A stretch of DNA of 64,000 bases from Candidatus Woesearchaeota archaeon CG1_02_57_44 (GCA_001871415.1 MNWW01000058.1:62001-126000), one strand, 5' to 3'; positions 1 through 64,000 are shown, numbered from the stretch's first letter. Notes: generated by a model not told the origin, from the letters alone. Made by a program: numbers and translations.

Positions 1-119
1 GGCTCTATCAGGCGTTCACCGCGTCGGTGCAGACCGGATTCGCGTGGATTGTCGCAGGCGCCGTGGTACTCATCCTGTTCATGGTGCTCATCGTGCGCGA
101 GTATGAGATCATCGCGTAA
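1..119 (+). CDS. 3' end of a membrane protein (partial)
   Basis: Open frame LYQAFTASVQTGFAWIVAGAVVLILFMVLIVREYEIIA ending TAA at 117-119, 5 nt before the next ATG. Confidence 0.6.
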   Translation, partial: LYQAFTASVQTGFAWIVAGAVVLILFMVLIVREYEIIA

Positions 120-124
120 GACCC

Positions 125-757
125 ATGGCACTGGGCAAGCGGGGCATTGAGCTTTCTGTTAATTTTATTGTCATGCTCATCATAGCGATAGTCGTGTTCT
201 CGCTTGGCCTGAGCGTCACCTTCAAGCTCATCGGCAAGGTGCAGAAAGTATCAGACGCCGTCGACGCGAGCACCAAAGCTGACATCGAACGGCTGCTCGT
301 CAGGAGCAACCAGCGCACGGTGCTGCCGTTCAACAACAAGGCAGTGCGCATCGGCGAGGATGCAACATTCAATCTTGGCATCAGCTATAATGGAGGAGAG
401 ACGACAGAGCGCTTTGGGATCAAGGTGGCGTGCAAGAGCTTTGTCGCATCGGGGGGTTCATCCGCTGCGTGTCCTGGCGCAACCACTGCGCCATCTGTGC
501 AATTCATCCCTGAGACCTCCATCAAGAACAATGCCTTTGACGTCGTGAAGCTGTTGTTCGTCACCAAGGGAAGCGGCTTTCGTGCCAGTCCCGGGACCTA
601 CTACTATGTCGTGCAGGTAGGACAGTGCAATCAGGATGGTACGGGCGTTACTAACTCCTGCGCACCATTCACATCCAGCACCAACATCCAGGGAACAGGG
701 GTTCCTCCCTGGGGCGCCTACCCGCCATCGCATCAGATAACGCTGACCGTGAAGTGA
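125..757 (+). CDS. archaeal type IV pilin-like protein (class III signal peptide)
   Basis: N-terminus KRG|IELSVNFIVMLIIAIVVF followed by a beta-rich Cys-containing domain. Confidence 0.75.
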   Translation: MALGKRGIELSVNFIVMLIIAIVVFSLGLSVTFKLIGKVQKVSDAVDASTKADIERLLVRSNQRTVLPFNNKAVRIGEDATFNLGISYNGGETTERFGIKVACKSFVASGGSSAACPGATTAPSVQFIPETSIKNNAFDVVKLLFVTKGSGFRASPGTYYYVVQVGQCNQDGTGVTNSCAPFTSSTNIQGTGVPPWGAYPPSHQITLTVK

Positions 758-1226
758 TGCGCTTCTGTTATCGGTGTGCGNNNNNNNNNNNNNGCGGTGC
801 ATTCAATGCAGTGGGTCTTGGTCTGGTTGAACCTGCATACGGCGTTGTGTCCTGTTATACCATGCACAGGTCATTCTGGTTTCCCAAGGTTACGTCACGT
901 TGGTGGCGCTGGTCGCGCTGGCATTCTGCTGTGGTCACTGGCTGAGGGTCAAGGTATGCGGCTCCTGAGCATGAGCGCCCCTGATCAGTGGCTTGACACT
1001 GTGCCCTGCGCAGCGGGAGCGCGTGGCTATGCGTCGGGTAGCATCAGCTTACGGCATGTCCAGCAGCTCCTTGGTTTAACCCTGTCCCACGCGCAGCAGC
1101 AGGACGCCCGAGCGTGCTGACCATTAGAGGTCCCTGCAGAAGGTGACGCCAGGAGCATTTGTCACGTGTCTTGACTGCACTGTTCCCCAGCAAGGTTTAT
1201 AAGTTCCATTGCCCCCAACAGTAAGC

Positions 1227-1766
1227 ATGCGCATGCCGTTCGGCTCTCCGGCCATGAGCTTTGGCAAGCTGGTCATGATACTCGTCGCCTTATTCCTGCT
1301 CTGGTATGTCACCTTCTTCTCCCTCAATCACGTGTCCGGCAAGATATTCCCCTCTGATGACCTGCGCGCGAAAGCAGTCTCCAATACGCTCTCGCTGCTG
1401 GGCAATGGGACGAGTGTCATCAACAATGACCTGGTCAGCATCTCTGCTGGGCAGAGCGCGTATCGGGTCTTTGCTGTGCATAATCTCATGGACAGCCCCA
1501 AGGAATTCCGACTCGTCGTCTGCTATCCACAGACCGGCGCGTGCATGCCGGGCGCAAGGTTCCCTGCTAAGCTCCCGGTTATCTCGTATGATGCTGACAC
1601 TCCGCTTGTCGTCGACAAGCAGGCATTTGTCATCGATATCAACGGCTCTAACACCTTCGGTCTCTTCACCTTTGAGGTCTATGCTGAATACGACGCTGAT
1701 GACGGACCAGAAAGGGACTGGCAGGTGTATTATCCCAAGCAGGTGCTGACAATCGGGGTGACGTAG
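1227..1766 (+). CDS. membrane-anchored surface protein, probable distant paralog of 125-757
   Basis: N-terminal TM helix; C-terminal WQVYYPKQVLTIGVT resembles WGAYPPSHQITLTVK; TATA-like TTTATAA at ~1196-1202. Confidence 0.6.
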   Translation: MRMPFGSPAMSFGKLVMILVALFLLWYVTFFSLNHVSGKIFPSDDLRAKAVSNTLSLLGNGTSVINNDLVSISAGQSAYRVFAVHNLMDSPKEFRLVVCYPQTGACMPGARFPAKLPVISYDADTPLVVDKQAFVIDINGSNTFGLFTFEVYAEYDADDGPERDWQVYYPKQVLTIGVT

Positions 1767-1951
1767 GTAGTTCATTGAATACATGATTGAACAGAATCAG
1801 AGACAGTATTTTGGCGCCTGTTTGTTCTGCGCAGCATCGCGCTGAGGGGTAAGATGTGGATCTTTTATCGTACGCAGGCCGCCTGTGGCATGGGCGCAGA
1901 AAACAGCAGCTAGTGATGCGCTGCTCTCGCGTTCAGCAACCCGCAATCAGG

Positions 1952-2161
1952 TCATTCCTGTTGTTTCTCGTCGACGCTCGCTTCTTTCTTCACAGCGAAC
2001 TCGCCTTCCTGCTTCATGCGCAGGTACTGCTCCCTTGTCATGGTGCTCGTCCTGATGCAGGAGTTGATGATGACATTCTGCTGGCGGCTCCAGTCCTTAT
2101 CATCATGCGTTCTCACATACTCGGCCCAGAGGTCTATGAATTCATCCTTATTCATATTCAC
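1952..2161 (-). CDS. small hypothetical protein
   Basis: 69-aa ORF with protein-like composition, overlapping the stop of the upstream gene, GGTGA SD. Confidence 0.65.
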   Translation of the reverse strand: MNMNKDEFIDLWAEYVRTHDDKDWSRQQNVIINSCIRTSTMTREQYLRMKQEGEFAVKKEASVDEKQQE

Positions 2162-2409
2162 ACCTTTCGGTACGCTTTCGCCAATCCTTCCAGCACATCT
2201 GTCCCCGCGTAGCCAGCAAGTATGTTCAGCCGGTAGTCAGCGCCCACCAGCATGCCCGCGGTCGCCCCGACAATGGCTGATGCGACCAGTGTCAGGATGT
2301 AATAATCTGTGGAGAACTTCCTTTTCGCGCGCGTGGCTTTCAGGATGCCCACGCAGGATCGGGTAATGCCGCCGACAAGTCCCATGGCTGCCGCACTGAG
2401 CAGGGTCAT
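2158..2409 (-). CDS. small membrane protein
   Basis: MTLLSAAAMGLVGGITRS...LAGYAGTDVLEGL; hydrophobic helices; start trimmed to ATG 2409. Confidence 0.65.
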   Translation of the reverse strand: MTLLSAAAMGLVGGITRSCVGILKATRAKRKFSTDYYILTLVASAIVGATAGMLVGADYRLNILAGYAGTDVLEGLAKAYRKV

Positions 2410-2757
2410 TGCTCTGTGGGAGCGCCTGGAATTAATAAATTGAGTGATTGGATGCGAATGGATCAGGCATTGTGCGTCCTGCTGCGATGCGCGGGGCAGG
2501 GGTAAGGTATGGAGCTGCTGAATATGCTGTCCCTTGCGAGGTTTGAGCGTCAATAGTGGGTGCTGTATGGTTCTGGTGCCTGCGCGAGAGGCAGCAATGC
2601 TAGGTGCTCTGCGCAACACGGCGCATGAAGAATCAGGCATGGGTGCGCAATATGGTGGATTGGCTATCATGCGCAGCTGCTCACGGACTTACCTTAAAGG
2701 CACTGCTACAGCAGCTATGAAATGGAAAGGAAAAACAGAACAAGGGGTGCTGGTCTC

Positions 2758-3495
2758 TTACTTGTCCGCCGCAGCCGCTATCTTCGCGAACTGCTCAGCG
2801 TCGAGAGAAGCGCCGCCTATCAGGAAACCATTGATGACCGGCACTGCCAGCAGCTCTGCGGCATTGTCCGGCTTGACCGAGCCGCCGTAGAGCAGACGCA
2901 CCGCGATATCCTGATAGAGGCCTTCAAGCACGTGCTTGATATAGGACATGGCATCATCCGCCTGCTCAGCAGTTGCTGTCTTGCCTGTGCCGATGGCCCA
3001 GACCGGCTCATAGGCGACGGTCAGCTTCTTCATGTCATCCGCCGAAACGCCCTTCAGACCGTTCCTGAGCTGGTATTCCAGCACCTGCTTGGTATGGCCA
3101 GCATCGCGTTCTTCAAGGGTCTCGCCCGCGCAGAGAATTGGTTTAAGACCTGCGTGCAACGCTGCTTTTACCTTGGCGTTGATGGTATCGTTCTCTTCGT
3201 GGAATATGTGCCTTCGTTCAGAATGGCCGAGTATCACATACTCACAGCCGATATCCTTGAGCATGCCGGGCGCTATCTCGCCAGTGAACGCGCCTTTCTC
3301 TTCCTGGTGCATATTCTGTGCTCCCAGGGATACCTTGGAGCCTTTCAGCACGCCTGCAACAGGGTACAATGCAGTAAAAGGAGGGCAGATGAGCATTTCA
3401 GCTTTTGATTTTATCTTCTTCACGGCCTTTGCCAATTCAATGGCTTCGGGCACGTTCTTGTGCATCTTCCAGTTTCCCGCTATGAGTGTTTTCAC
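2758..3495 (-). CDS. tpiA: triosephosphate isomerase (bacterial-type)
   Basis: IAGNWKMH, GHSERR, AYEPVWAIGTG, YGGSV, GGASL motifs. Confidence 0.97.
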   Translation of the reverse strand: MKTLIAGNWKMHKNVPEAIELAKAVKKIKSKAEMLICPPFTALYPVAGVLKGSKVSLGAQNMHQEEKGAFTGEIAPGMLKDIGCEYVILGHSERRHIFHEENDTINAKVKAALHAGLKPILCAGETLEERDAGHTKQVLEYQLRNGLKGVSADDMKKLTVAYEPVWAIGTGKTATAEQADDAMSYIKHVLEGLYQDIAVRLLYGGSVKPDNAAELLAVPVINGFLIGGASLDAEQFAKIAAAADK

Positions 3496-3552
3496 TGTTT
3501 CACCTTTGATAATGAAAAGAAGAAGGAAAAAAAAGCGCCAAAGGCGCTAGTC

Positions 3553-5934
3553 TTACGCACTCTGGACAGTCACGACGCTCTCCGTAACGGTTTGCGTCTT
3601 GACTTCGCTTCCAGACAGCACTTTGCTACCAAGGGCGTTGGCCTGAGCCAAAATCTTGGAGGCAACGACCGTATCGTCAGCTGACATACCGGCCACCAGC
3701 AGAGCTACCTTGCCCTTGCCAGTGTCGTACAGCTTGATGATGGCCTCGCCGTCCTTGAAGCCCTCAGCGCAGTTCTCTGGGTTGTTGCGCAGCTTCGCAG
3801 CCACGGTGTTCACGCAGGGGCCGCCAACCACGATGAGGTTGGAGTCCTGGTAGCCGCTCAGGACAGTGGTGTCCAGAACAGCCGCGCCTACCTGCACCCT
3901 GTTGGTGTCATAGTAGGTGCCACCAGAGCTTGCACCGCTCGTTGACGCAGTCGAATCCACAGGCGCCAAGAAGATGTTGGCGACCATCTGGGTGTTCGGA
4001 TAGTATATCTCTGCGTCGTAGCTGTCGGTGTCGGTCTTGATGAAGGTACCGTAGTTGCTGACGAGCTCGTACTTGTTGCTGTCTGAGGTCTGCACAGAGG
4101 ATGTCGCGTTGACAGCCACGGTGCTGATTCTCATGTCGTTGTCGGAGTTCGCGTTGTTGTACGTGATAACCCATCCAGCGTCGTCTGCCCATGAGGGAGT
4201 ACCAGACCAGTCGTTATAGGAGGTCTCCTCGGTCAGATTGACCGTGATGTTGGTGTCTCCCAGATTGGTCAGGTCGATACCGCCTGTGGAGTTGATGCCG
4301 TTGATGGCAATCTTGGCTCCGCTCTTGGTATAGACATAGTTGACGTTCGCCGGGCTCACGGTCGCGGTCTCTGCACCGAGCAGGGGCACCGTAAAGGTGA
4401 AGGTCTTGCCTGCAAGGGTGTAGGTTGCTGCGCCGCTCGTCACGGTTATCTTGTCCGTGGTCTGGCCGGTCGCGTAGTCATACAACTTGATGTACGCCTC
4501 TGTCGAGCTGTTATAGACCTTGTCCAGGCGCATGATGTACGAGTTGCCGTCCGCGTCCACGATGAACGCGTTCTTGTTCCCGCTTGCGCCACTTATCGTC
4601 GCACCGCCCAACAGCAGCAATGGATCGTTGTTCGCGACAACGGACACGCCCGTTCCATCGCCTGAGGTGTTACCCTCTGCGATGCGCAGACCATTATAGG
4701 TGTTGCCATCCTTGTTGGTGAAGGTCAGCTTCAGGTATGGGTCAGCTGTATCCAACTTGATGACATCCCTGCTCGCGTCCATGAGCTCCGGGGTCAAGCT
4801 TGCGAAGAGCAGCTTGAATGTCCCGAACACCGGATCCACGAACTCCTCACCGACTTTGGTGTAGTCGCGCGTGTTGCTGTCAACTTCGACATTCCTTGGC
4901 TGCACATCGATCTCGATCTGGGAGATCTTGCCGCTGCCCGCAGTGATGGTCACTGTGGTTCCGGAGATGTCTGACGTAGACGTGCTGCCGACCTGGACAG
5001 AGTTGCCGTTCTCAAGCACTATTTTCTCAGAGCCGATAAACAGCCTGACAGCAGCGCTTGGCGTCGGGACGGTGGTCACGAACACGTCGTTGACATAGAC
5101 CTTCTGGCCGCCAATGGTGTAGGTGTTAGCCTTGGAGACTGACTTGGTCTCGCCATTGATGGTCAGGACAGCTGTGCCTGCGTCGGAGTTGGCTCCGGAG
5201 ACACTGATGTCCACTGGGGTCCCAGACATGTCCACGGTCGCTGACTCGCCTGCGGTGAAGACCTGGTCGAGGGCAGCGCTGTAGAGGGTGACCTTGGTGG
5301 AGGTGACCTCGCCAGACGTGCCGGACACGGTGTAGGTCTTGCCGAACAGGGTTATCTGCTCGTTGTCAGCCAGGGTCAGGTTCGTTGCCTGCGGGAAGAT
5401 GACCTTCATCTTGTAGCCATCGTTGCTAGCCCAGTTGACATAGACGAACGGGTCGTTGCTGTCATCTGTGCTGACGTCGCCGAATGCGACAGATCCGCCA
5501 GGCAGGACAATCTGCTGGTTGTAGGTGTAGGTGCCATCCTCATTGGTGACAGTACCTGACTTGAGCAGGGTCGGCATATCGCTTGAGGTGACGACCTGCT
5601 TGGTCACATTGATGTCATCGCCCATATAGATGTCACGGCCGGATGCTGCCATGCTCACGCCGTTGTCAATAGTCACTGCACCGGAAGATCCGGGCAGGTC
5701 CTTTGCGACGCGGGAAGCAAACTGCAGGCTGTTGGCGATATCAATCGCGCCGATAACATCAGGGGTCTGCGCCTTCGCACCAATAACAATCTTGGTGTTA
5801 AACTTACCATCCTTCACGAACGGCGACGGATAATCAGACAGATCCGCTGCCATCGCGCCGAAGATGGTAGCACCGAGCATGGTCGCGCCAGCTCCAATTG
5901 CCACGATCTTTTTCATGGCTTTTTGCACTTTCAT
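3553..5934 (-). CDS. S-layer protein (Methanococcales/DPANN type)
   Basis: MKKIVAIGAGATMLGAT..ADLSDYPSPFV N-terminus; C-terminal NLIVVGGPCVN and LLVAG; Thr/Ser/Asn-rich; GGAGGTG SD. Confidence 0.9.
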   Translation of the reverse strand: MKVQKAMKKIVAIGAGATMLGATIFGAMAADLSDYPSPFVKDGKFNTKIVIGAKAQTPDVIGAIDIANSLQFASRVAKDLPGSSGAVTIDNGVSMAASGRDIYMGDDINVTKQVVTSSDMPTLLKSGTVTNEDGTYTYNQQIVLPGGSVAFGDVSTDDSNDPFVYVNWASNDGYKMKVIFPQATNLTLADNEQITLFGKTYTVSGTSGEVTSTKVTLYSAALDQVFTAGESATVDMSGTPVDISVSGANSDAGTAVLTINGETKSVSKANTYTIGGQKVYVNDVFVTTVPTPSAAVRLFIGSEKIVLENGNSVQVGSTSTSDISGTTVTITAGSGKISQIEIDVQPRNVEVDSNTRDYTKVGEEFVDPVFGTFKLLFASLTPELMDASRDVIKLDTADPYLKLTFTNKDGNTYNGLRIAEGNTSGDGTGVSVVANNDPLLLLGGATISGASGNKNAFIVDADGNSYIMRLDKVYNSSTEAYIKLYDYATGQTTDKITVTSGAATYTLAGKTFTFTVPLLGAETATVSPANVNYVYTKSGAKIAINGINSTGGIDLTNLGDTNITVNLTEETSYNDWSGTPSWADDAGWVITYNNANSDNDMRISTVAVNATSSVQTSDSNKYELVSNYGTFIKTDTDSYDAEIYYPNTQMVANIFLAPVDSTASTSGASSGGTYYDTNRVQVGAAVLDTTVLSGYQDSNLIVVGGPCVNTVAAKLRNNPENCAEGFKDGEAIIKLYDTGKGKVALLVAGMSADDTVVASKILAQANALGSKVLSGSEVKTQTVTESVVTVQSA

Positions 5935-6019
5935 TCAAACACCTCCGTGTTTTCCTTGGGCATCGATAGACTCTGAGCCTAACCGGCACAGGTCCATTGG
6001 GCCTGTAAAACCAACCATC

Positions 6020-6031
6020 GTATATAAAACT
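6020..6031 (-). promoter_or_regulatory. TATA box of the S-layer gene
   Basis: TTTTATATA on the minus strand ~90 nt upstream of the ATG. Confidence 0.55.
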
Positions 6032-6652
6032 ATCGGTGGTCGGTTTTCTCGACGACAAACCTCTTTTTGGGAAGTCTGTCGGCCCCCCTCAGAGCAGTCA
6101 AACTCTGAAGGACTGCACAGGATTGACGCTGGCTATTTTTAATGGTTTCGCAAATGCCCTGGCAGCGCATGGTTCCTGTTATGCCGGATGGGGTCAAGGT
6201 CGTTGTTGGCAGGGGTTAGGGGGCACTCTTAACTATTGGGTGGTAAAATGGTGGGGGTGGGGGGGCATTTATAAACCCTTATATACTCTATTTTGGATGT
6301 TGGGATTTTGTTTATAAACTGGCTTGTTTCTCGGCCGAGAATAAGCGGTTCTTGGTTGCTGTTTTTATTGGCTCTGACGGCGGGTCTCTGGGTTGATTAC
6401 CCCAACCATTATGGCGTTTCAAGTAGAACATCTTTTGCAGCGGCTTCGCCGCCAGTCTTGTATTGACGATTGTCGTCCATAAGCGTGCATACCTGGGGCT
6501 CATCGATTCTTTTTGGAAAATCCGTAGACATGCCAAGGGCATGTTGAGGCCCTGAACTTCGTTCATGAGGATCGATCCAAAACAAGGTCAATGCACGCTG
6601 TCGCAGGGTTGCCCGGTCTTGCAGAACAAGGTTTTCATTGATTTAAAAAGCA

Positions 6653-6736
6653 TGCGGGGAGCAGGGTTCGAACCTGCGTAGACGCTAGGCCAACAGGTCC
6701 TAAGCCTGTCCCGTTTGACCACTCCGGCATCCCCGC
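6653..6736 (-). tRNA. tRNA-Leu(TAG)
   Basis: GCGGGGA acceptor stem, ACAGG-CT-TAG-GA-CCTGT anticodon arm, long variable arm, GGTTCGAAC T-loop; CCA not encoded. Confidence 0.95.
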
Positions 6737-6785
6737 GCAGGAGCGCGGGAAAGCGCCGCGCTTTTAAAAACCACCGGGTCGCTGC

Positions 6786-7439
6786 TCAGGTCCCGAACAC
6801 GACCACTGAACCCTCAGTGGACTGGTTGCCTGTGTCAATGGCGCGTACAGTATAATTATACAGGCCGCTTGTGAACCTGAACACGGACTGCTCCCATTCG
6901 CAGGTCGGCTGGTCAAAGCAATCTTTCCTGGCAGTCACCTGCTTTCCGCCATTGGTGTACAGGCGCAGCTCAGCTATGCCATCAGGGTCCGTCGCTGTCG
7001 TGTTGATGATGCTCTGCCTGGCAGCCTGGTAGATGGCATTGACCGTCACTATGCCACTGCCCTCTGCTGGTGGCGTTGTCTGGGCAGGAGTTGTCGGCTC
7101 TGGCTCGGTCGGCGCTGGAGCAGCAGCGACGCAGGCTCCGTCTTCGCATACCTCTTCACAGGCCTGCTCTGTCTGCACCGGCGCGCTGTACTGGCAGGTC
7201 CATTCCAGCACATGCGTATCGTCCACACAACTGTCGGTCCGCAGGAACTGCTCGCCGTCCTGCTCTCCACGCACCGTTCCCTGCACCAGGATGTCCACAC
7301 CGTCGCTGTCAGCGCAGGTGTTCGTTGGCAGCGGCGTCACGGTCGTACCGCTATCATCAGGCGCCGCAGCCGGCGGGTGCGCTGGTGCGGCGCAGGCAGT
7401 GAGCACAATAAGGAATATGGCAAGGTAGTAGGGTTTCAT
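6786..7439 (-). CDS. lipoprotein with DSDG/Cys-rich module and Ig-like domain
   Basis: Lipobox LTAC; TCADSDG...DSC...EWTC...CEDGAC; Pro/Thr linker; DPDGI Ig-like C-domain. Confidence 0.75.
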   Translation of the reverse strand: MKPYYLAIFLIVLTACAAPAHPPAAAPDDSGTTVTPLPTNTCADSDGVDILVQGTVRGEQDGEQFLRTDSCVDDTHVLEWTCQYSAPVQTEQACEEVCEDGACVAAAPAPTEPEPTTPAQTTPPAEGSGIVTVNAIYQAARQSIINTTATDPDGIAELRLYTNGGKQVTARKDCFDQPTCEWEQSVFRFTSGLYNYTVRAIDTGNQSTEGSVVVFGT

Positions 7440-7510
7440 GGGTAACGGCCTCCGAAAAAATCAGGCATCTTCACCTATATAATACTAACGTCGCTGACCA
7501 GCCCAAGACC

Positions 7511-8728
7511 TCAAATGCCGAATGTTTCGCAGACGCGCACATACGCTTCCTGGCTTCGCTCACGGTCATACGCGCCTGCCACTGAAATGACTTTTTGCCT
7601 ATGTGGTTGGGGAATGTGGCTCGTCAGGGCTGGACTGAGCAGGTACTGGCAGAACTGGGTCACATTGGCTGGTCTTTCTACTTTTCGCGCGCGCTCGAAA
7701 TCCACGAGAACAGGCACGGGGCAATTATCTCTGCTATTCTCTATGATAATATGCTTTGACGGATGATTCATCTCCTGTTTCTGGATGCCTGCCTTGTCTA
7801 GCACCAGGCATTGCTCCATGACCCTTTTTATCAGTCGCTTCTTTTCAGCTTCTGTCGTTGTCGTCAGCCAGTCTTCAAACAGGGGGCCGGATACCAGCTG
7901 CATGATGACATATCCTTCCCCGTACACAAGCAGCTTTGGTCCTATGCACAGACGGTTGACCTCTGCAAGCATCATCGCTTCGTGTCCGGTTGTATCCTTG
8001 CAGTCAAGACGGGGCACCTTCGCCACTGCATGCATACCCTTCCAGGTTCCCTGATAGACGATGCCTCTTCGTCCTTTTGCCAAAACCTTGGCATCCTCCA
8101 GCCCTGCCTGCGTCGCATACTGCCGCATGAGGGTCACGGGGTCGTGCCAAAGCCGGATGCACCGTAGCTCCTCAAAAAACACCTTCTTTCTCGCGACGAC
8201 CTGCGCGAGCAGGCCATGCTTTCGGGCAATCGCGTGGACGCTGCACCTTGTCTGAGACGAACAGATAACGAGCGCGCTGCCCCCCGGCGAGGTCGCTTTC
8301 AGGTAGGGGTGTAGCTGCTCGATGAATCTTGCCAGCAGCTCGCAGCCGGACGGCCCACCGTCGAGCGCCTGGTCAGGATATTGCTCATCCGCCGGCAGGT
8401 ATGGCGCGTTGAAGATGACTAGGTCGAATCTTGCCTCGTGCCTGTTGAGCAACGCGCGCAGCTCCTTTGGGAGTCGTCGCATGCCTTCCACGTCAAGGAA
8501 GGAAAACAAGTCGCTCTCGATGAACCAGGCATTGTCCGGGGCGTTCCTGCTCGCATGCGCTATTGCCTCGGGATTGGTGTCCACGCCTATCACCGCATCA
8601 GCGGTCTTTGTCGCGGCGTGCGCAAGGTATCCTGAACCCGTGCCCATGTCCAGCACAAGACCTTTGCAATACCGGCGCATGGCCTGCTCGAGCAGGAAGG
8701 TGTCCTCTGCTGGCTGGTAGACGCTCAT
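7511..8728 (-). CDS. HemK2/Mtq2-like methyltransferase fused to an atypical protein kinase-like domain
   Basis: VYQPAEDTFLL, LDMGTGSG, FNAPYLP; C-half KGRRGIVY, AVAK, KHII, VDFE. Confidence 0.85.
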   Translation of the reverse strand: MSVYQPAEDTFLLEQAMRRYCKGLVLDMGTGSGYLAHAATKTADAVIGVDTNPEAIAHASRNAPDNAWFIESDLFSFLDVEGMRRLPKELRALLNRHEARFDLVIFNAPYLPADEQYPDQALDGGPSGCELLARFIEQLHPYLKATSPGGSALVICSSQTRCSVHAIARKHGLLAQVVARKKVFFEELRCIRLWHDPVTLMRQYATQAGLEDAKVLAKGRRGIVYQGTWKGMHAVAKVPRLDCKDTTGHEAMMLAEVNRLCIGPKLLVYGEGYVIMQLVSGPLFEDWLTTTTEAEKKRLIKRVMEQCLVLDKAGIQKQEMNHPSKHIIIENSRDNCPVPVLVDFERARKVERPANVTQFCQYLLSPALTSHIPQPHRQKVISVAGAYDRERSQEAYVRVCETFGI

Positions 8729-10326
8729 GCCATCCTGCTGAACAGGCAGTTCAGCAGCGCGGCGCTTGCCGAGTAGGTCGCGTGGGCGCCAGAGAACGAG
8801 AGGTTCTGCACCAGTGTGGCTCCTGCCAATGGCAGATCAGAGAGGTAGTAGATCATGCCCGCTTCGCTTCGGCCATGCTTTCGCAGGGCCGCGAGGAATG
8901 GTCCTGCTTCCATCTCCACAAAGGAGATGTCCTTGAGCGCGCTCGCCTCCAGGTAGAGCCGGTTCATGATGATGGTGCCCTTGCTGGAGATGCCGGTCAC
9001 GCCGAGGAAACGCTGCTGGTAGACGCCGCCGGTGAAATGCTTGTCCTCGATAAGATTGCTGACTTGTCTGTCCTGTTCATTGTCGTCGCTGTCATCGATT
9101 ATCCTGGCAGGCACCATGTGATCGCCAACCTCTCCCTTGAAACCGCCCGCCTTTCCCAGGACGAATACGTCCGTTACCCTGAGACGCTGCATCAACGCGT
9201 CCAGCATGTATCTTGCCTGCAAGCCAAAGGGGTAGTCAATATTGACGATGGCATATTCTGCCAGTTTTTTCGGTGGGATGTTCCAGAACGCTTCGAGCAG
9301 ACGCCTATCCAGGCGCCGGTCAATGAGCTTGGCAGGGTCCATGACCTGAAAGGAGACATTGGCGCCGGTGAGGTCCTGGCACGTTGTGATGCCGCAGTTT
9401 TCTTCCCAGGCAAGCCGTTCATCGTAGAGTTTGTGGTGCGCGATGTATTTCTTGGATACATAGTAGAGGAAGTCGCGCTTGCTGGACTGGCGCACCCGCC
9501 TGTTTGTCACCTGGTCCAAAAGCTCAAGCAGCATAGGGTCCTTGGTCTCGTGAATGAAACTGACCAGGCGGTTCTCGATGCTAAAGGCGAATCCTGACAA
9601 CTGATTCGCTATGCTGTGCATGTTGCTTGAGATCAGCAGGATGTTTCTTTTCTCCAGTCCCTGGCCTTCAAGGGTTCTGGCCACCTGCTCAGCAAAGCGG
9701 GTAGTCAAGGCCTCAAATGGTTCATTGCTCTTGATTATCGATGGGTCCAATACCAAGGTCGTGTCCCTGTGCGTCTTTCGTATCTCTTCCAGTATGGTCA
9801 GGGAATCGCGATGCAGCGCGAGGTCCAGGCGCACCATGGCGTCCTCATCAATACCCAGTGCTTGGCTAGCAGCATCCCAGGAAAGCTCTCCTTCCAACCT
9901 GGCCAGCATGCGGTGTATCTTGTTCCACTCCACCTGCAATACTGTGCAGTTGCTGACCACATCATGGATATCCGACCAGGAACGCGCGATGATAGTCAGA
10001 GGGTCTTGCTGCCAGCACGCGCGACGCGCACGGGTCTCCACCAGAGGAGCGTCTTTCCTGCTGCTGGCGATGTGGATGCTCGCGCTGAAGAACACCTGGC
10101 GCGGCAGGCGAAAGCAGCAGTAGGTCAGCGCGTCAATATCGAGCATCTGCTGTCGCGCCTGGCGGTGCAGCAAGGGCTCGAACTTACTGTGTGTAGCGAT
10201 GATATCTTTGATATGCACTTGTCCATTGCGGGAAAAATCAGACTGGTAGCTCTTGACATGCATCTGCAGACGTTTCATGTCCCAAGAAGCTTGCGGTGCT
10301 ATAAAAAGGTTACAATGCTGCTGCAC
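8725..10326 (-). CDS. uncharacterised protein with C-terminal nucleoside phosphorylase-like fold (DUF6909-like); start uncertain
   Basis: SSNMHS, NIDYPFG, GKAGG, VEMEAGP and YYLSDLP motifs; stop overlaps the next gene's start. Confidence 0.65.
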   Translation of the reverse strand: MQQHCNLFIAPQASWDMKRLQMHVKSYQSDFSRNGQVHIKDIIATHSKFEPLLHRQARQQMLDIDALTYCCFRLPRQVFFSASIHIASSRKDAPLVETRARRACWQQDPLTIIARSWSDIHDVVSNCTVLQVEWNKIHRMLARLEGELSWDAASQALGIDEDAMVRLDLALHRDSLTILEEIRKTHRDTTLVLDPSIIKSNEPFEALTTRFAEQVARTLEGQGLEKRNILLISSNMHSIANQLSGFAFSIENRLVSFIHETKDPMLLELLDQVTNRRVRQSSKRDFLYYVSKKYIAHHKLYDERLAWEENCGITTCQDLTGANVSFQVMDPAKLIDRRLDRRLLEAFWNIPPKKLAEYAIVNIDYPFGLQARYMLDALMQRLRVTDVFVLGKAGGFKGEVGDHMVPARIIDDSDDNEQDRQVSNLIEDKHFTGGVYQQRFLGVTGISSKGTIIMNRLYLEASALKDISFVEMEAGPFLAALRKHGRSEAGMIYYLSDLPLAGATLVQNLSFSGAHATYSASAALLNCLFSRMA

Positions 10327-10351
10327 CTCCTGCCGGGAGTTCTGGCGCCCG

Positions 10352-11125
10352 CTACAGCATCACCTCGCCGCCGTCCACGACAAGGGTCTGGCCTGTCATG
10401 AATCCCGCAAGGTCTGATGCCAAAAATCCCACCACCTTCGCGACATCAAGCGGTTCGCCGATGCGCTTGAGCTGGTTACGCTTACGGAAATATTCTCTTG
10501 CATTATTGTCCGCGAACTGGTCGAGCATGTCTGTCTCGACAGGCCCTGGAGCCACACAATTGACCCTTATCTCTGGGGCCAGCTCACGGGCAAGCGACTT
10601 TGTCACGGCGAGGATGCCTGCCTTGGATGCTGCGTAAGATACGCCCAGCCAAGTACCCCTGATGCCTGATACTGATGAGATATTGACGACACAACCCTTC
10701 GCCTCGCGCAGATGGGGAGCTGCCGCCTTGCACATCAGCACCAGTCCTTTGAGGTTGATGTCTATGCTGTCCTGCCAGCCCTGCTGGGTGAGTTCCTGGA
10801 TGCGCTCCTTGTGCAGCACACCTGCGCTGTTGACCAGCACATCAAGACCGCCCATATACTCTGTCGCTTCTGCGACGGCTGCCTGGATGTCGGGTTCGCT
10901 GCGGACGTCGCAGGGGCAGGAATCGGGGAAGTGGCCGGGGGATGTGCTCTGATTGCGGCCTGCGTCCTTGCTGTCAGCGGTTGCCGACGAGTCGGGGAGG
11001 GTCTGATGGTACGTGAAAAAGACCGTCGCGCCCTGAGACGCACAGAACTCCATGATAGCCTTGCCGATGCCGCGGCTACCCCCTGTCACCAGGATGCGTT
11101 TGCCCTTAAGCAATGATGATACCAT
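10352..11125 (-). CDS. SDR family oxidoreductase (FabG-like)
   Basis: TGGSRGIG, NSAG, YAASK, VAPG motifs. Confidence 0.92.
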   Translation of the reverse strand: MVSSLLKGKRILVTGGSRGIGKAIMEFCASQGATVFFTYHQTLPDSSATADSKDAGRNQSTSPGHFPDSCPCDVRSEPDIQAAVAEATEYMGGLDVLVNSAGVLHKERIQELTQQGWQDSIDINLKGLVLMCKAAAPHLREAKGCVVNISSVSGIRGTWLGVSYAASKAGILAVTKSLARELAPEIRVNCVAPGPVETDMLDQFADNNAREYFRKRNQLKRIGEPLDVAKVVGFLASDLAGFMTGQTLVVDGGEVML

Positions 11126-11218
11126 GGTTTCCTGAACTCCTTCATCCCTGCTGCTCTGTCCTTCTCTTCGAGCCTGTTGTTATGTCGGCCTTATCCATTG
11201 GTTGATCCATCCCCGGAG

Positions 11219-12049
11219 CTATCGCAGGCTCTTCTTGATGAGCTTGAGCAGTTCATCGTGCATGACGCCATTGGACGCCACGACCTGTTTGCTCCTCTGA
11301 TTGATAGGCTTATCTGCGAAGTCTGTCACCCTGCCTCCGGCACGCTCGATTATCAATGCCGCTGCCGCGTAGTCCCAGTAGTGCTGCTTGACCTTGACGC
11401 TCGCGTCATAACGGCCGGCAGCTACATAGCAGAGCTCAAGCGTCATGCTCCCGGTGTCACGGATGCGCTTGCAGCTGCTGTTGATGGGGCCAACGTACTT
11501 GCTGTACTTGAGGATGTCCTTATTCGTGAATCCTGCCGCTATGCTGATCAGTCCGTCCTTAAGCTTTCGCTCAGAGACGCGCAGTGGCTTGCCGTTGAGC
11601 ATGGCTTGTCCTTCTGCATCAGCGCTGAACAGCTCTTTATGCAGCGGGTCATAGACCACGCCGACAATGACCTTGCCATCTTGCTCGAGCGCGATGCTGC
11701 AGCAGAACCAGGGAATGTGCCTGGCGAAATTCGCGGTGCCGTCAATGGGGTCGACGACCCAGCGGTACTTTTTTGCGCCGTTATCCTTGCTCTTACGTGG
11801 CTTTGCCTTGCTGACGGTGCCCTGGCGGATGCTCCCTGCCGCAGACTCCTCGCCCAGGAACTGGTGGGCAGGATATTTCCGCTTGATGATGCTCCTGATG
11901 AGCGCTTCCACATCCTTGTCTGTCTGCGTAGCGACCTCGCGATGGCTCTTGTACCAGGCATGACGCTTCTGCTCATAGCGCTGGAAGATCAACGCACCTG
12001 CTTCCAAGGCGGCCTGCTCGGCTGTCTCCCTGAATTGCCTGACGCTCAT
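11219..12049 (-). CDS. suhB: inositol monophosphatase family protein
   Basis: GEE, WVVDPIDGTANF, WDYAAA motifs. Confidence 0.9.
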   Translation of the reverse strand: MSVRQFRETAEQAALEAGALIFQRYEQKRHAWYKSHREVATQTDKDVEALIRSIIKRKYPAHQFLGEESAAGSIRQGTVSKAKPRKSKDNGAKKYRWVVDPIDGTANFARHIPWFCCSIALEQDGKVIVGVVYDPLHKELFSADAEGQAMLNGKPLRVSERKLKDGLISIAAGFTNKDILKYSKYVGPINSSCKRIRDTGSMTLELCYVAAGRYDASVKVKQHYWDYAAAALIIERAGGRVTDFADKPINQRSKQVVASNGVMHDELLKLIKKSLR

Positions 12050-13302
12050 CGTTCAAACACCTTCCGGCCACCGAAGGCTGCTCCTGATTCCTCTTCAATC
12101 CTGAGCAGTTGATTGTATTTCGCTGTACGCTCGCCTCTCGCTGGCGCTCCGCTCTTGATCTGGCCCGCGCCAAGTCCGACCACGAGGTCCGCGATGAAGG
12201 TGTCCTCGGTCTCGCCCGAACGATGGGAGACCATCACGCCCCAGCCAGCGTCAAAAGACTTGTTGGCCGCGGCAATGGCCTCGGTCACAGAACCAATCTG
12301 GTTGACTTTGAGCAGCAGCGCGTTGCAGGCATCATTGTCCATGGCCATGGCGATGCGCTCCGGGTTGGTCACCAGCAGATCGTCGCCCACAATCTGCAGC
12401 TTTGGCAGCTTCTGGCGTATGAGTTTCCACCCTTCGAGGTCGTCCTGGTCAAAAGGATCCTCCAATGAGATGAGTGGGAACGTCTGCGCCATGGCCTGAT
12501 AGCGGTCAGCAAGCTCGCCCGCGCTCAAGGAAGTGCCTTGCACCAGGTACTTGCCCTCCTTGAACATCTCAGATGACGCAGGGTCCATGGCAATCATCAT
12601 CTTATCCTGCAGACCAAGCTCCTCTATAGCTGCTGTCAGGAACTCAAGCGGCTCCTCGGGCCTTGCCATGGGAGGCGCGAATCCACCTTCGTCACCCACA
12701 TTCGTGGAGTTCTTGCCATACTTCTTCTCCAGAAGCCCTTTGAGGTGATGATACGTCTCTGCGGCCATGCGCAGCGCCTCAGCAAAATTGTCAGCGCCTG
12801 CAGGGACCAGCATGTATTCCTGCATGTCCAGGTCATTGCCCGCGTGCACGCCACCATTGATGACATTCAGGCAGGGGACGGGCATCAATGCTTTTCTGCT
12901 GCTGATGTCCTGCACATGCTGATACAGCGGGACGCCCTTCTGCATCGCCGCCAGCCTGCAGCAGGCCATAGACGCGCCGAGGATGGCGTTCGCTCCCAGA
13001 GCGCTCTTGTTCTTCGTCGCGTCCAGGGTGAACATGGCATGGTCGATAGCGCCCTGGTCCTTCGGATCCAGGTCTGCGAGCGCTGGTGCTATCCTGTTGT
13101 TGACATTGGCCACCGCGGTCCTCACGCCTTTGCCGCCGTAGCGCACGTCCTTGTCGCGCAGCTCCAACGCCTCGTGCACGCCGGTGCTCGCCCCGCTGGG
13201 GACAATCGCTCTTGCGCGATTGGTGCCATCTGATGCGTCCACTTCTACTGTGGGATTGCCGCGTGAATCAATGACTTCTCTTGCCTTCAGGTTTATTGCC
13301 AT
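12046..13302 (-). CDS. eno: enolase
   Basis: DSRGNPTVE, VPSGASTG, GDEGGFAP, SHRSGETED, RTAKYNQL. Confidence 0.98.
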   Translation of the reverse strand: MAINLKAREVIDSRGNPTVEVDASDGTNRARAIVPSGASTGVHEALELRDKDVRYGGKGVRTAVANVNNRIAPALADLDPKDQGAIDHAMFTLDATKNKSALGANAILGASMACCRLAAMQKGVPLYQHVQDISSRKALMPVPCLNVINGGVHAGNDLDMQEYMLVPAGADNFAEALRMAAETYHHLKGLLEKKYGKNSTNVGDEGGFAPPMARPEEPLEFLTAAIEELGLQDKMMIAMDPASSEMFKEGKYLVQGTSLSAGELADRYQAMAQTFPLISLEDPFDQDDLEGWKLIRQKLPKLQIVGDDLLVTNPERIAMAMDNDACNALLLKVNQIGSVTEAIAAANKSFDAGWGVMVSHRSGETEDTFIADLVVGLGAGQIKSGAPARGERTAKYNQLLRIEEESGAAFGGRKVFER

Positions 13303-13369
13303 GGCAAGAACTGCCGGGCGGCGAGTATAAGAATTTTTTGGGCAACAGGGCAGGGCTGGCAGTGCGCAG

Positions 13370-14137
13370 CTATCCGATATAGCTCGTGCTCCTCGGGCTG
13401 CTGCCTGCTGGCGGCTGCTGGGACATCTGCTCGGCCTTCATTATCTCCTTGTCTATCCTGCGTATCTCCTTGTTGAGGTCCTTGAGATTGACATCCAGGT
13501 TCAGCTTGGTCGCGAGCAGCTTGATGACGGCTCTTGCTTCCTTGAGCCCCACATACATGGGATGGCCGAAGGTCTCTGCCAGCAAGGCGACGGCTGGTAT
13601 CTTTCGTCGCTGTCCAAGGCCAAGAAGCATGCCAGACACGCCGATGATGGGGCCGACCACGCCGTAGATGTCTGTCCTCGCCTTAGTGTCTTTGGTGAAC
13701 TCCTTCACTGCCTTGGCATTGTTGCCCGTACAGTAGATCTTGGAGTTTGTGGGTACTTCCTGCAGGCCGATACCGCCGATGGTGATGATGCGCTGGCCAT
13801 CGAAGCTTCCGAACACGTCGAGCACCTTCTCACAGAAATGATGGGCGGATATCTCGTCCGGCGGCTGCACATCGCCGCAGAGCAGCAGCAGATCCTGCCT
13901 GCCGTTCTTCTTGTAATACAGTTCTATCTGCGGCATCTCGATGAGGTTCTCCTCATTGACATACACGCTGTGGCTCATGCCCTCGGCGAAAAAAGAGCAA
14001 TACTTCTCCGCCCTGAGCTCGTCGATAAGGTAATCGACGGCTATCTTGCCGACGTTGCCGATGCCTGGGAGTCCCTCTATCAGGATGGGCCGCTTCAGGC
14101 GCGGCTTCGTCTTCTTATCCTCTATCGTCCATGTCAA
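13370..14137 (-). CDS. PAC2 family proteasome assembly chaperone
   Basis: LIEGLPGIGNVGK, GDVQP, GPIIGVSG motifs; starts right after tRNA-Lys. Confidence 0.9.
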   Translation of the reverse strand: MTWTIEDKKTKPRLKRPILIEGLPGIGNVGKIAVDYLIDELRAEKYCSFFAEGMSHSVYVNEENLIEMPQIELYYKKNGRQDLLLLCGDVQPPDEISAHHFCEKVLDVFGSFDGQRIITIGGIGLQEVPTNSKIYCTGNNAKAVKEFTKDTKARTDIYGVVGPIIGVSGMLLGLGQRRKIPAVALLAETFGHPMYVGLKEARAVIKLLATKLNLDVNLKDLNKEIRRIDKEIMKAEQMSQQPPAGSSPRSTSYIG

Positions 14138-14140
14138 GAA

Positions 14141-14216
14141 CGGGCCCGGAGGGATTTGAACCCACGGCCTTCCGGTTAAGAGCCGGACGCTCTGGACCAG
14201 GCTGAGCTACGAGCCC
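14141..14216 (-). tRNA. tRNA-Lys(CTT)
   Basis: GGGCTCG acceptor, CCGG-CT-CTT-AA-CCGG anticodon arm, GGTTCAAATCC T-arm. Confidence 0.95.
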
Positions 14217-14250
14217 CTGTTATGCGCAAAAATTGGCAGGGGATATTTAA

Positions 14251-14384
14251 GTGTTGCTGGTGATTATGTGTTGCTGGTGATTATGTGTTGCTGGTGATTA
14301 TGTGTTGCTGGTGATTATGTGTTGCTGNNNNNNATTATGTGTTGCTGGTGATTATGTGTTGCTGGTGATTATGTGTTGCTGGTG
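14251..14384. repeat. 17-bp tandem repeat (GTGTTGCTGGTGATTAT)n spanning an N gap
   Basis: Six full identical units plus partial units; no spacers; Ns at 14328-14333. Confidence 0.95.
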
Positions 14385-14387
14385 GTC

Positions 14388-15461
14388 CTAGCAGAACCCT
14401 CTTGGGCCTATGGGCGTCAGCGGTGCCGCAGGCGCTGCCTGCGAAGAGAAGCGGAGCTTTGCCACTTCATCACGGAGCGCATGATATTGCACTGTGGGGG
14501 GCATATCCGGGATAGAGGTCCCTTTGGGTGCTATGGCCTCATAGCCCACATCCATGTATCCAAGCACAGTCGATATCTTCGGGAACTGGCGGAATTCGCA
14601 GGCAACCATGGCGCTCTCCAACCCTTCGCTCCTCATGGTTGACAGGATATTGATGGCGAGGGTGAGACCTCGTACCTCATGCAGGTGGCAGTACTGGTCG
14701 AGATGCTGGATAGTATCATGCTGGATTGTCTTGATCCGGGAGAGGTCTTCTATCGGCCATGCGCGCCCGGTCGCCTCCTGCAGGAATTGCACTGCGCCAT
14801 CGTTGCCGGCGAGGCCAAGGGTCTTTTCCAGCTGGCGCAAGGTGGTGTACAAGGCCTTGCTCTCCATCCCCACGATGTGTGCGTCAGGTCCGATCACCGC
14901 GGCAGAAGCCAGCGAGGTAAGCGATGCTTCATCCGGCCAGTCATCCAAGTGGCGGCACAGGTATGACCAGCGCTTTGACGCGCTTGCCGGCCTGCGCAGC
15001 TCACTCATCAGCTTGTGGGCCTCTGCCACATCAGTATCGGACAACAAGTACTGCCCCTGCTCAGTCATGCCTTCCATGCCCAGCAAGCGGGTGCCCTGCT
15101 CGTACGCGTCCACCATGGACTCGACCTGGGCAAGGCGGTCCTGTGTGCGATGTCTGCTCTGCGGGTCGTAGAGGAATATGCCGAGGGATTCAGCAGGTGT
15201 CTGGTACTGTGAAGCAATGTATGTCGGTGATGGTTCATCGAATCCTCTGAGCCAGCTGATGGCGCCCATGGATACGATGGTGGCTGCAACAGCTCCTCCG
15301 AACAAGAGATCCATCAGAGCAGTCCTGCGTGGAACGGGGTTAGCACATTCCATGGTTTCTGCCAGAGCATCAAGACCCTCGGCCAGACCGCCCGTGTCTG
15401 TCATTGGCACAAGGAATAAATTCCCGTATTTAACCTCCACGATTATTATAGGAGCAAGCAT
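14388..15461 (-). CDS. hypothetical membrane-anchored protein (start possibly 15404)
   Basis: Long ORF with one N-terminal TM segment; no recognised motif. Confidence 0.6.
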   Translation of the reverse strand: MLAPIIIVEVKYGNLFLVPMTDTGGLAEGLDALAETMECANPVPRRTALMDLLFGGAVAATIVSMGAISWLRGFDEPSPTYIASQYQTPAESLGIFLYDPQSRHRTQDRLAQVESMVDAYEQGTRLLGMEGMTEQGQYLLSDTDVAEAHKLMSELRRPASASKRWSYLCRHLDDWPDEASLTSLASAAVIGPDAHIVGMESKALYTTLRQLEKTLGLAGNDGAVQFLQEATGRAWPIEDLSRIKTIQHDTIQHLDQYCHLHEVRGLTLAINILSTMRSEGLESAMVACEFRQFPKISTVLGYMDVGYEAIAPKGTSIPDMPPTVQYHALRDEVAKLRFSSQAAPAAPLTPIGPRGFC

Positions 15462-15472
15462 GCCTGCTCATC

Positions 15473-16207
15473 ATGGTGTCTGTGGACAGAGGCCGGAAGC
15501 GAATGACACGGTGTGCTGATGGCGGCTGTGCTGATGGCAAGCGGGATCTGAGCGCCCGGGTGCGCGCTGTGCTTCGCATCCTGCAGAAGTCCTATCCTGA
15601 CGCTGGCACTGCGCTGCGATTCAACACGCCATTCCAGTTGCTGTGCGCGACCATCCTGTCTGCGCAGTGCACGGATGCCAGGGTGAATATCGTCACGCCC
15701 GTGCTATTCTCTCGCTATCCTGATGCCAGGACCCTTGCCGTCGCACGTCAGGCCGATGTGGAGCGCATCATCCACAGCACCGGCTTCTTCCGGGCAAAGG
15801 CGCGCCACCTCATCGGTTGTTCCAAGGCGCTGGTGGCCTATCATGCGGGGCAGGTGCCCAAGGATATGGCGTCCTTGGTCGCTCTGCCGGGTGTCGGTCG
15901 CAAGACTGCCAATGTCGTGCTCTGGAATGCGTTTGGCATGGCTTGGGGCATTGCTGTGGACACCCATGTGCAGCGCATCACGCGGTTGCTTGGATGGACG
16001 CGCAGGGCATCAGCAGAGCGCATAGAGCAGGACCTGATGCGTCTGGTCCCCAACGAGCATTGGGGCGATATGACCCATTGGCTCATCGCACATGGCAGAG
16101 CGGTCTGTATCGCGGGCAGACCTCGCTGTGACGCCTGCCAAGTTGAAAAACATTGTCCTGGCAGCCGGAAAGGCATAATTACCATAAAAACAGGCAAAAA
16201 TTTTTAA
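15473..16207 (+). CDS. nth: endonuclease III
   Basis: LSAQCTD, HhH LPGVGRKTAN, AVDTHV, C-x6-C-x2-C-x5-C Fe-S motif. Confidence 0.96.
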   Translation: MVSVDRGRKRMTRCADGGCADGKRDLSARVRAVLRILQKSYPDAGTALRFNTPFQLLCATILSAQCTDARVNIVTPVLFSRYPDARTLAVARQADVERIIHSTGFFRAKARHLIGCSKALVAYHAGQVPKDMASLVALPGVGRKTANVVLWNAFGMAWGIAVDTHVQRITRLLGWTRRASAERIEQDLMRLVPNEHWGDMTHWLIAHGRAVCIAGRPRCDACQVEKHCPGSRKGIITIKTGKNF

Positions 16208-16231
16208 AGAACGCCCCCGCCACAGGGTTTC

Positions 16232-16402
16232 ATGGCAGACGGCGTAATTGTAAAAAGCAAAGTGAAAGACGTAGCCGGGGACTGTAACGTGGCCTCTGAC
16301 TTTATTGGAGCACTCGACGCGAAAGTCGCAGGGCTCATCAAAGAGGCATGCGAGCGGGCCAAGGCGAACAACAGGCGCACTGTGATGGCCAAGGACCTGT
16401 AA
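16232..16402 (+). CDS. short histone-fold protein (DUF1931-like/short alpha2 type), 56 aa
   Basis: MADGVIVKSKVKDVAGDCNVASDFIGALDAKVAGLIKEACERAKANNRRTVMAKDL; RxTxxxxD motif; TTTAAA ~25 nt upstream; T-tract at ~16430-16450. Confidence 0.9.
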   Translation: MADGVIVKSKVKDVAGDCNVASDFIGALDAKVAGLIKEACERAKANNRRTVMAKDL

Positions 16403-16523
16403 GGGTCTACGTAACCTGAAACACGCGTCATTTTTTGTTTCTTTTTTCTTCGTTCTCTATGGCGAGACATGAATCTACGCTTGCGCTGCCGCTGCAGCAT
16501 GGGCATGGCAGGCGCCGCAGGGT

Positions 16524-18131
16524 TCACCACAATGGCGGGGGCAGCTCGACGAATTCACTCGTGCTCATCCTCGCGATCTCTGCCTTCGCTATCGCTGCTG
16601 GCGCACTGACCGTGATGGGCACCCAACCAGATTCCGCGCCGCAGAAGGCGCCATGGGTCTTTGCTGCATGCCCCATGGCGATGATGGACTGCAGGGTCAT
16701 GTGAGGCGTACCTGCCAGGTATGCGCCTTTCACCGGCTCCTTGCGTCCATCCGGGTATATGCGGTATGCGCGCGACGGCCAGACCATATGAAGCCCCTCT
16801 TCTTCGACATCCACCTGTCCTGCCCGCGCATTCTCTAACAGCAAGCCGTAGTCCTGACCATCGCCTTCAACACGCCTGAGCAGCTCCTCGAGAAGGCATT
16901 GCCGGGTCAAGCCATTGCTCGCGCTCACCCGCAGATTCGACTGCCGTGGTATGGGTGGGGATGATGATTCAGCCCGCGCGTGGCCATTGGAGCGTCCTTG
17001 GGTAGCGGTCCTGTGCCTGAGATGGTTGGCGGTCTGTCGGCTGTGCAGATACTCGGTGAGCATCCCATCAGTCACCAGCTGAACCCTTTTTCCGGCAACG
17101 CCATCCTCATCAAGGGTATAGCCTCCGATAAGGTCCAATCGTGTCGGGTCGTCAATGATACTTATCCCCTCTGGCATGACCCTGCTGCCCATGCGTCCGA
17201 AGAAGATATTGCTCTGCTCTCCCCAAGCACCCTCGCTCAATCTGTTCGCCTCGACCGCGTGCATGAATGCCTCGTGGAAGAGCGTTCCTGTGGTGTGATG
17301 GTCCATGAGCGCGTACTGGGCGTTGCTCACATGCCAGGGCGCGTTGGCCAGGGACGCGAGATTCCTGATGAGCTTCAATCCGTCCCTTCGCAAACGCTGC
17401 GGGCTTGGCACGTCCTCAAGATTCCTGCCATGATACGATACGAAATCCGTGTGCAGGAATCCATCGTCATCGGGCATGCCTATCAGCAAGGAGAGCGTCC
17501 ACACATTGCTGCTCGTGAATGCGCGGGTCCCTTCGGTGTTCGCCAGATAGCGATTCTCCTGAGACACCTGCAGGCTCAGCATCACGGAATAGACCTTGCC
17601 TGTATGCAGCTGCTCGGTCACTGTCTCCAACTCGTCCACGGGCACCTGTGCCGGATCCAACAGGGTCTCCTGGTCCTGATGCATGATTTGCTGCTCGTGG
17701 CTGAAGAAGGTATAGCGCTCCTTCCTGCGACTGCCCCGGCGCGACAAGGCATGCACGTTCCTCCTCTCAAAATCCTCGACGCAGTCGTAATAACTGGTTT
17801 CCAGCGCGCTTCTCAGATCCCGTTCCCAGCTGTGGCCGTTCCTTCGCCGCGCCAGCTGGTCCCGGCAGTAGCTCACGCCTCCCCCCTCATCATAATCACC
17901 CATGCGTATCTCTGTGCGCAACGCGTACCTGGGCAATGTCCAATTGTCATCATGGGTGAGCAGGCCTCCGTTGAATAGCTCTATGCCCCAGGTCCTCATC
18001 TCCTTGATGGTGGATCCCACAAAGTACGGCATGTAGCTGACGTCGACCCTGTCTGGGCGCGTGTGGGTGGTGTTCATCAGGGATGCCTGGCCAAGCTGCC
18101 ATTCCAGCCTGCCCATGATCTCAGGATCCAT
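16524..18131 (-). CDS. TldD/PmbA family metalloprotease
   Basis: GTLFHEAFMHAVE (HExxxH), DDPT, DEDGV, NGHAR, PIPRQSNL, FCG. Confidence 0.88.
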   Translation of the reverse strand: MDPEIMGRLEWQLGQASLMNTTHTRPDRVDVSYMPYFVGSTIKEMRTWGIELFNGGLLTHDDNWTLPRYALRTEIRMGDYDEGGGVSYCRDQLARRRNGHSWERDLRSALETSYYDCVEDFERRNVHALSRRGSRRKERYTFFSHEQQIMHQDQETLLDPAQVPVDELETVTEQLHTGKVYSVMLSLQVSQENRYLANTEGTRAFTSSNVWTLSLLIGMPDDDGFLHTDFVSYHGRNLEDVPSPQRLRRDGLKLIRNLASLANAPWHVSNAQYALMDHHTTGTLFHEAFMHAVEANRLSEGAWGEQSNIFFGRMGSRVMPEGISIIDDPTRLDLIGGYTLDEDGVAGKRVQLVTDGMLTEYLHSRQTANHLRHRTATQGRSNGHARAESSSPPIPRQSNLRVSASNGLTRQCLLEELLRRVEGDGQDYGLLLENARAGQVDVEEEGLHMVWPSRAYRIYPDGRKEPVKGAYLAGTPHMTLQSIIAMGHAAKTHGAFCGAESGWVPITVSAPAAIAKAEIARMSTSEFVELPPPLW

Positions 18132-18253
18132 GAGCCGGGGATTCGGATGGTAGTATTTGAAAGTAGTGGCATCATGGGATGCAGTGATGCGAAATCCGCA
18201 GGTCGTCTTTTTTCAGCACTAATCATAAATATGCATCTACTATCCTCCGGGTC

Positions 18254-18904
18254 ATGCAACCGCGAGATGATATCCGCCTTGGCATGCTCGCATCAGGATC
18301 TGGCTCCAGTGTGCAGTCGCTCTGCGACAGGATATACGCAGGAGGCCTTGATGGCTTTGCTCCTGCCGTGGTGCTCTGCAACAAAGCGCCGGGAACGGCC
18401 GGTATTTATGCGCGGGCTGAGCGGATCGGCGTGCCGGTCCTGCATGCTGAGCGCCCAGATGATCAGCTCAGTCTGTTGGATGCCTACGGCGCCCAGATGC
18501 TCCTCGGGCTGGGGCACCTGAAGCTGGTCGAGAGCTCGGTGCTTGAGCATTTCGGCTATCGGGGCGGTGACTCCTTCGCGCCATTAGCATGGAACATCCA
18601 CCCTGCTGTCGATTTGCATCGCTTCGGGGGCAAGGGCATGTACGGGCATCACGTTCATGATGCTGTCATCGCGGCAGGCGAGAAAGAGAGCGGCGCCACC
18701 GTGCACATGATGGGCGAGCGGTATGATGACCCCCGAGGCATCCTGCAGCAGGTCCGGGTGCCCGTGTTCCCCACTGACACGCCAGAGACCCTGCAGCAGC
18801 GCGTGCTGCAGTTCGAGTACCCGCTCATGGCCACGACTCTGGCCGCGTTCCGCGACAATCTCCTTCCCAACTGCCCGAATCCGTGGTATGTGCCGGACGA
18901 ATGA
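18254..18904 (+). CDS. purN: PurN-like formyltransferase
   Basis: LASGSGS, NIHPA, FGGKGMYGHHVH, SGATVH, YD motifs. Confidence 0.8.
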   Translation: MQPRDDIRLGMLASGSGSSVQSLCDRIYAGGLDGFAPAVVLCNKAPGTAGIYARAERIGVPVLHAERPDDQLSLLDAYGAQMLLGLGHLKLVESSVLEHFGYRGGDSFAPLAWNIHPAVDLHRFGGKGMYGHHVHDAVIAAGEKESGATVHMMGERYDDPRGILQQVRVPVFPTDTPETLQQRVLQFEYPLMATTLAAFRDNLLPNCPNPWYVPDE

Positions 18905-19179
18905 GTGTCGTGTGTATGATTCCGGTCGGCTGCATCCACATGGTCGCTGATGCGATCATCGCGTCGCGAGCAGATACTCGAAATCATCGTTGAGCCGTCT
19001 TGTCGGCACCACATAGCTGTCCCCTGAGGGTTTACACGTTTCCATGATCTTCTCTTGCTGCCAGTCAGGGTGCTCGGCGAGGATGATGGCGCCGTAATCA
19101 GCGCAGCGCTCGGGGATTCCTGGGCCCGTACCGGGGCTGGAGCAGAATGGAAAATGACGGATTGAAATGGAACAGAAAC

Positions 19180-19264
19180 CGCCGCGGTCCGGATTTGAAC
19201 CGGAAAGGCCTTGCGGCCACCAGCTCTCAAGGCTGGCGCATTAACCAGATTCTGCCACCGCGGC
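19180..19264 (-). tRNA. tRNA-Ser(TGA)
   Basis: GCCGCGG acceptor, CCAGC-CT-TGA-GA-GCTGG anticodon arm, long variable arm, GGTTCAAATCC. Confidence 0.95.
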
Positions 19265-19350
19265 AATGTCTCAGGGGGTTGGCGGTGGCATTAAAAAGCT
19301 TGCGGGACACGAATTGACTTCAGGGGCTTCAGACATGGACTCTTTATTGC

Positions 19351-19872
19351 TCACATCCGGTGTTGGCCATGCAGGTAGATGTCGTGGCCTTGAATGACTA
19401 TTGGCATATCATGCGTGTTGTATCCTGCCCGTCTGGCGAGCAATTCAGCGCTCGTGAGTTCCGCTAACAGGACTTCAGCTCTGGAACGATCTTCTCTTCT
19501 CTCAGCTTCCAACAAATCTGCCTCCAACGCAGGAAGCGCCGCCGCGTAGGGTCCGGGTAAATCTTCGTGGTATGTTCCCCATAGTGCCTGTGGTGATACT
19601 CTGTCGCAGACGACCTGGTGATATGCATCCGCGTTTTGCGCCAACTGTTCAAGCATCGGTATCTTCTGATTGTCTGGTACAGCGGCGCTCAATACGGTCA
19701 GACCTGCTTGAGGGAACAATCGGTGAAAGACGCCTAAGTCTTCGACGTCCATGCCGTCGTACGCATAGTGAAAAAACAGATGGCCATTGGGAAACCTTGA
19801 AGAAATGACATAAAACCCTATGCCGTTGGGCTCAAGCCCTACGGCATGGCTATCGGTTGTTACCGCGGCCAT
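19351..19872 (-). CDS. hypothetical protein
   Basis: 173-aa ORF with AT-rich TATA-like upstream region. Confidence 0.6.
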   Translation of the reverse strand: MAAVTTDSHAVGLEPNGIGFYVISSRFPNGHLFFHYAYDGMDVEDLGVFHRLFPQAGLTVLSAAVPDNQKIPMLEQLAQNADAYHQVVCDRVSPQALWGTYHEDLPGPYAAALPALEADLLEAERREDRSRAEVLLAELTSAELLARRAGYNTHDMPIVIQGHDIYLHGQHRM

Positions 19873-20054
19873 GCTTCCTTTATATACAATGTGCCTTTAA
19901 ATAACTTTCGTTAATATTGCAGTTTTTTGATGGTTCTTCGATTTATTTTCAAAGAATATGGCACATTTTCGTAATAATTCTACTCTTTTCGTATCACTCT
20001 ATCCTGATTGGCATAATCCAAATATTCATAAACCATGCTGCACTTTTATACGTC

Positions 20055-20399
20055 ATGTCCCTCAAGCAGGTCATCGTGACCAGGCATGATCTCAAGATGA
20101 GCAAAGGCAAGCTCGCGGCGCAGGTAGCGCACGGCAGTCTTGAGTCCGCGCTCAAGGCGAGCAAGATCGCACTGTCCACGTGGCGTCGTGACGGTGCGAA
20201 GAAGGTCGTGCTCAAGGCCGAGAATACAGAATCGCTCTACCGTCTCAAGCAGCAATGCGAAGATACTGGTGTGGTCTGTTCGCTCATCTCCGATGCAGGG
20301 CATACGGAGCTCGCTCCTGGGACCGTTACTGTGTTGGGTATCGGTCCTGACGAGGAAGAGAAGATCGACAGGCTGACGGGCATGCTGCAGATGCTGTGA
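20055..20399 (+). CDS. pth2: peptidyl-tRNA hydrolase Pth2
   Basis: KQVIV, DLKMSKGKLAAQVAH, DAGHTE, TVLGIGP. Confidence 0.95.
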   Translation: MSLKQVIVTRHDLKMSKGKLAAQVAHGSLESALKASKIALSTWRRDGAKKVVLKAENTESLYRLKQQCEDTGVVCSLISDAGHTELAPGTVTVLGIGPDEEEKIDRLTGMLQML

Positions 20400-20651
20400 A
20401 TCGCCACTTCATTTTCTGCTCGTGGGTATATGGCTATATTTTCTTCTCTGCTGCAGGTGGTTGTGCGGCATCGCGCAGCGGGTCAAGGCATGGGGCTGCT
20501 GCGCATGCTGTCCTCTGCGTCGCCGATGTGAATATCTGTCGACGCTGCTTACGGCGCTGCGTGTGTGCTGGGCAACAGGCATTAACGGGCGTGCGGTATA
20601 GTGCGGTGCAGTGGCATCACAGGGTTTCTCGTCGAGAATGTCTGATGCTCC

Positions 20652-21692
20652 TCAATGGTCCCAGTCGATACTGACCCCCTTGCCGCCGGTCAGGAACCGG
20701 TGCGCCTCAAGACCTGCCTTTGCGCCCTCCCCGGCGCTGATGATGGTCTGCTTGAAGGGGCAGGTGGTCACATCGCCGCAGGCGAAGACGCCCTGGCATG
20801 ATGTCGCGCATCTGTCGTCGACGATGATCTCCTCCTTGTCTGTCGTCTTGCAGAGTCCCTGGATGAACTGCACGTCGACGATGTGGCCCAGCTGCAGGAA
20901 GATGCCGTCGACAGGGATGCAGGCGGATTCGAGCACCAGCGCTTTGACCGCTACATCGCCGTCGACGCGAAGAGGGATCGCGTCGGTCGTCGTCGTGATG
21001 TTCTTTATCTGAGCAAGTCTATCGAGCAGCTCCTGCTTCGCGACGACCTTGGGTGTCTTGACGATGAGGTGCACCTGCTTGGCGATGCCTGCCAGTTCCA
21101 GCGCGGCGGACACGGCGCTGCTGCCGGCGCCGAACACAGCGACGGTCTTGTTGCGGTACAGCGGCGCGTCGCAGGTGACGCAGGTGCTGATTCCCCTGCC
21201 GATGAGCGCCTGCTCGCCGGGAATGCCCATGAGCTTGGGCACCCTACCGGACGCGATGATGACGGCTCTCGCTTCGATGTGCTTACCGTCGGCGAGATGG
21301 AGTATGAATGGGGGTGTGTTGGCCTGTGGTTCCTGTTGGTCTGCTGCATTGTCTGTCTTTTCAATGCGTTGCACCTGACCTGCCAGGTGGCTGGCGCCAA
21401 ATCCAATGGCCTGCTCGTAGAATCTCTGCATGAGCTCTGTGCCGGATGTCGGTCGTGTGCCTGGGTAGTTCTCGATGATGCCCGCCATATTCGTCTGGCC
21501 GCCGCAGTCCATGCTGACGACGCAGGTCTTCAATTGCTTACGCGCCGTGTACATAGCAGCGGTCAAGCCAGCGGCTCCAGCGCCGATGATAGCGACGTGG
21601 AAGGAGTCGGGTGTGGGATCTTCGCTATGGTTCGCATTGGGGGGAGAGGGGGTTGGTGGGGATTGGTCTGATGTGTCGACTTGCTGTGCCAT
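20652..21692 (-). CDS. trxB: thioredoxin reductase-like flavoprotein
   Basis: IIGAGAAG, CVTCD redox motif, GVFACGD; start set at ATG 21692 from TATA position. Confidence 0.85.
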   Translation of the reverse strand: MAQQVDTSDQSPPTPSPPNANHSEDPTPDSFHVAIIGAGAAGLTAAMYTARKQLKTCVVSMDCGGQTNMAGIIENYPGTRPTSGTELMQRFYEQAIGFGASHLAGQVQRIEKTDNAADQQEPQANTPPFILHLADGKHIEARAVIIASGRVPKLMGIPGEQALIGRGISTCVTCDAPLYRNKTVAVFGAGSSAVSAALELAGIAKQVHLIVKTPKVVAKQELLDRLAQIKNITTTTDAIPLRVDGDVAVKALVLESACIPVDGIFLQLGHIVDVQFIQGLCKTTDKEEIIVDDRCATSCQGVFACGDVTTCPFKQTIISAGEGAKAGLEAHRFLTGGKGVSIDWDH

Positions 21693-21771
21693 GCTGGCAG
21701 GGAATGCCGTGGGTGGCTTATATTGGTTTCGCGCAGAAACGCTTATATGGAAGGGCCCTGATGGGGGTATC

Positions 21772-22146
21772 ATGGCACTGCTCTGGCTGGCATTGATGGT
21801 CGCGCTGTTGCATGGCGTCGTGGTCACTATCCTGCTGTTGTTTCCTGTCCTGGCAGCAGCCGGCTGGCTCGACAAAGGGTGGTTTCGGGTCGTCGGTCTT
21901 GGAACCGCAGGGCTGACCATCGCGTCCTTCGCGCTGTTGGGCGGCTGCTTTCTCACCTATTGGGAGCAGGCATTGCGCGCGGGGACAGCAAGCGCGTATT
22001 CGGGGGGATTCCTTTCGCACTATGTCAATAAGGCACGTATCCCTCTCACCGACCAGGGTGCGTTGCTGTTGTTCATCTTCATGCTGTCGCTCGGGGTCAT
22101 CATCATCGCATTGCGCCACCGGCGTGACGGTGCAGGACGGCTCTAG
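21772..22146 (+). CDS. small membrane protein (DUF2784-like)
   Basis: Several TM helices; GGCFLTYWE motif. Confidence 0.6.
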   Translation: MALLWLALMVALLHGVVVTILLLFPVLAAAGWLDKGWFRVVGLGTAGLTIASFALLGGCFLTYWEQALRAGTASAYSGGFLSHYVNKARIPLTDQGALLLFIFMLSLGVIIIALRHRRDGAGRL

Positions 22147-22227
22147 ATCCGACAGCGCCATCTTCTGGTCGTGATAGAGAAAGACTGCTGGGATGGTTCC
22201 TATGTTTAGCAGGTATCTTCGTGCTTC

Positions 22228-25200
22228 CTATGCCTTCAGGCTGACCAATCTGCTGATGTTGTTCTCGCCCATGGACACGCCGAACAAGGTATCCGCCTCC
22301 TTGATGACCGATTCATTGTGGCTGACCACGATATACTGCGCGGTCTTGGTGTACTTGCGAACAAGCTTTGCCAGCTTCTCGGAATTGAGATTGTCAAGGG
22401 CAGCGTCCACCTCATCCATGACGTAGAATGACGCTGGCTCGAACTCCTGGATGGCGAACAAAAACGCGAGGCTTGTCAATGTCTTCTCGCCTCCTGAGAG
22501 GCTTCTGATATCCAGGAACTTGTTGCCGGTGATGCGTACCTTGAAGGTGACTCCCTCAAGGAACGGGTCAACAGGATTCTCCACCTCCAGGAACGCCTCG
22601 CCCTTTGGGGAGAGCTCCTGGAAGAAGGCCATGAATTGACTGTTGAGTTTCTCGAACGTTCCCATAAAGAGATCTTTCTTTCGCGTCTCAATCTCGGTCA
22701 TCATCTCCAGCACGGAATCCTTCTCTGAGCGCAGGGTATCCTTCTTCTCGGTCAGCTTGTTGAATTCCTGCTCAGCTTCATCATACACATCAAGAGCGCG
22801 CAGGTTGACGCTGCCGATATTGGCCATAAGCCCCTCGAATTCATTTATCTCTTTCTTGAGCTGCGTCTCAGGTTTATGCTCGTCGATCTTGACATCTTTA
22901 TATTCATTGAACTGCTCTGCCAGGCCTGCGAGCGCGCCGCGAATCTGCGCCACATCCAGGCCTGCCTTGTTGATGGTCTGCTCAAACTGCCTTGACTTTT
23001 CCTCGCGCCTGAATACCTGCTCCTCGTTCTTGGTTATCTCATCCTGGATCTTCCCCTTGCGCTCAATGTTTTCCTTGAACTCCTCGTAGAACTTCTTGGC
23101 CTGGACTTCCTTTTCCTTGATCTCCTTTTCCTGGGTCTTGAGTGACTCTTTCGCGTCTTTCGCGCCTTTGGTGAAACGCCCGGTCTCTTTTTCCAGATCC
23201 TTTGCCAGATGCTCCAGGCGCACCAGCTCAGGCTTGACGACCGAGTCAAGCTGCATGCGCTTGCCTTTCGCTTCTGCTTCTGAGCCTGCTGCTGTCTCAG
23301 CCAATTCCCGGCGCTTCTCCTCAAACGCAGAGAGCTCAGCGAGCACGGTCGGCTTTCTCATGGCCCCTACTTTTTCGCGCAATGATGACTTCTTGAGCTT
23401 GATCTGCGCGAGCTCGCGGTTCATGTCCGATACCTGCTCAAGCACTGCGTCAAGCTGGGTGTCGATGTCCTTCGTATCCTTCTTGAGCAGCTCCTTTTGC
23501 CGCATGGACGCTTCCAGGTCTGAGCCTTCCAGATGCATGGAGCGCTCCATCTTGATGACATCGCCTTCCAGCTCCGCCTTCTTGCCGCGCAGTTCCTGCA
23601 CCGTCTTCTCCAGGTCCTCGCGCTCCTGCTGGATGCGCATCTCTTCAGCTTCGGCAGCGCTGCACTCGGCGCTCACCTTGTTGAGCTCCTCAAGCACACC
23701 CTTCTCCTGGAATCCCTTGGACTCTCTTTTCCGGTAGCCGCCTATCATGGCTCCTGACGTCTCGACCAGATCGCCGTCAAGCGACACCATGCGAGCAGTG
23801 CCTATGCCAAGACGCCTCGCGGTCTCGATGCTCTTGACGACCAAGGTCGAGCCAAAGACGTACTCAAAGACTTTCTTGAATTTCGCGTCATAATCAATGA
23901 GGTCAACAGCCCTGCCGATGACCCCGTCAGCTTTCCTGTGCTTGCCTTCGTCATCGTCCTTTCTTGGCCGTATCTTGTTCATGGGGATGAAGGACGCGAC
24001 ACCCAATTGCTCGGAGCGCAGGTACTTGATGCACTTTGCGGCCACAGCGTCATCCTTGACGACGATGCTCTTGATGCGCGAACCTGCCGCGACGCTCAAC
24101 GCGGTGCTGTACTGCGCGTCCACATGGCCGATGTCTGATACTGTACCATAGACGTCACCTAAAGATCTGTTCTCCAGAATAGCCCTTACTGCCCGGTCTC
24201 CTGCCTGTCGCTCGCGCATGGACGCCGCCCTTATCTCCAGGCGGCCTTTCTCCTCGTGCATTTTTTGCGCGCTCTCGCGAACGCCTCGCAGTCTTGCGAG
24301 CAGAGATGAGTCCTCGCTGAGCAGGCGATTAAGCTCCAAGGTCAGGCGCTTGAATTCTGTCTTTTTCTCACGCAGCCCATCTAGCTGGGTCTTCTGCTCT
24401 TTCTCTATCTCTGAGACTTTCGCTATCTGCTCATCCTGCTGTTGCACCCGGAGCTCAAGCCTGTCCTTCTCGCGCATGAGCTGTTGCTGCTGCTCGCGCA
24501 GCTTTCCTATCTCCTCTTGTTTCTGCTCTGCCTGACGGTCCAGCTCCTCCATATCATTGTCAATCTCATGCTGGCTGTCAAGGCCATGCTTCTTGCGAAA
24601 CTCAGTAATCTTTGTCTGCATGGACTCGAGCTCTTTTTTCGCCTGCTCCTTGGACCGCTCCTGGTCCTTGAGCTCTTTCTCCAGCGAAGCCTGGCGCTCC
24701 TTGTTCTCCTTCATCTGGGCTGTGAGCTGTTCGTTGCGCTCCTTGATCTTACTGGACTCGCGCTCATGCTCTTCCAGGCGGTTCTTGTTGAGTGCTATCT
24801 GCACCTTGAGCTCCTCAATCTGATGGTTGAGGTCAAGCTGCTCTTTTTGCCCTTTCTCTTCGATGTCCTGGACAATTTTTCTGATTTCAGTTTTTTTGTC
24901 CTCGTTTTGCTTGCGCAGCGTCTCAATCTCTGAGCGCAGTTTCGTTATCTTCTCCTGGTTCTCACCCAGGAGCTTGTCATACTGCGCCTGCTCCGCGTGC
25001 TTGCCTTTTATCTGACGCCAGAGGAAACTCGCCTTGTTGACCTTGATCTTCTCTGAGAGCTCCTTGTACTTCATGGCCTGATCCCTGTCAGCCTTGAGCT
25101 CTTTGAGGTGCTTTGACTTCTCCGCAAGGATAATCTCCGCTTCGCGCAATCGCTCTTCTACCCTATCCAGCTCGCGGGCCGCTTTCTCTTTTTTCTCCTC

Positions 25201-25971
25201 GTAGACGCCGATGCCTGCGATATCCTCGATTATTTTACGACGCTCTGTTGTGGTGCTGTTGACAAATCCCTGGATATCCCCCTGCAGCACGATGTTGAAT
25301 CCATCCGGGTCGATGTTGGCCCGGCTCATCAGGTCCAGCACTTCCTGGCGCGAACGGGTCTGGTCATTTATCTTGTACTTGGACTGGCCGTCCTGGCGCA
25401 CCAGACGCGTGATCTTTATCTCATCGCCCTGGATCGGAAACGCTTTTTTCTCATTGTCAAAGAAGATGGAAACCTCTGCCTGCTTGTGCGGCTGCCTGGC
25501 CCGGCCGCCGTTGTAGATAAGATTGGCAGACTTTTCAGCCCGCATGCTCTTGGCTGATGACTTGCCCAGCACAAAGCATACCGCGTCAAAGACATTGGAC
25601 TTGCCAGAGCCATTCGGGCCGAGAATGACATTGTAATCCGGGCTGAATAGAAGCTCTGTCCTGTCAGCGAAGCTTTTGAAGCCATGCAGGACCATGCGCG
25701 TGATACGCGTCGCCATGACGGGTTGGCGCTCGCCGAGATGCACGGCGGGGAGCTTGGGCGCTGGGGGTTCCCCAACGGGCTCGGTCTGCGCTGGTTCTTC
25801 TACGGTATCGGGCTTGTCCTGCTGCTTGATCGCCTTGTCCTTTCCGGAGCGTGGTTTACTGCTTGTGTGCGGCTTTATTTCTTGTTCCACTGATGCATCT
25901 GCGGCTGCCTGCTCCTCTGCAGGGGTATTGTCCTCATCCAACGACGCTTGTTGCAGAACTGGCTCAGGCAT
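22228..25971 (-). CDS. smc: chromosome segregation protein SMC
   Basis: GFKSF, GPNGSGKSN, hinge GVYG-like region, LSGGEK, DEVDAALD, long coiled coils. Confidence 0.97.
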   Translation of the reverse strand: MPEPVLQQASLDEDNTPAEEQAAADASVEQEIKPHTSSKPRSGKDKAIKQQDKPDTVEEPAQTEPVGEPPAPKLPAVHLGERQPVMATRITRMVLHGFKSFADRTELLFSPDYNVILGPNGSGKSNVFDAVCFVLGKSSAKSMRAEKSANLIYNGGRARQPHKQAEVSIFFDNEKKAFPIQGDEIKITRLVRQDGQSKYKINDQTRSRQEVLDLMSRANIDPDGFNIVLQGDIQGFVNSTTTERRKIIEDIAGIGVYEEKKEKAARELDRVEERLREAEIILAEKSKHLKELKADRDQAMKYKELSEKIKVNKASFLWRQIKGKHAEQAQYDKLLGENQEKITKLRSEIETLRKQNEDKKTEIRKIVQDIEEKGQKEQLDLNHQIEELKVQIALNKNRLEEHERESSKIKERNEQLTAQMKENKERQASLEKELKDQERSKEQAKKELESMQTKITEFRKKHGLDSQHEIDNDMEELDRQAEQKQEEIGKLREQQQQLMREKDRLELRVQQQDEQIAKVSEIEKEQKTQLDGLREKKTEFKRLTLELNRLLSEDSSLLARLRGVRESAQKMHEEKGRLEIRAASMRERQAGDRAVRAILENRSLGDVYGTVSDIGHVDAQYSTALSVAAGSRIKSIVVKDDAVAAKCIKYLRSEQLGVASFIPMNKIRPRKDDDEGKHRKADGVIGRAVDLIDYDAKFKKVFEYVFGSTLVVKSIETARRLGIGTARMVSLDGDLVETSGAMIGGYRKRESKGFQEKGVLEELNKVSAECSAAEAEEMRIQQEREDLEKTVQELRGKKAELEGDVIKMERSMHLEGSDLEASMRQKELLKKDTKDIDTQLDAVLEQVSDMNRELAQIKLKKSSLREKVGAMRKPTVLAELSAFEEKRRELAETAAGSEAEAKGKRMQLDSVVKPELVRLEHLAKDLEKETGRFTKGAKDAKESLKTQEKEIKEKEVQAKKFYEEFKENIERKGKIQDEITKNEEQVFRREEKSRQFEQTINKAGLDVAQIRGALAGLAEQFNEYKDVKIDEHKPETQLKKEINEFEGLMANIGSVNLRALDVYDEAEQEFNKLTEKKDTLRSEKDSVLEMMTEIETRKKDLFMGTFEKLNSQFMAFFQELSPKGEAFLEVENPVDPFLEGVTFKVRITGNKFLDIRSLSGGEKTLTSLAFLFAIQEFEPASFYVMDEVDAALDNLNSEKLAKLVRKYTKTAQYIVVSHNESVIKEADTLFGVSMGENNISRLVSLKA

Positions 25972-26084
25972 ACAATAGCCCAGGACAACTGCGTATTTAA
26001 CCTTTTCGGCAGGAACTTAGCAAGACCTGCTAAATTTCCCTTGAACAAAAAGCATATAAATCAGCGGGTAGCTGAATTGGGCAT

Positions 26085-26912
26085 ATGCTTTCCGTCACGC
26101 TTCTCGCTTCAGGCAGTTCCGGCAATTGCGCGGTCGTTAAAACAGATGATGCCCAGGTGCTTGTTGACGCTGGTACTCCCTACAAGACCTTGGCGGCACG
26201 CATGGCCTACCTCGGCCTTGAGCCTGCTGACACTGCCGCTATCCTTGTCACGCATGAGCACACCGACCACGTCTCAGGCCTTCGCGTCGCGGCGCGTAGA
26301 CTTGACATTCCTGTGTATCTGAGCAAGGGCACGGACCGAAAGACGGCTTTCACTGGTGACTCTCACGTTGTCGGGGCTGATGATCCCTTCACGGTACGGG
26401 ATCTGCATGTGCAGCCCCTCGCAGCGAGCCACGACGCTGAGGAGCCATTGGCATTCGCATTCAGGTCAGGGGATTCCCGGGCTGCCATCCTCACGGACAC
26501 GGGCATCGCGACACCAGCCATGCACAAGGTCGTCCGCAAAGCGCAGTTCCTCGCGCTTGAGGCCAACCATGACGAGCAGGTGCTCATGGCCGGCAGGTAT
26601 CCTGCCTACCTGAAGCAGCGCATCCTCAGCGATGAAGGGCATCTGAGCAACGCTCAGGCCGGTTGCCTGCTCATGGAATCTGCCAGCGACGCACTCTCCG
26701 GCGTCACGCTCGCGCATCTCTCAGAGCAGAACAATACGGTTCAGCTGGCACGCGAGACCATATCGCACATGATATCCCACAGAAATGATGTGTCCCTTGA
26801 ACTGGATGTCGGGCAGCGGCACGCGGTATCGCGCACCGCAGTCATTGAAGACGGGTGCTTTTCTTGGCAAGGCGCCTTAAGAACTTTGCCTTTTTTAATC
26901 AACAGGGCGTAG
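26085..26912 (+). CDS. MBL-fold metallohydrolase (YycJ/WalJ-like)
   Basis: LASGSSGN, THEHTDH, SHDA, TDTG, EANHD, GHLSN, HLSEQNN. Confidence 0.9.
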   Translation: MLSVTLLASGSSGNCAVVKTDDAQVLVDAGTPYKTLAARMAYLGLEPADTAAILVTHEHTDHVSGLRVAARRLDIPVYLSKGTDRKTAFTGDSHVVGADDPFTVRDLHVQPLAASHDAEEPLAFAFRSGDSRAAILTDTGIATPAMHKVVRKAQFLALEANHDEQVLMAGRYPAYLKQRILSDEGHLSNAQAGCLLMESASDALSGVTLAHLSEQNNTVQLARETISHMISHRNDVSLELDVGQRHAVSRTAVIEDGCFSWQGALRTLPFLINRA

Positions 26913-26947
26913 CAAGACTTAAATTGCGGACAAAAATTGTCTGTGGT

Positions 26948-27142
26948 ATGGGACAACAGGAAGTGTACGACTTTCTACGGGATAAGCGGGGCAATTGGTT
27001 CACCACGCGCCAGATAAGCGAGGCATTGGAGGTATCTGTCGGCTCGGTCACCAATAACATCGCCAAGCTCAAGAAGAACCGTGAAATCCTGTACAGGCAG
27101 GCAGAGCGCGCCAACCAGTATGTGTACGCGTTCAAGCACTGA
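26948..27142 (+). CDS. small winged-HTH protein
   Basis: MGQQEVYDFL...QISEALEVSVGSVTNNIAKL. Confidence 0.75.
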   Translation: MGQQEVYDFLRDKRGNWFTTRQISEALEVSVGSVTNNIAKLKKNREILYRQAERANQYVYAFKH

Positions 27143-27242
27143 AGACTGTATTCTGAAATCTTGCCTCTACGGTGGCTGTGCGTTGCTTGCGTAGCTATAT
27201 GATTGCTTCATGCCTGCGCGACCTTGAGTCATCGCTTCCTGG

Positions 27243-28448
27243 CTACGCGAACTGGCTCAGCTTGGCCTGCGTGCTCTGGCGCAGGAGCAGGCAATCTTTG
27301 AGGATATTGCTCACGTCAAAGCTGAATTTTCTCTGAGCTACTGCCTGCGCGTAGTTGAACAAGAGTTTTCGCTCCGTGAATCGCAGCGGGGCTGCCTGCA
27401 TGGCGTTCCTCGCGGCTTCACGTACCACCCATACACCAAGCGGCGCCTCATACTCATCGGTGATAAAACGAAGGCACAATACTCCTGCCTGATGGTTCAT
27501 TGCTTTGAGCTGTTCAAGAATGGACAGGCGCGCGGCGTAGTAGCCGCCGACGGTGTTCTGGGCATAAGACTTACGACCCTCGAATGGCTCAAAGTCTGTG
27601 TTGTACTGCCCGAATCCATAGGCCTTGCTCACGGATATCTCATAGAGCTCATAGCAGAATGATCCTGGCAGCAGGAGCACCAGGTAATGGTTGCCAAGAT
27701 GGCTGCCAAAGAAGGCGAGATGCTCTTTCTGGTGCTCGAGAACGCGAACGTCGTTGAGCAATTGCTTGCCCAGTGTGTCGTCCACGGCTGTGATGGACCA
27801 TCTTGTCGGCACCAGCTTTCTGGCATCTCCTTTGCCTAATGTGCCAACAGACATGGCGCGGGCTATCTGCGTCTCATCGCGGCCCTTGTGCCACAGCGTC
27901 GCTATGGCATCACTTGCGAGCAGGTCTGTGTCATAATATGCTTGCTCCAATGCTTGGTCGAGCCGCGTGTTGCCGATGTCCGCCTGTTTCCATTCCGCTG
28001 TCGGTCCCACCGGCGCTGCGAACTGGCTGAAGCTATGGCTCAGGTGTGGCTTGGCTATGGCGATATCGACTTCCGGCGGACGGAACGCGAGAGCTATCTC
28101 TTGGGCTGTCTGTAATGTCGGGCTGGGGTTTGCTGCGCCGATGTCCATGCGCTGGCGCGCGTTGACCAGCGATGTCCTGATGTTCACGACTTGGCTGATG
28201 CCGTACTGGCGTTGTGCCCATTCCCTGGGCGCGTCCAAGAGCTCTGGCGCGTCGGGCAGTGTCGGGGGAGATAAGAGACCGACATTTACCTTCGGATATC
28301 CCTGATGACCAACGAAGGGCGCTGGGGAGACAGAGTCGATGTGGTTGCTCTGCAGCGCTGTGATGAGTCCTGCGAGATTCGCTCGTGCCACAATGGGCAG
28401 GAATCTCTTGCCAAAAGGCACCTTCTCATCATCGGGCGTGCGCTGCAT
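27243..28448 (-). CDS. nreA: Nre family DNA repair protein
   Basis: FVGHQGYPKV, LVPTRWSITAVD, GGYYAARL, PLGVWVVRE; C-terminal PIP-box-like QAKLSQF. Confidence 0.9.
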   Translation of the reverse strand: MQRTPDDEKVPFGKRFLPIVARANLAGLITALQSNHIDSVSPAPFVGHQGYPKVNVGLLSPPTLPDAPELLDAPREWAQRQYGISQVVNIRTSLVNARQRMDIGAANPSPTLQTAQEIALAFRPPEVDIAIAKPHLSHSFSQFAAPVGPTAEWKQADIGNTRLDQALEQAYYDTDLLASDAIATLWHKGRDETQIARAMSVGTLGKGDARKLVPTRWSITAVDDTLGKQLLNDVRVLEHQKEHLAFFGSHLGNHYLVLLLPGSFCYELYEISVSKAYGFGQYNTDFEPFEGRKSYAQNTVGGYYAARLSILEQLKAMNHQAGVLCLRFITDEYEAPLGVWVVREAARNAMQAAPLRFTERKLLFNYAQAVAQRKFSFDVSNILKDCLLLRQSTQAKLSQFA

Positions 28449-28653
28449 GGGGTCCGGGTTGTTGCGTGGGTATAAAGTGTTTTGGTGCTGGCAGGGGACA
28501 CACGCCTGAAGTTTCACGCACCTGTTGCAGAGCGTACTGATACAGTATTGATTTGGTTTCTGCTGCCGTACCCTGTATATTTTCGTATTCCCCTTGTTTT
28601 CAACGCTATTTGTCATCACTCTTAGGGGATATACTTATATAGTTATATAGCAA

Positions 28654-29439
28654 TTGCGCAATGCTATGGAAACCAGCACTCTTTACCAGCAGCTTGTAGG
28701 GCTTCATGTCAACAGATCGCACGTGACGCCAGATATCGTATTTCTCATACCTACGGTCACCCACGATATGCGGACCGGGACGCTTTATCTGACAGGCAAT
28801 CCTGGTAAGCCTCTGGATGAATATATGCGTGAGCAATACCTGGCTATCCACGATCCGGTGTTGAGCAACGGCGCAAGCAAAGCGAGCCATGGATTGTTTG
28901 TTGGACGCGATATTGGGCTGCTGCTTTGCGGTCGCTATGAGTCGCTTGTGCCTGAAGGCCTTCACGCCGCGTGCGTCGACGCGGGCGATATCATCCTGGG
29001 TGAACGGGAGGCGCTTGCGGATCATCGCAATGCCCTTGCAGAGGATTTGCTGCCTGATACGGGGAACGCGCTGCACAGGCGAGACGATACCGTCCATTCA
29101 GTTATTCCACGCACGGGGTATAATCAACACGGAAGCTGGGCAGAACTTGCTTTGCAGTTCACTGGGGCGTATCACGCTCTGACGCGCATCCCTGTCGTGA
29201 TGCCCTGGGACGAGCGCAATCCCGTTGCCCAACGCAGCCATGACGGCACGGTGATGTATCTTGCTGCCCGGCAGCATGATACAGGAGCCTACCCGCATCT
29301 GCTTGATTCAGGCTTGTTCTATAGCATGCATAATACTTTTTCACCTGATAGGGGGGTACGCCAGGCTGCTGTGCAGAGACTGGCGGCTGATGTGGATGCG
29401 CTCGTCGCTCGTCTGGTCCGGGCAGCTGCGAGCAGGTGA
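28654..29439 (+). CDS. hypothetical protein
   Basis: 261-aa ORF downstream of an AT-rich TATA region. Confidence 0.6.
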   Translation: MRNAMETSTLYQQLVGLHVNRSHVTPDIVFLIPTVTHDMRTGTLYLTGNPGKPLDEYMREQYLAIHDPVLSNGASKASHGLFVGRDIGLLLCGRYESLVPEGLHAACVDAGDIILGEREALADHRNALAEDLLPDTGNALHRRDDTVHSVIPRTGYNQHGSWAELALQFTGAYHALTRIPVVMPWDERNPVAQRSHDGTVMYLAARQHDTGAYPHLLDSGLFYSMHNTFSPDRGVRQAAVQRLAADVDALVARLVRAAASR

Positions 29440-29607
29440 CATCTGGATCAATAGTCTGCATCGACCCTCTTCGTACCATGGATTCAGTTTGATGCGCATG
29501 TCCTGCATCTGAGCGTGTCGATAAGTATCAAGGCTAATAAGAAGTGACAAGAAAAATATTGCCGCGTTTCCGCAGCATCTGTTCTTGCATGTTTCTGTTC
29601 CGCAGGC

Positions 29608-31608
29608 CTACAACAGCAGCGGCACAAAAATCACAGCCACGATGCTCATCAGCTTGATGAGGATATTAAGGCTCGGTCCGCAGGTATCCTTGAACGGGTC
29701 ACCTACCGTATCGCCGACAATAGTCGCTTTGTGCACGTCAGAGCCCTTGCCCCCGAGATTGCCCGCTTCGACATATTTCTTGGCATTGTCCCAGGCGCCT
29801 CCTGCGTTGGCCATGAAGATGGCCAGGAGCACTCCTGATGCGAGGGAACCGGCGAGCAATCCACCGAGCGCTTCTGGGCCCACGTAGACACCGATGAGGA
29901 TGGGTGTCAGCACGGCAAGCAGCGCAGGAACAATCATCTGGCTCAGGGCAGCGCTTGTGCTGATGTCGACGCAGCGCGCGTAATCCGGCCGCTTCTTGCC
30001 GCTCATGATGCCCTTGTCCTTGAACTGCCTTCGCACCTCCTCGATGATGCCATTGGCCGCTTTGCCCACCGCGCTCATGGTGAGCGCCGAGAACAGGAAG
30101 GGCAGCATCGCACCGATCAGCAGTCCGAACATGACATGCGCCTCAGCGACATTGATGATGATATCTTTGCCAGCAGCGTGCATCGCCTGGATGTAGCTGC
30201 TGAACAACGCCAATGCGGTCAGGGCAGCTGACCCGATGGCGAATCCCTTGCCGATGGCAGCAGTCGTGTTGCCGACAGCATCAAGCTCTTCACAGACCTT
30301 GCGCACTTTCGGACCTGACTTGGCCATCTCCGCGATGCCTGCGGCGTTGTCCGCCACAGGGCCATACGCGTCAATGGCGAGCGAGATGCCCAAAGTCGAG
30401 AGCATACCGACGGCTGCGATGGCGATGCCGTACAGGCCGCCATACGCAAAGGCACCATAAATAGCGCTCGCGATGACGATAACGGTCCAGCCTGTGCTCT
30501 TGAAACCTACAACGAGTCCCTGGATGATATTGGACGCGGCTCCCATGCGTGACGCTTCCGCGATGCTTATCGCGTGATGGTCCTTCTCACTGGTGTACTT
30601 CTCGGTGATGCGGCCGATGAGCAGGCCGGATACCACGCCGATGAGGATGGGTATGAAAAACGTCGGCACATAGAGTACCTTGGCCACAAGGTAGCCACCC
30701 GGCAGCAGGCTCTTGGTCGCGAAGTACGCGCCGACTAGGGTGATGGCGGATGCCACGAGCAGGCCGCGCTCCAGGGCATTGTTCGGGCTTCTGCCCTCGC
30801 GTGTGCGCACAAACCAGGTGCCGATGACTGACGCAACAGTCCCAATGCCCGCGAGCCAGAACGCCAGGGACACTGCGGCTGGTGCGAGGTCAGGTGTAAA
30901 CTGCAGCATGCCGATGGCGATTGCCGAGATGATGGATCCGACATAGGACTCAAAGAGATCAGCTCCCATGCCAGCGACATCGCCAACATTATCACCGACA
31001 TTGTCCGCGATGACCGCAGGGTTTCTGGGGTCATCCTCTGGTATATTTGCTTCGACTTTGCCCACAAGGTCTGCGCCGACATCCGCGGCCTTGGTGTAGA
31101 TACCGCCGCCGACACGGGCGAACAAGGCGATGCTTGACGCGCCGAATGCGAAGCCGAAGATGATCTGCGGGTCGTGGAAGATGTCAAAGAGCATGGTGAC
31201 ACCCAGCAGGCCCAAGCCCACGACGGAAAGTCCCATGACACTGCCGCTGGAGAACGCGACGCGAAGCGCGCTGTTCATGCCTGTCTTGGCGGCTTCTGTG
31301 GTGCGCACGTTCGCGGTTGTCGCGATGCTCATGCCGATATAGCCTGCGAGAGCTGAGAAAAACGCGCCCAGGCCAAAGCTCACAGCCGTCTGCCAGTTGA
31401 TGAACCTGGCCAGGACATAGAACACGATGATGGCGTAGATGATGATTATCTTATACTCGCGGCGCAGGAATGCTTTTGCGCCTTCCTTAATCGCTCCAGC
31501 TATCTCCACCATCTTCTTTGTGCCGCTGCTCTTGGTCTTCAGGACCATGGCAGTCAAAAGGGCCCAGACAATCGCAAGGCCTGCAGCGCCGTATGCGAAC
31601 ATGCTCAT
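29608..31608 (-). CDS. hppA: membrane-bound ion-translocating pyrophosphatase, K+-dependent type
   Basis: [26 protein letters not shown] (Ala signature of K+ dependence), [10 protein letters not shown]. Confidence 0.96.
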
Positions 31609-31804
31609 TATTCCACCCCGTTCATCATTTGTTCAATATTAGACTATCTCTGACCATGGTATGTCTTACCTTTCATTTTTCTTGACTTCTGGCAGGTTTT
31701 CCCCGGGCTATCTCAGACCCTCGTATGTCTTACCTGGTTTTCTGTCCCGAATCTGCTGCGCATTTTAACTTTTGTGGTCATTTACCGATGCTTATCGATC
31801 AAAC

Positions 31805-31834
31805 TCACTGTTATGTCCGTCACTGTTATGTCCG
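31805..31834. repeat. 15-bp tandem duplication TCACTGTTATGTCCG x2
   Basis: Two identical adjacent copies overlapping the stop codon of 31826-32515. Confidence 0.85.
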
Positions 31835-32515
31835 TATGATGATGTTGCCTCTTCCTTTACGTATCTTCCTTATCTTGCCGTCTTGCTCCAGCTCGGATAT
31901 GCACATGCTTACCTTGGCCTCTGAATACGGCAGTCCTGCGCGCAGCTCCTTCTGCGTGGCCCTGCCGCCATGCTTGTCCAGCTGGCTGAGGATTTCTCCA
32001 GGCAGCCCCTTCTCCGGATCCTGCAGCTTCTTGGGCCGCAACGCCCAGGCGATGGCGACCAGGAGTATTGCGGCCGCCAGGCCGACGGCAGCCCATGGTC
32101 GCGGCAAGGCAGGAGGTTCATCGAATTGCAGATTCCATACTGGTAAGGACTCCATATCTTCAAGGTCGGGAAGCAGTATCAGGTCTATGTGGAACACACC
32201 ATCATTGTCGATCCTGACCATCTGGCTGTCTGTGCCGTCATTGCTCCTTGCCACGAGCAGATAATCCCCCTGTGGCGCATAGAACTCATAATTGCCATCG
32301 TCAGTCACCAGGCGCTGCATTGGTGTAGTATTGAGCGTGAGGATGGCCACGGCGCGTTCCATGCCTGGCGTGAAGACCGAACCTTTGACTACTGCGGCTG
32401 ATGCTGAGGGCCATGTCATAGACGTCGCAAAGAATAGCGCGGTGAAGGCCAGGGCCATCAGCAGAGCTGTCCGCCCTGATGGGGCATTCGGCATCATCCG
32501 CCTTCTTCTGTCCAT
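31826..32515 (-). CDS. membrane-anchored protein with C-terminal winged-HTH
   Basis: Signal peptide, extracellular beta domain, TM, then TQKELR..YSEAKVSMCISELE..GKIRKIRKGRGN. Confidence 0.8.
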   Translation of the reverse strand: MDRRRRMMPNAPSGRTALLMALAFTALFFATSMTWPSASAAVVKGSVFTPGMERAVAILTLNTTPMQRLVTDDGNYEFYAPQGDYLLVARSNDGTDSQMVRIDNDGVFHIDLILLPDLEDMESLPVWNLQFDEPPALPRPWAAVGLAAAILLVAIAWALRPKKLQDPEKGLPGEILSQLDKHGGRATQKELRAGLPYSEAKVSMCISELEQDGKIRKIRKGRGNIIIRT

Positions 32516-32711
32516 GGCCGGCTTGGAACAGTGGGGACTTTAAATGTTTTATCCAGTATGCTGGCCACGTGGTTCTATTTTTTTCCGAATGAATTGTTAT
32601 GTATTCACAATTATCTATTTGAAGTATTATAATCTGTTTTTTTCTTATCTGAAGTGATGGTCTTGAGACTTTGGCAAGTGTGCTTATAAACAAGATTTGC
32701 TACTGAATCCC

Positions 32712-32753
32712 TATCGCATTGGCCCTTATCGCATGGGTCTTTATCGCATTGGC
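32712..32753. repeat. three direct repeats of TATCGCAT with 15-bp period
   Basis: Copies at 32712, 32727, 32742, just downstream of CTTATAAA at 32683-32690. Confidence 0.8.
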
Positions 32754-32797
32754 GAAACGCGACTGAGCATCGGATGGATATGAATGGAGGTGAGCGC

Positions 32798-34180
32798 ATG
32801 AAACAGGCATTGAAACACATCGGTTCATTGCAACACACAGGTTCCTTGACGGACAGCACGAAGCGCAGCAGGGGTCGCGAAGGTTGTTACCATCCCTTCT
32901 TCGGGCTGCTCTTGGCCATGCTTGTGCTGGCAGCAGTCCCGGCAGGTCTCTCTGATGGGGCTCAGACACAGACCACGGCGACCGTGCAGGCAAGCGCAAG
33001 CATCGGCGCATCGAGCGATGGGAGCGGGGACAATGATTCTTCGGATAAGGGCGGTTCCTCCGTTGATGTGAGTGCCAGTGCTTCCTCAGACGCGGATACG
33101 GGGTCTGATGGCGGATCTGATGATTCATTCACCAGCTCATCAGGGTCAGCAGACTCTTCAGTGAGCAGTGAAGCTGACACGGGCGCTGATGACGCATCAT
33201 CCGGGAGCGCGGACGCTGAGAACACCATGTCTGCGGGATCAGATGGTGGGTCGCCAGCAGAGGATGCTCGTGCATCACTTCGCGCGCGGACCCGTGACCA
33301 GATACGTATGCGCATCGTGGCGCAAAACGAGAAGCTGGACGCGATGGACGCCAGGGACCGTATGCGTGTCCAGGTACAGGCGCTTGTGGAGGCGAGAAAA
33401 GCCATCGCTGCGCGCGCTGAGGCGCTCGACCAGCATCGTGAGGACTATGAACAGTCACGCGCGCGATACCAGGCCACGCTCGCGGAGGCCCGGGAGTGCA
33501 ATGGCACAGCATGCGCCCAGGCGCGAGCAGACGTGCTTGTCCAGGCCAAGGATGTCCTGACCAGCGCAGCCGACCGGATTCTGGCGCTGTTGGCAAAGAC
33601 CGCTGAGCGCGTGGAGGCAAGTGATTTCGACGCGGACGTGAAGGCGGATATACTGGCGCAGATAGAGCTTGACACCGCTGATATCAACGCACTGGTCGTC
33701 CAGATAGACGCGGCGCAGACCCGCCAGGAAATAATCAGATTAAGCAAGGAGCTTCGCGTGAAGCTCGTGTCAGCGCAGCGCAATGCGCAGCATCATCTGC
33801 AGCGCCGGGCTGTTGTCCTGATGGGACGTGTGCAGGAGGGCTTTGCGCAGATTGAAGACTCACTGGATGCGCAGATACAGGCGCTCGCGCAGGCAGGCGT
33901 GGACACCACGGCGCTCTCGGCGAAGCTGCAGGTCTATGCGCAGCTGGTCGCTGATTCGCAGGTGAGCTTCGCGTCGGCAAAATCACTGGTGGCGCAGGCG
34001 CAAGACGCCACGGGAGACGCGAAGGTCGCATTGCTCCAACAGGCGCAGGACGCGGTACAGGCAAGCAATGACGTGCTCAAGCAGGCACATGCGTCCCTCA
34101 AGGAGCTCCGTGAGGATGTCCGTACGGCCCAGCTGGGCGTAGGGGCTGATGGTGGCGCGGAAGCACAGGCCACGGCATAG
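32798..34180 (+). CDS. secreted Ser/Asp-rich, alpha-helical coiled-coil protein
   Basis: GGAGGTGA SD before ATG 32798; hydrophobic signal; S/D/G low-complexity region; Ala/Gln helical repeats. Confidence 0.75.
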   Translation: MKQALKHIGSLQHTGSLTDSTKRSRGREGCYHPFFGLLLAMLVLAAVPAGLSDGAQTQTTATVQASASIGASSDGSGDNDSSDKGGSSVDVSASASSDADTGSDGGSDDSFTSSSGSADSSVSSEADTGADDASSGSADAENTMSAGSDGGSPAEDARASLRARTRDQIRMRIVAQNEKLDAMDARDRMRVQVQALVEARKAIAARAEALDQHREDYEQSRARYQATLAEARECNGTACAQARADVLVQAKDVLTSAADRILALLAKTAERVEASDFDADVKADILAQIELDTADINALVVQIDAAQTRQEIIRLSKELRVKLVSAQRNAQHHLQRRAVVLMGRVQEGFAQIEDSLDAQIQALAQAGVDTTALSAKLQVYAQLVADSQVSFASAKSLVAQAQDATGDAKVALLQQAQDAVQASNDVLKQAHASLKELREDVRTAQLGVGADGGAEAQATA

Positions 34181-34272
34181 GATTGATGGGGGATTATCCC
34201 CTTTTTTTCCATATTTATTTATATTGATCCAGATACAAGGACATATCAAACACTTTACCGAGAGGTGATCCC

Positions 34273-34524
34273 ATGAGAGCACAATACCTGATACCGGTCA
34301 TCCTGGCATTGCTGATGCTGAGCGCGTGCAATGGTGTGAAGAAGACGACACCGGTTGTCCCTGATGGTCAGGGGACTGATTCGGCCACTGCGACAGACGC
34401 TGCTGGCGTCGACTCACAGGTAGCGAGCATGGACGATGTCCTGGCTGACATGAACGAGGCCACGGACAATACCACCAGCGCGGATCTGGACCAGATGCAG
34501 CAGGACCTGCAAGGATTGGAGTGA
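34273..34524 (+). CDS. small lipoprotein
   Basis: GAGGTGA SD; lipobox LSAC; acidic tail. Confidence 0.7.
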   Translation: MRAQYLIPVILALLMLSACNGVKKTTPVVPDGQGTDSATATDAAGVDSQVASMDDVLADMNEATDNTTSADLDQMQQDLQGLE

Positions 34525-34575
34525 ACGGGCAGCATCCAGCTTGATCAGGCACCTGCCTTGTGTTTCTCTTCTTCT

Positions 34576-36042
34576 CTACCCTTTCAGGTTGCCGATTGGG
34601 ACCATCCTCGCGACAGCGGTTGAGATGCCTGCATCCTGCAGCGATGCGATGACCATGTCGATGTCCTTATAGGCGAACCCAGCTTCTTCTGCGAGTCCTG
34701 ACATGCTCGCCGCCTTGATGACGATACCGCGCTGCTCCATGCGCGCCTTCACGTCCTGCCCGCGCACTTCATCCTTCGCCCTGGTGCGGCTCATGGTCCG
34801 TCCCGCGCCGTGGGCAGTGCTGCCGAAGGACATGCGCATGGCGTCAGCGGTCCCGGTCAGCAGATAGCTGCCAGTCTCCATGGAACCGCCGATGAGCACA
34901 GGCTGGCCAGTCTCCTTGAACATGCTCGCCAGCTCAGGATGGCCTGGCGGAAATGCCCGGGTCGCGCCCTTGCGATGCACGAGCACCTTGCGCGTCTGAG
35001 GTCTCTCTTCTGGTCTGCTGTCATCGGTCGATGGCACCTGATGCTCCTCTATCTTCGCGATATTATGCGCCACGTCGTAGATGAGGTCCATGCCTTTGCT
35101 TGTTCCCATGATGTCTGCGAATGCCTTTCTCACGAAATGCGTGATGATCTGGCGATTGGCGAAGGCCATGTTGGCCGCGCATGCCATCGCGGCGTAGTAG
35201 TGCTGGCCCTCATCGCTCTGGAACGGCGCGCAGGAGAGCTGGCGGTCCTTGACATGGATACGATACTTGCGCATGGCCAGATCGAAGTCTTTCAGGTAAT
35301 CGGTCGCCACCTGATGACCGAAGCCACGGCTGCCGCAATGCACCATGATGACGACTTGTCCCTGTTGTATGCCCAGGGCTTGCGCTTGTTCTGGGTTGAG
35401 GATGCGCTCGACCACCTGGATCTCCAGGTAATGATTGCCTGACCCGAGTGTTCCCAATTGGCCGATGCCACGGCTGATGGCGCGCGTCGACACTTTTGAC
35501 GGGTCTGCCTGTCGTATCCTGCCATGCTCCTCGATGCGCTCGATATCCTCTCTACTGGCATAACCATTGTCTAGGCACCATTGTGCGCCGTAGGTGGTGA
35601 TGTCATTGAACTGACCTCTGGTAAGGGAGACGCTACCTTCACCGCCGACACCAGCAGGAACGTACTTCGCTATGGTCTGGATGAGCTCCCTGAGCTTCGG
35701 CCTGACATCCGCTTCTGTCCAATCGGTCCTGATGAGGCGCACGCCACAGTTGATGTCAAAGCCGATGCCGCCGGGACTTATCACGCCAGTGTCCAGGTCG
35801 AAGGCCGCGACGCCGCCCACCGGGAAGCCGTAGCCCCAATGGCCATCAGGCATGCACAGCGCTGGCGCGAGGATGCCGGGCATGCAGGCGACATTGGTCA
35901 CCTGATCGATGACGCCATCGTCCATGGCGTCCAGGATGTCTTTGCCGGCGACGATGTGCGCTGGCACCAGCATGCCCTGCTTGAAACTGGCCGGGATCTC
36001 CCAGATATTCTTCGCTACTTCCTTCATGGGGGGGATGGTCAT
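34576..36042 (-). CDS. rtcB: RNA-splicing ligase RtcB
   Basis: MPDGHWGYGFPVG, DINCG, GSGNHYLE, HCGSRG, HRKGATR, HGAGR. Confidence 0.97.
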   Translation of the reverse strand: MTIPPMKEVAKNIWEIPASFKQGMLVPAHIVAGKDILDAMDDGVIDQVTNVACMPGILAPALCMPDGHWGYGFPVGGVAAFDLDTGVISPGGIGFDINCGVRLIRTDWTEADVRPKLRELIQTIAKYVPAGVGGEGSVSLTRGQFNDITTYGAQWCLDNGYASREDIERIEEHGRIRQADPSKVSTRAISRGIGQLGTLGSGNHYLEIQVVERILNPEQAQALGIQQGQVVIMVHCGSRGFGHQVATDYLKDFDLAMRKYRIHVKDRQLSCAPFQSDEGQHYYAAMACAANMAFANRQIITHFVRKAFADIMGTSKGMDLIYDVAHNIAKIEEHQVPSTDDSRPEERPQTRKVLVHRKGATRAFPPGHPELASMFKETGQPVLIGGSMETGSYLLTGTADAMRMSFGSTAHGAGRTMSRTRAKDEVRGQDVKARMEQRGIVIKAASMSGLAEEAGFAYKDIDMVIASLQDAGISTAVARMVPIGNLKG

Positions 36043-36100
36043 GGCGTGGGAAAGGCCTGTGCAGTATAAAAAAGTGCGGTTTGGGAAACTTGCGGGCTGC

Positions 36101-36520
36101 TCAGATATCAAAGACCACGCGCGCCCTCGTCGGCTCAGCGTGGAAGTCATGGAAGGTCACTGCTTTGATCTCAACCTTCAGCTTGTGGCGCTTGTGGTCG
36201 ATGGGCTCACCGCGGACCTCAGCGTGCAGTGACCAGAGCGTCGTGTCTGATGGGTCCTGCATGACCTCGCAGTCAGCGTCGATGGACAGGAACTGCTCGG
36301 CGTCACGCAGGTAAATGAGCTCCTCGAGGAACTCGAACAGGAGCAGGTCGAACGGGCGCTTCTCGATGCAGAGCGTGCGCGACTGCGCAGGAACTACTGA
36401 ATCAGGGTCCATGGTGATTTGCGCGAGCGCCCTGCACGCCTCAGCGAACAGGCCGCCGGGCGCGTCTGCCTCGATATCGACGCCCACGTCAGCGGTGTAG
36501 TGGTCCAGGATGCGAAACAT
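36101..36520 (-). CDS. archease
   Basis: DHYTADV, FLEELIYL, EIKAVTFH, C-terminal VFDI; directly upstream of rtcB. Confidence 0.93.
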   Translation of the reverse strand: MFRILDHYTADVGVDIEADAPGGLFAEACRALAQITMDPDSVVPAQSRTLCIEKRPFDLLLFEFLEELIYLRDAEQFLSIDADCEVMQDPSDTTLWSLHAEVRGEPIDHKRHKLKVEIKAVTFHDFHAEPTRARVVFDI

Positions 36521-36823
36521 TAGCTTTCGGGGTTCTGCGCCGTTCATATAGGTTTGGGTGCAGACCGATGGTGATGTTGGCGCGATTCTGATCCGTTTCA
36601 TGGCATAAAGCTTAAAAGGCGAGCGTTTCTTTTCGGCAACAAGCCGGAAGTGAGTCTCTTTATCACTCTGCCCCGCTAGTGCAAAGTCCTAAGGGTTAAC
36701 ACCCTAAAGGTACCCGTAGTGCGGCTTCGCCTGACGGCTCAGCCCCACGGTCTGCGAGCATGCGCTGCAGGCCAAGCAAACCACATGCTGCGCAATATTA
36801 CGCAACCACACACGACAACAACC

Positions 36824-36940
36824 GCCCCGCTAGTGTAGTCCGGCCAATCATGCGGCCCTCTCGATACGAGAAATCCAGAGGATTTCTGGATGTCTCCAAG
36901 GAGACAGGCCGCGACACGGGTTCGAATCCCGTGCGGGGCA
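36824..36940 (+). tRNA. tRNA-Glu(CTC) with a 42-nt intron at 37/38 (36864-36905)
   Basis: GCCCCGC/GCGGGGC acceptor; removing the intron restores GCGGCC-CT-CTC-GA-GGCCGC; CTCT:GGAG central helix with 3-nt bulges (relaxed BHB); GGTTCGAATCC. Confidence 0.92.
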
Positions 36941-36950
36941 GTTTTTCACA

Positions 36951-36998
36951 TCGTAAGGATATTCGCAAGGATATTCATAGGGATCTTCGTAAGGATAT
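36951..36998. repeat. imperfect 12-bp tandem repeat x4 (TCGTAAGGATAT)
   Basis: Four adjacent copies right after the tRNA-Glu T-tract. Confidence 0.8.
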
Positions 36999-37011
36999 CA
37001 AATCATTGGGG

Positions 37012-37161
37012 GTGCAGCGCGGACAGTTTCTGGTCATGGCCGGAGTCGGCATCGCGGTCGCGCTGGACCAATACCTCGTCGCGGTCGTGGCGACACTCAT
37101 CATCGTGCTGGTCAATCGGGCGCTGTGGCAGGTTGATGTGCGACTGCACGGGCATCCCTAG
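37012..37161 (+). pseudogene. possible C-terminal remnant of an MgtC/SapB family gene
   Basis: FLVMAGVGIAVALDQYLVAVVATLIIVLV resembles the last MgtC helices; N-terminal part absent. Confidence 0.4.
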
Positions 37162-37227
37162 TCAGGATATGGCCGGTTGGCGTGTATTGCGCGCAAGATT
37201 CTTATTGACGGGCACTATTCCAATCTC

Positions 37228-38064
37228 ATGAAATATGTGGAGCATCCCACATTCATCACGGCCCGGCGCTTCCACAGCCTTGCTACTGTTGTCTCATTGC
37301 CGCCGAACAAGGATGGCGATGCTCCTGTCGCGTTGCTGGAGGATCATGAGCGAGCGGCCAGCAAGAGGATGGTGCATATCCTGACAGAAGACCGACGCGA
37401 GCACGCAAGTGTCAGCAATGCGCTGCTTGACGCATTGCAGGACGGCGTCACCTCAGTCGTCGATGTCCGCGGCAAGTACCTTGATGGCTCCTACGGCGGC
37501 CCCCTCCTGGCTGATGATACTCCCCTGACCTGGTCGGACGCGACAGCCCTGTTCGACTATCATCCCTACGTGCTTCGCGCGCGCATGACCCGGACAGCTG
37601 ACAAAGGCAGTCCCGTGGTACGCGCGTACAGCCGGCCATTCCAGATGGAGCATGGGTATCTCATCGCCAGCAAGGACGTATCAAAGCATCAGGAGGCATC
37701 TGAAGAGCGCGTCATCTCATCATTGCAACAAGGGGACTATGCGCTTGTCAGGCGGGTGCCGCTCAGACGTGTCAAGGGCATGGCGTTCTACGCTCCTGTA
37801 CTAAGCCTGTCAGATTCATTGGGTGTGCATCTGAACGGCAGGCAGGTCCATACAGGCATCAGCGGACCGTGGGTCATGGACGTGCCGGTGGTCAGTCTGC
37901 AGGATGGCATAGGTGTCGGGTATCTGCCCAATGACGCTGGACTTATTCCTGTCTTCTTGAATGGCACATCGCGGGATGACCTGGGCAGCATCGTCAATGC
38001 GCGCGTGAGGTGGCAAAGGCCGACTTTTATCCATGCCGTCGTCAGTTCCCCGCGCTCCAGCTAG
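37228..38064 (+). CDS. hypothetical protein
   Basis: Long ORF, ATG ~25 nt after CTTATT; no recognised motif. Confidence 0.6.
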   Translation: MKYVEHPTFITARRFHSLATVVSLPPNKDGDAPVALLEDHERAASKRMVHILTEDRREHASVSNALLDALQDGVTSVVDVRGKYLDGSYGGPLLADDTPLTWSDATALFDYHPYVLRARMTRTADKGSPVVRAYSRPFQMEHGYLIASKDVSKHQEASEERVISSLQQGDYALVRRVPLRRVKGMAFYAPVLSLSDSLGVHLNGRQVHTGISGPWVMDVPVVSLQDGIGVGYLPNDAGLIPVFLNGTSRDDLGSIVNARVRWQRPTFIHAVVSSPRSS

Positions 38065-38987
38065 AACCATCCACGCTTCCTGAAGAAGAGCAGCATGCCC
38101 ACGACCATGGCGACCATGCCGATGAGCATGACCCAGAATCCGTTGGGTATGGCTGCTCCGGGGAGGTTCGAGAAATTCGTGCCATAGATGCCGGAAATGA
38201 CCGTCAGGGGCAGCGCTATGGTCGCGATGACACTGAGTACCTTCATCACCTCATTCATATTATTGCTGATGGTCGACAGGTAGACATCAAAGGCATTCGC
38301 CACTGCCTCGCGCGCGCTCTCCGCCATATCCGCGACCCGGATCGCATGATCATAGACGTCGCGGAAATAGGGCACTGCCTTCTTGGTGATGAGCGGCTGC
38401 TCGCTCTTGGCGAGTGTGGAGATCTTCTCGCGCTGCGCTAGCGTAATCTTGCGGATGCGCACGACCCGTCGCTTATGTTCCAGTATCCTGGACAGCAGTG
38501 CGGGCTCTGGCCTGCTGATGGCCTCATCTTCCAGACCTTCGATGGCTGTCTCCAGGGCCTCAAGCGCCGGGAAGAAATTATCCACTTCCATATCCAGTAT
38601 GCGATGGAACAAGAAATCATGCCCCTTTCGCAGCAATGGTTCCAGCCGGGAGGGGTCTGCGAGGAGTACGGACAGGCTATCGACGCTCCCCCGATGGTTG
38701 CTGATGGCCCCTTTCTCGTGCAGGATGATGTCCAGCTCCACCAGCTGTTCCTTGCGCAGGATATAGAACACGCAGAACAGGTACTGAGGAAACGCCTCCA
38801 CCTTGATACGTGTCCTCGCATTGAGCAGGTCCTCGATGGTAAGTGGGTGAAGGTCAAATGTCTCCTGCAGAGTTGCTGCCTCTTTATCCGTGATGTCCGT
38901 TGCGTCTATCCATAGTGGTCTCCCTGCACATGCCTTGGCATCGCTGCCCGATTTGATGGTCTCCTCAAGGTATCGGATATCGAGCAT
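38061..38987 (-). CDS. corA: CorA family Mg/Co transporter
   Basis: LHPLTIED, YFRDVYDH, MNEVMKVL, YGTNF (GMN variant), two C-terminal TMs. Confidence 0.93.
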   Translation of the reverse strand: MLDIRYLEETIKSGSDAKACAGRPLWIDATDITDKEAATLQETFDLHPLTIEDLLNARTRIKVEAFPQYLFCVFYILRKEQLVELDIILHEKGAISNHRGSVDSLSVLLADPSRLEPLLRKGHDFLFHRILDMEVDNFFPALEALETAIEGLEDEAISRPEPALLSRILEHKRRVVRIRKITLAQREKISTLAKSEQPLITKKAVPYFRDVYDHAIRVADMAESAREAVANAFDVYLSTISNNMNEVMKVLSVIATIALPLTVISGIYGTNFSNLPGAAIPNGFWVMLIGMVAMVVGMLLFFRKRGWF

Positions 38988-39073
38988 TTTTTTTATTCCT
39001 CTTCCTGCTATGCTATTGAATCGTCTTTTGCGCTATCGTGAACCACGAGGGCGCATCGTATCAGACTCCTGCA

Positions 39074-39289
39074 TCACTGCTGGATCGCTGAACCTATCAT
39101 GCTGGCAGCTGATACTATCCCCGCGGTCAGCACGAAGGTGCCTGACTCGACGCCGGACAATCCGACCCACGCGCTTGACACCTTGATAATCCAGAGCGTC
39201 ACCATGAAATAGATGAGCCCCAGCACGATGAGCATCGCTGATGCGATGGCCGTGACTGTCAGTCCTGCGATTCCTCCTACAATCCCCAT
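39074..39289 (-). CDS. small two-TM membrane protein
   Basis: GAGGTGA SD; hydrophobic 71 aa. Confidence 0.65.
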   Translation of the reverse strand: MGIVGGIAGLTVTAIASAMLIVLGLIYFMVTLWIIKVSSAWVGLSGVESGTFVLTAGIVSAASMIGSAIQQ

Positions 39290-39439
39290 AATATCACCTC
39301 GTTGTCTGGTGATGGTCGCGTTGTTTAAAATGCTTTGGTGGTGTGTTGCTGTGCGGTCTGCATAGGGTAGGACAACGAAGCAGGAGCGCTTCTGAGCATA
39401 AGCGGGAACAAAGCAGTTATACAGGCACGTTATCTCCTA

Positions 39440-39850
39440 ATGTCCATGCTCAAGCCATTCAGTAAGGTCGTCTTATCCAGTGAGACCGCAGAGGATATCG
39501 CTGTCCTCGCAGCGGAAGCCGCACCCCGGGAGTTCTTCTCCTTTGTCGGCGGCAAAGTCCGCGACGGCGTGCTGCGTCTTGATGGGCTCTATTATCAGCA
39601 ATACTACGCGTCAGAGCAGTTCGCGACCGTATTCCATAACCTGCCAATGCTCAATGATTGCCAGGCGACGGTGCATAGTCACCCTGGCATCGCCAGGCCC
39701 AGCGCTGCTGATCTGCATACCTTTGGCAAGCACGGGCTCGTGCACTTCATCATCGCAAAGCCCTATCGCATCGTTGATCTGCGTTGCTTTGACAAGCAGG
39801 GTGTGCCATTGGCATTCTCCATCGAGCGGCCCCTGCGCAAGGCGTATTAA
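39440..39850 (+). CDS. JAMM/MPN+ (Mov34) metalloprotease
   Basis: PRE...VHSHP..RPSAAD = ExnHxHx7Sx2D-like. Confidence 0.88.
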   Translation: MSMLKPFSKVVLSSETAEDIAVLAAEAAPREFFSFVGGKVRDGVLRLDGLYYQQYYASEQFATVFHNLPMLNDCQATVHSHPGIARPSAADLHTFGKHGLVHFIIAKPYRIVDLRCFDKQGVPLAFSIERPLRKAY

Positions 39851-39886
39851 GAAGACGTATTAAGCAAAGGTGTTCTCTGTTGCGTC

Positions 39887-40195
39887 ATGGATCCGTATCT
39901 GCTCTCCCGACGCCAGCACATCGCTGAGCGACTGCAGCAAGGCGCGCTGAGCGCGCAGCAGCTATCTTATGAGCTTACCCTGGATCTGAGAGAAGTGCTT
40001 GACGACCTGCGCCACATTGCGCGTTCGGTGAAATCGGAGGGCAAGACACTACTGATGCATCCTGCCTGCTGCAAAAAGTGCGGGTATGTGTTCAAGGAGC
40101 GCTCACGAGTGAAATCCCCGACCAAATGCCCTTGTTGCAGGTCTGAATGGATACAGCAACCCTTGTTTGCCATGGTTGGCATGCAATGCAGGTGA
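39887..40195 (+). CDS. HTH plus Zn-ribbon transcriptional regulator
   Basis: RRQHI..DDLRHIARS; CKKCG and CPCCRSEWI. Confidence 0.85.
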   Translation: MDPYLLSRRQHIAERLQQGALSAQQLSYELTLDLREVLDDLRHIARSVKSEGKTLLMHPACCKKCGYVFKERSRVKSPTKCPCCRSEWIQQPLFAMVGMQCR

Positions 40196-40257
40196 TGTGT
40201 TCTGCGTGTGTAGAAGCTCCAAAGCTTATGGTGAAAAAAATATGAACCTCTCTCTTT

Positions 40258-40752
40258 CTACCAATATCTACGATTGCGCTGCTCGCGCTCGCCCATGCTC
40301 TCCAGGTTTTTGAGCCGCTGCGAAAGACTATCAAGGGTGCTCTGGATGGCGTCCAGCTTGCTGCTGACGACCTCGACTTCCTTGCGAAGGACTATCAGGT
40401 CTGTGGGGCTGGAGTTGCTTCCATAGGCGCTCTGCTGCGCTCCAGGGCCCTGTCCACTGCTCGGCGCTGAGCTGAAAAAGGAATTATCCTGGTGGCCCAG
40501 GTAGGATGGTGACGGCTCGCGGCCCTGTGAGTGCTGAGGGTATGATGAGTTTCCAAGCGACGATCCGCTGGAGGAAGGGGGCATGGACATGGATGGTAGC
40601 GCCCCTGCTCCTGGGGGTGCCAAAGGGTCGTTGCCTGTATCCCAGGAATGGCGCATCGGATCGTCATGCAACGGTTTGAGCGAGTCACTTGGCAATTCCA
40701 AGCTCCTGAGCTCATCGTCAATGCTGGGTTTTTTCCAGAATGCGAGTTTCAT
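40258..40752 (-). CDS. hypothetical protein, disordered N-half with C-terminal coiled coil
   Basis: GAGGTGA SD; KEVEVVSSKLDAIQSTLDSLSQRL. Confidence 0.7.
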   Translation of the reverse strand: MKLAFWKKPSIDDELRSLELPSDSLKPLHDDPMRHSWDTGNDPLAPPGAGALPSMSMPPSSSGSSLGNSSYPQHSQGREPSPSYLGHQDNSFFSSAPSSGQGPGAQQSAYGSNSSPTDLIVLRKEVEVVSSKLDAIQSTLDSLSQRLKNLESMGEREQRNRRYW

Positions 40753-40834
40753 TCAATGTTCACCTCAACTTGCGTTCTGTCCAGCAGTATCCGTGGATTG
40801 TTCTCCTGCATGCGCTGTGCTGCTCTCTTCATTA

Positions 40835-43345
40835 TCATGCATCCTGCCTTCGCCAGTTTATAATCTTTTTGAAAAAGCTCACCAGCTTCTGCCAGAATCC
40901 AGGTTCTTCCTGTATGATGAGGACCGGGGCTTCATCGGTCATGGCTGATTGCCCTTGCTCACTGTTCGCATCGCTCTGGTTTGCCTGGGGGTTCTCTGCG
41001 ATCAGCAAGGTGTTTTTTGGTGGCTGCTTGACGGTAATGGTCACTGGTTCTGAAAATTCGATATATGATGTTTCGCTCATTGTGTACTGGGCGGAAGCGC
41101 TGCCGAGTTTATAGGTGCCTTCTGGCAGGATGAGTTCCGAACGCAGGATAGCCTCAGCATCAGGGTCCACCGAAAGCACGGTCCACTGGCTGTCGCCATC
41201 GGCCACACTGACATTCTCTAAGGGCGTGCCGCCGATATTGCGCACGCGTAGTGTGACAACGACTGGCGCGCCGGAATGGTCCTGTGATGCCTGCTTGACC
41301 AGATGCAGGATAGGCTCGTTGCTAAAGCCCTTGACCACATTCACGCTCAGGGTGTTTGTGGTCGCATTAAACACATTGCCATGCACATCGGTGAACGTGA
41401 TGACTGTTTCCGGAATGGCATATGATCCTGGCGCTGTTCCCCTGATCATGTCCACGTCCTGGATGGATATGCTCTCTTTTGGCATGATCACGGCCACCAG
41501 GGTATCATTACGCTGCGCGACCTCCAGTCCTGCTATAGGCACAAGCGGTATGCGAATCTGATACGCTGCATCCTTGTCATTGTTTGTCAGGCGGTAATCA
41601 ACGCTCGCCGTGCCTCCTGAGGGCGTGCTGTAGGAGCTCATACTTTTCTGCGCCGCGACCAGGATGCGCTTGGGTGTTATCGTGATTGGCGTTAGCGTCC
41701 CAAAACGATATTCTTTTCCAGAGTAATTATACATCACGGTCGTGTTGGCGTAGTAGGTGGTCGCATGCGTCACGTCCGGCGCGGGCACGGTGTAGATATA
41801 GGCGGTCGCGCTCGCGCCGCTGGACAAGGACATGCGGTTCTGCCTGATGCCTCTGGTCGACAGCTCCAGTTCATCGGTCACCATAATGCCGTCCAGGTCC
41901 ACATCGCGGGGATTCGTGATATCGACCCGTACCGTCGCCTCCTCGCCTGCTGTGATGCGGTCGGGACTAGCGCTCGCCTGGATGGTGAGGCCAGGTGCTT
42001 CCTTGAGCTGCAAGGACTTGGTTGCCGTTACATTCAGGCGATCCCCGTATGCAGTCTCATAGAAGATGGTGTACTCGTTCTGGTATACCATGTCCTTGAC
42101 ATTCTCCGGGCCTTGTATCCTGGCTATCTCGATGACCTCTTGCTGACTTGCGTTCAGCTCGTCCACGCGCCGGGTCTTGTTTCCGAACAGCGGCGAATTC
42201 TGCAGGATGTAAATGTTCTTGAGCGCGGCCTGCGTATTCGGATTGCGGATATAGACATATAATGTTTTTAGTTCACCTGTCTCAATGACTTCGGTATCAA
42301 AATTGGTCATGACCTCCAGGTCCTTGGCCGTCGTGGCATAGGTCATGGTCGCAGGCTCGCCTGTGTACCAGGTTCCCGCTTTGCGATACCACGTGGATAT
42401 CCTCGCGGTTCCTTGGCCAAGACGCGTCGCCTGCAGGATCAGGGTGAAACTCTGCGTCTTATTCTTGCCCAGGGAAAATGTGGCGTTGAGCATAGGGTCC
42501 TGTCGCACCAGCGTGCCTTTGCGCACGCTCCAGTCCACGGTTCCGGGCAGCTCCACGCGCATGATGACCTCATCTATGCTGGATGCATTGCGGTTGGATA
42601 TGTTGATAGTCAGGTTAGTTTTGCTACCCAGCAGGAGGCTTTGGGTATCGGTGAACAGTGAGACCGTCACCTGAGGTGATGCGTCCAACCAAACCGGGTC
42701 AAGATTCATGGTCGTCTCCAGGGGCGCGTTATAGGTGATTGTCCCTCCGATGGACCTGTCCTGTGGCGTGGTCGTGGTCAGTCGGACGGAACAGGACACG
42801 CTCTGGTCAGGGTTGAGGACCGTGCTGAGCAGGATACTGTTGCCCTCCCGCATGCAGCCGTCGGTCTCCAGCAGGATGATATCATCCGGCAGTTGCTGGA
42901 CAAACCGCAATGGCGTCGCCATGCCCCCGCTGTTATTCACCTCCAGGGTTATCACTGCCGGCTCACCGAGGATGATAGGCGACGGGCTGCTTAGTTTCGC
43001 GTTGATGACCGGCAGAAGCGAGTAGATGGTCACGGACGCTTTTTCCGCTATGGCGCTCTCATCGAAACTGATGCGGTTCAGGCACCATTTGGTGCTGTTG
43101 ATGAGGTTGCACGTATTATTGTTCACATACCAGCTGCGACCCTGGTTCTCCACCCGGACGCGCTCGGTCTGCACGAACACCTGAAATGACTGGTCATTGA
43201 CGACGATGCTCTCGCTATCAAAGAACTCCTTGGTCGTGAATTCTTCCAGCGCGATAGCAGCGGGTAGCATGCAGATGATGAGGGCCAGGATGAGAAGGCT
43301 CACCTGTTGTCTGCTGCTGGTTCTTATCCGCGTCTGTCGTCTCAT
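40835..43345 (-). CDS. large surface protein with repeated Ig-like (DUF11/BatD-like) domains
   Basis: Signal peptide; repeated V.V.I.N.G beta modules; many N-x-S/T sequons; C-terminal FWQKLVSFFKK amphipathic tail. Confidence 0.8.
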   Translation of the reverse strand: MRRQTRIRTSSRQQVSLLILALIICMLPAAIALEEFTTKEFFDSESIVVNDQSFQVFVQTERVRVENQGRSWYVNNNTCNLINSTKWCLNRISFDESAIAEKASVTIYSLLPVINAKLSSPSPIILGEPAVITLEVNNSGGMATPLRFVQQLPDDIILLETDGCMREGNSILLSTVLNPDQSVSCSVRLTTTTPQDRSIGGTITYNAPLETTMNLDPVWLDASPQVTVSLFTDTQSLLLGSKTNLTINISNRNASSIDEVIMRVELPGTVDWSVRKGTLVRQDPMLNATFSLGKNKTQSFTLILQATRLGQGTARISTWYRKAGTWYTGEPATMTYATTAKDLEVMTNFDTEVIETGELKTLYVYIRNPNTQAALKNIYILQNSPLFGNKTRRVDELNASQQEVIEIARIQGPENVKDMVYQNEYTIFYETAYGDRLNVTATKSLQLKEAPGLTIQASASPDRITAGEEATVRVDITNPRDVDLDGIMVTDELELSTRGIRQNRMSLSSGASATAYIYTVPAPDVTHATTYYANTTVMYNYSGKEYRFGTLTPITITPKRILVAAQKSMSSYSTPSGGTASVDYRLTNNDKDAAYQIRIPLVPIAGLEVAQRNDTLVAVIMPKESISIQDVDMIRGTAPGSYAIPETVITFTDVHGNVFNATTNTLSVNVVKGFSNEPILHLVKQASQDHSGAPVVVTLRVRNIGGTPLENVSVADGDSQWTVLSVDPDAEAILRSELILPEGTYKLGSASAQYTMSETSYIEFSEPVTITVKQPPKNTLLIAENPQANQSDANSEQGQSAMTDEAPVLIIQEEPGFWQKLVSFFKKIINWRRQDA

Positions 43346-44052
43346 CTCACTATCACCCTTTCCATCAGACGCTGGGGCAGCAGGCGGATGACCTTGAAGA
43401 CGGCAGTCTCCGGGTAGACGATGATCTCATTGTCGCGCAACCCTGCCGCGAGCAGCAATGGTTGCTTCTGGGCGACATTGAGCACCAGCATCTGGAATAG
43501 CATGCTCCTGAATTCAGCGTCTCCTGGCGTATTCTTCATCATCTCAAGCGCGTTCTGTCTCTTGTTGGTGGGCATCAGCTCCATGAAGGTTGACTTGGGG
43601 TTCTGGCTCTTTAGGATGTCGATGATGTCTGACGCTGACAGCGCAATAGTCTCTGTCAGGATACCAGGAGCATCCGCGAACGCTGCGGGGCTGAAGAGCG
43701 CTATCTTATAGATGCCCTGAGCGGCAAGAGCATCGGGATCCTGGCTTGTTGCCAAATCTGCCATGGTGCTCATTTGCTGCTCACTCAACCAACTGGTCTG
43801 GTTCGTTCCGATCAGACTGAATCCTGCCAGGATATCTCCTTGGTCCTGCAACAGCAAAACGTTTGACGCCTGACCAAAGTCCTGCTGCAGGCTTCGCATG
43901 TCAGCAGCGATAAACAGTCCGGCATATATCAATAGTGCTGCGATGATAAGTCCCGCGAACAAGAGCACTTTTAGCACTTTCTTGGTCAGTTCAAATAAGA
44001 GCGCGACGCCGATGATGAACAATAAACCAAGTATCCAAAGCTCGACCGCCAT
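43342..44052 (-). CDS. hypothetical membrane protein
   Basis: Two N-terminal TMs; ATGA-coupled to the next gene. Confidence 0.7.
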   Translation of the reverse strand: MAVELWILGLLFIIGVALLFELTKKVLKVLLFAGLIIAALLIYAGLFIAADMRSLQQDFGQASNVLLLQDQGDILAGFSLIGTNQTSWLSEQQMSTMADLATSQDPDALAAQGIYKIALFSPAAFADAPGILTETIALSASDIIDILKSQNPKSTFMELMPTNKRQNALEMMKNTPGDAEFRSMLFQMLVLNVAQKQPLLLAAGLRDNEIIVYPETAVFKVIRLLPQRLMERVIVR

Positions 44053-44162
44053 GGTGCGATTGCGTCTGCGGGAGTATTTAAATGTTTAGGGCTCTGTGGT
44101 TGAAGCTTCTGGCTGAGTGGTTTGGAAAATAATATAAAGCAGCGCAGAGTGAGGCTTTGCGT

Positions 44163-44558
44163 ATGGAAATTCCTGACAGCATGGATGAGTTGGTCTATTT
44201 CACGAACCGTGGCATTGCCGGTGGACATGTCACAGCGTGGGCCAGGCGGCAGGAGTGTCCGCAGTGCCATGGCGCGCTCATGGGCAAGCCCAAGGACAAG
44301 AAAGGCTCTATCAAGATCCGCGCAAGTGAGTATGTCTGCCCTGAGTGCGGGCACACGGTGGAAAAGCAGGCATACGAGGAATCGCTGACTGCGGAGATCG
44401 TCTACACCTGTCCTCACTGCGCCAAGAAAGGTGATGCGGCTGTCCCCTTCAAACGAAAAAAGGTCGCCGGCGTCGATGTGCTGCGCTTTCCCTGCGGTTT
44501 TTGCAGCACGCCCATTGACATCACTAAGAAGATGAAGGAGAAAAAGGAGAAGAAGTGA
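44163..44558 (+). CDS. multi Zn-ribbon protein
   Basis: Four CxxC pairs (CPQC, CPEC, CPHC, CGFC). Confidence 0.8.
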   Translation: MEIPDSMDELVYFTNRGIAGGHVTAWARRQECPQCHGALMGKPKDKKGSIKIRASEYVCPECGHTVEKQAYEESLTAEIVYTCPHCAKKGDAAVPFKRKKVAGVDVLRFPCGFCSTPIDITKKMKEKKEKK

Positions 44559-44796
44559 GGCCTACGCATCCCTGTCACTGCGCGGCCGGCCCTCAGCGTG
44601 GTTGTCTTAGTGCCCTTGATTTGTCTCTGGAACTGCTTTGCTATCTGCTGTTGATGCGCCAGTGGTATGATGCCGTCCTTCTCAGCCAGGATGATGCGCG
44701 CGCTTTCGCATTGCATCGTGGAGATGAGTCTCTCCGGTTCGATTGGTTTGTAAGCTCACCGGTATAAATATATAGTCGCCGGGCTTCGCCTTTTTC

Positions 44797-46470
44797 ATGC
44801 GATCCGACGAAGTCAAGAAGGGAACTGAACGTGCTCCTCACCGCTCACTGCTGCGCGCTACAGGCTGCATCAAGGACGAGGCAGATTTCGGCAAGCCTTT
44901 CATCGCCATCGCCAACAGCTACACGGATTTCGTGCCTGGCCACGTGCACCTGGAAAAGGTCGGCAAGATGGTCAAGGAAGCAGTTCGCGAGGCTGGCGGG
45001 ATACCCTTTGAATTTCACACCATGGCCATTGATGACGGCATAGCCATGGGTCACATCGGCATGAAATACTCGCTGCCCAGCAGGGAACTTATCGCAGATT
45101 GCGTCGAGAGCATGTGCGAGGCGCATCGCGTCGATGGCTTGGTCTGCATCAGCAACTGCGATAAGATCACGCCAGGTATGCTGCTCGCCTCCATGCGTCT
45201 GAATATTCCCACTATCTTTGTGTCCGGCGGGCCCATGAAAGCGGGCAAGACCAAATCCGGCAAGAGCACTGATCTGATCTCCGTGTTCATCGGTGTGGGC
45301 GAGCTTGCCACGGGCAAGATAACGTCTGAGGGGCTCCAGGAGCTCGAAGAAGTCTCTTGCCCCACCTGCGGCAGCTGCTCTGGCATGTTCACGGCCAACA
45401 GCATGAACTGCCTGAATGAAGCCATCGGTATGGCCTTGCCAGGCAACGGCACGATACTTGCTATCGATTCCCGTCGGGATGCTCTGTATAAGGAAGCAGG
45501 AAAGCGCATCGTCGCCATGGTCAAGGACAACGGGCCGCTGCCTCGCCATATCGTCACGACCAAGAGCATCGACAATGCCTTCGCGCTGGACATGGCCATG
45601 GGGGGCAGCACGAACACGGTCCTGCACACGCTCGCGATGGCGCATGAGGCTGGTGTCGAGTATCCGCTCAAGCGCATCAACAATGTGGCTGACAAGGTCT
45701 CCTACATCTGCAAGGTCAGCCCCGCGGATCTGGACGTCCATGTCGAGGATGTCGACAGGGCTGGCGGTATCATGGCCATCCTGCACGAGCTGGACAAGAA
45801 GGGCCTCGTGCACCGGGATTGCCTGACGGTCTCGGGCAAAAGGATCGCGGACCAGTACGCAGGAGCTGATGTCAAGGACCACAAGGTCGTGCGCAGCATT
45901 GACGCACCGTTCACGGAAAAGGGAGGCCTGACTATATTGTCTGGTAACCTCGCTCCTGACGGGGCTGTCGTGAAGTCAGGCGCGGTGGATGCGGAGATGA
46001 TGGTGCATACGGGCCCTGCGCGCGTCTTCGACACAGAGGAAGACGCCAATGAAGCGATACTGGGAGGCAAGATCGTCGAGGGCGATGTCGTCGTCATCCG
46101 CTATGAAGGGCCTGCCGGCGGTCCTGGCATGAAAGAGATGTTGGCTCCTACGTCGAATATCGTCGGCCTGGGCCTTGGCAAGAGCGTCGCGCTCATCACC
46201 GATGGCAGGTTCTCCGGAGGGACCCGCGGCGCCTGCGTCGGGCATGTGTCTCCGGAAGCAGCGGCGCGTGGTCCTATCGCAGCGCTCTCCGATGGTGACA
46301 TCGTCACTGTCGATATCCCTGCGCGTCGGTTGGACGTGGACCTGACTTCAGAGGAGATCGCAGGCCGCCTCGAGAAGCTGGGCAAATTCACGCCGAAGAT
46401 AACACATGGCTGGCTTGGCAGGTACGCGCGCTTTGTGACGAGCGCGGATAAGGGCGCGGTGCTGAAATAG
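44797..46470 (+). CDS. ilvD: dihydroxy-acid dehydratase
   Basis: [52 protein letters not shown]. Confidence 0.97.
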
Positions 46471-46535
46471 AAACAATAGTTGATTGAGATTGTGCCTAGA
46501 GGGCGGCCAGACTTGCGTGCGTCCTGACTCTTTCG

Positions 46536-46889
46536 TCAGAAGAACAGTTTACTGATGATGACCCAGAAGAGGAAGAGCGCGACCGTGCCGATGAGAATGT
46601 CTTTCACATGGCGTTGCCATTGACCCTTTCGGTTCATGCGCATATTGTCCACCTGCTGCTTAATATAATTTATGTCTTTTTGCATGTTGTCCAACTTATT
46701 GGTGTATTCCTGCCATTCGTGATTCATTCGTTCGACCAAGTGCCAGAAACCTGCCAGAAAAATGACCGACAAGAGCAGGAACGTCCACAGGCCCAGACCT
46801 AATCGTACATCGGTTATGCTCAACAGCCCGAATGACAGCGCGAGAGTGGTAAGGCCTTTCAACAGCTTCTGTCCCAGCGTTGTTTTCAT
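46536..46889 (-). CDS. small membrane protein
   Basis: Three TMs with a coiled-coil linker; lower GC than neighbours. Confidence 0.6.
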   Translation of the reverse strand: MKTTLGQKLLKGLTTLALSFGLLSITDVRLGLGLWTFLLLSVIFLAGFWHLVERMNHEWQEYTNKLDNMQKDINYIKQQVDNMRMNRKGQWQRHVKDILIGTVALFLFWVIISKLFF

Positions 46890-47314
46890 TGGACTGCTGT
46901 TTTTTGCACCTGGCTAATATCTGTTACCAAGAATTTTCCGGAATATCTTTGCTGCTTGCGGAATTGGTCAATTATGAATCTACGCATTCTTCTGACCTCT
47001 TTATCACAAATGGGTCGTTTTGATATTTTGCTCTCTGTTTATGACAACACCCATATATCGCAGTACGTTCAGGCGATACTGCATGAACCTCGCACGTGAT
47101 TGCCGGTGGCGGACGCACAGCATGCCGCGCGTCTCTCGATGGGTTGCATAGCAGCGGGTCTTGTGCAGTAGGTTTCTTGTCCGGTTCTGATACCTCGCTC
47201 TGGCGGCAGTGGTCCTTCTGATGGACCTGCGCACGCGATGATGTCTGTGCCGCATGCGTAGGTGCCGCATGCGCGGCAATTGTAGATTACTGCCACACCA
47301 CTGAGGTGATTGCT

Positions 47315-48025
47315 ATGAGAATGAACAGCCAGCCGAAGCTTGGTATACTTGGGGGCATAGGCCCGATATCGACAGCGTACCTGTATGTGGCCCTGGTCAC
47401 GGGGCTGCAGAAGCGAGGTTATGGGATGGACAATACGACCTACCCGCAGATAATCGTCAACAGCATCCCTGCGCCAGAGCTGGTCGGGACGCGGGTGGAC
47501 AAGGAGCAGCGCAGGCCCTACGCGCTCGGCCTCAAGCAGCTTGACGCCATGGGGGTGGATCATATCACCATGGCCTGCAATACCATCCACTGCTACCTGG
47601 ATGAGCTGCGCGAGCATGTGAGCGCGCCAATCGTGGATCTGCCCGCTGCGGTGGAGGGGGAGTTGCGGAGCATCGGGTCCACGCGGCCAGGGCTGCTCGG
47701 GACAGCGATGACCGTGCAGTCAGGATTGTATCGCTTCGAGGGCATGCAGCCGGTGGAACCCTCGGCTGAAGACCTGGGTGTTCTCGGCGAGGTCATCGTG
47801 GCGTACAATGCCGGGCAATGCGGTCCCCTGCATCAGGCGGGATTTGTGCGCGTCGTTGATGGTCTTCGGGAGCGCGGTGCTGATAGCATGGTCTTCGGCT
47901 GCACGGAGCTCGCCATGCTTGGTCGGGACCTGATGCGCGATAGGGTGCCCAAGGTCGACACGCTGGATGTGCTGGCTGAGGCGACGCTGCGGGATATGGG
48001 GTATGCATCTTCCCCTGCATCGTGA
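47315..48025 (+). CDS. aspartate/glutamate racemase family protein
   Basis: GILGGIGPIST, ACNT and GCTE catalytic Cys pair; GAGGTGA SD. Confidence 0.9.
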   Translation: MRMNSQPKLGILGGIGPISTAYLYVALVTGLQKRGYGMDNTTYPQIIVNSIPAPELVGTRVDKEQRRPYALGLKQLDAMGVDHITMACNTIHCYLDELREHVSAPIVDLPAAVEGELRSIGSTRPGLLGTAMTVQSGLYRFEGMQPVEPSAEDLGVLGEVIVAYNAGQCGPLHQAGFVRVVDGLRERGADSMVFGCTELAMLGRDLMRDRVPKVDTLDVLAEATLRDMGYASSPAS

Positions 48026-48130
48026 ATCCCGTCTGCGCGCGCATGATGTGCCTGATGCCCTGCAGGTGCAAAGGCCCGCTCACCGACAACGGCCGTCATC
48101 CTCTTTTTCTTTTTTCCTCCTTCTCCCCTG

Positions 48131-48856
48131 CTATTTCTTCTGTGCACTGGTCCACAGGACCTTAAAGAAGGAGTCATACGAACTCGCCGCCACCTTGTTG
48201 CGGATGAGGATGCCTACTGGCGTCTCGGTCCAGATGATGATGCCGATGGTGTCATCGCGGATGATGGTCTCGGTCAACGGCTCAAAGCCAGCGCGCGTGA
48301 ACTTGTAGCTGGCCTTGGAGTAGAGGTTGACATCGCACCAGTCCCTGAGCGACTCATTGAAGATGAGCTTTGCCGTGATGCCCCTGCCCGCTCTCTTCTT
48401 ATGATAGCTCTTCCAGAAGGTATCGCCCATCATCAGCGACTCCTTCGCTGACCCGAAGGTGTGATGCTCCTTGCCTCCTGCATCGAGCAGCGCGTAGAGC
48501 AGCTCGCGGATCCCTTTTATCCCCTTAAAGGCGCTGACCTCGGATCGCTCCTTGGCCATCTCCTGCTTGAGCCGCAGCTCTGGCAGCAGCTGCTCGAACT
48601 GCTCTTTCTTCTCATCGATGTACTGGGAGATGCGTCCGGGGTCGGTCGCCTGATACTGGTTGCGCCGTCCCTCCTTGATGAATGACACGAATCCCTTGGC
48701 GATGAGCTTGTTGAGTGTCATGTGCACGACAGAGCTCTGCAGGCCGCTCTTCTCGATGATCGGGCCTGCGGTGGACTCGCCAAGCTCCAGCAGCGCCAGA
48801 TAGGTACGTATCTCTGCATTGCTGAATCCCAGGTCCTCGAGGATGCGCGTGTCCAT
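48131..48856 (-). CDS. TrmB family transcriptional regulator
   Basis: LEDLGFSNAEIRTYLALL wHTH; KGIKGI; C-terminal effector domain ending SYDSFFKVLW. Confidence 0.9.
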   Translation of the reverse strand: MDTRILEDLGFSNAEIRTYLALLELGESTAGPIIEKSGLQSSVVHMTLNKLIAKGFVSFIKEGRRNQYQATDPGRISQYIDEKKEQFEQLLPELRLKQEMAKERSEVSAFKGIKGIRELLYALLDAGGKEHHTFGSAKESLMMGDTFWKSYHKKRAGRGITAKLIFNESLRDWCDVNLYSKASYKFTRAGFEPLTETIIRDDTIGIIIWTETPVGILIRNKVAASSYDSFFKVLWTSAQKK

Positions 48857-49090
48857 GCTCGCTCTGTGGGCAGGGCGCTATTTGAATGTTACTGTTTTCT
48901 CCACCAAAACTGGAGAGTGAATCTATATATCGCGGTGTGTTACTACTGTGGTATTGTAATAAGCAAGGATCACAGAAGAGGTGAACGAGATGACGAAATT
49001 TGACGGACATTCGAAAAAGACACTGGCTGATGGGCTTGAGGTGCCTATGGATACGCAAGCTATCGTGCGCTGGCGCGCCTACCAGGGGGT

Positions 49091-49714
49091 GTGAGCATGA
49101 GACACAAGAATCCTGCGTACATGGTGGCAGCAGGGCTGAGTATTCTGGCGGCTACTGCAGGGGCTCCTGCTGCAGATGGATGGGTTGCGCTCACTCCTGC
49201 GGTGCAGGAGGGCGGCGTGACCTTGCGGGTCGAGGAGAGCATCAGTGTGGGGCCCCTGACTGAATACGGTTTCCTTGATGTCGGTCCTGACAATGCAATC
49301 TATGGCGAATCGCGCTTCAGCTTGCCGTTGGAACGCGTGCTGCCGGGGGTCGATGACTCCCTGCTGTCACGGCTTTCCCTTGTGGGTGAGATTGATGCGG
49401 GTTCTGGTATGCAGCCGAGATTCCGCGCAGGCATCGGCGGCAGCTATGCTCCCTGGCAGGGCAACACCTCCGGCTTTCGCGTCATGCCCTTCTCGAGCTA
49501 TGGGGCTCCCCAAGCGACGCTGTACTCCTACCAGCACCTTGGCGATGTCGACCTTGGAGGTTTTATCGACCTGGACAGGAATGGCTGCTATGGCGAGATA
49601 GAGGTGACAGTACGGATTGATCCGCACCTGAGGGTGCTCGCGCAGGCACGCGGCTGCAAAGGGAGTGCGGGCGCGGATGTGGTGCCGTTGCTTGGTCTGA
49701 GGTGGGAGCCATGA
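49091..49714 (+). CDS. secreted protein with beta-barrel-like strand pattern (start uncertain)
   Basis: Signal peptide; Gly/aromatic alternating strands; internal repeat YGFLDV..YGE / GGFIDL..YGE; C-terminal LGLRWEP. Confidence 0.6.
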   Translation: MSMRHKNPAYMVAAGLSILAATAGAPAADGWVALTPAVQEGGVTLRVEESISVGPLTEYGFLDVGPDNAIYGESRFSLPLERVLPGVDDSLLSRLSLVGEIDAGSGMQPRFRAGIGGSYAPWQGNTSGFRVMPFSSYGAPQATLYSYQHLGDVDLGGFIDLDRNGCYGEIEVTVRIDPHLRVLAQARGCKGSAGADVVPLLGLRWEP

Positions 49715-49753
49715 GCGAGTCTGCTATGCATTCATCCCCGCAGGGGATACGAG

Positions 49754-50131
49754 GTGATGCGCATGGACACAGCACTTGAGGCGCGCCTCAACGCGCTGCT
49801 GCAGGCTGACGAGCGCGAAGCCATAGGGGCTCTCATCGCAGGACGGGACAGGGAGACACAGGTCGCGATGAACCGCCTTGCATGCGGTTATTTTCTGGAG
49901 CAGGGGCAGTATGTCGATGCTGTCTTCTGCGCGAGCCATGCGGGTGATGGAGACAGGGTATTTGAGATACTCGACATCCCGGATGCTCGTCAGCAGGCAC
50001 AGGAATTCATCCCCTCGAATGTCTATATCCAGTGCTCGCATGGCACGCCGCTCGGCTTGCTGAATACCCCGTATCATGACCTATACTGGATGCTGCATTT
50101 CCACGCCGGGGCGAGAAAACCGACGACTTGA
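49754..50131 (+). CDS. hypothetical protein
   Basis: GAGGTGA SD; follows the 49091-49714 gene. Confidence 0.55.
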   Translation: MMRMDTALEARLNALLQADEREAIGALIAGRDRETQVAMNRLACGYFLEQGQYVDAVFCASHAGDGDRVFEILDIPDARQQAQEFIPSNVYIQCSHGTPLGLLNTPYHDLYWMLHFHAGARKPTT

Positions 50132-50141
50132 TGTTCCCTTT

Positions 50142-50636
50142 CTATTCTTCTTGATTTTTTTTCTTTGCGCTCGCTGCCGGGTTTCTTCGGGATCTGGCCC
50201 TCATATCTGAAACGCATTCTTCACAGGTCCCTCGCACCTCTATCTGGAAGCTGCTTATAGTCCCGGGTATCTTCTCCTGCATGAAGTCGAGCGAGTCCAC
50301 GTCGAAGTGGATGACTTCGCCTGTCTTCTCGCACACGAAGTGGCAATGGCTCATCTTGCTGGTCGTATAGACAGTCTTTCGGTTGCAGAGGTAGGAGCGC
50401 ACCTCGCCCGTCCTCTTCTTGTCCCGCAGGAAGCGGTAGACCGTGGCGATGCCCATTGATCTTGCCTGCCGTGATGCATCCTGTCTCTTACATGCGCTGG
50501 TGTCTCCGCTGGTGTCTCCTTTGACTGGGGCTGCCTCGGCAGCTATCCTCAGCTGCTCTGCTGAAAAGAATGGGGGCATCTTGCGGAGCGCGGAACCCAA
50601 TGCCTTGTACTGATGTGTGGTTCTGCTACGGGGCAT
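50142..50636 (-). CDS. Fur/Zur family regulator
   Basis: FSAEQL, GIATVYRFL, HCHFVCEKTG, GTCEEC. Confidence 0.88.
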   Translation of the reverse strand: MPRSRTTHQYKALGSALRKMPPFFSAEQLRIAAEAAPVKGDTSGDTSACKRQDASRQARSMGIATVYRFLRDKKRTGEVRSYLCNRKTVYTTSKMSHCHFVCEKTGEVIHFDVDSLDFMQEKIPGTISSFQIEVRGTCEECVSDMRARSRRNPAASAKKKNQEE

Positions 50637-50726
50637 GGTCTCACCTTCTAGGAAGATGTCTTGCTATGATTGTATTGCGTCACTGATTGTTGCTGGACAC
50701 GTGTCTCCTGCCAGGTGCTCTTGTTC

Positions 50727-50749
50727 TTATTGATATAGTAAATCAATAA
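50727..50749. promoter_or_regulatory. palindromic operator TTATTGAT-N7-ATCAATAA (candidate Fur/Zur box)
   Basis: Perfect 8-bp inverted repeat abutting TATATATA (50752-50759) between the divergent fur and ZIP genes. Confidence 0.7.
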
Positions 50750-50781
50750 GGTATATATAGGTATGGGCATTCGCAATCTCC

Positions 50782-51534
50782 ATGCTCCTGGCAATCATCC
50801 TCGCCACCGTGCTCATAAGCTGCATATCGCTCGTTGGTGTGTTCTTCGGCGACGCGCACATCCGCAAGTTCATGCACTATTTCATCAGCTTCGCGGCCGC
50901 CGTGCTCATCGCTATCACTTTCTTTGACCTGCTTCCTGAGGCGCTGGAAGAATTGGAGCTCATGGGGGTGCATCTAGAACACGCGCTGGTGTGGGTAGTC
51001 GTTGGCATCGTGCTCTTCTTTTTGGTCGAGCGATTCATCCACTGGCATCACTGCGATAAGGATGATTGCCATGAGAGGCCGGCGGGTATGCTCGTTCTGA
51101 CCGGTGATTTTGTCCACAACTTCATTGATGGCCTGCTCATCGCTGGCGCTTTTCTGCTCAACGTGCCTACGGGCATCGTGACGTCTATCAGCGTCGCTGT
51201 GCATGAGATTCCGCAGGAGATAGGTGATTACGCGGTGCTCATCCACAGTGGCTACTCCCGTGGCAGGGCGCTGTGGCTGAATTTCCTCTCGGCGCTGTCT
51301 GCGGTTATAGGGGGCGTCCTGGGCTATTATTTATTTGATTCTTTCACGGGCATCGCGCCGTATGCCGTCCTGCTCGTCGCCGGAGGGTTCCTCTACATCG
51401 CGCTCTCTGATATCGTCCCGGCGCTGCATCGGCATCATTCAGAACGCAAGGTGCAGTTGCTGGAGACGCTGCTGTTTGTCGGTACCATGGTGGCGGTATA
51501 CTTCCTGCTCGGCGCGCTGGGGCATGGGCACTGA
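50782..51534 (+). CDS. ZIP family metal transporter
   Basis: HWHHC loop, HNFIDG, HEIPQEIGD, GGFLYIA. Confidence 0.94.
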   Translation: MLLAIILATVLISCISLVGVFFGDAHIRKFMHYFISFAAAVLIAITFFDLLPEALEELELMGVHLEHALVWVVVGIVLFFLVERFIHWHHCDKDDCHERPAGMLVLTGDFVHNFIDGLLIAGAFLLNVPTGIVTSISVAVHEIPQEIGDYAVLIHSGYSRGRALWLNFLSALSAVIGGVLGYYLFDSFTGIAPYAVLLVAGGFLYIALSDIVPALHRHHSERKVQLLETLLFVGTMVAVYFLLGALGHGH

Positions 51535-51642
51535 TATCAGCCACCGACATCCGCTCAAGAACCCGACGATAGCACCGCGCAGGCAACAGCGCAGGAATCA
51601 TGCCTTTCGCTCTATCCCTTTCTCACTCTTCGTCCATGTGTC

Positions 51643-52320
51643 TTAGTCAGTGGCGGTTGTTGGACGCTTACCTGCTCTTGCCCACAGCGCCAGCATCGCA
51701 AGGTATGCCGCGGTGATGCTGACGGCCTGCCAGACCTGGCTGCTGGCTACTTGCTGCCCGATGAACGGGCGCGCCAGCACAGAGATGCAGAACGCCGCTA
51801 TCAGGCTCATGCCTGCCATGCGCTCCTGCTTCGCGAAACGCGGCAGCTCCGCCAGCGCGCACAGCATCAATCCCCAGGGGATGAGGTTCTCAAGCACTAT
51901 GAGCAGGGTCGTCGTCAGCTCCGCGTGGCCTCCCAGAGACTGTATGAGCGCGATGAAGCTGCCCCAGGCGAAGGCAGTATTCGTCGGGGTGGGTGCTGGG
52001 TTGAAGAGCATGATCGCTGCCGCGATGCCCACCAACAGCCAGGCAGGCTTTCGCAGCTTCTCTTTGCGTGTGAGCAGCAAGACTGCTCCGATGGTCAGCA
52101 GCGTTAGGTGCAGCAGCACCCATGCGAGATATGCGAACACCTCTTTACTCTGCAGGCTGCCGATGATGAGTCTGTGCTTGAGCGCCAAGGTCACGAAGAC
52201 GAACAGGATCGTCGCCTTGGCTCTGAGCGACCAAGACGAGTGCGTGTCTGCATGGTCCTGCTTCGCTGCCCTGCTCGCAGGTTTCGCTTTCCCTCTTTGC
52301 TCTTTGCTGCTCTTGTCCAT
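51643..52320 (-). CDS. multi-pass membrane protein
   Basis: About six TMs; start at ATG 52320 after TATAAA and GGGGGT SD. Confidence 0.65.
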   Translation of the reverse strand: MDKSSKEQRGKAKPASRAAKQDHADTHSSWSLRAKATILFVFVTLALKHRLIIGSLQSKEVFAYLAWVLLHLTLLTIGAVLLLTRKEKLRKPAWLLVGIAAAIMLFNPAPTPTNTAFAWGSFIALIQSLGGHAELTTTLLIVLENLIPWGLMLCALAELPRFAKQERMAGMSLIAAFCISVLARPFIGQQVASSQVWQAVSITAAYLAMLALWARAGKRPTTATD

Positions 52321-52415
52321 GATACGATACCCCCTTGGCGATGATGGGCGGCGTGGTTTATATGGGTTTGTATGGCTTCCAAGGGGTGATGCCGTGTCTG
52401 CTTGATCCCCTATCA

Positions 52416-53831
52416 TCACCTCGCCTCCCAGTGCGCCACCCTCGTCGTGCCGTGCAGACCATCCTGCAAGGAGAGGAGGGCGTCTCTGACGACATCAGGG
52501 CTGATATCGCAATACTGCCGCACGAAGAGGTCGCTGAGCAGGATATAATCGATATTGTCTTCGCTGAGCAGGTCAGTGCCTGTCATCTGTCCGTATCGCT
52601 CCACGATTGAGGGGTTCTGCATCGCCTGCTTGAAATATGCTGAGCCGGGAAGGACCTTGAGCATGTTGATGCTCATGTCATCGACGTTTGGCATGGTGGC
52701 CAGCTGCTCGATGAGCGCTACATTCCTCTGCAATGATCCTGCGCTCTCTCCCGGGATGCCCAGCACGAAGGATGGCATGACCGTGATGCCCTGCTCTCCC
52801 AGCAGTGCCACTTCCTCGACCAGCTTGTCGATGGTATAGGAACTTGCGTATCTTCCTTGCATATGGTCATTAGTCTGCCTGCTCTCAGCGAAGTAGCGCA
52901 CGTTCTCCACGCCCATGAAGATGTTGACGAACCCTGCTCCTTTGAGCCTGCGCGCCAGGGTCTCGCCGTTCACCATGCCTGGGTGCAGGTAGCCTCGCAG
53001 TCTTGTGCCGCTCAGGTGATCCGGCCTCGTGGCGATGATGCCCTCGAGCGCCTGCACCGGGAAGATGTCAGCTGTCTCGAAGACATAGTCGATGCCATAG
53101 TCTCGGTCCAACGCATCTATCTGCTCCCAGAATCTTTCTGGGCTCACATGGCGCCTTCCATTCACCGGGATACTGCAGTAGTCGCAGCGGTTCGTCCTGA
53201 AACATCCGCGAGCGGTGCTGACGGGAAAGGCACTGTGCGCCGCTGCGTCTTCACCGAGCCGCTGCCAGGTATAACCCCCCACTAGCTGCTTTGGTGTCAT
53301 GGGCGGGATTTCTTGCAGGTCCAGAGAATAATCCGGGGTGTTCTGGGTGATGGTTCCATCGCCCGCGCGATACGCGAGGCCAGGTATCTGCCCAAGGGGC
53401 GCGTGCTGCAGAAGCATCTGCAGGGCCTTCTCGCCATCGCCTTCAACGACATAGTCTGCTCCAGGTTGATTGCGCAGAATCCTTTCGGACATCCCGCTTG
53501 TGTTGGGGCCTCCTATGATAATCCCGGCATGCGGGTTGGTCTTCCTGACCTTCTCCACCAAACGCATTCCATCTCCGTGGCTGCTGAACCAGACGCTGAT
53601 CCCTACATACGCTGCCTCTCTGGCCGCCTCCAGCATGGCGTCTTCACCATACCTTGGGCCATTGGCGTCGTAGACAGGGATGCTCTGGCCGGTCCTGCCC
53701 TCGATGTAGCTCGCGAGCGTGAGCAATCCTGTGGGCGGGATGTATCGCTGGTTGAGTGCCTGGCCGAGGGTGTGGCGAGGGTTGATGAGCAGGGCACGGG
53801 ATGGCGCGCCTGCTTCGGGTCTGGCCTGCAT
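52416..53831 (-). CDS. B12-binding-domain radical SAM protein
   Basis: PPTGLLTLASY, IIGGPN, EGDGE; RGC-x5-C-x2-C; GVE, GIPGE, PGS. Confidence 0.9.
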   Translation of the reverse strand: MQARPEAGAPSRALLINPRHTLGQALNQRYIPPTGLLTLASYIEGRTGQSIPVYDANGPRYGEDAMLEAAREAAYVGISVWFSSHGDGMRLVEKVRKTNPHAGIIIGGPNTSGMSERILRNQPGADYVVEGDGEKALQMLLQHAPLGQIPGLAYRAGDGTITQNTPDYSLDLQEIPPMTPKQLVGGYTWQRLGEDAAAHSAFPVSTARGCFRTNRCDYCSIPVNGRRHVSPERFWEQIDALDRDYGIDYVFETADIFPVQALEGIIATRPDHLSGTRLRGYLHPGMVNGETLARRLKGAGFVNIFMGVENVRYFAESRQTNDHMQGRYASSYTIDKLVEEVALLGEQGITVMPSFVLGIPGESAGSLQRNVALIEQLATMPNVDDMSINMLKVLPGSAYFKQAMQNPSIVERYGQMTGTDLLSEDNIDYILLSDLFVRQYCDISPDVVRDALLSLQDGLHGTTRVAHWEAR

Positions 53832-53832
53832 C

Positions 53833-54573
53833 CTACTCGCCCTCGACCTTGCTTGTGCGCTGGCCCCTCTTTATCTCATAGATGCTGAAGTCGCCTCGCT
53901 GCAGGCCTTCGGCAGAATCGATGCGCTCCTGCTTGCTGACATGATAGCCGAACCGTTCTGCATGAGCCGCTGGATCGTTCTTCGGCCCTGCGAAATGAAA
54001 ATAGGGCATGACGATGACACCACGGGGCTCCAGATGGTCCTTCGCATCGACCAAGAACCTGTTGATGAGGTCGGTGCCGCCCAGCATGGAGGCGCCAAGA
54101 CCCTTGGGGTCTTGACCCATTGCCTCGGGACGTTCAGGGAAGAACGGGTGATTGAATACGATGCATTCATAGCGTGTGTTTGGCAATGTGTCGAACAGGT
54201 CGCTCTCGTAGCAGGCCACCCTGTCCTGCAGGCCGGACAATCGGGCGTTGTATCCTGCATCGGCCACTGCCAGCGGGTTGATGTCGGCGAGGTCGACATC
54301 AGCCGCCCCGAGCATCGCCATGAGCAGGCCTTGGGTGCCCGGGCCGCAGCCCATATCAAGGCATCGTCTGCCCGCGAAGAGGTTCTGGTTCGCATGCAGG
54401 TATCGGGCCAGCAGGATGCCTGAGCTCATGATGTCAGAGCCGAACACGCCATTGCTGATGCGCAGGGGCAGCTGCAGATGCTCGCTCACAGGAACGTTGT
54501 AGGTTCCGGTCGGCCTATCGTGGCGTGCTATCTGCCCTAGGACCTGCGCTGCCTGCTCCTGTGTCAAGGTCAT
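53833..54573 (-). CDS. class I SAM methyltransferase (HemK/MTS-like)
   Basis: LDMGCGPG, DINP, SDLF, FNHPF; GGAGGTGA SD. Confidence 0.88.
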   Translation of the reverse strand: MTLTQEQAAQVLGQIARHDRPTGTYNVPVSEHLQLPLRISNGVFGSDIMSSGILLARYLHANQNLFAGRRCLDMGCGPGTQGLLMAMLGAADVDLADINPLAVADAGYNARLSGLQDRVACYESDLFDTLPNTRYECIVFNHPFFPERPEAMGQDPKGLGASMLGGTDLINRFLVDAKDHLEPRGVIVMPYFHFAGPKNDPAAHAERFGYHVSKQERIDSAEGLQRGDFSIYEIKRGQRTSKVEGE

Positions 54574-54814
54574 GTGCTCATCACCTCCATTGTTCTGAGC
54601 AATTTGTTGTTACTATGTGGTGAAATGACCGTGGGAGATATTAATTATATCTTTACCCTTGGGGGTCGTAGTTTATGTCTATCCTGGCCACTATTGCTTC
54701 TTGGCCGTCCATTTGGCTCATTCTGTGTGGGGGGCGGGGAAAAATAGTGAAAATACTGTCCCCTTTGGGGGTCTGATAGGAAGTTTTTTATGCAGCAATG
54801 CCTTGGATATCCTT

Positions 54815-55561
54815 GTGGAACCACGAATCCTTCAGGACATCGGCCTGACCGATGGAGAGGCGCGCGTGTATCTCGCGCTGCTCGCTTTGGGGGAATCAAA
54901 GACAGGACCGCTCGCCAAAGAGGCACGAGTCTCATCATCCAAGGTGTACAAGATCCTGGACCGCCTCATGGTCAAGGGACTCACTGGCTTTGTCACCAAA
55001 GGAAAGACAAAATATTTCTCAGCAGTGGACCCCCAGCGGCTGCGCGAGTTCGTGGCGCGTCAGGAACAAGAGCTTGAGCGCAGGCGGACTGTGGTGGAGC
55101 GGCTCATCCCTGAGCTGGAGACGGCGCAGAATCTTGCCCGCAAACCAGATGCGGTGGTGTACGATGGATTCAAGGCAACCACGAACTTCTTTCGCAGCCT
55201 GCTCGAGGAGCTCGGCAATGGTGATGAGTATCGCGTGCTCGGCGGCAACTATGGCACGACACAGGGGCTTCGGCCATTCTTTCAGAACTATCATCGGCAA
55301 CGTGCGGCAAAGGGCATCAAGGTGCGGATGCTCGCCAACCATGGGGTGCTCGGCAACATCGAATCCACCACCCTGCAGCAGGCTGAGGTGCGCTATCTGC
55401 CGGAACGCTTCGTGTCGAGCATGCAGGTCACCTTCTATGGCAGCAAGGCGTTCATCACCTTCTGGACCAGATCTCCGACGGGATTTCTCATCAATGACCC
55501 TGAGGCAGTCAGCAGCTTCGGCTCGTACTTTGATGCGTTGTGGCTGATGGGCGAGAAGTGA
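54815..55561 (+). CDS. TrmB family transcriptional regulator
   Basis: GTG start EPRILQDIGLTDGEARVYLALL; paralog of 48131-48856. Confidence 0.9.
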   Translation: MEPRILQDIGLTDGEARVYLALLALGESKTGPLAKEARVSSSKVYKILDRLMVKGLTGFVTKGKTKYFSAVDPQRLREFVARQEQELERRRTVVERLIPELETAQNLARKPDAVVYDGFKATTNFFRSLLEELGNGDEYRVLGGNYGTTQGLRPFFQNYHRQRAAKGIKVRMLANHGVLGNIESTTLQQAEVRYLPERFVSSMQVTFYGSKAFITFWTRSPTGFLINDPEAVSSFGSYFDALWLMGEK

Positions 55562-55587
55562 TGTATCCTTTTGATTATTTTTAATTA

Positions 55588-55827
55588 TTAAAATCTGATT
55601 GGTTCTTGCGCATGATCTCCTGGCGCCATTTCTTGGCACCAGGAGCGCCAATACTTTTGCCGGGGTATTCGCTCGCAGGTGAGATTAACGACCCTGCGAT
55701 CCATGGACCCTCGCATGGTTATGACGTCGACATGGTCGCTCACTGGCATGCGCCAGCGCAGATGACCTCTCCGAACCTGCAGCGTGGAGAACTCTTCCTC
55801 TATGCGTTGCGCGAGCGTTGAACTCAT
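55588..55827 (-). CDS. small hypothetical protein
   Basis: 79-aa ATG ORF downstream of ilvE; no motif. Confidence 0.35.
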   Translation of the reverse strand: MSSTLAQRIEEEFSTLQVRRGHLRWRMPVSDHVDVITMRGSMDRRVVNLTCERIPRQKYWRSWCQEMAPGDHAQEPIRF

Positions 55828-55903
55828 GCTGTGGGGGCTGCGGTCGGCGCTCTCACCTACGCTGCTTGGGTGTCGCTTACAAGGTTGGTTGGCCTGAGGG
55901 AAT

Positions 55904-56818
55904 CTACCTTACGGGCGCAAGCCATGTCGCGTGCTCCGCGTCCTCGCCCGCGATGACCTTGCTGAAGGCTGCCTGCAGTTGCTTGGTCACCGGGCCGGGC
56001 TTGCCGGTCCCGATGGTCCTGCCATCGACCTCGCGAACAGGAGTCAATTCTGCCGCAGTCCCTGTCAGGAACATCTCATCAGCGAGATACACATCGTCGC
56101 GGGTCAGGCGCGCCTCTGCGGTCGGTATGCCATGCTCCTTTGCCAGGACCATGACCGATTGGCGCGTGATGCCAGGCAAAAAGCTCGTGAACACAGGCGT
56201 TGTCAATATGCCATCGCGTACGATGAAGATATTCTCACCCGACCCCTCCGCAACATAGCCGTCCACGTCGAGCACCATGGCCTCATCATATCCGTTGCTC
56301 ACGGCTTCGTGCTTGGCGAGCACGCTGTTGACATAGGCGCCGCAGACCTTCGCGCGGGTCATATTGATGTTGACGTGATGTCGCGTGAAGCTGGAGGTCT
56401 TGACGCGGATGCCATTGGCGACGCCATCTTCGCCAAGATATGTTCCCCATTCCCATGCGGCTATGGCGACGTTGACCGTGCAGCCGACCGGGTTCAGGCC
56501 CATCTGTCCGTAGCCAAGATATATGATTGGTCTGATGTAGGCGGAGGGTAATTTATTCTTGGTGATGATGTCCCTGCATGCCTGTGTTATCATTTCTTTG
56601 CTGAACGGTACCTTGATCCCAAGGATGTGCGCTGAGCCGAAGAGTCTATCGACGTGCTCCTTGAGGCGAAAGACAGCTGGGCCCTGCTTTGTCGCATAGC
56701 AGCGGATGCCCTCAAAGACGCCGGTGCCATAATGGAGCGCGTGGGTGAGCACATGCACCTGCGCGTCCTTCCATGCGACAAGCTCGCCGTCCATCCAGAT
56801 GAACTTGGATTCCTTCAT
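55904..56818 (-). CDS. ilvE: branched-chain amino acid aminotransferase
   Basis: [40 protein letters not shown]. Confidence 0.96.
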
Positions 56819-56898
56819 GGGGCGAGGTGAGCAGGATGATGATTATAAATGTTTGGCGGGCGTGAAAACCTCCCGGATGGGTCTTCTTCAGCATAACC

Positions 56899-56906
56899 TT
56901 TAAATA
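56899..56906 (+). promoter_or_regulatory. TATA box of the leu/ilv operon
   Basis: TTTAAATA ending 24 nt before the uORF ATG at 56930. Confidence 0.7.
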
Positions 56907-56929
56907 TCGCCTCCCATTCTTTGTTGCAC

Positions 56930-57004
56930 ATGCACGACAACCATTCCATCACGGGCTCTGCCATTATCGGTAAGAGCGTCCTTCTGCTCGTGCTAGTCCT
57001 ATAG
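56930..57004 (+). CDS. putative leu/ilv operon leader peptide (24 aa)
   Basis: MHDNHSITGSAIIGKSVLLLVLVL; last eight codons GTC CTT CTG CTC GTG CTA GTC CTA; followed by hairpin GCCCGGG-CAAT-CCTGGGC. Confidence 0.75.
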   Translation: MHDNHSITGSAIIGKSVLLLVLVL

Positions 57005-57057
57005 CCCGGGCAATCCTGGGCCAGTGCATTGTCTTGAACCTTACAGGGGGTACTACC

Positions 57058-58617
57058 ATGAATACGGTAAGAATCTTTGACACAACACTTCGGGACGGAG
57101 AGCAGACACCGGGCGTCTCATTCACGCTGCAGGAGAAGCTTATGATAGCGAAGCAGCTTGAGCGCCTCGGCGTCGATATCATCGAGGCAGGTTTTCCCAT
57201 CGCGAGCAAGGGGAGCTTTGATGCTGTCCATCTCATAGCCAAGGAAGTCCGCAAGCCGGTCATCTGCGGGCTCGCGAGGACGGTCGACAAGGATATCAAG
57301 GCTGCGGCCGAGGCGCTCAAGGGCGCTGAGCGCGCAAGGATACACACATTCATCGCGACCAGCGACATTCATCGCGACCACAAGCTCAAGAAGACCAAGG
57401 AGCAGGTGGCGCAGATGGCGCGCGACGCGGTCAAGCTTGCCCGGACGTTCACGGATGATGTGGAGTTCTCGCCTGAGGACGCCAGCCGGACAGACCTCGA
57501 CTATATGTGCGCGGTGGTCGAGGAAGCGGTCGCGGCGGGTGCCACGACCATCAACATCCCTGACACGGTCGGCTACGCACAGCCGCAGGAATATGAAGAG
57601 CGCATCCGCTATGTCCAGGAGAAGGTGCCCAACATCAAGGGACTTGCCATCAGCACGCACTGCCACGACGACCTTGGCCTGAGCGTCGCCAATTCGCTCG
57701 CCGCGGTCAAGGCAGGGGCGACGCAGGTGGAATGCACCATCAATGGCATCGGCGAGCGCGCTGGCAACACGTCCATGGAAGAGGTGGTGATGGCCATCAG
57801 GATGCGCGGGGCATACTACAGCGCCACGACCAACATCAACACCCGCGAGCTGTTTCGCACCAGCCAGATGGTCGCGCGCTTCAGCGGCATCACGCCACAG
57901 CGCAACAAGGCCATCGTGGGCGCGAACGCGTTCGCGCACCAGGCTGGCATCCACCAGCACGGGGTCATCAGCAACAAGCGCACCTATGAGATCATGGACG
58001 CCGAAGACGTCGGCTGGGAAGGAGAGAACCTTGTCATCGGAAAGCTCTCGGGCAAGCACGCCATCAAGGAGGCACTGACCGAAGCGGGTTTTGAGCTCAC
58101 GGAGGATCAGCTGCTCAGCGTCACGGAGAAGGTCAAGGACCTTGGCGATAAGCAGAAGAGCATCCATCGCGATGATGTGGTCGCTATCGCCATCGATGTC
58201 CTGTCCGCCCTGAGCCCGAAGGAGGATCGCATCAAGCTTGATGAGCTCAGTGTCTTCACGGGCAATCGGGTCACGCCGAGCAGCACGGTCGGTGTCAGCA
58301 TCGACGGCCAGCGTCACATCGGCTCTGCCACCGGCGTCGGTCCGGTGGATGCTGCCGCAAAAGCCTTAAAGAGCGTCATCGGCCCGGGCTTTTTGCTCAA
58401 GGAATACAACCTGAAGGCCATCACGGGCGGTACCGATGCGCTGGCGAATGTGGCCATCAAGATGGAGGATGAGGAGCATAATGTCTTCACCTCCGAGGCG
58501 GTCGATGAAGATGTCATCATGGCGAGCGTGAAAGCAATGATCAAGGGCGCCAACAAGGCGTACCACTTCAAGACACAGCAGGATTTGCGACAAGGTGAGC
58601 GACATGAAAGGAAGTGA
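57058..58617 (+). CDS. leuA: 2-isopropylmalate synthase
   Basis: DTTLRDGEQ, PDTVG, HCHDD, GIGERAGN, GIHQHG, regulatory domain GVGPVDA; AGGGGGT SD. Confidence 0.95.
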   Translation: MNTVRIFDTTLRDGEQTPGVSFTLQEKLMIAKQLERLGVDIIEAGFPIASKGSFDAVHLIAKEVRKPVICGLARTVDKDIKAAAEALKGAERARIHTFIATSDIHRDHKLKKTKEQVAQMARDAVKLARTFTDDVEFSPEDASRTDLDYMCAVVEEAVAAGATTINIPDTVGYAQPQEYEERIRYVQEKVPNIKGLAISTHCHDDLGLSVANSLAAVKAGATQVECTINGIGERAGNTSMEEVVMAIRMRGAYYSATTNINTRELFRTSQMVARFSGITPQRNKAIVGANAFAHQAGIHQHGVISNKRTYEIMDAEDVGWEGENLVIGKLSGKHAIKEALTEAGFELTEDQLLSVTEKVKDLGDKQKSIHRDDVVAIAIDVLSALSPKEDRIKLDELSVFTGNRVTPSSTVGVSIDGQRHIGSATGVGPVDAAAKALKSVIGPGFLLKEYNLKAITGGTDALANVAIKMEDEEHNVFTSEAVDEDVIMASVKAMIKGANKAYHFKTQQDLRQGERHERK

Positions 58618-60334
58618 GGTCATCGTCAAGTGCCTGCAGCAGCAGGGCGTGCAGGACATCTTCGGCATCACCGGAGGCGCGGTCATACCGCTCTATGATG
58701 CCCTCTACGACCATCAAGATACCATCCGCAACATCATCTGCCGTCATGAGCAGGGGGCGGCGCACATGGCGGCCGGCTTCGCGCGCGCCAGCGGCAAGCC
58801 CGGTGTGTGCGTCGGCACGTCAGGGCCCGGAGGCAGCAACATGATTACGGGCATCATGGACGCGTTCATGGACTCGACGCCGATGGTCGCGATGGCGGGG
58901 CAGGTGCCGGTCTCTTTCATCGGCAAGGACGCGTTTCAGGAGACGGACATGATAGGGCTCACCATGCCCATCACCAAGCATAACTTCCAGGTCCGGGATC
59001 CTGAGAAGCTTGCTGAGACACTGGTCAAGGCATTCAAGCTGTCCACAGAAGGGAGGCCGGGGCCCATCTACATCGACCTTCCCAAGGACGTGCAGAACGC
59101 CACGGTCAAGGGTAGCATCCCAAAGGATGTCACCATCCCATCGTATCGGCCGCGTGTCAAGCCAAACCTGTACCAGATCAAGAAAGCCGTGACCGCGTTG
59201 CTCAAGGCAGAGCGCCCGCTCATCATCGCGGGCGGCGGATGCATCATCGCGGGCGCCAAGGACGCGCTCGCAGCGTTCGTCAATGCCTCGCACATCCCAG
59301 TCAATACCACGACCATGGGAAAAGGCATCTTCAATGAGGCGCATCCGCTGGCGCTCGGTGTCATGGGCATGCATGGCACAGAGGAAGCCAACTACGCAGC
59401 GGTCCACACGGATTGCATGCTTGCCATCGGTTGTCGGTTCTCTGATCGCATCACGGGCGATACCAGCTTGTTCGCGCAGGGCGCTATTGTCATCCACGCG
59501 GACATCGACCCCAGCGAGATAGGCAAGAACGTGCGCGTCGACATCCCGGTTGTGGGGGACGCGGCAGAGACCATCAAGCTGCTCACGCAGGTCTTCCTTG
59601 AGGAGAAAGGCAAGGATAAACACAAAGGCTCCGCATGGGTCAAGGCGCTCGAAGAGCTTCGCCAGATAGGCGAGAGCCATAAGGCGCGCGATGTCAAGGG
59701 CATGACGCAATCAAACATGATAACGCAGCTGGGCAGGTTCCTCAAGCAGGAGGATATCGTCACCACGGGCGTCGGCCAGCATCAGATGTTCGGAGAGCAC
59801 TACCTGCGGCGCACCCTGCCGCGCACCTGGATAACTTCGGGCGGCGCGGGCACTATGGGCTACGGCCTGCCAGCGGCGATCGGCGCCAAAGTGGCGGTTC
59901 CTGACCGGGAGGTCTATGACCTTGATGGTGATGGCAGTTTCCAGATGACCAGCCAGGAACTCGCGACTGCCAAGCAGTTCGGCATCAAGGTGACGCCGGT
60001 CCTCATGAACAACCAGTACCTTGGCATGGTCAAGCAGTGGCTCGACCTGTTCCAGGAGAGGCGGCATTCAGGCATCCACTTCAGCGTTAACCCTGACTTC
60101 GTCAAGCTGGCTGAGGCGTATCATCTGTCCGGCATCTCTGTCACACGGGAATCAGAGCTGGTCCCCGCGCTGCAGCAGGCGCGCAAGGCCGATGAGACCG
60201 TGCTTATCGATGTGCACGTCGACCCGGAGGATAATATCTTCCCCATGCTGCCGCCTGGCAAAGGGCTGCAGCACATCATCGGCGGCAAGGCCTACTTCAC
60301 CAAGACCTGGGACGAGGTCCGGCAGGGCAAGTAG
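58595..60334 (+). CDS. ilvB: acetolactate synthase large subunit
   Basis: RHEQGA, TSGPG, DAFQE, GTMGYGLP, GDGSFQM, NNQYLGMV. Confidence 0.96.
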   Translation: MSDMKGSEVIVKCLQQQGVQDIFGITGGAVIPLYDALYDHQDTIRNIICRHEQGAAHMAAGFARASGKPGVCVGTSGPGGSNMITGIMDAFMDSTPMVAMAGQVPVSFIGKDAFQETDMIGLTMPITKHNFQVRDPEKLAETLVKAFKLSTEGRPGPIYIDLPKDVQNATVKGSIPKDVTIPSYRPRVKPNLYQIKKAVTALLKAERPLIIAGGGCIIAGAKDALAAFVNASHIPVNTTTMGKGIFNEAHPLALGVMGMHGTEEANYAAVHTDCMLAIGCRFSDRITGDTSLFAQGAIVIHADIDPSEIGKNVRVDIPVVGDAAETIKLLTQVFLEEKGKDKHKGSAWVKALEELRQIGESHKARDVKGMTQSNMITQLGRFLKQEDIVTTGVGQHQMFGEHYLRRTLPRTWITSGGAGTMGYGLPAAIGAKVAVPDREVYDLDGDGSFQMTSQELATAKQFGIKVTPVLMNNQYLGMVKQWLDLFQERRHSGIHFSVNPDFVKLAEAYHLSGISVTRESELVPALQQARKADETVLIDVHVDPEDNIFPMLPPGKGLQHIIGGKAYFTKTWDEVRQGK

Positions 60335-60512
60335 CAACCACCCTGCAGCACATACGGTGCCCCTGGTGGAACGTCGGGACTGGCAGAAGAATCCCTTCGC
60401 AGCGGGGCAAGGGCGCAGGGCGACGCGTTGCGGAAATGCGTCCGACAATACCATAAACAATAAAACAGGATTCAATCCCACAACACGAATCCCACAGCAC
60501 GAGGCGATACCT

Positions 60513-61142
60513 ATGTACAGCGACAAGAAAGAATGGCACCCATCACACAGGCATGTCATCAGCCTGATGGTGGTCGATGAGCCAGGAGTGCTCACCCGCA
60601 TCAGCAACATGTTCTTCAAGCGCAACTTCAACATCGACACTCTGACCGTCAGTCCCAGCATCATCAATGGGCAAAGCCGCATCACGCTGAGCTTCTTTGG
60701 CGACGATTCAGTCTATGAGCAGCTCATCAAGCAGCTCAACAAGCTCATCGACGTCATCAAGGTATCAGACTTGCCCAAGGGCGATACGGTCATCAGGGAT
60801 TTGTGCCTGGTGCGCGTCACGGCCAAGGACGCGGCCACGCAGAACCAGCTCATCAACTACTGCCGCTTCTATCGCGCGCGCATCGTCGATGCCACGCATG
60901 ATGATCTCATGGTCGAGATGGTGGGCAAGCCCGAGAAGATAGACGCGTTCCTCGAGCTTGTAGGGCCCTTGGGCATCAAGGAGGTATCGCGCACAGGCGT
61001 CACGGCGCTCGCCCGCGGCAATGGGGTGAAAGGCAATGGGATGAGGGGGAATGGCGTGAAGGGCAACGGCAGCGTGAGCGGCGCCTCCACGAGCGCGGGC
61101 AGCAAGACCGCAGGCTCTCCTGATGGAGGGGATGTGCGATGA
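60513..61142 (+). CDS. ilvN: acetolactate synthase small subunit
   Basis: [27 protein letters not shown]; GNGxx-repeat tail. Confidence 0.93.
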
Positions 61143-62581
61143 CCAAGCACGCTGGCAAGACGCTCTATGACAAGATCTTTGACCTGCATACCGTGAGGCA
61201 GCTGCCTACTGGTCAATATCAGCTCTTCATCGGCCTGCACCTGGTGCATGAGGTGACCAGCCCCCAAGCATTCGCGATGCTCCGGGAACGTGGACTGAAG
61301 GTGGCTTATCCAGAGCGCACGTTCGCGACCGTGGATCACATTGTCCCCACGCACGACCAGAAACGCCCCTACCAGGATGCGCAGGCAGAGAAGATGATAG
61401 CGGCAATGGAATCGAACGCGAAGGAGTTCTGCTTCATGCTCTACAATACGCAGAGCGGCAAGCAGGGCGTGGTGCACATCATCGGTCCCGAGCTTGGCCT
61501 GACGCAGCCAGGCATGACCATCGCATGCGGCGACTCGCACACCAGCACGCACGGCGCGTTCGGCGCCCTCGCGTTCGGCATCGGCACCAGCCAGGTCCGG
61601 GATGTGCTGGCCACGCAGACGCTCGCCATCAACAGGCTCAAGGTCAGGCGCATCAATGTGACAGGCAGCCTGAAGCCAGGTGTCTACGCAAAGGATGTCG
61701 TGCTCGCCATCATCCGCAAGCTGGGCGTGAAAGGCGGCATCGGTTATGCCTATGAATACGGAGGCAGTGCCATTGAAGCACTGAGCATGGAAGGCAGGAT
61801 GACGCTGTGCAACATGACAATAGAAGGGGGTGCTCTGTGCGGTTATGTCAATCCTGACAAGACGACGTTCAGCTACCTGCAGGGCCGCGAGTTCGCGCCT
61901 GGTCTTGACGCATGGGATCGCGCGGTCGCGTTCTGGAGCAGCATGGCATCGGACGCTGACGCGGTCTATGATGATGTGGTGGAAATAGACGGTTCAGTGC
62001 TCTCGCCCATGGTCACCTGGGGCATCAATCCCGGACAGGCCATAGGCATCGACGAGAACGTGCCTGACCCTGCCAGCATGATCGCTGATGAGGCGCAAGT
62101 GGCATCGCGGGCATTGGCGCACATGGGACTTGTTGCGGGACAGCCAATCACGGGAACACCGGTGGATGTGGTCTTCATCGGCAGCTGCACCAATGGCAGG
62201 CTGTCTGACCTGCGCGAGGCGGCCAGGATAGCGAAGGGGAAGAGGGTGCACGCGGGCGTGAAAGCGCTCGTCGTCCCTGGCAGCCAGCAGGTCAAGAAGA
62301 CGGCGGAAGCAGAAGGCCTCGACAAGATCTTCACTACGGCGGGCTTCGAGTGGCGCAGCGCTGGGTGCAGCATGTGCCTTGCGATGAACCCAGACAAGCT
62401 GCAGGGCAACCAGCTTTCGGCGAGCAGCAGCAACCGCAACTTCATCGGCAGGCAGGGCAGCCCCACGGGCAGGACACTGCTCATGAGCCCTGCCATGTGC
62501 GCGGCCGCGGCGATCGCAGGAAAGGTCGTGGATGTGCGGGCGGTCGATGTGCGTGCGGCAGCTGCGCTGGAGGTGAGGTGA
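61139..62581 (+). CDS. leuC: 3-isopropylmalate dehydratase large subunit
   Basis: [46 protein letters not shown]. Confidence 0.97.
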
Positions 62582-63241
62582 ATGGCGAAGCATATCATCG
62601 AGGTGTCTGGCAGAGGGGTCGTGGTCAGGGGCAATGACATCGACACAGACCGCATCATCCCTGCGCGCTACATGAAGGAGATAACCTTCGACCATATGGG
62701 CGAGTACGCGTTCTATGATGAGCGCTTTACGCAGGAATTGGGTCGGGATGGCAAGCCGCAGCAGAAGGCGCATCCCTTCAATGACGTACGCTTCCGGGGT
62801 GCGTCCATCCTGCTCGTCAACAAGAACTTCGGCTGCGGCAGCTCGCGCGAGCACGCTCCCCAGGCGCTCATGCGCTGGGGCATCACCGCGATAGTTGGCG
62901 AGAGCTTCGCTGCCATCTTCGCGGGCAACTGCACCATGCTGGGCATACCGACCCTGACAGTATCGTCGCAGGAAATCGAGGAGCTGATGCAGCAGGTAGA
63001 GGCGCATCCGCAGGAACAGCTGGTGCTGGACATCGCGGCAGTCCGGATCGCCGCGGGCAACCTGCGGGGGGAGGCGTCCATGCCTGAATCCATCAGGAAG
63101 GCACTTACCGAAGGCACCTGGGATTCGACATCGCTGTTGCTGGACGGCAAGGACGCCATAGCGGCGCTGGCGAAGCGATTGCCGTACCTTAACACCTTCC
63201 GCGGAGGGTCGCAGGGCACAGGCGACGTCGGGAGAGCGTAG
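62582..63241 (+). CDS. leuD: 3-isopropylmalate dehydratase small subunit
   Basis: DIDTDRIIP, NFGCGSSREHA, SFAAIF. Confidence 0.96.
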   Translation: MAKHIIEVSGRGVVVRGNDIDTDRIIPARYMKEITFDHMGEYAFYDERFTQELGRDGKPQQKAHPFNDVRFRGASILLVNKNFGCGSSREHAPQALMRWGITAIVGESFAAIFAGNCTMLGIPTLTVSSQEIEELMQQVEAHPQEQLVLDIAAVRIAAGNLRGEASMPESIRKALTEGTWDSTSLLLDGKDAIAALAKRLPYLNTFRGGSQGTGDVGRA

Positions 63242-63334
63242 GGCATTCACGTATGTGACGAGCATTCCTGCACATAACGAGAACCATAAATCGAAGTCAT
63301 AGAAACCATATACCACGGCAATCGAGGCGAAAAC

Positions 63335-64000
63335 ATGAGCGGGACAGGAAAAAAGATCGCGGTGCTGCCGGGCGATGGCATCGGACCTGAAGTCATGGCT
63401 GAAGCATTGAAGGTGCTCAAAGCTGTCGAGACAAAGCACAAGGTCACGTTCCAGTGCACCACCGCCGATGTCGGCGGCATGGCGCATGACAAGCATGGCA
63501 CAGCGCTTCCGCCAAAGACCCTGGAGCTCTGCGAAAAAAGCGATGCCATATTGTTCGGCAGCGTCGGCGGGCCGAAATGGGACAACCTGCCATCTGACCA
63601 GAAAGTGGAGCGCGCGGCGCTGCTGCGCCTGCGCAAGCACTTCAATCTCTTCGCGAACCTGCGGCCCGCCATCTGCTACAGCGAGCTTGCCTCAGCGTCG
63701 CCGCTGCGCGCGGACATCGTGGGCAATGGCTTTGACATCCTGGTCATAAGAGAATTGACGAGCGGCATCTACTTCGGCCGTAAGGGTGAGGAGAAGGACC
63801 ACGCGTTCGACGAGATGCTCTATCGCAGGGATGAGGTGGAGCGCATCGCGAAAGTCGCGTTCGAGACAGCGCGGCAACGCAAAGGGCATGTGACCTGTGT
63901 GGACAAGAGCAATGTGCTGCAGAGCAGCATGTTCTGGCGGCGCATCGTCAATGAGGTGCATCGAGGGTACAACGATGTGGCATTGGATCACCTCTACATC
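63335..64000 (+). CDS. leuB: 3-isopropylmalate dehydrogenase (partial, runs off the window)
   Basis: [47 protein letters not shown]. Confidence 0.95.

Follow-up and report, generated by a model that had tools for sequence, protein, structure and literature searches.

Putative leaderless leader peptides with pathway-matched codons upstream of leuA and other amino-acid biosynthesis genes in Woesearchaeota: a candidate archaeal variant of attenuation

Attenuation by leader peptides belongs to the textbook knowledge on bacteria. The classical attenuator combines mutually exclusive 1:2, 2:3 and 3:4 helices with a terminator formed by a GC hairpin and a U-tract. Two other bacterial arrangements have been described. 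In mycobacteria, a ribosome stalled on poly-Cys leaderless sORFs (the 'Cys ribulon') frees a sequestered Shine-Dalgarno (SD) sequence (10.1101/834739), and in the actinobacterial LEU element the Leu codons pair with the SD in a structure that includes a pseudoknot (PMC1262725). Regarding archaea, PMC6737238 presents TrpY and Tar as DNA-binding regulators of amino-acid biosynthesis operons that act at initiation, and the accessible portions of PMC8116511, PMC6737238 and PMC13158618 cover protein regulators or bacterial cases only. In a literature search based mainly on abstracts and including few subscription papers, no amino-acid leader-peptide attenuation was found to be described for archaea. 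A two-codon Met-Trp leader has reportedly been proposed for trpY in Methanothermobacter.

On the side of transcription termination, the archaeal factor FttA/aCPSF1 is a homologue of CPSF73, a nuclease of eukaryotes. According to PMC11616081, the nascent RNA that FttA binds is U-rich, over a span of 36 nt, and an FttA-dependent terminator would show a U at −23, U-rich RNA from −30 to −36 relative to the polymerase 3′ end and cleavage in vivo; PMC8716108 and PMC13675443 describe archaeal termination without a hairpin requirement. The authors of the FttA termination studies suggested that a coupled ribosome and FttA exclude one another (PMC11616081, PMC8716108), and the word 'attenuation' is absent from the main texts of both.

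The locus considered here lies in a window of 64,000 nucleotides (the whole stretch of DNA that was analysed, with positions counted from its first letter), upstream of an operon with the order leuA-ilvB-ilvN-leuC-leuD-leuB(-ilvC). The first gene (57058..58617, plus strand) encodes a bacterial-type 2-isopropylmalate synthase, which scored over the cut-offs of TIGR00973 and NF002086, was about 50% identical to bacterial LeuA and was also placed as bacterial-type by tree. It is followed on the same strand by ilvB and ilvN (58604..61142; TIGR00118 and TIGR00119 over cut-off), encoding the acetolactate synthase of the Val/Ile/Leu branch, and by leuC and leuD together with the first part of leuB (61139..64000), with leuC and leuD over the NCBIfam cut-offs and the partial leuB matching best as leuB; a further ORF, taken from its sequence to be ilvC, comes after leuB, outside the window. 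Just past the window and before ilvC, a ten-codon ORF without a run of branched-chain amino acid (BCAA) codons was observed (C44:126489-126521), which lies after a TATA-like stretch and overlaps a strong GC hairpin. In the divergent direction, ilvE (55904..56849, minus strand; ORF 55904-56818; TIGR01122 over cut-off) has its own TATA box (56842-56849) with leaderless spacing and carries no leader ORF, which makes it an internal negative control, and ilvD (44797-46470, plus strand) is, judging from its upstream sequence, a separate and apparently leaderless gene that also lacks a leader ORF. In the host genome, no leaders were seen upstream of argG, proB, lysC, ilvD and ilvE. This genome (57% GC, 82% complete) belongs to an archaeon, as indicated by its TBP and FttA/aCPSF1 genes, and, at about 70% identity to its FttA, the named relatives carry the labels Woesearchaeota or Nanoarchaeia. 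In this 82% complete assembly, trpE was not found and no Leu-CAG tRNA occurred among the 22 assembled tRNAs; ARAGORN assigned a CUA anticodon to one tRNA of this set.

The TATA box of the leader/leuA transcript, TTTAAATA, occupies positions 56899..56906 (plus strand), and the transcript 5′ end was predicted from it. It is separated by 23 nt from an ATG at 56930, which corresponds to 31 nt from the first TATA base to this ATG; among the long ORFs of the Woesearchaeota-like host genome, the TATA-ATG distance peaks at 28-32 nt, and in the leaders of relatives it is 29-34 nt. Since the spacing of 31 nt falls within the genome's peak, the leader ORF is likely to be translated from the very 5′ end of the transcript, that is, as a leaderless ORF. 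The predicted ORF (56930..57004, plus strand) has 24 codons, ends at TAG 57002-57004 and encodes the peptide MHDNHSITGSAIIGKSVLLLVLVL, in which L, I and V account for 11/24 residues. Eight consecutive Val/Leu control codons (GTC CTT CTG CTC GTG CTA GTC CTA; 56978..57001) abut the stop, and the three Ile codons of the leader fall outside the conserved control stretch. A hairpin of 7 bp, one of them a G-U pair, with a 4-nt loop begins at the stop codon (57004..57021, plus strand) and is not followed by a U-tract. These elements had been reported by the first-pass annotation and agree with the sequence, as do the shorter segments that it listed, namely CGGGCT at 56952, AGCCCG at 57003, GCTCT/AGAGC and ACCTT/GGGGT. 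The leuA ATG is at 57058. Genome-wide, at least six L+V in the last ten codons were found in one of 155 TATA-linked short ORFs, which is the leuA leader itself. A 17-nt stretch of this leader (56954..56970, plus strand) recurs as an exact copy at C8:25581, within the Ile leader of cimA, and nowhere else, which suggests a duplication or conversion between the Leu/Val and Ile leaders. A search of the leader against Rfam at E ≤ 10 returned no leader family, the only match being a chance one to CRISPR-DR47 at E 6.6.

A LeuA-family gene was found in 86 of the 401 genomes of the order. The upstream DNA was examined for part of the LeuA-family matches (112 rows, full-length ones favoured), of which three loci from unpublished genomes, one duplicate and three with <250 nt upstream were left out, resulting in 105 loci. 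Leaders were called by a fixed rule that ignores amino-acid content, in which a TATA score of at least 7/8, 28-34 nt before the ATG, is followed by an ORF of 8-45 codons; when several candidates existed, that with the strongest post-stop hairpin was chosen, a single candidate being present in 71 of the 88 called loci. The first-pass annotation had proposed looking for Leu/Val-rich upstream ORFs before leuA in relatives, and among the orthologous leuA genes (clade A, 54-68% identity) such an ORF, with at least six L+V among its final ten codons, was called at 30/34 loci. By eye, a leader was recognised at 34/35 clade-A loci, covering 19 families by their labels, with L141 as the one locus that had none. 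The N-terminal halves of these orthologous leaders diverge (13% identity), and the share of L+V is 91% in the last ten residues versus 14% in the first ten; T occupies 94% of second codon positions.

Under the same rule, other, mostly stand-alone, leuA genes were preceded by an ORF with L≥5 in the last ten codons at 12/16 loci. Side observations at stand-alone leuA genes included tandem Leu-rich leader ORFs, the second with an SD-like start (L011, L017, L147, L153), and at two loci an unannotated ORF of ~60-110 codons was noticed between the Leu leader and leuA (L012, L152). For cimA, an Ile tail (I≥4) was called before 38/46 genes, comprising 27/32 of the TIGR00977 type and 11/14 of the Leptospira type, which form two separate clades; three of 32 cimA loci were without a leader, and none was called at two LysW-linked homocitrate synthases. 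As the same leader design occurs on several separate enzyme clades, it looks like a trait of the host. A LeuA-based scan of the genome collection returned bacterial loci only, and 25 of these 79 had some Leu/Val-rich short ORF under a loose rule, several of them being of the bacterial leader type. Leu-run leader ORFs were observed at bacterial leuA loci L041, L064, L068, L102 and L107 (a Falkowbacteria record and planctomycete records), and the planctomycete ones combine a Leu run with two Arg at the end. These loci speak neither for nor against an import of the leader together with the leuA gene.

The residues read by these leaders followed the pathway encoded downstream. In the host genome, an Ile-rich leader ORF with a post-stop hairpin precedes cimA (L311; C8:25536-25613, plus strand), and a leader ORF that is rich in Phe/Tyr and carries a strong hairpin lies ~300 nt before the DAHP synthase/aro operon (L312; C19:19327-19265, minus strand), so that runs of cognate codons near the stop occur at several operons of the host (Leu/Val, Ile, Phe/Tyr), and also in relatives. 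In 67 genomes chosen for carrying these genes, a Phe/Tyr-rich tail with F/Y/W≥4 was found before 12 of the best 30 aroF loci, most of the others being operon-internal, and the fixed rule called 0 leaders at the best 30 lysC and the best 30 ilvE loci. Within clade A, leaders with at least two Val were found in 28/28 cases where ilvB is the next gene, and Val was found in 0/3 leaders when leuB, leuC or ilvE comes next, a count in which four peptides were taken by eye and kin are not independent. Moreover, at codons −2 to −4 CUG and GUG reached 58% and 61%; the corresponding shares within leuA genes are 10% and 18%. Residues that track the pathway, together with a position-specific synonymous choice, are hard to explain except by a ribosome-read sensing of charged tRNA, and the ribosome very probably senses charged tRNA-Leu and tRNA-Val through the codon run of this leader. 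The leaderless peptide sensing via ribosome stalling that the first-pass annotation had put forward is thus strongly supported by conservation and by the pathway-matched codons. Its proposed specificity for Leu, Val and Ile was borne out for Leu and Val, for which conservation and pathway-tracking codons speak, and had to be narrowed for Ile: it is strongly supported that the leuA leader reads Leu and Val and that Ile is read by the separate leader before cimA. The L, V, I and F of the tails are hydrophobic residues, which would suit ORFs that encode functional small hydrophobic peptides or are chance frames in AT-rich DNA; however, which residues fill the tail depends on the pathway (L+V, L, I or F/Y), synonymous codons are biased, the same genomes lack such leaders before lysC and ilvE, and the leuA leader is the one ORF with such a tail among the 155 TATA-linked short ORFs of its genome, which makes this explanation highly improbable.

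Other short ORFs, of a second design, were observed before trpE. At 15/30 loci recognised by pattern (L262-L269, L271, L273, L274, L278, L279, L284, L285), the leader has 7-14 codons with a conserved S-D-C-x-W core and one Trp, followed by a conserved downstream motif without a GC hairpin, and a consensus fold of these 15 trp leaders gave no structure; other Trp-ending leaders precede trpE at L281, L283 and L286. His-containing short leader ORFs were noticed by eye before his genes at ~9/30 loci (L229, L240, L242, L243, L247, L250, L256, L257, L258), some of which resemble the trp core (D/G-C-x-H). Also by eye, a conserved palindrome, CCGCA-N4-TGCGG, was found directly upstream of the TATA box of his promoters (L230, L231, L232, L237, L239, L240, L244, L246, L247, L250), which is possibly a transcription-factor site.

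The hairpin following the stop codon is a property of the family. Across 94 leaders whose tail is cognate, the 45 nt counted from the stop folded with a median z of −2.59 versus shuffles, and four flanking windows gave z of about 0; the median remained at −2.57 in the 65 loci that involved no choice among candidates. The individual hairpin at 57004..57021 had a z of −0.94 and the whole leader −0.72, which is not significant at 57% GC. Across the family, the stem mostly begins at a distance of 2-6 nt from the stop codon's first nucleotide and has a G-C pair at its base. The loops are U-biased (43% U; T4+ in 17 and A4+ in 3 of 91 leaders), and the RNA 3′ of the stem is A-biased (A4+ in 51 and T4+ in 20 of 91). 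A U-tract was not enriched, T4+ within 14 nt after the stem occurring in 7/91 leaders versus 5.6 in shuffles. Behind the stem, the motif CA-N-N-G was present in 39/91 leaders versus 14.6 ± 3.4 in shuffles, and one or more such motifs lie at the 3′ base of the leuA leader stem (57022..57031, plus strand).

Folding of the window leader depended on where the ribosome was placed. In ribosome-free RNA, a predicted alternative helix between control codons at 56985-56995 and 57002-57012 (spanning 56985..57012, plus strand) excludes the post-stop hairpin, whose probability was then 0.04-0.06; with a ribosome masking codons −8 to −3 the hairpin reached 0.99-1.0, and with a ribosome at −2, −1 or the stop it fell to 0. 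The displacing helix is not a family trait (Wilcoxon p 0.41), and the idea that the CUG/GUG bias serves a 1:2 helix was dropped as unsupported (p 0.41). No partner helix of the 3:4 type emerged across the family (4/91 leaders), and a 1:2-like helix was predicted in the window leader only.

The first-pass annotation had further proposed that ribosome stalling acts by occluding the leuA SD or by factor-dependent (FttA/aCPSF1-like) termination. In the first of these readings, the 5′ arm of the hairpin would pair within the ORF, and leuA translation would be gated by an ACCUU/GGGGU stem. The complementary segments are present, and the weak stem (57038..57051, plus strand) over the SD-like AGGGGGT (57045-57051) does form, with a pair probability of 0.28-0.38; in one mask series, SD access even went from 0.59 with the ribosome stalled at −5 or −3 to 0.33 with the ribosome at the stop. 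Nevertheless, this stem made no clear switch with ribosome position, and the proposed pairing of 56952-57 with 57003-08 had a probability of 0.0001, and no such pairing is conserved (5/91 leaders at z<-2). Neither arm of the hairpin showed a conserved pairing to the ORF or to RNA further downstream (5, 6 and 4 of 91 leaders, not above shuffles). The ribosome-masked folding that had been suggested as a check revealed no consistent change of SD access across leaders, the mean being 0.48-0.54 in every ribosome state; at the stop, the SD was more accessible in 9 leaders and less so in 15. In clade A, moreover, the leuA start codon lies a median of 67 nt past the hairpin and within 12 nt in 0/29 cases. 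SD occlusion is therefore not sustained for leuA, and an SD switch of this kind is quite improbable.

The cognate codon was found at −1 in 50/94 leaders, at −2 in 90/94, at −3 in 88/94 and at −4 in 85/94, and in the clade-A leuA leaders the last codon was cognate in 87%. When Ile leaders end with Ile, the stem begins 6-9 nt from the stop (8/10), and when they do not, it begins mostly 2-5 nt from it (p 0.005, kin not independent). Because the stem shifts by about one codon when the last codon is Ile, the last control codon seems to be held ~6 nt from the stem. In the Haloferax volcanii ribosome footprint, the A site lies 11 nt from the 3′ edge, as given in PMC7261190; with this footprint, a ribosome at −5 left the hairpin at a probability of 0.81, one at −2 at 0.48 and one at the stop at 0.03. 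The control-codon runs reach ~11 codons, a length that suits a model in which the ribosome stalls early.

From these features, a mechanism can be proposed in which the ribosome would load at the transcript 5′ end and trail the RNA polymerase. Under scarcity of Leu or Val, the ribosome would stall in the run, the hairpin just ahead of it would stay intact and the polymerase would read through; when both Leu and Val are plentiful, the ribosome would reach the stop and melt the 5′ arm of the hairpin, exposing the U-biased loop, the 3′ arm and the CA-N-N-G stretch to FttA/aCPSF1, with cleavage and termination as the outcome. The hairpin would thus be the protective structure of the starvation state, and the ~6-nt spacing would represent a lower bound that shields the stem from the stalled ribosome, the control codons filling the space up to this bound. 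The accessible part of an attenuator model (PMC1183508) stresses a large proportion of regulatory codons, which matches the lower-bound reading. The logic would be that of a bacterial antiterminator in which the terminator hairpin is swapped for the hairpin-independent termination of archaea. FttA-type termination at the leader is plausible. FttA was found in 54/59 relatives and in the host genome, but the factor is, to our knowledge, near-universal in archaea and its presence therefore says little; moreover, the modest U bias of the loop fits the FttA spacing poorly. The combination of this polarity (intact hairpin = on) with FttA termination as the output is an even call.

The opposite polarity was considered with the same sensing. 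The hairpin would be an OFF element whose 5′ arm is kept open by a starved ribosome on the last control codons; in the fed state the ribosome would leave and the hairpin would form, blocking initiation, terminating transcription or triggering decay, following the logic of cat/erm and of the mycobacterial poly-Cys leaders. The control codons cluster at −2 to −4, with the otherwise rare CUG/GUG there, and since codon −2, the best conserved one, is borderline for melting, with ribosome masking halving the hairpin at this position, the opposite polarity fits as well. The G-C stem base is terminator-like, and the mycobacterial leaderless sORFs offer a precedent (10.1101/834739). In addition, the start codon lies <20 nt from the stem in 18/91 leaders (13 of them cimA; 7 at ≤12 nt), and pairing to an anti-SD was better for 3′ arms (31/91) than for 5′ arms (7/91), so that an intact hairpin at such loci would hinder initiation, contrary to a purely 'on' role. 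On the other hand, codon −1, the best position for melting, is the least conserved, in Ile leaders the stem moves away precisely when codon −1 is cognate, and runs of 10 codons would stall a starved ribosome far upstream. A start codon >40 nt past the stem was found in 58/91 genes, 47 of these with an SD of their own, ORFs that could relay translation from the hairpin to the gene were seen in 13/59 long leaders and are not general, and the stem is not followed by a U-tract. The borderline position −2, the near starts, the SD-like 3′ arms and the cognate last codon of clade A keep this opposite polarity as an unlikely but serious alternative to the intact-hairpin-on reading.

Finally, sensing could act on mRNA stability or polymerase pausing, the stalled ribosome and the hairpin shielding the 5′ end from nucleases. 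The predicted leaderless position at the 5′ end suits such an effect, as does the lack of any terminator signal found after the stem, and FttA is also described as a 5′-3′ exonuclease in PMC11616081; by itself, however, this explanation does not account for the constant distance at which the stem follows the last control codon, and it is improbable.

These results altogether indicate a real, conserved regulatory element that would be an archaeal variant of leader-peptide attenuation, a conclusion that is well supported as far as sensing is concerned. The broadest form of the proposal, to which slightly less than an even chance is given, is that the amino-acid pathways of Woesearchaeota (Leu/Val, Leu, Ile and Phe/Tyr, with Trp and His by a second design) may be governed by leaderless attenuators with one hairpin, in which a ribosome at the stop codon would melt the hairpin for FttA/aCPSF1, and that these attenuators would be retuned by codon as the operon content changes and attached to genes imported from bacteria. 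If true, it would give archaea their first attenuation system that is gated by the ribosome and depends on a cleavage factor. The leader family also implies an active control of amino-acid synthesis by these small uncultured DPANN archaea themselves. Two questions become open to testing, namely whether archaea put their transcription-translation coupling to regulatory use and whether FttA can act conditionally, the testability resting on the amino-acid-matched leaders, the gain and loss of Val with ilvB and the fixed ribosome-hairpin spacing.

Compared with known systems, the putative archaeal leader resembles the enterobacterial leuL, ilvL, ivbL and pheL in having a short upstream ORF with product-cognate codons followed by RNA structure, and the stall-to-read-through logic predicted for it is also that of the enterobacterial attenuators, as represented in their model (PMC1183508). 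It differs from them in its TATA promoter, predicted leaderless start, single hairpin and a run that abuts the stop, and in having neither a U-tract terminator hairpin, nor an exclusive multi-helix set, nor an Rfam match. With TrpY and Tar it shares the target class, amino-acid operons, but these are proteins and not ribosome-read leaders (PMC6737238). FttA/aCPSF1 termination, the proposed output, is U-rich and hairpin-independent, and its conditional use is our suggestion here. The LEU element (PMC1262725) likewise has a leader with a Leu run ahead of leuA and lacks a classical terminator, whereas in pseudoknot-free folds of the archaeal leader no pairing of Leu codons with the SD was found. 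With the mycobacterial Cys ribulon (10.1101/834739), the archaeal leaders have in common a sensor ORF, here putatively leaderless, a cognate run near its end and an occurrence at several operons. An SD-sequestering duplex of the Cys-ribulon type would be possible in a minority of the cimA leaders, but the archaeal leuA leaders show no conserved SD pairing and instead carry a stop-anchored hairpin that is kept across four pathways.
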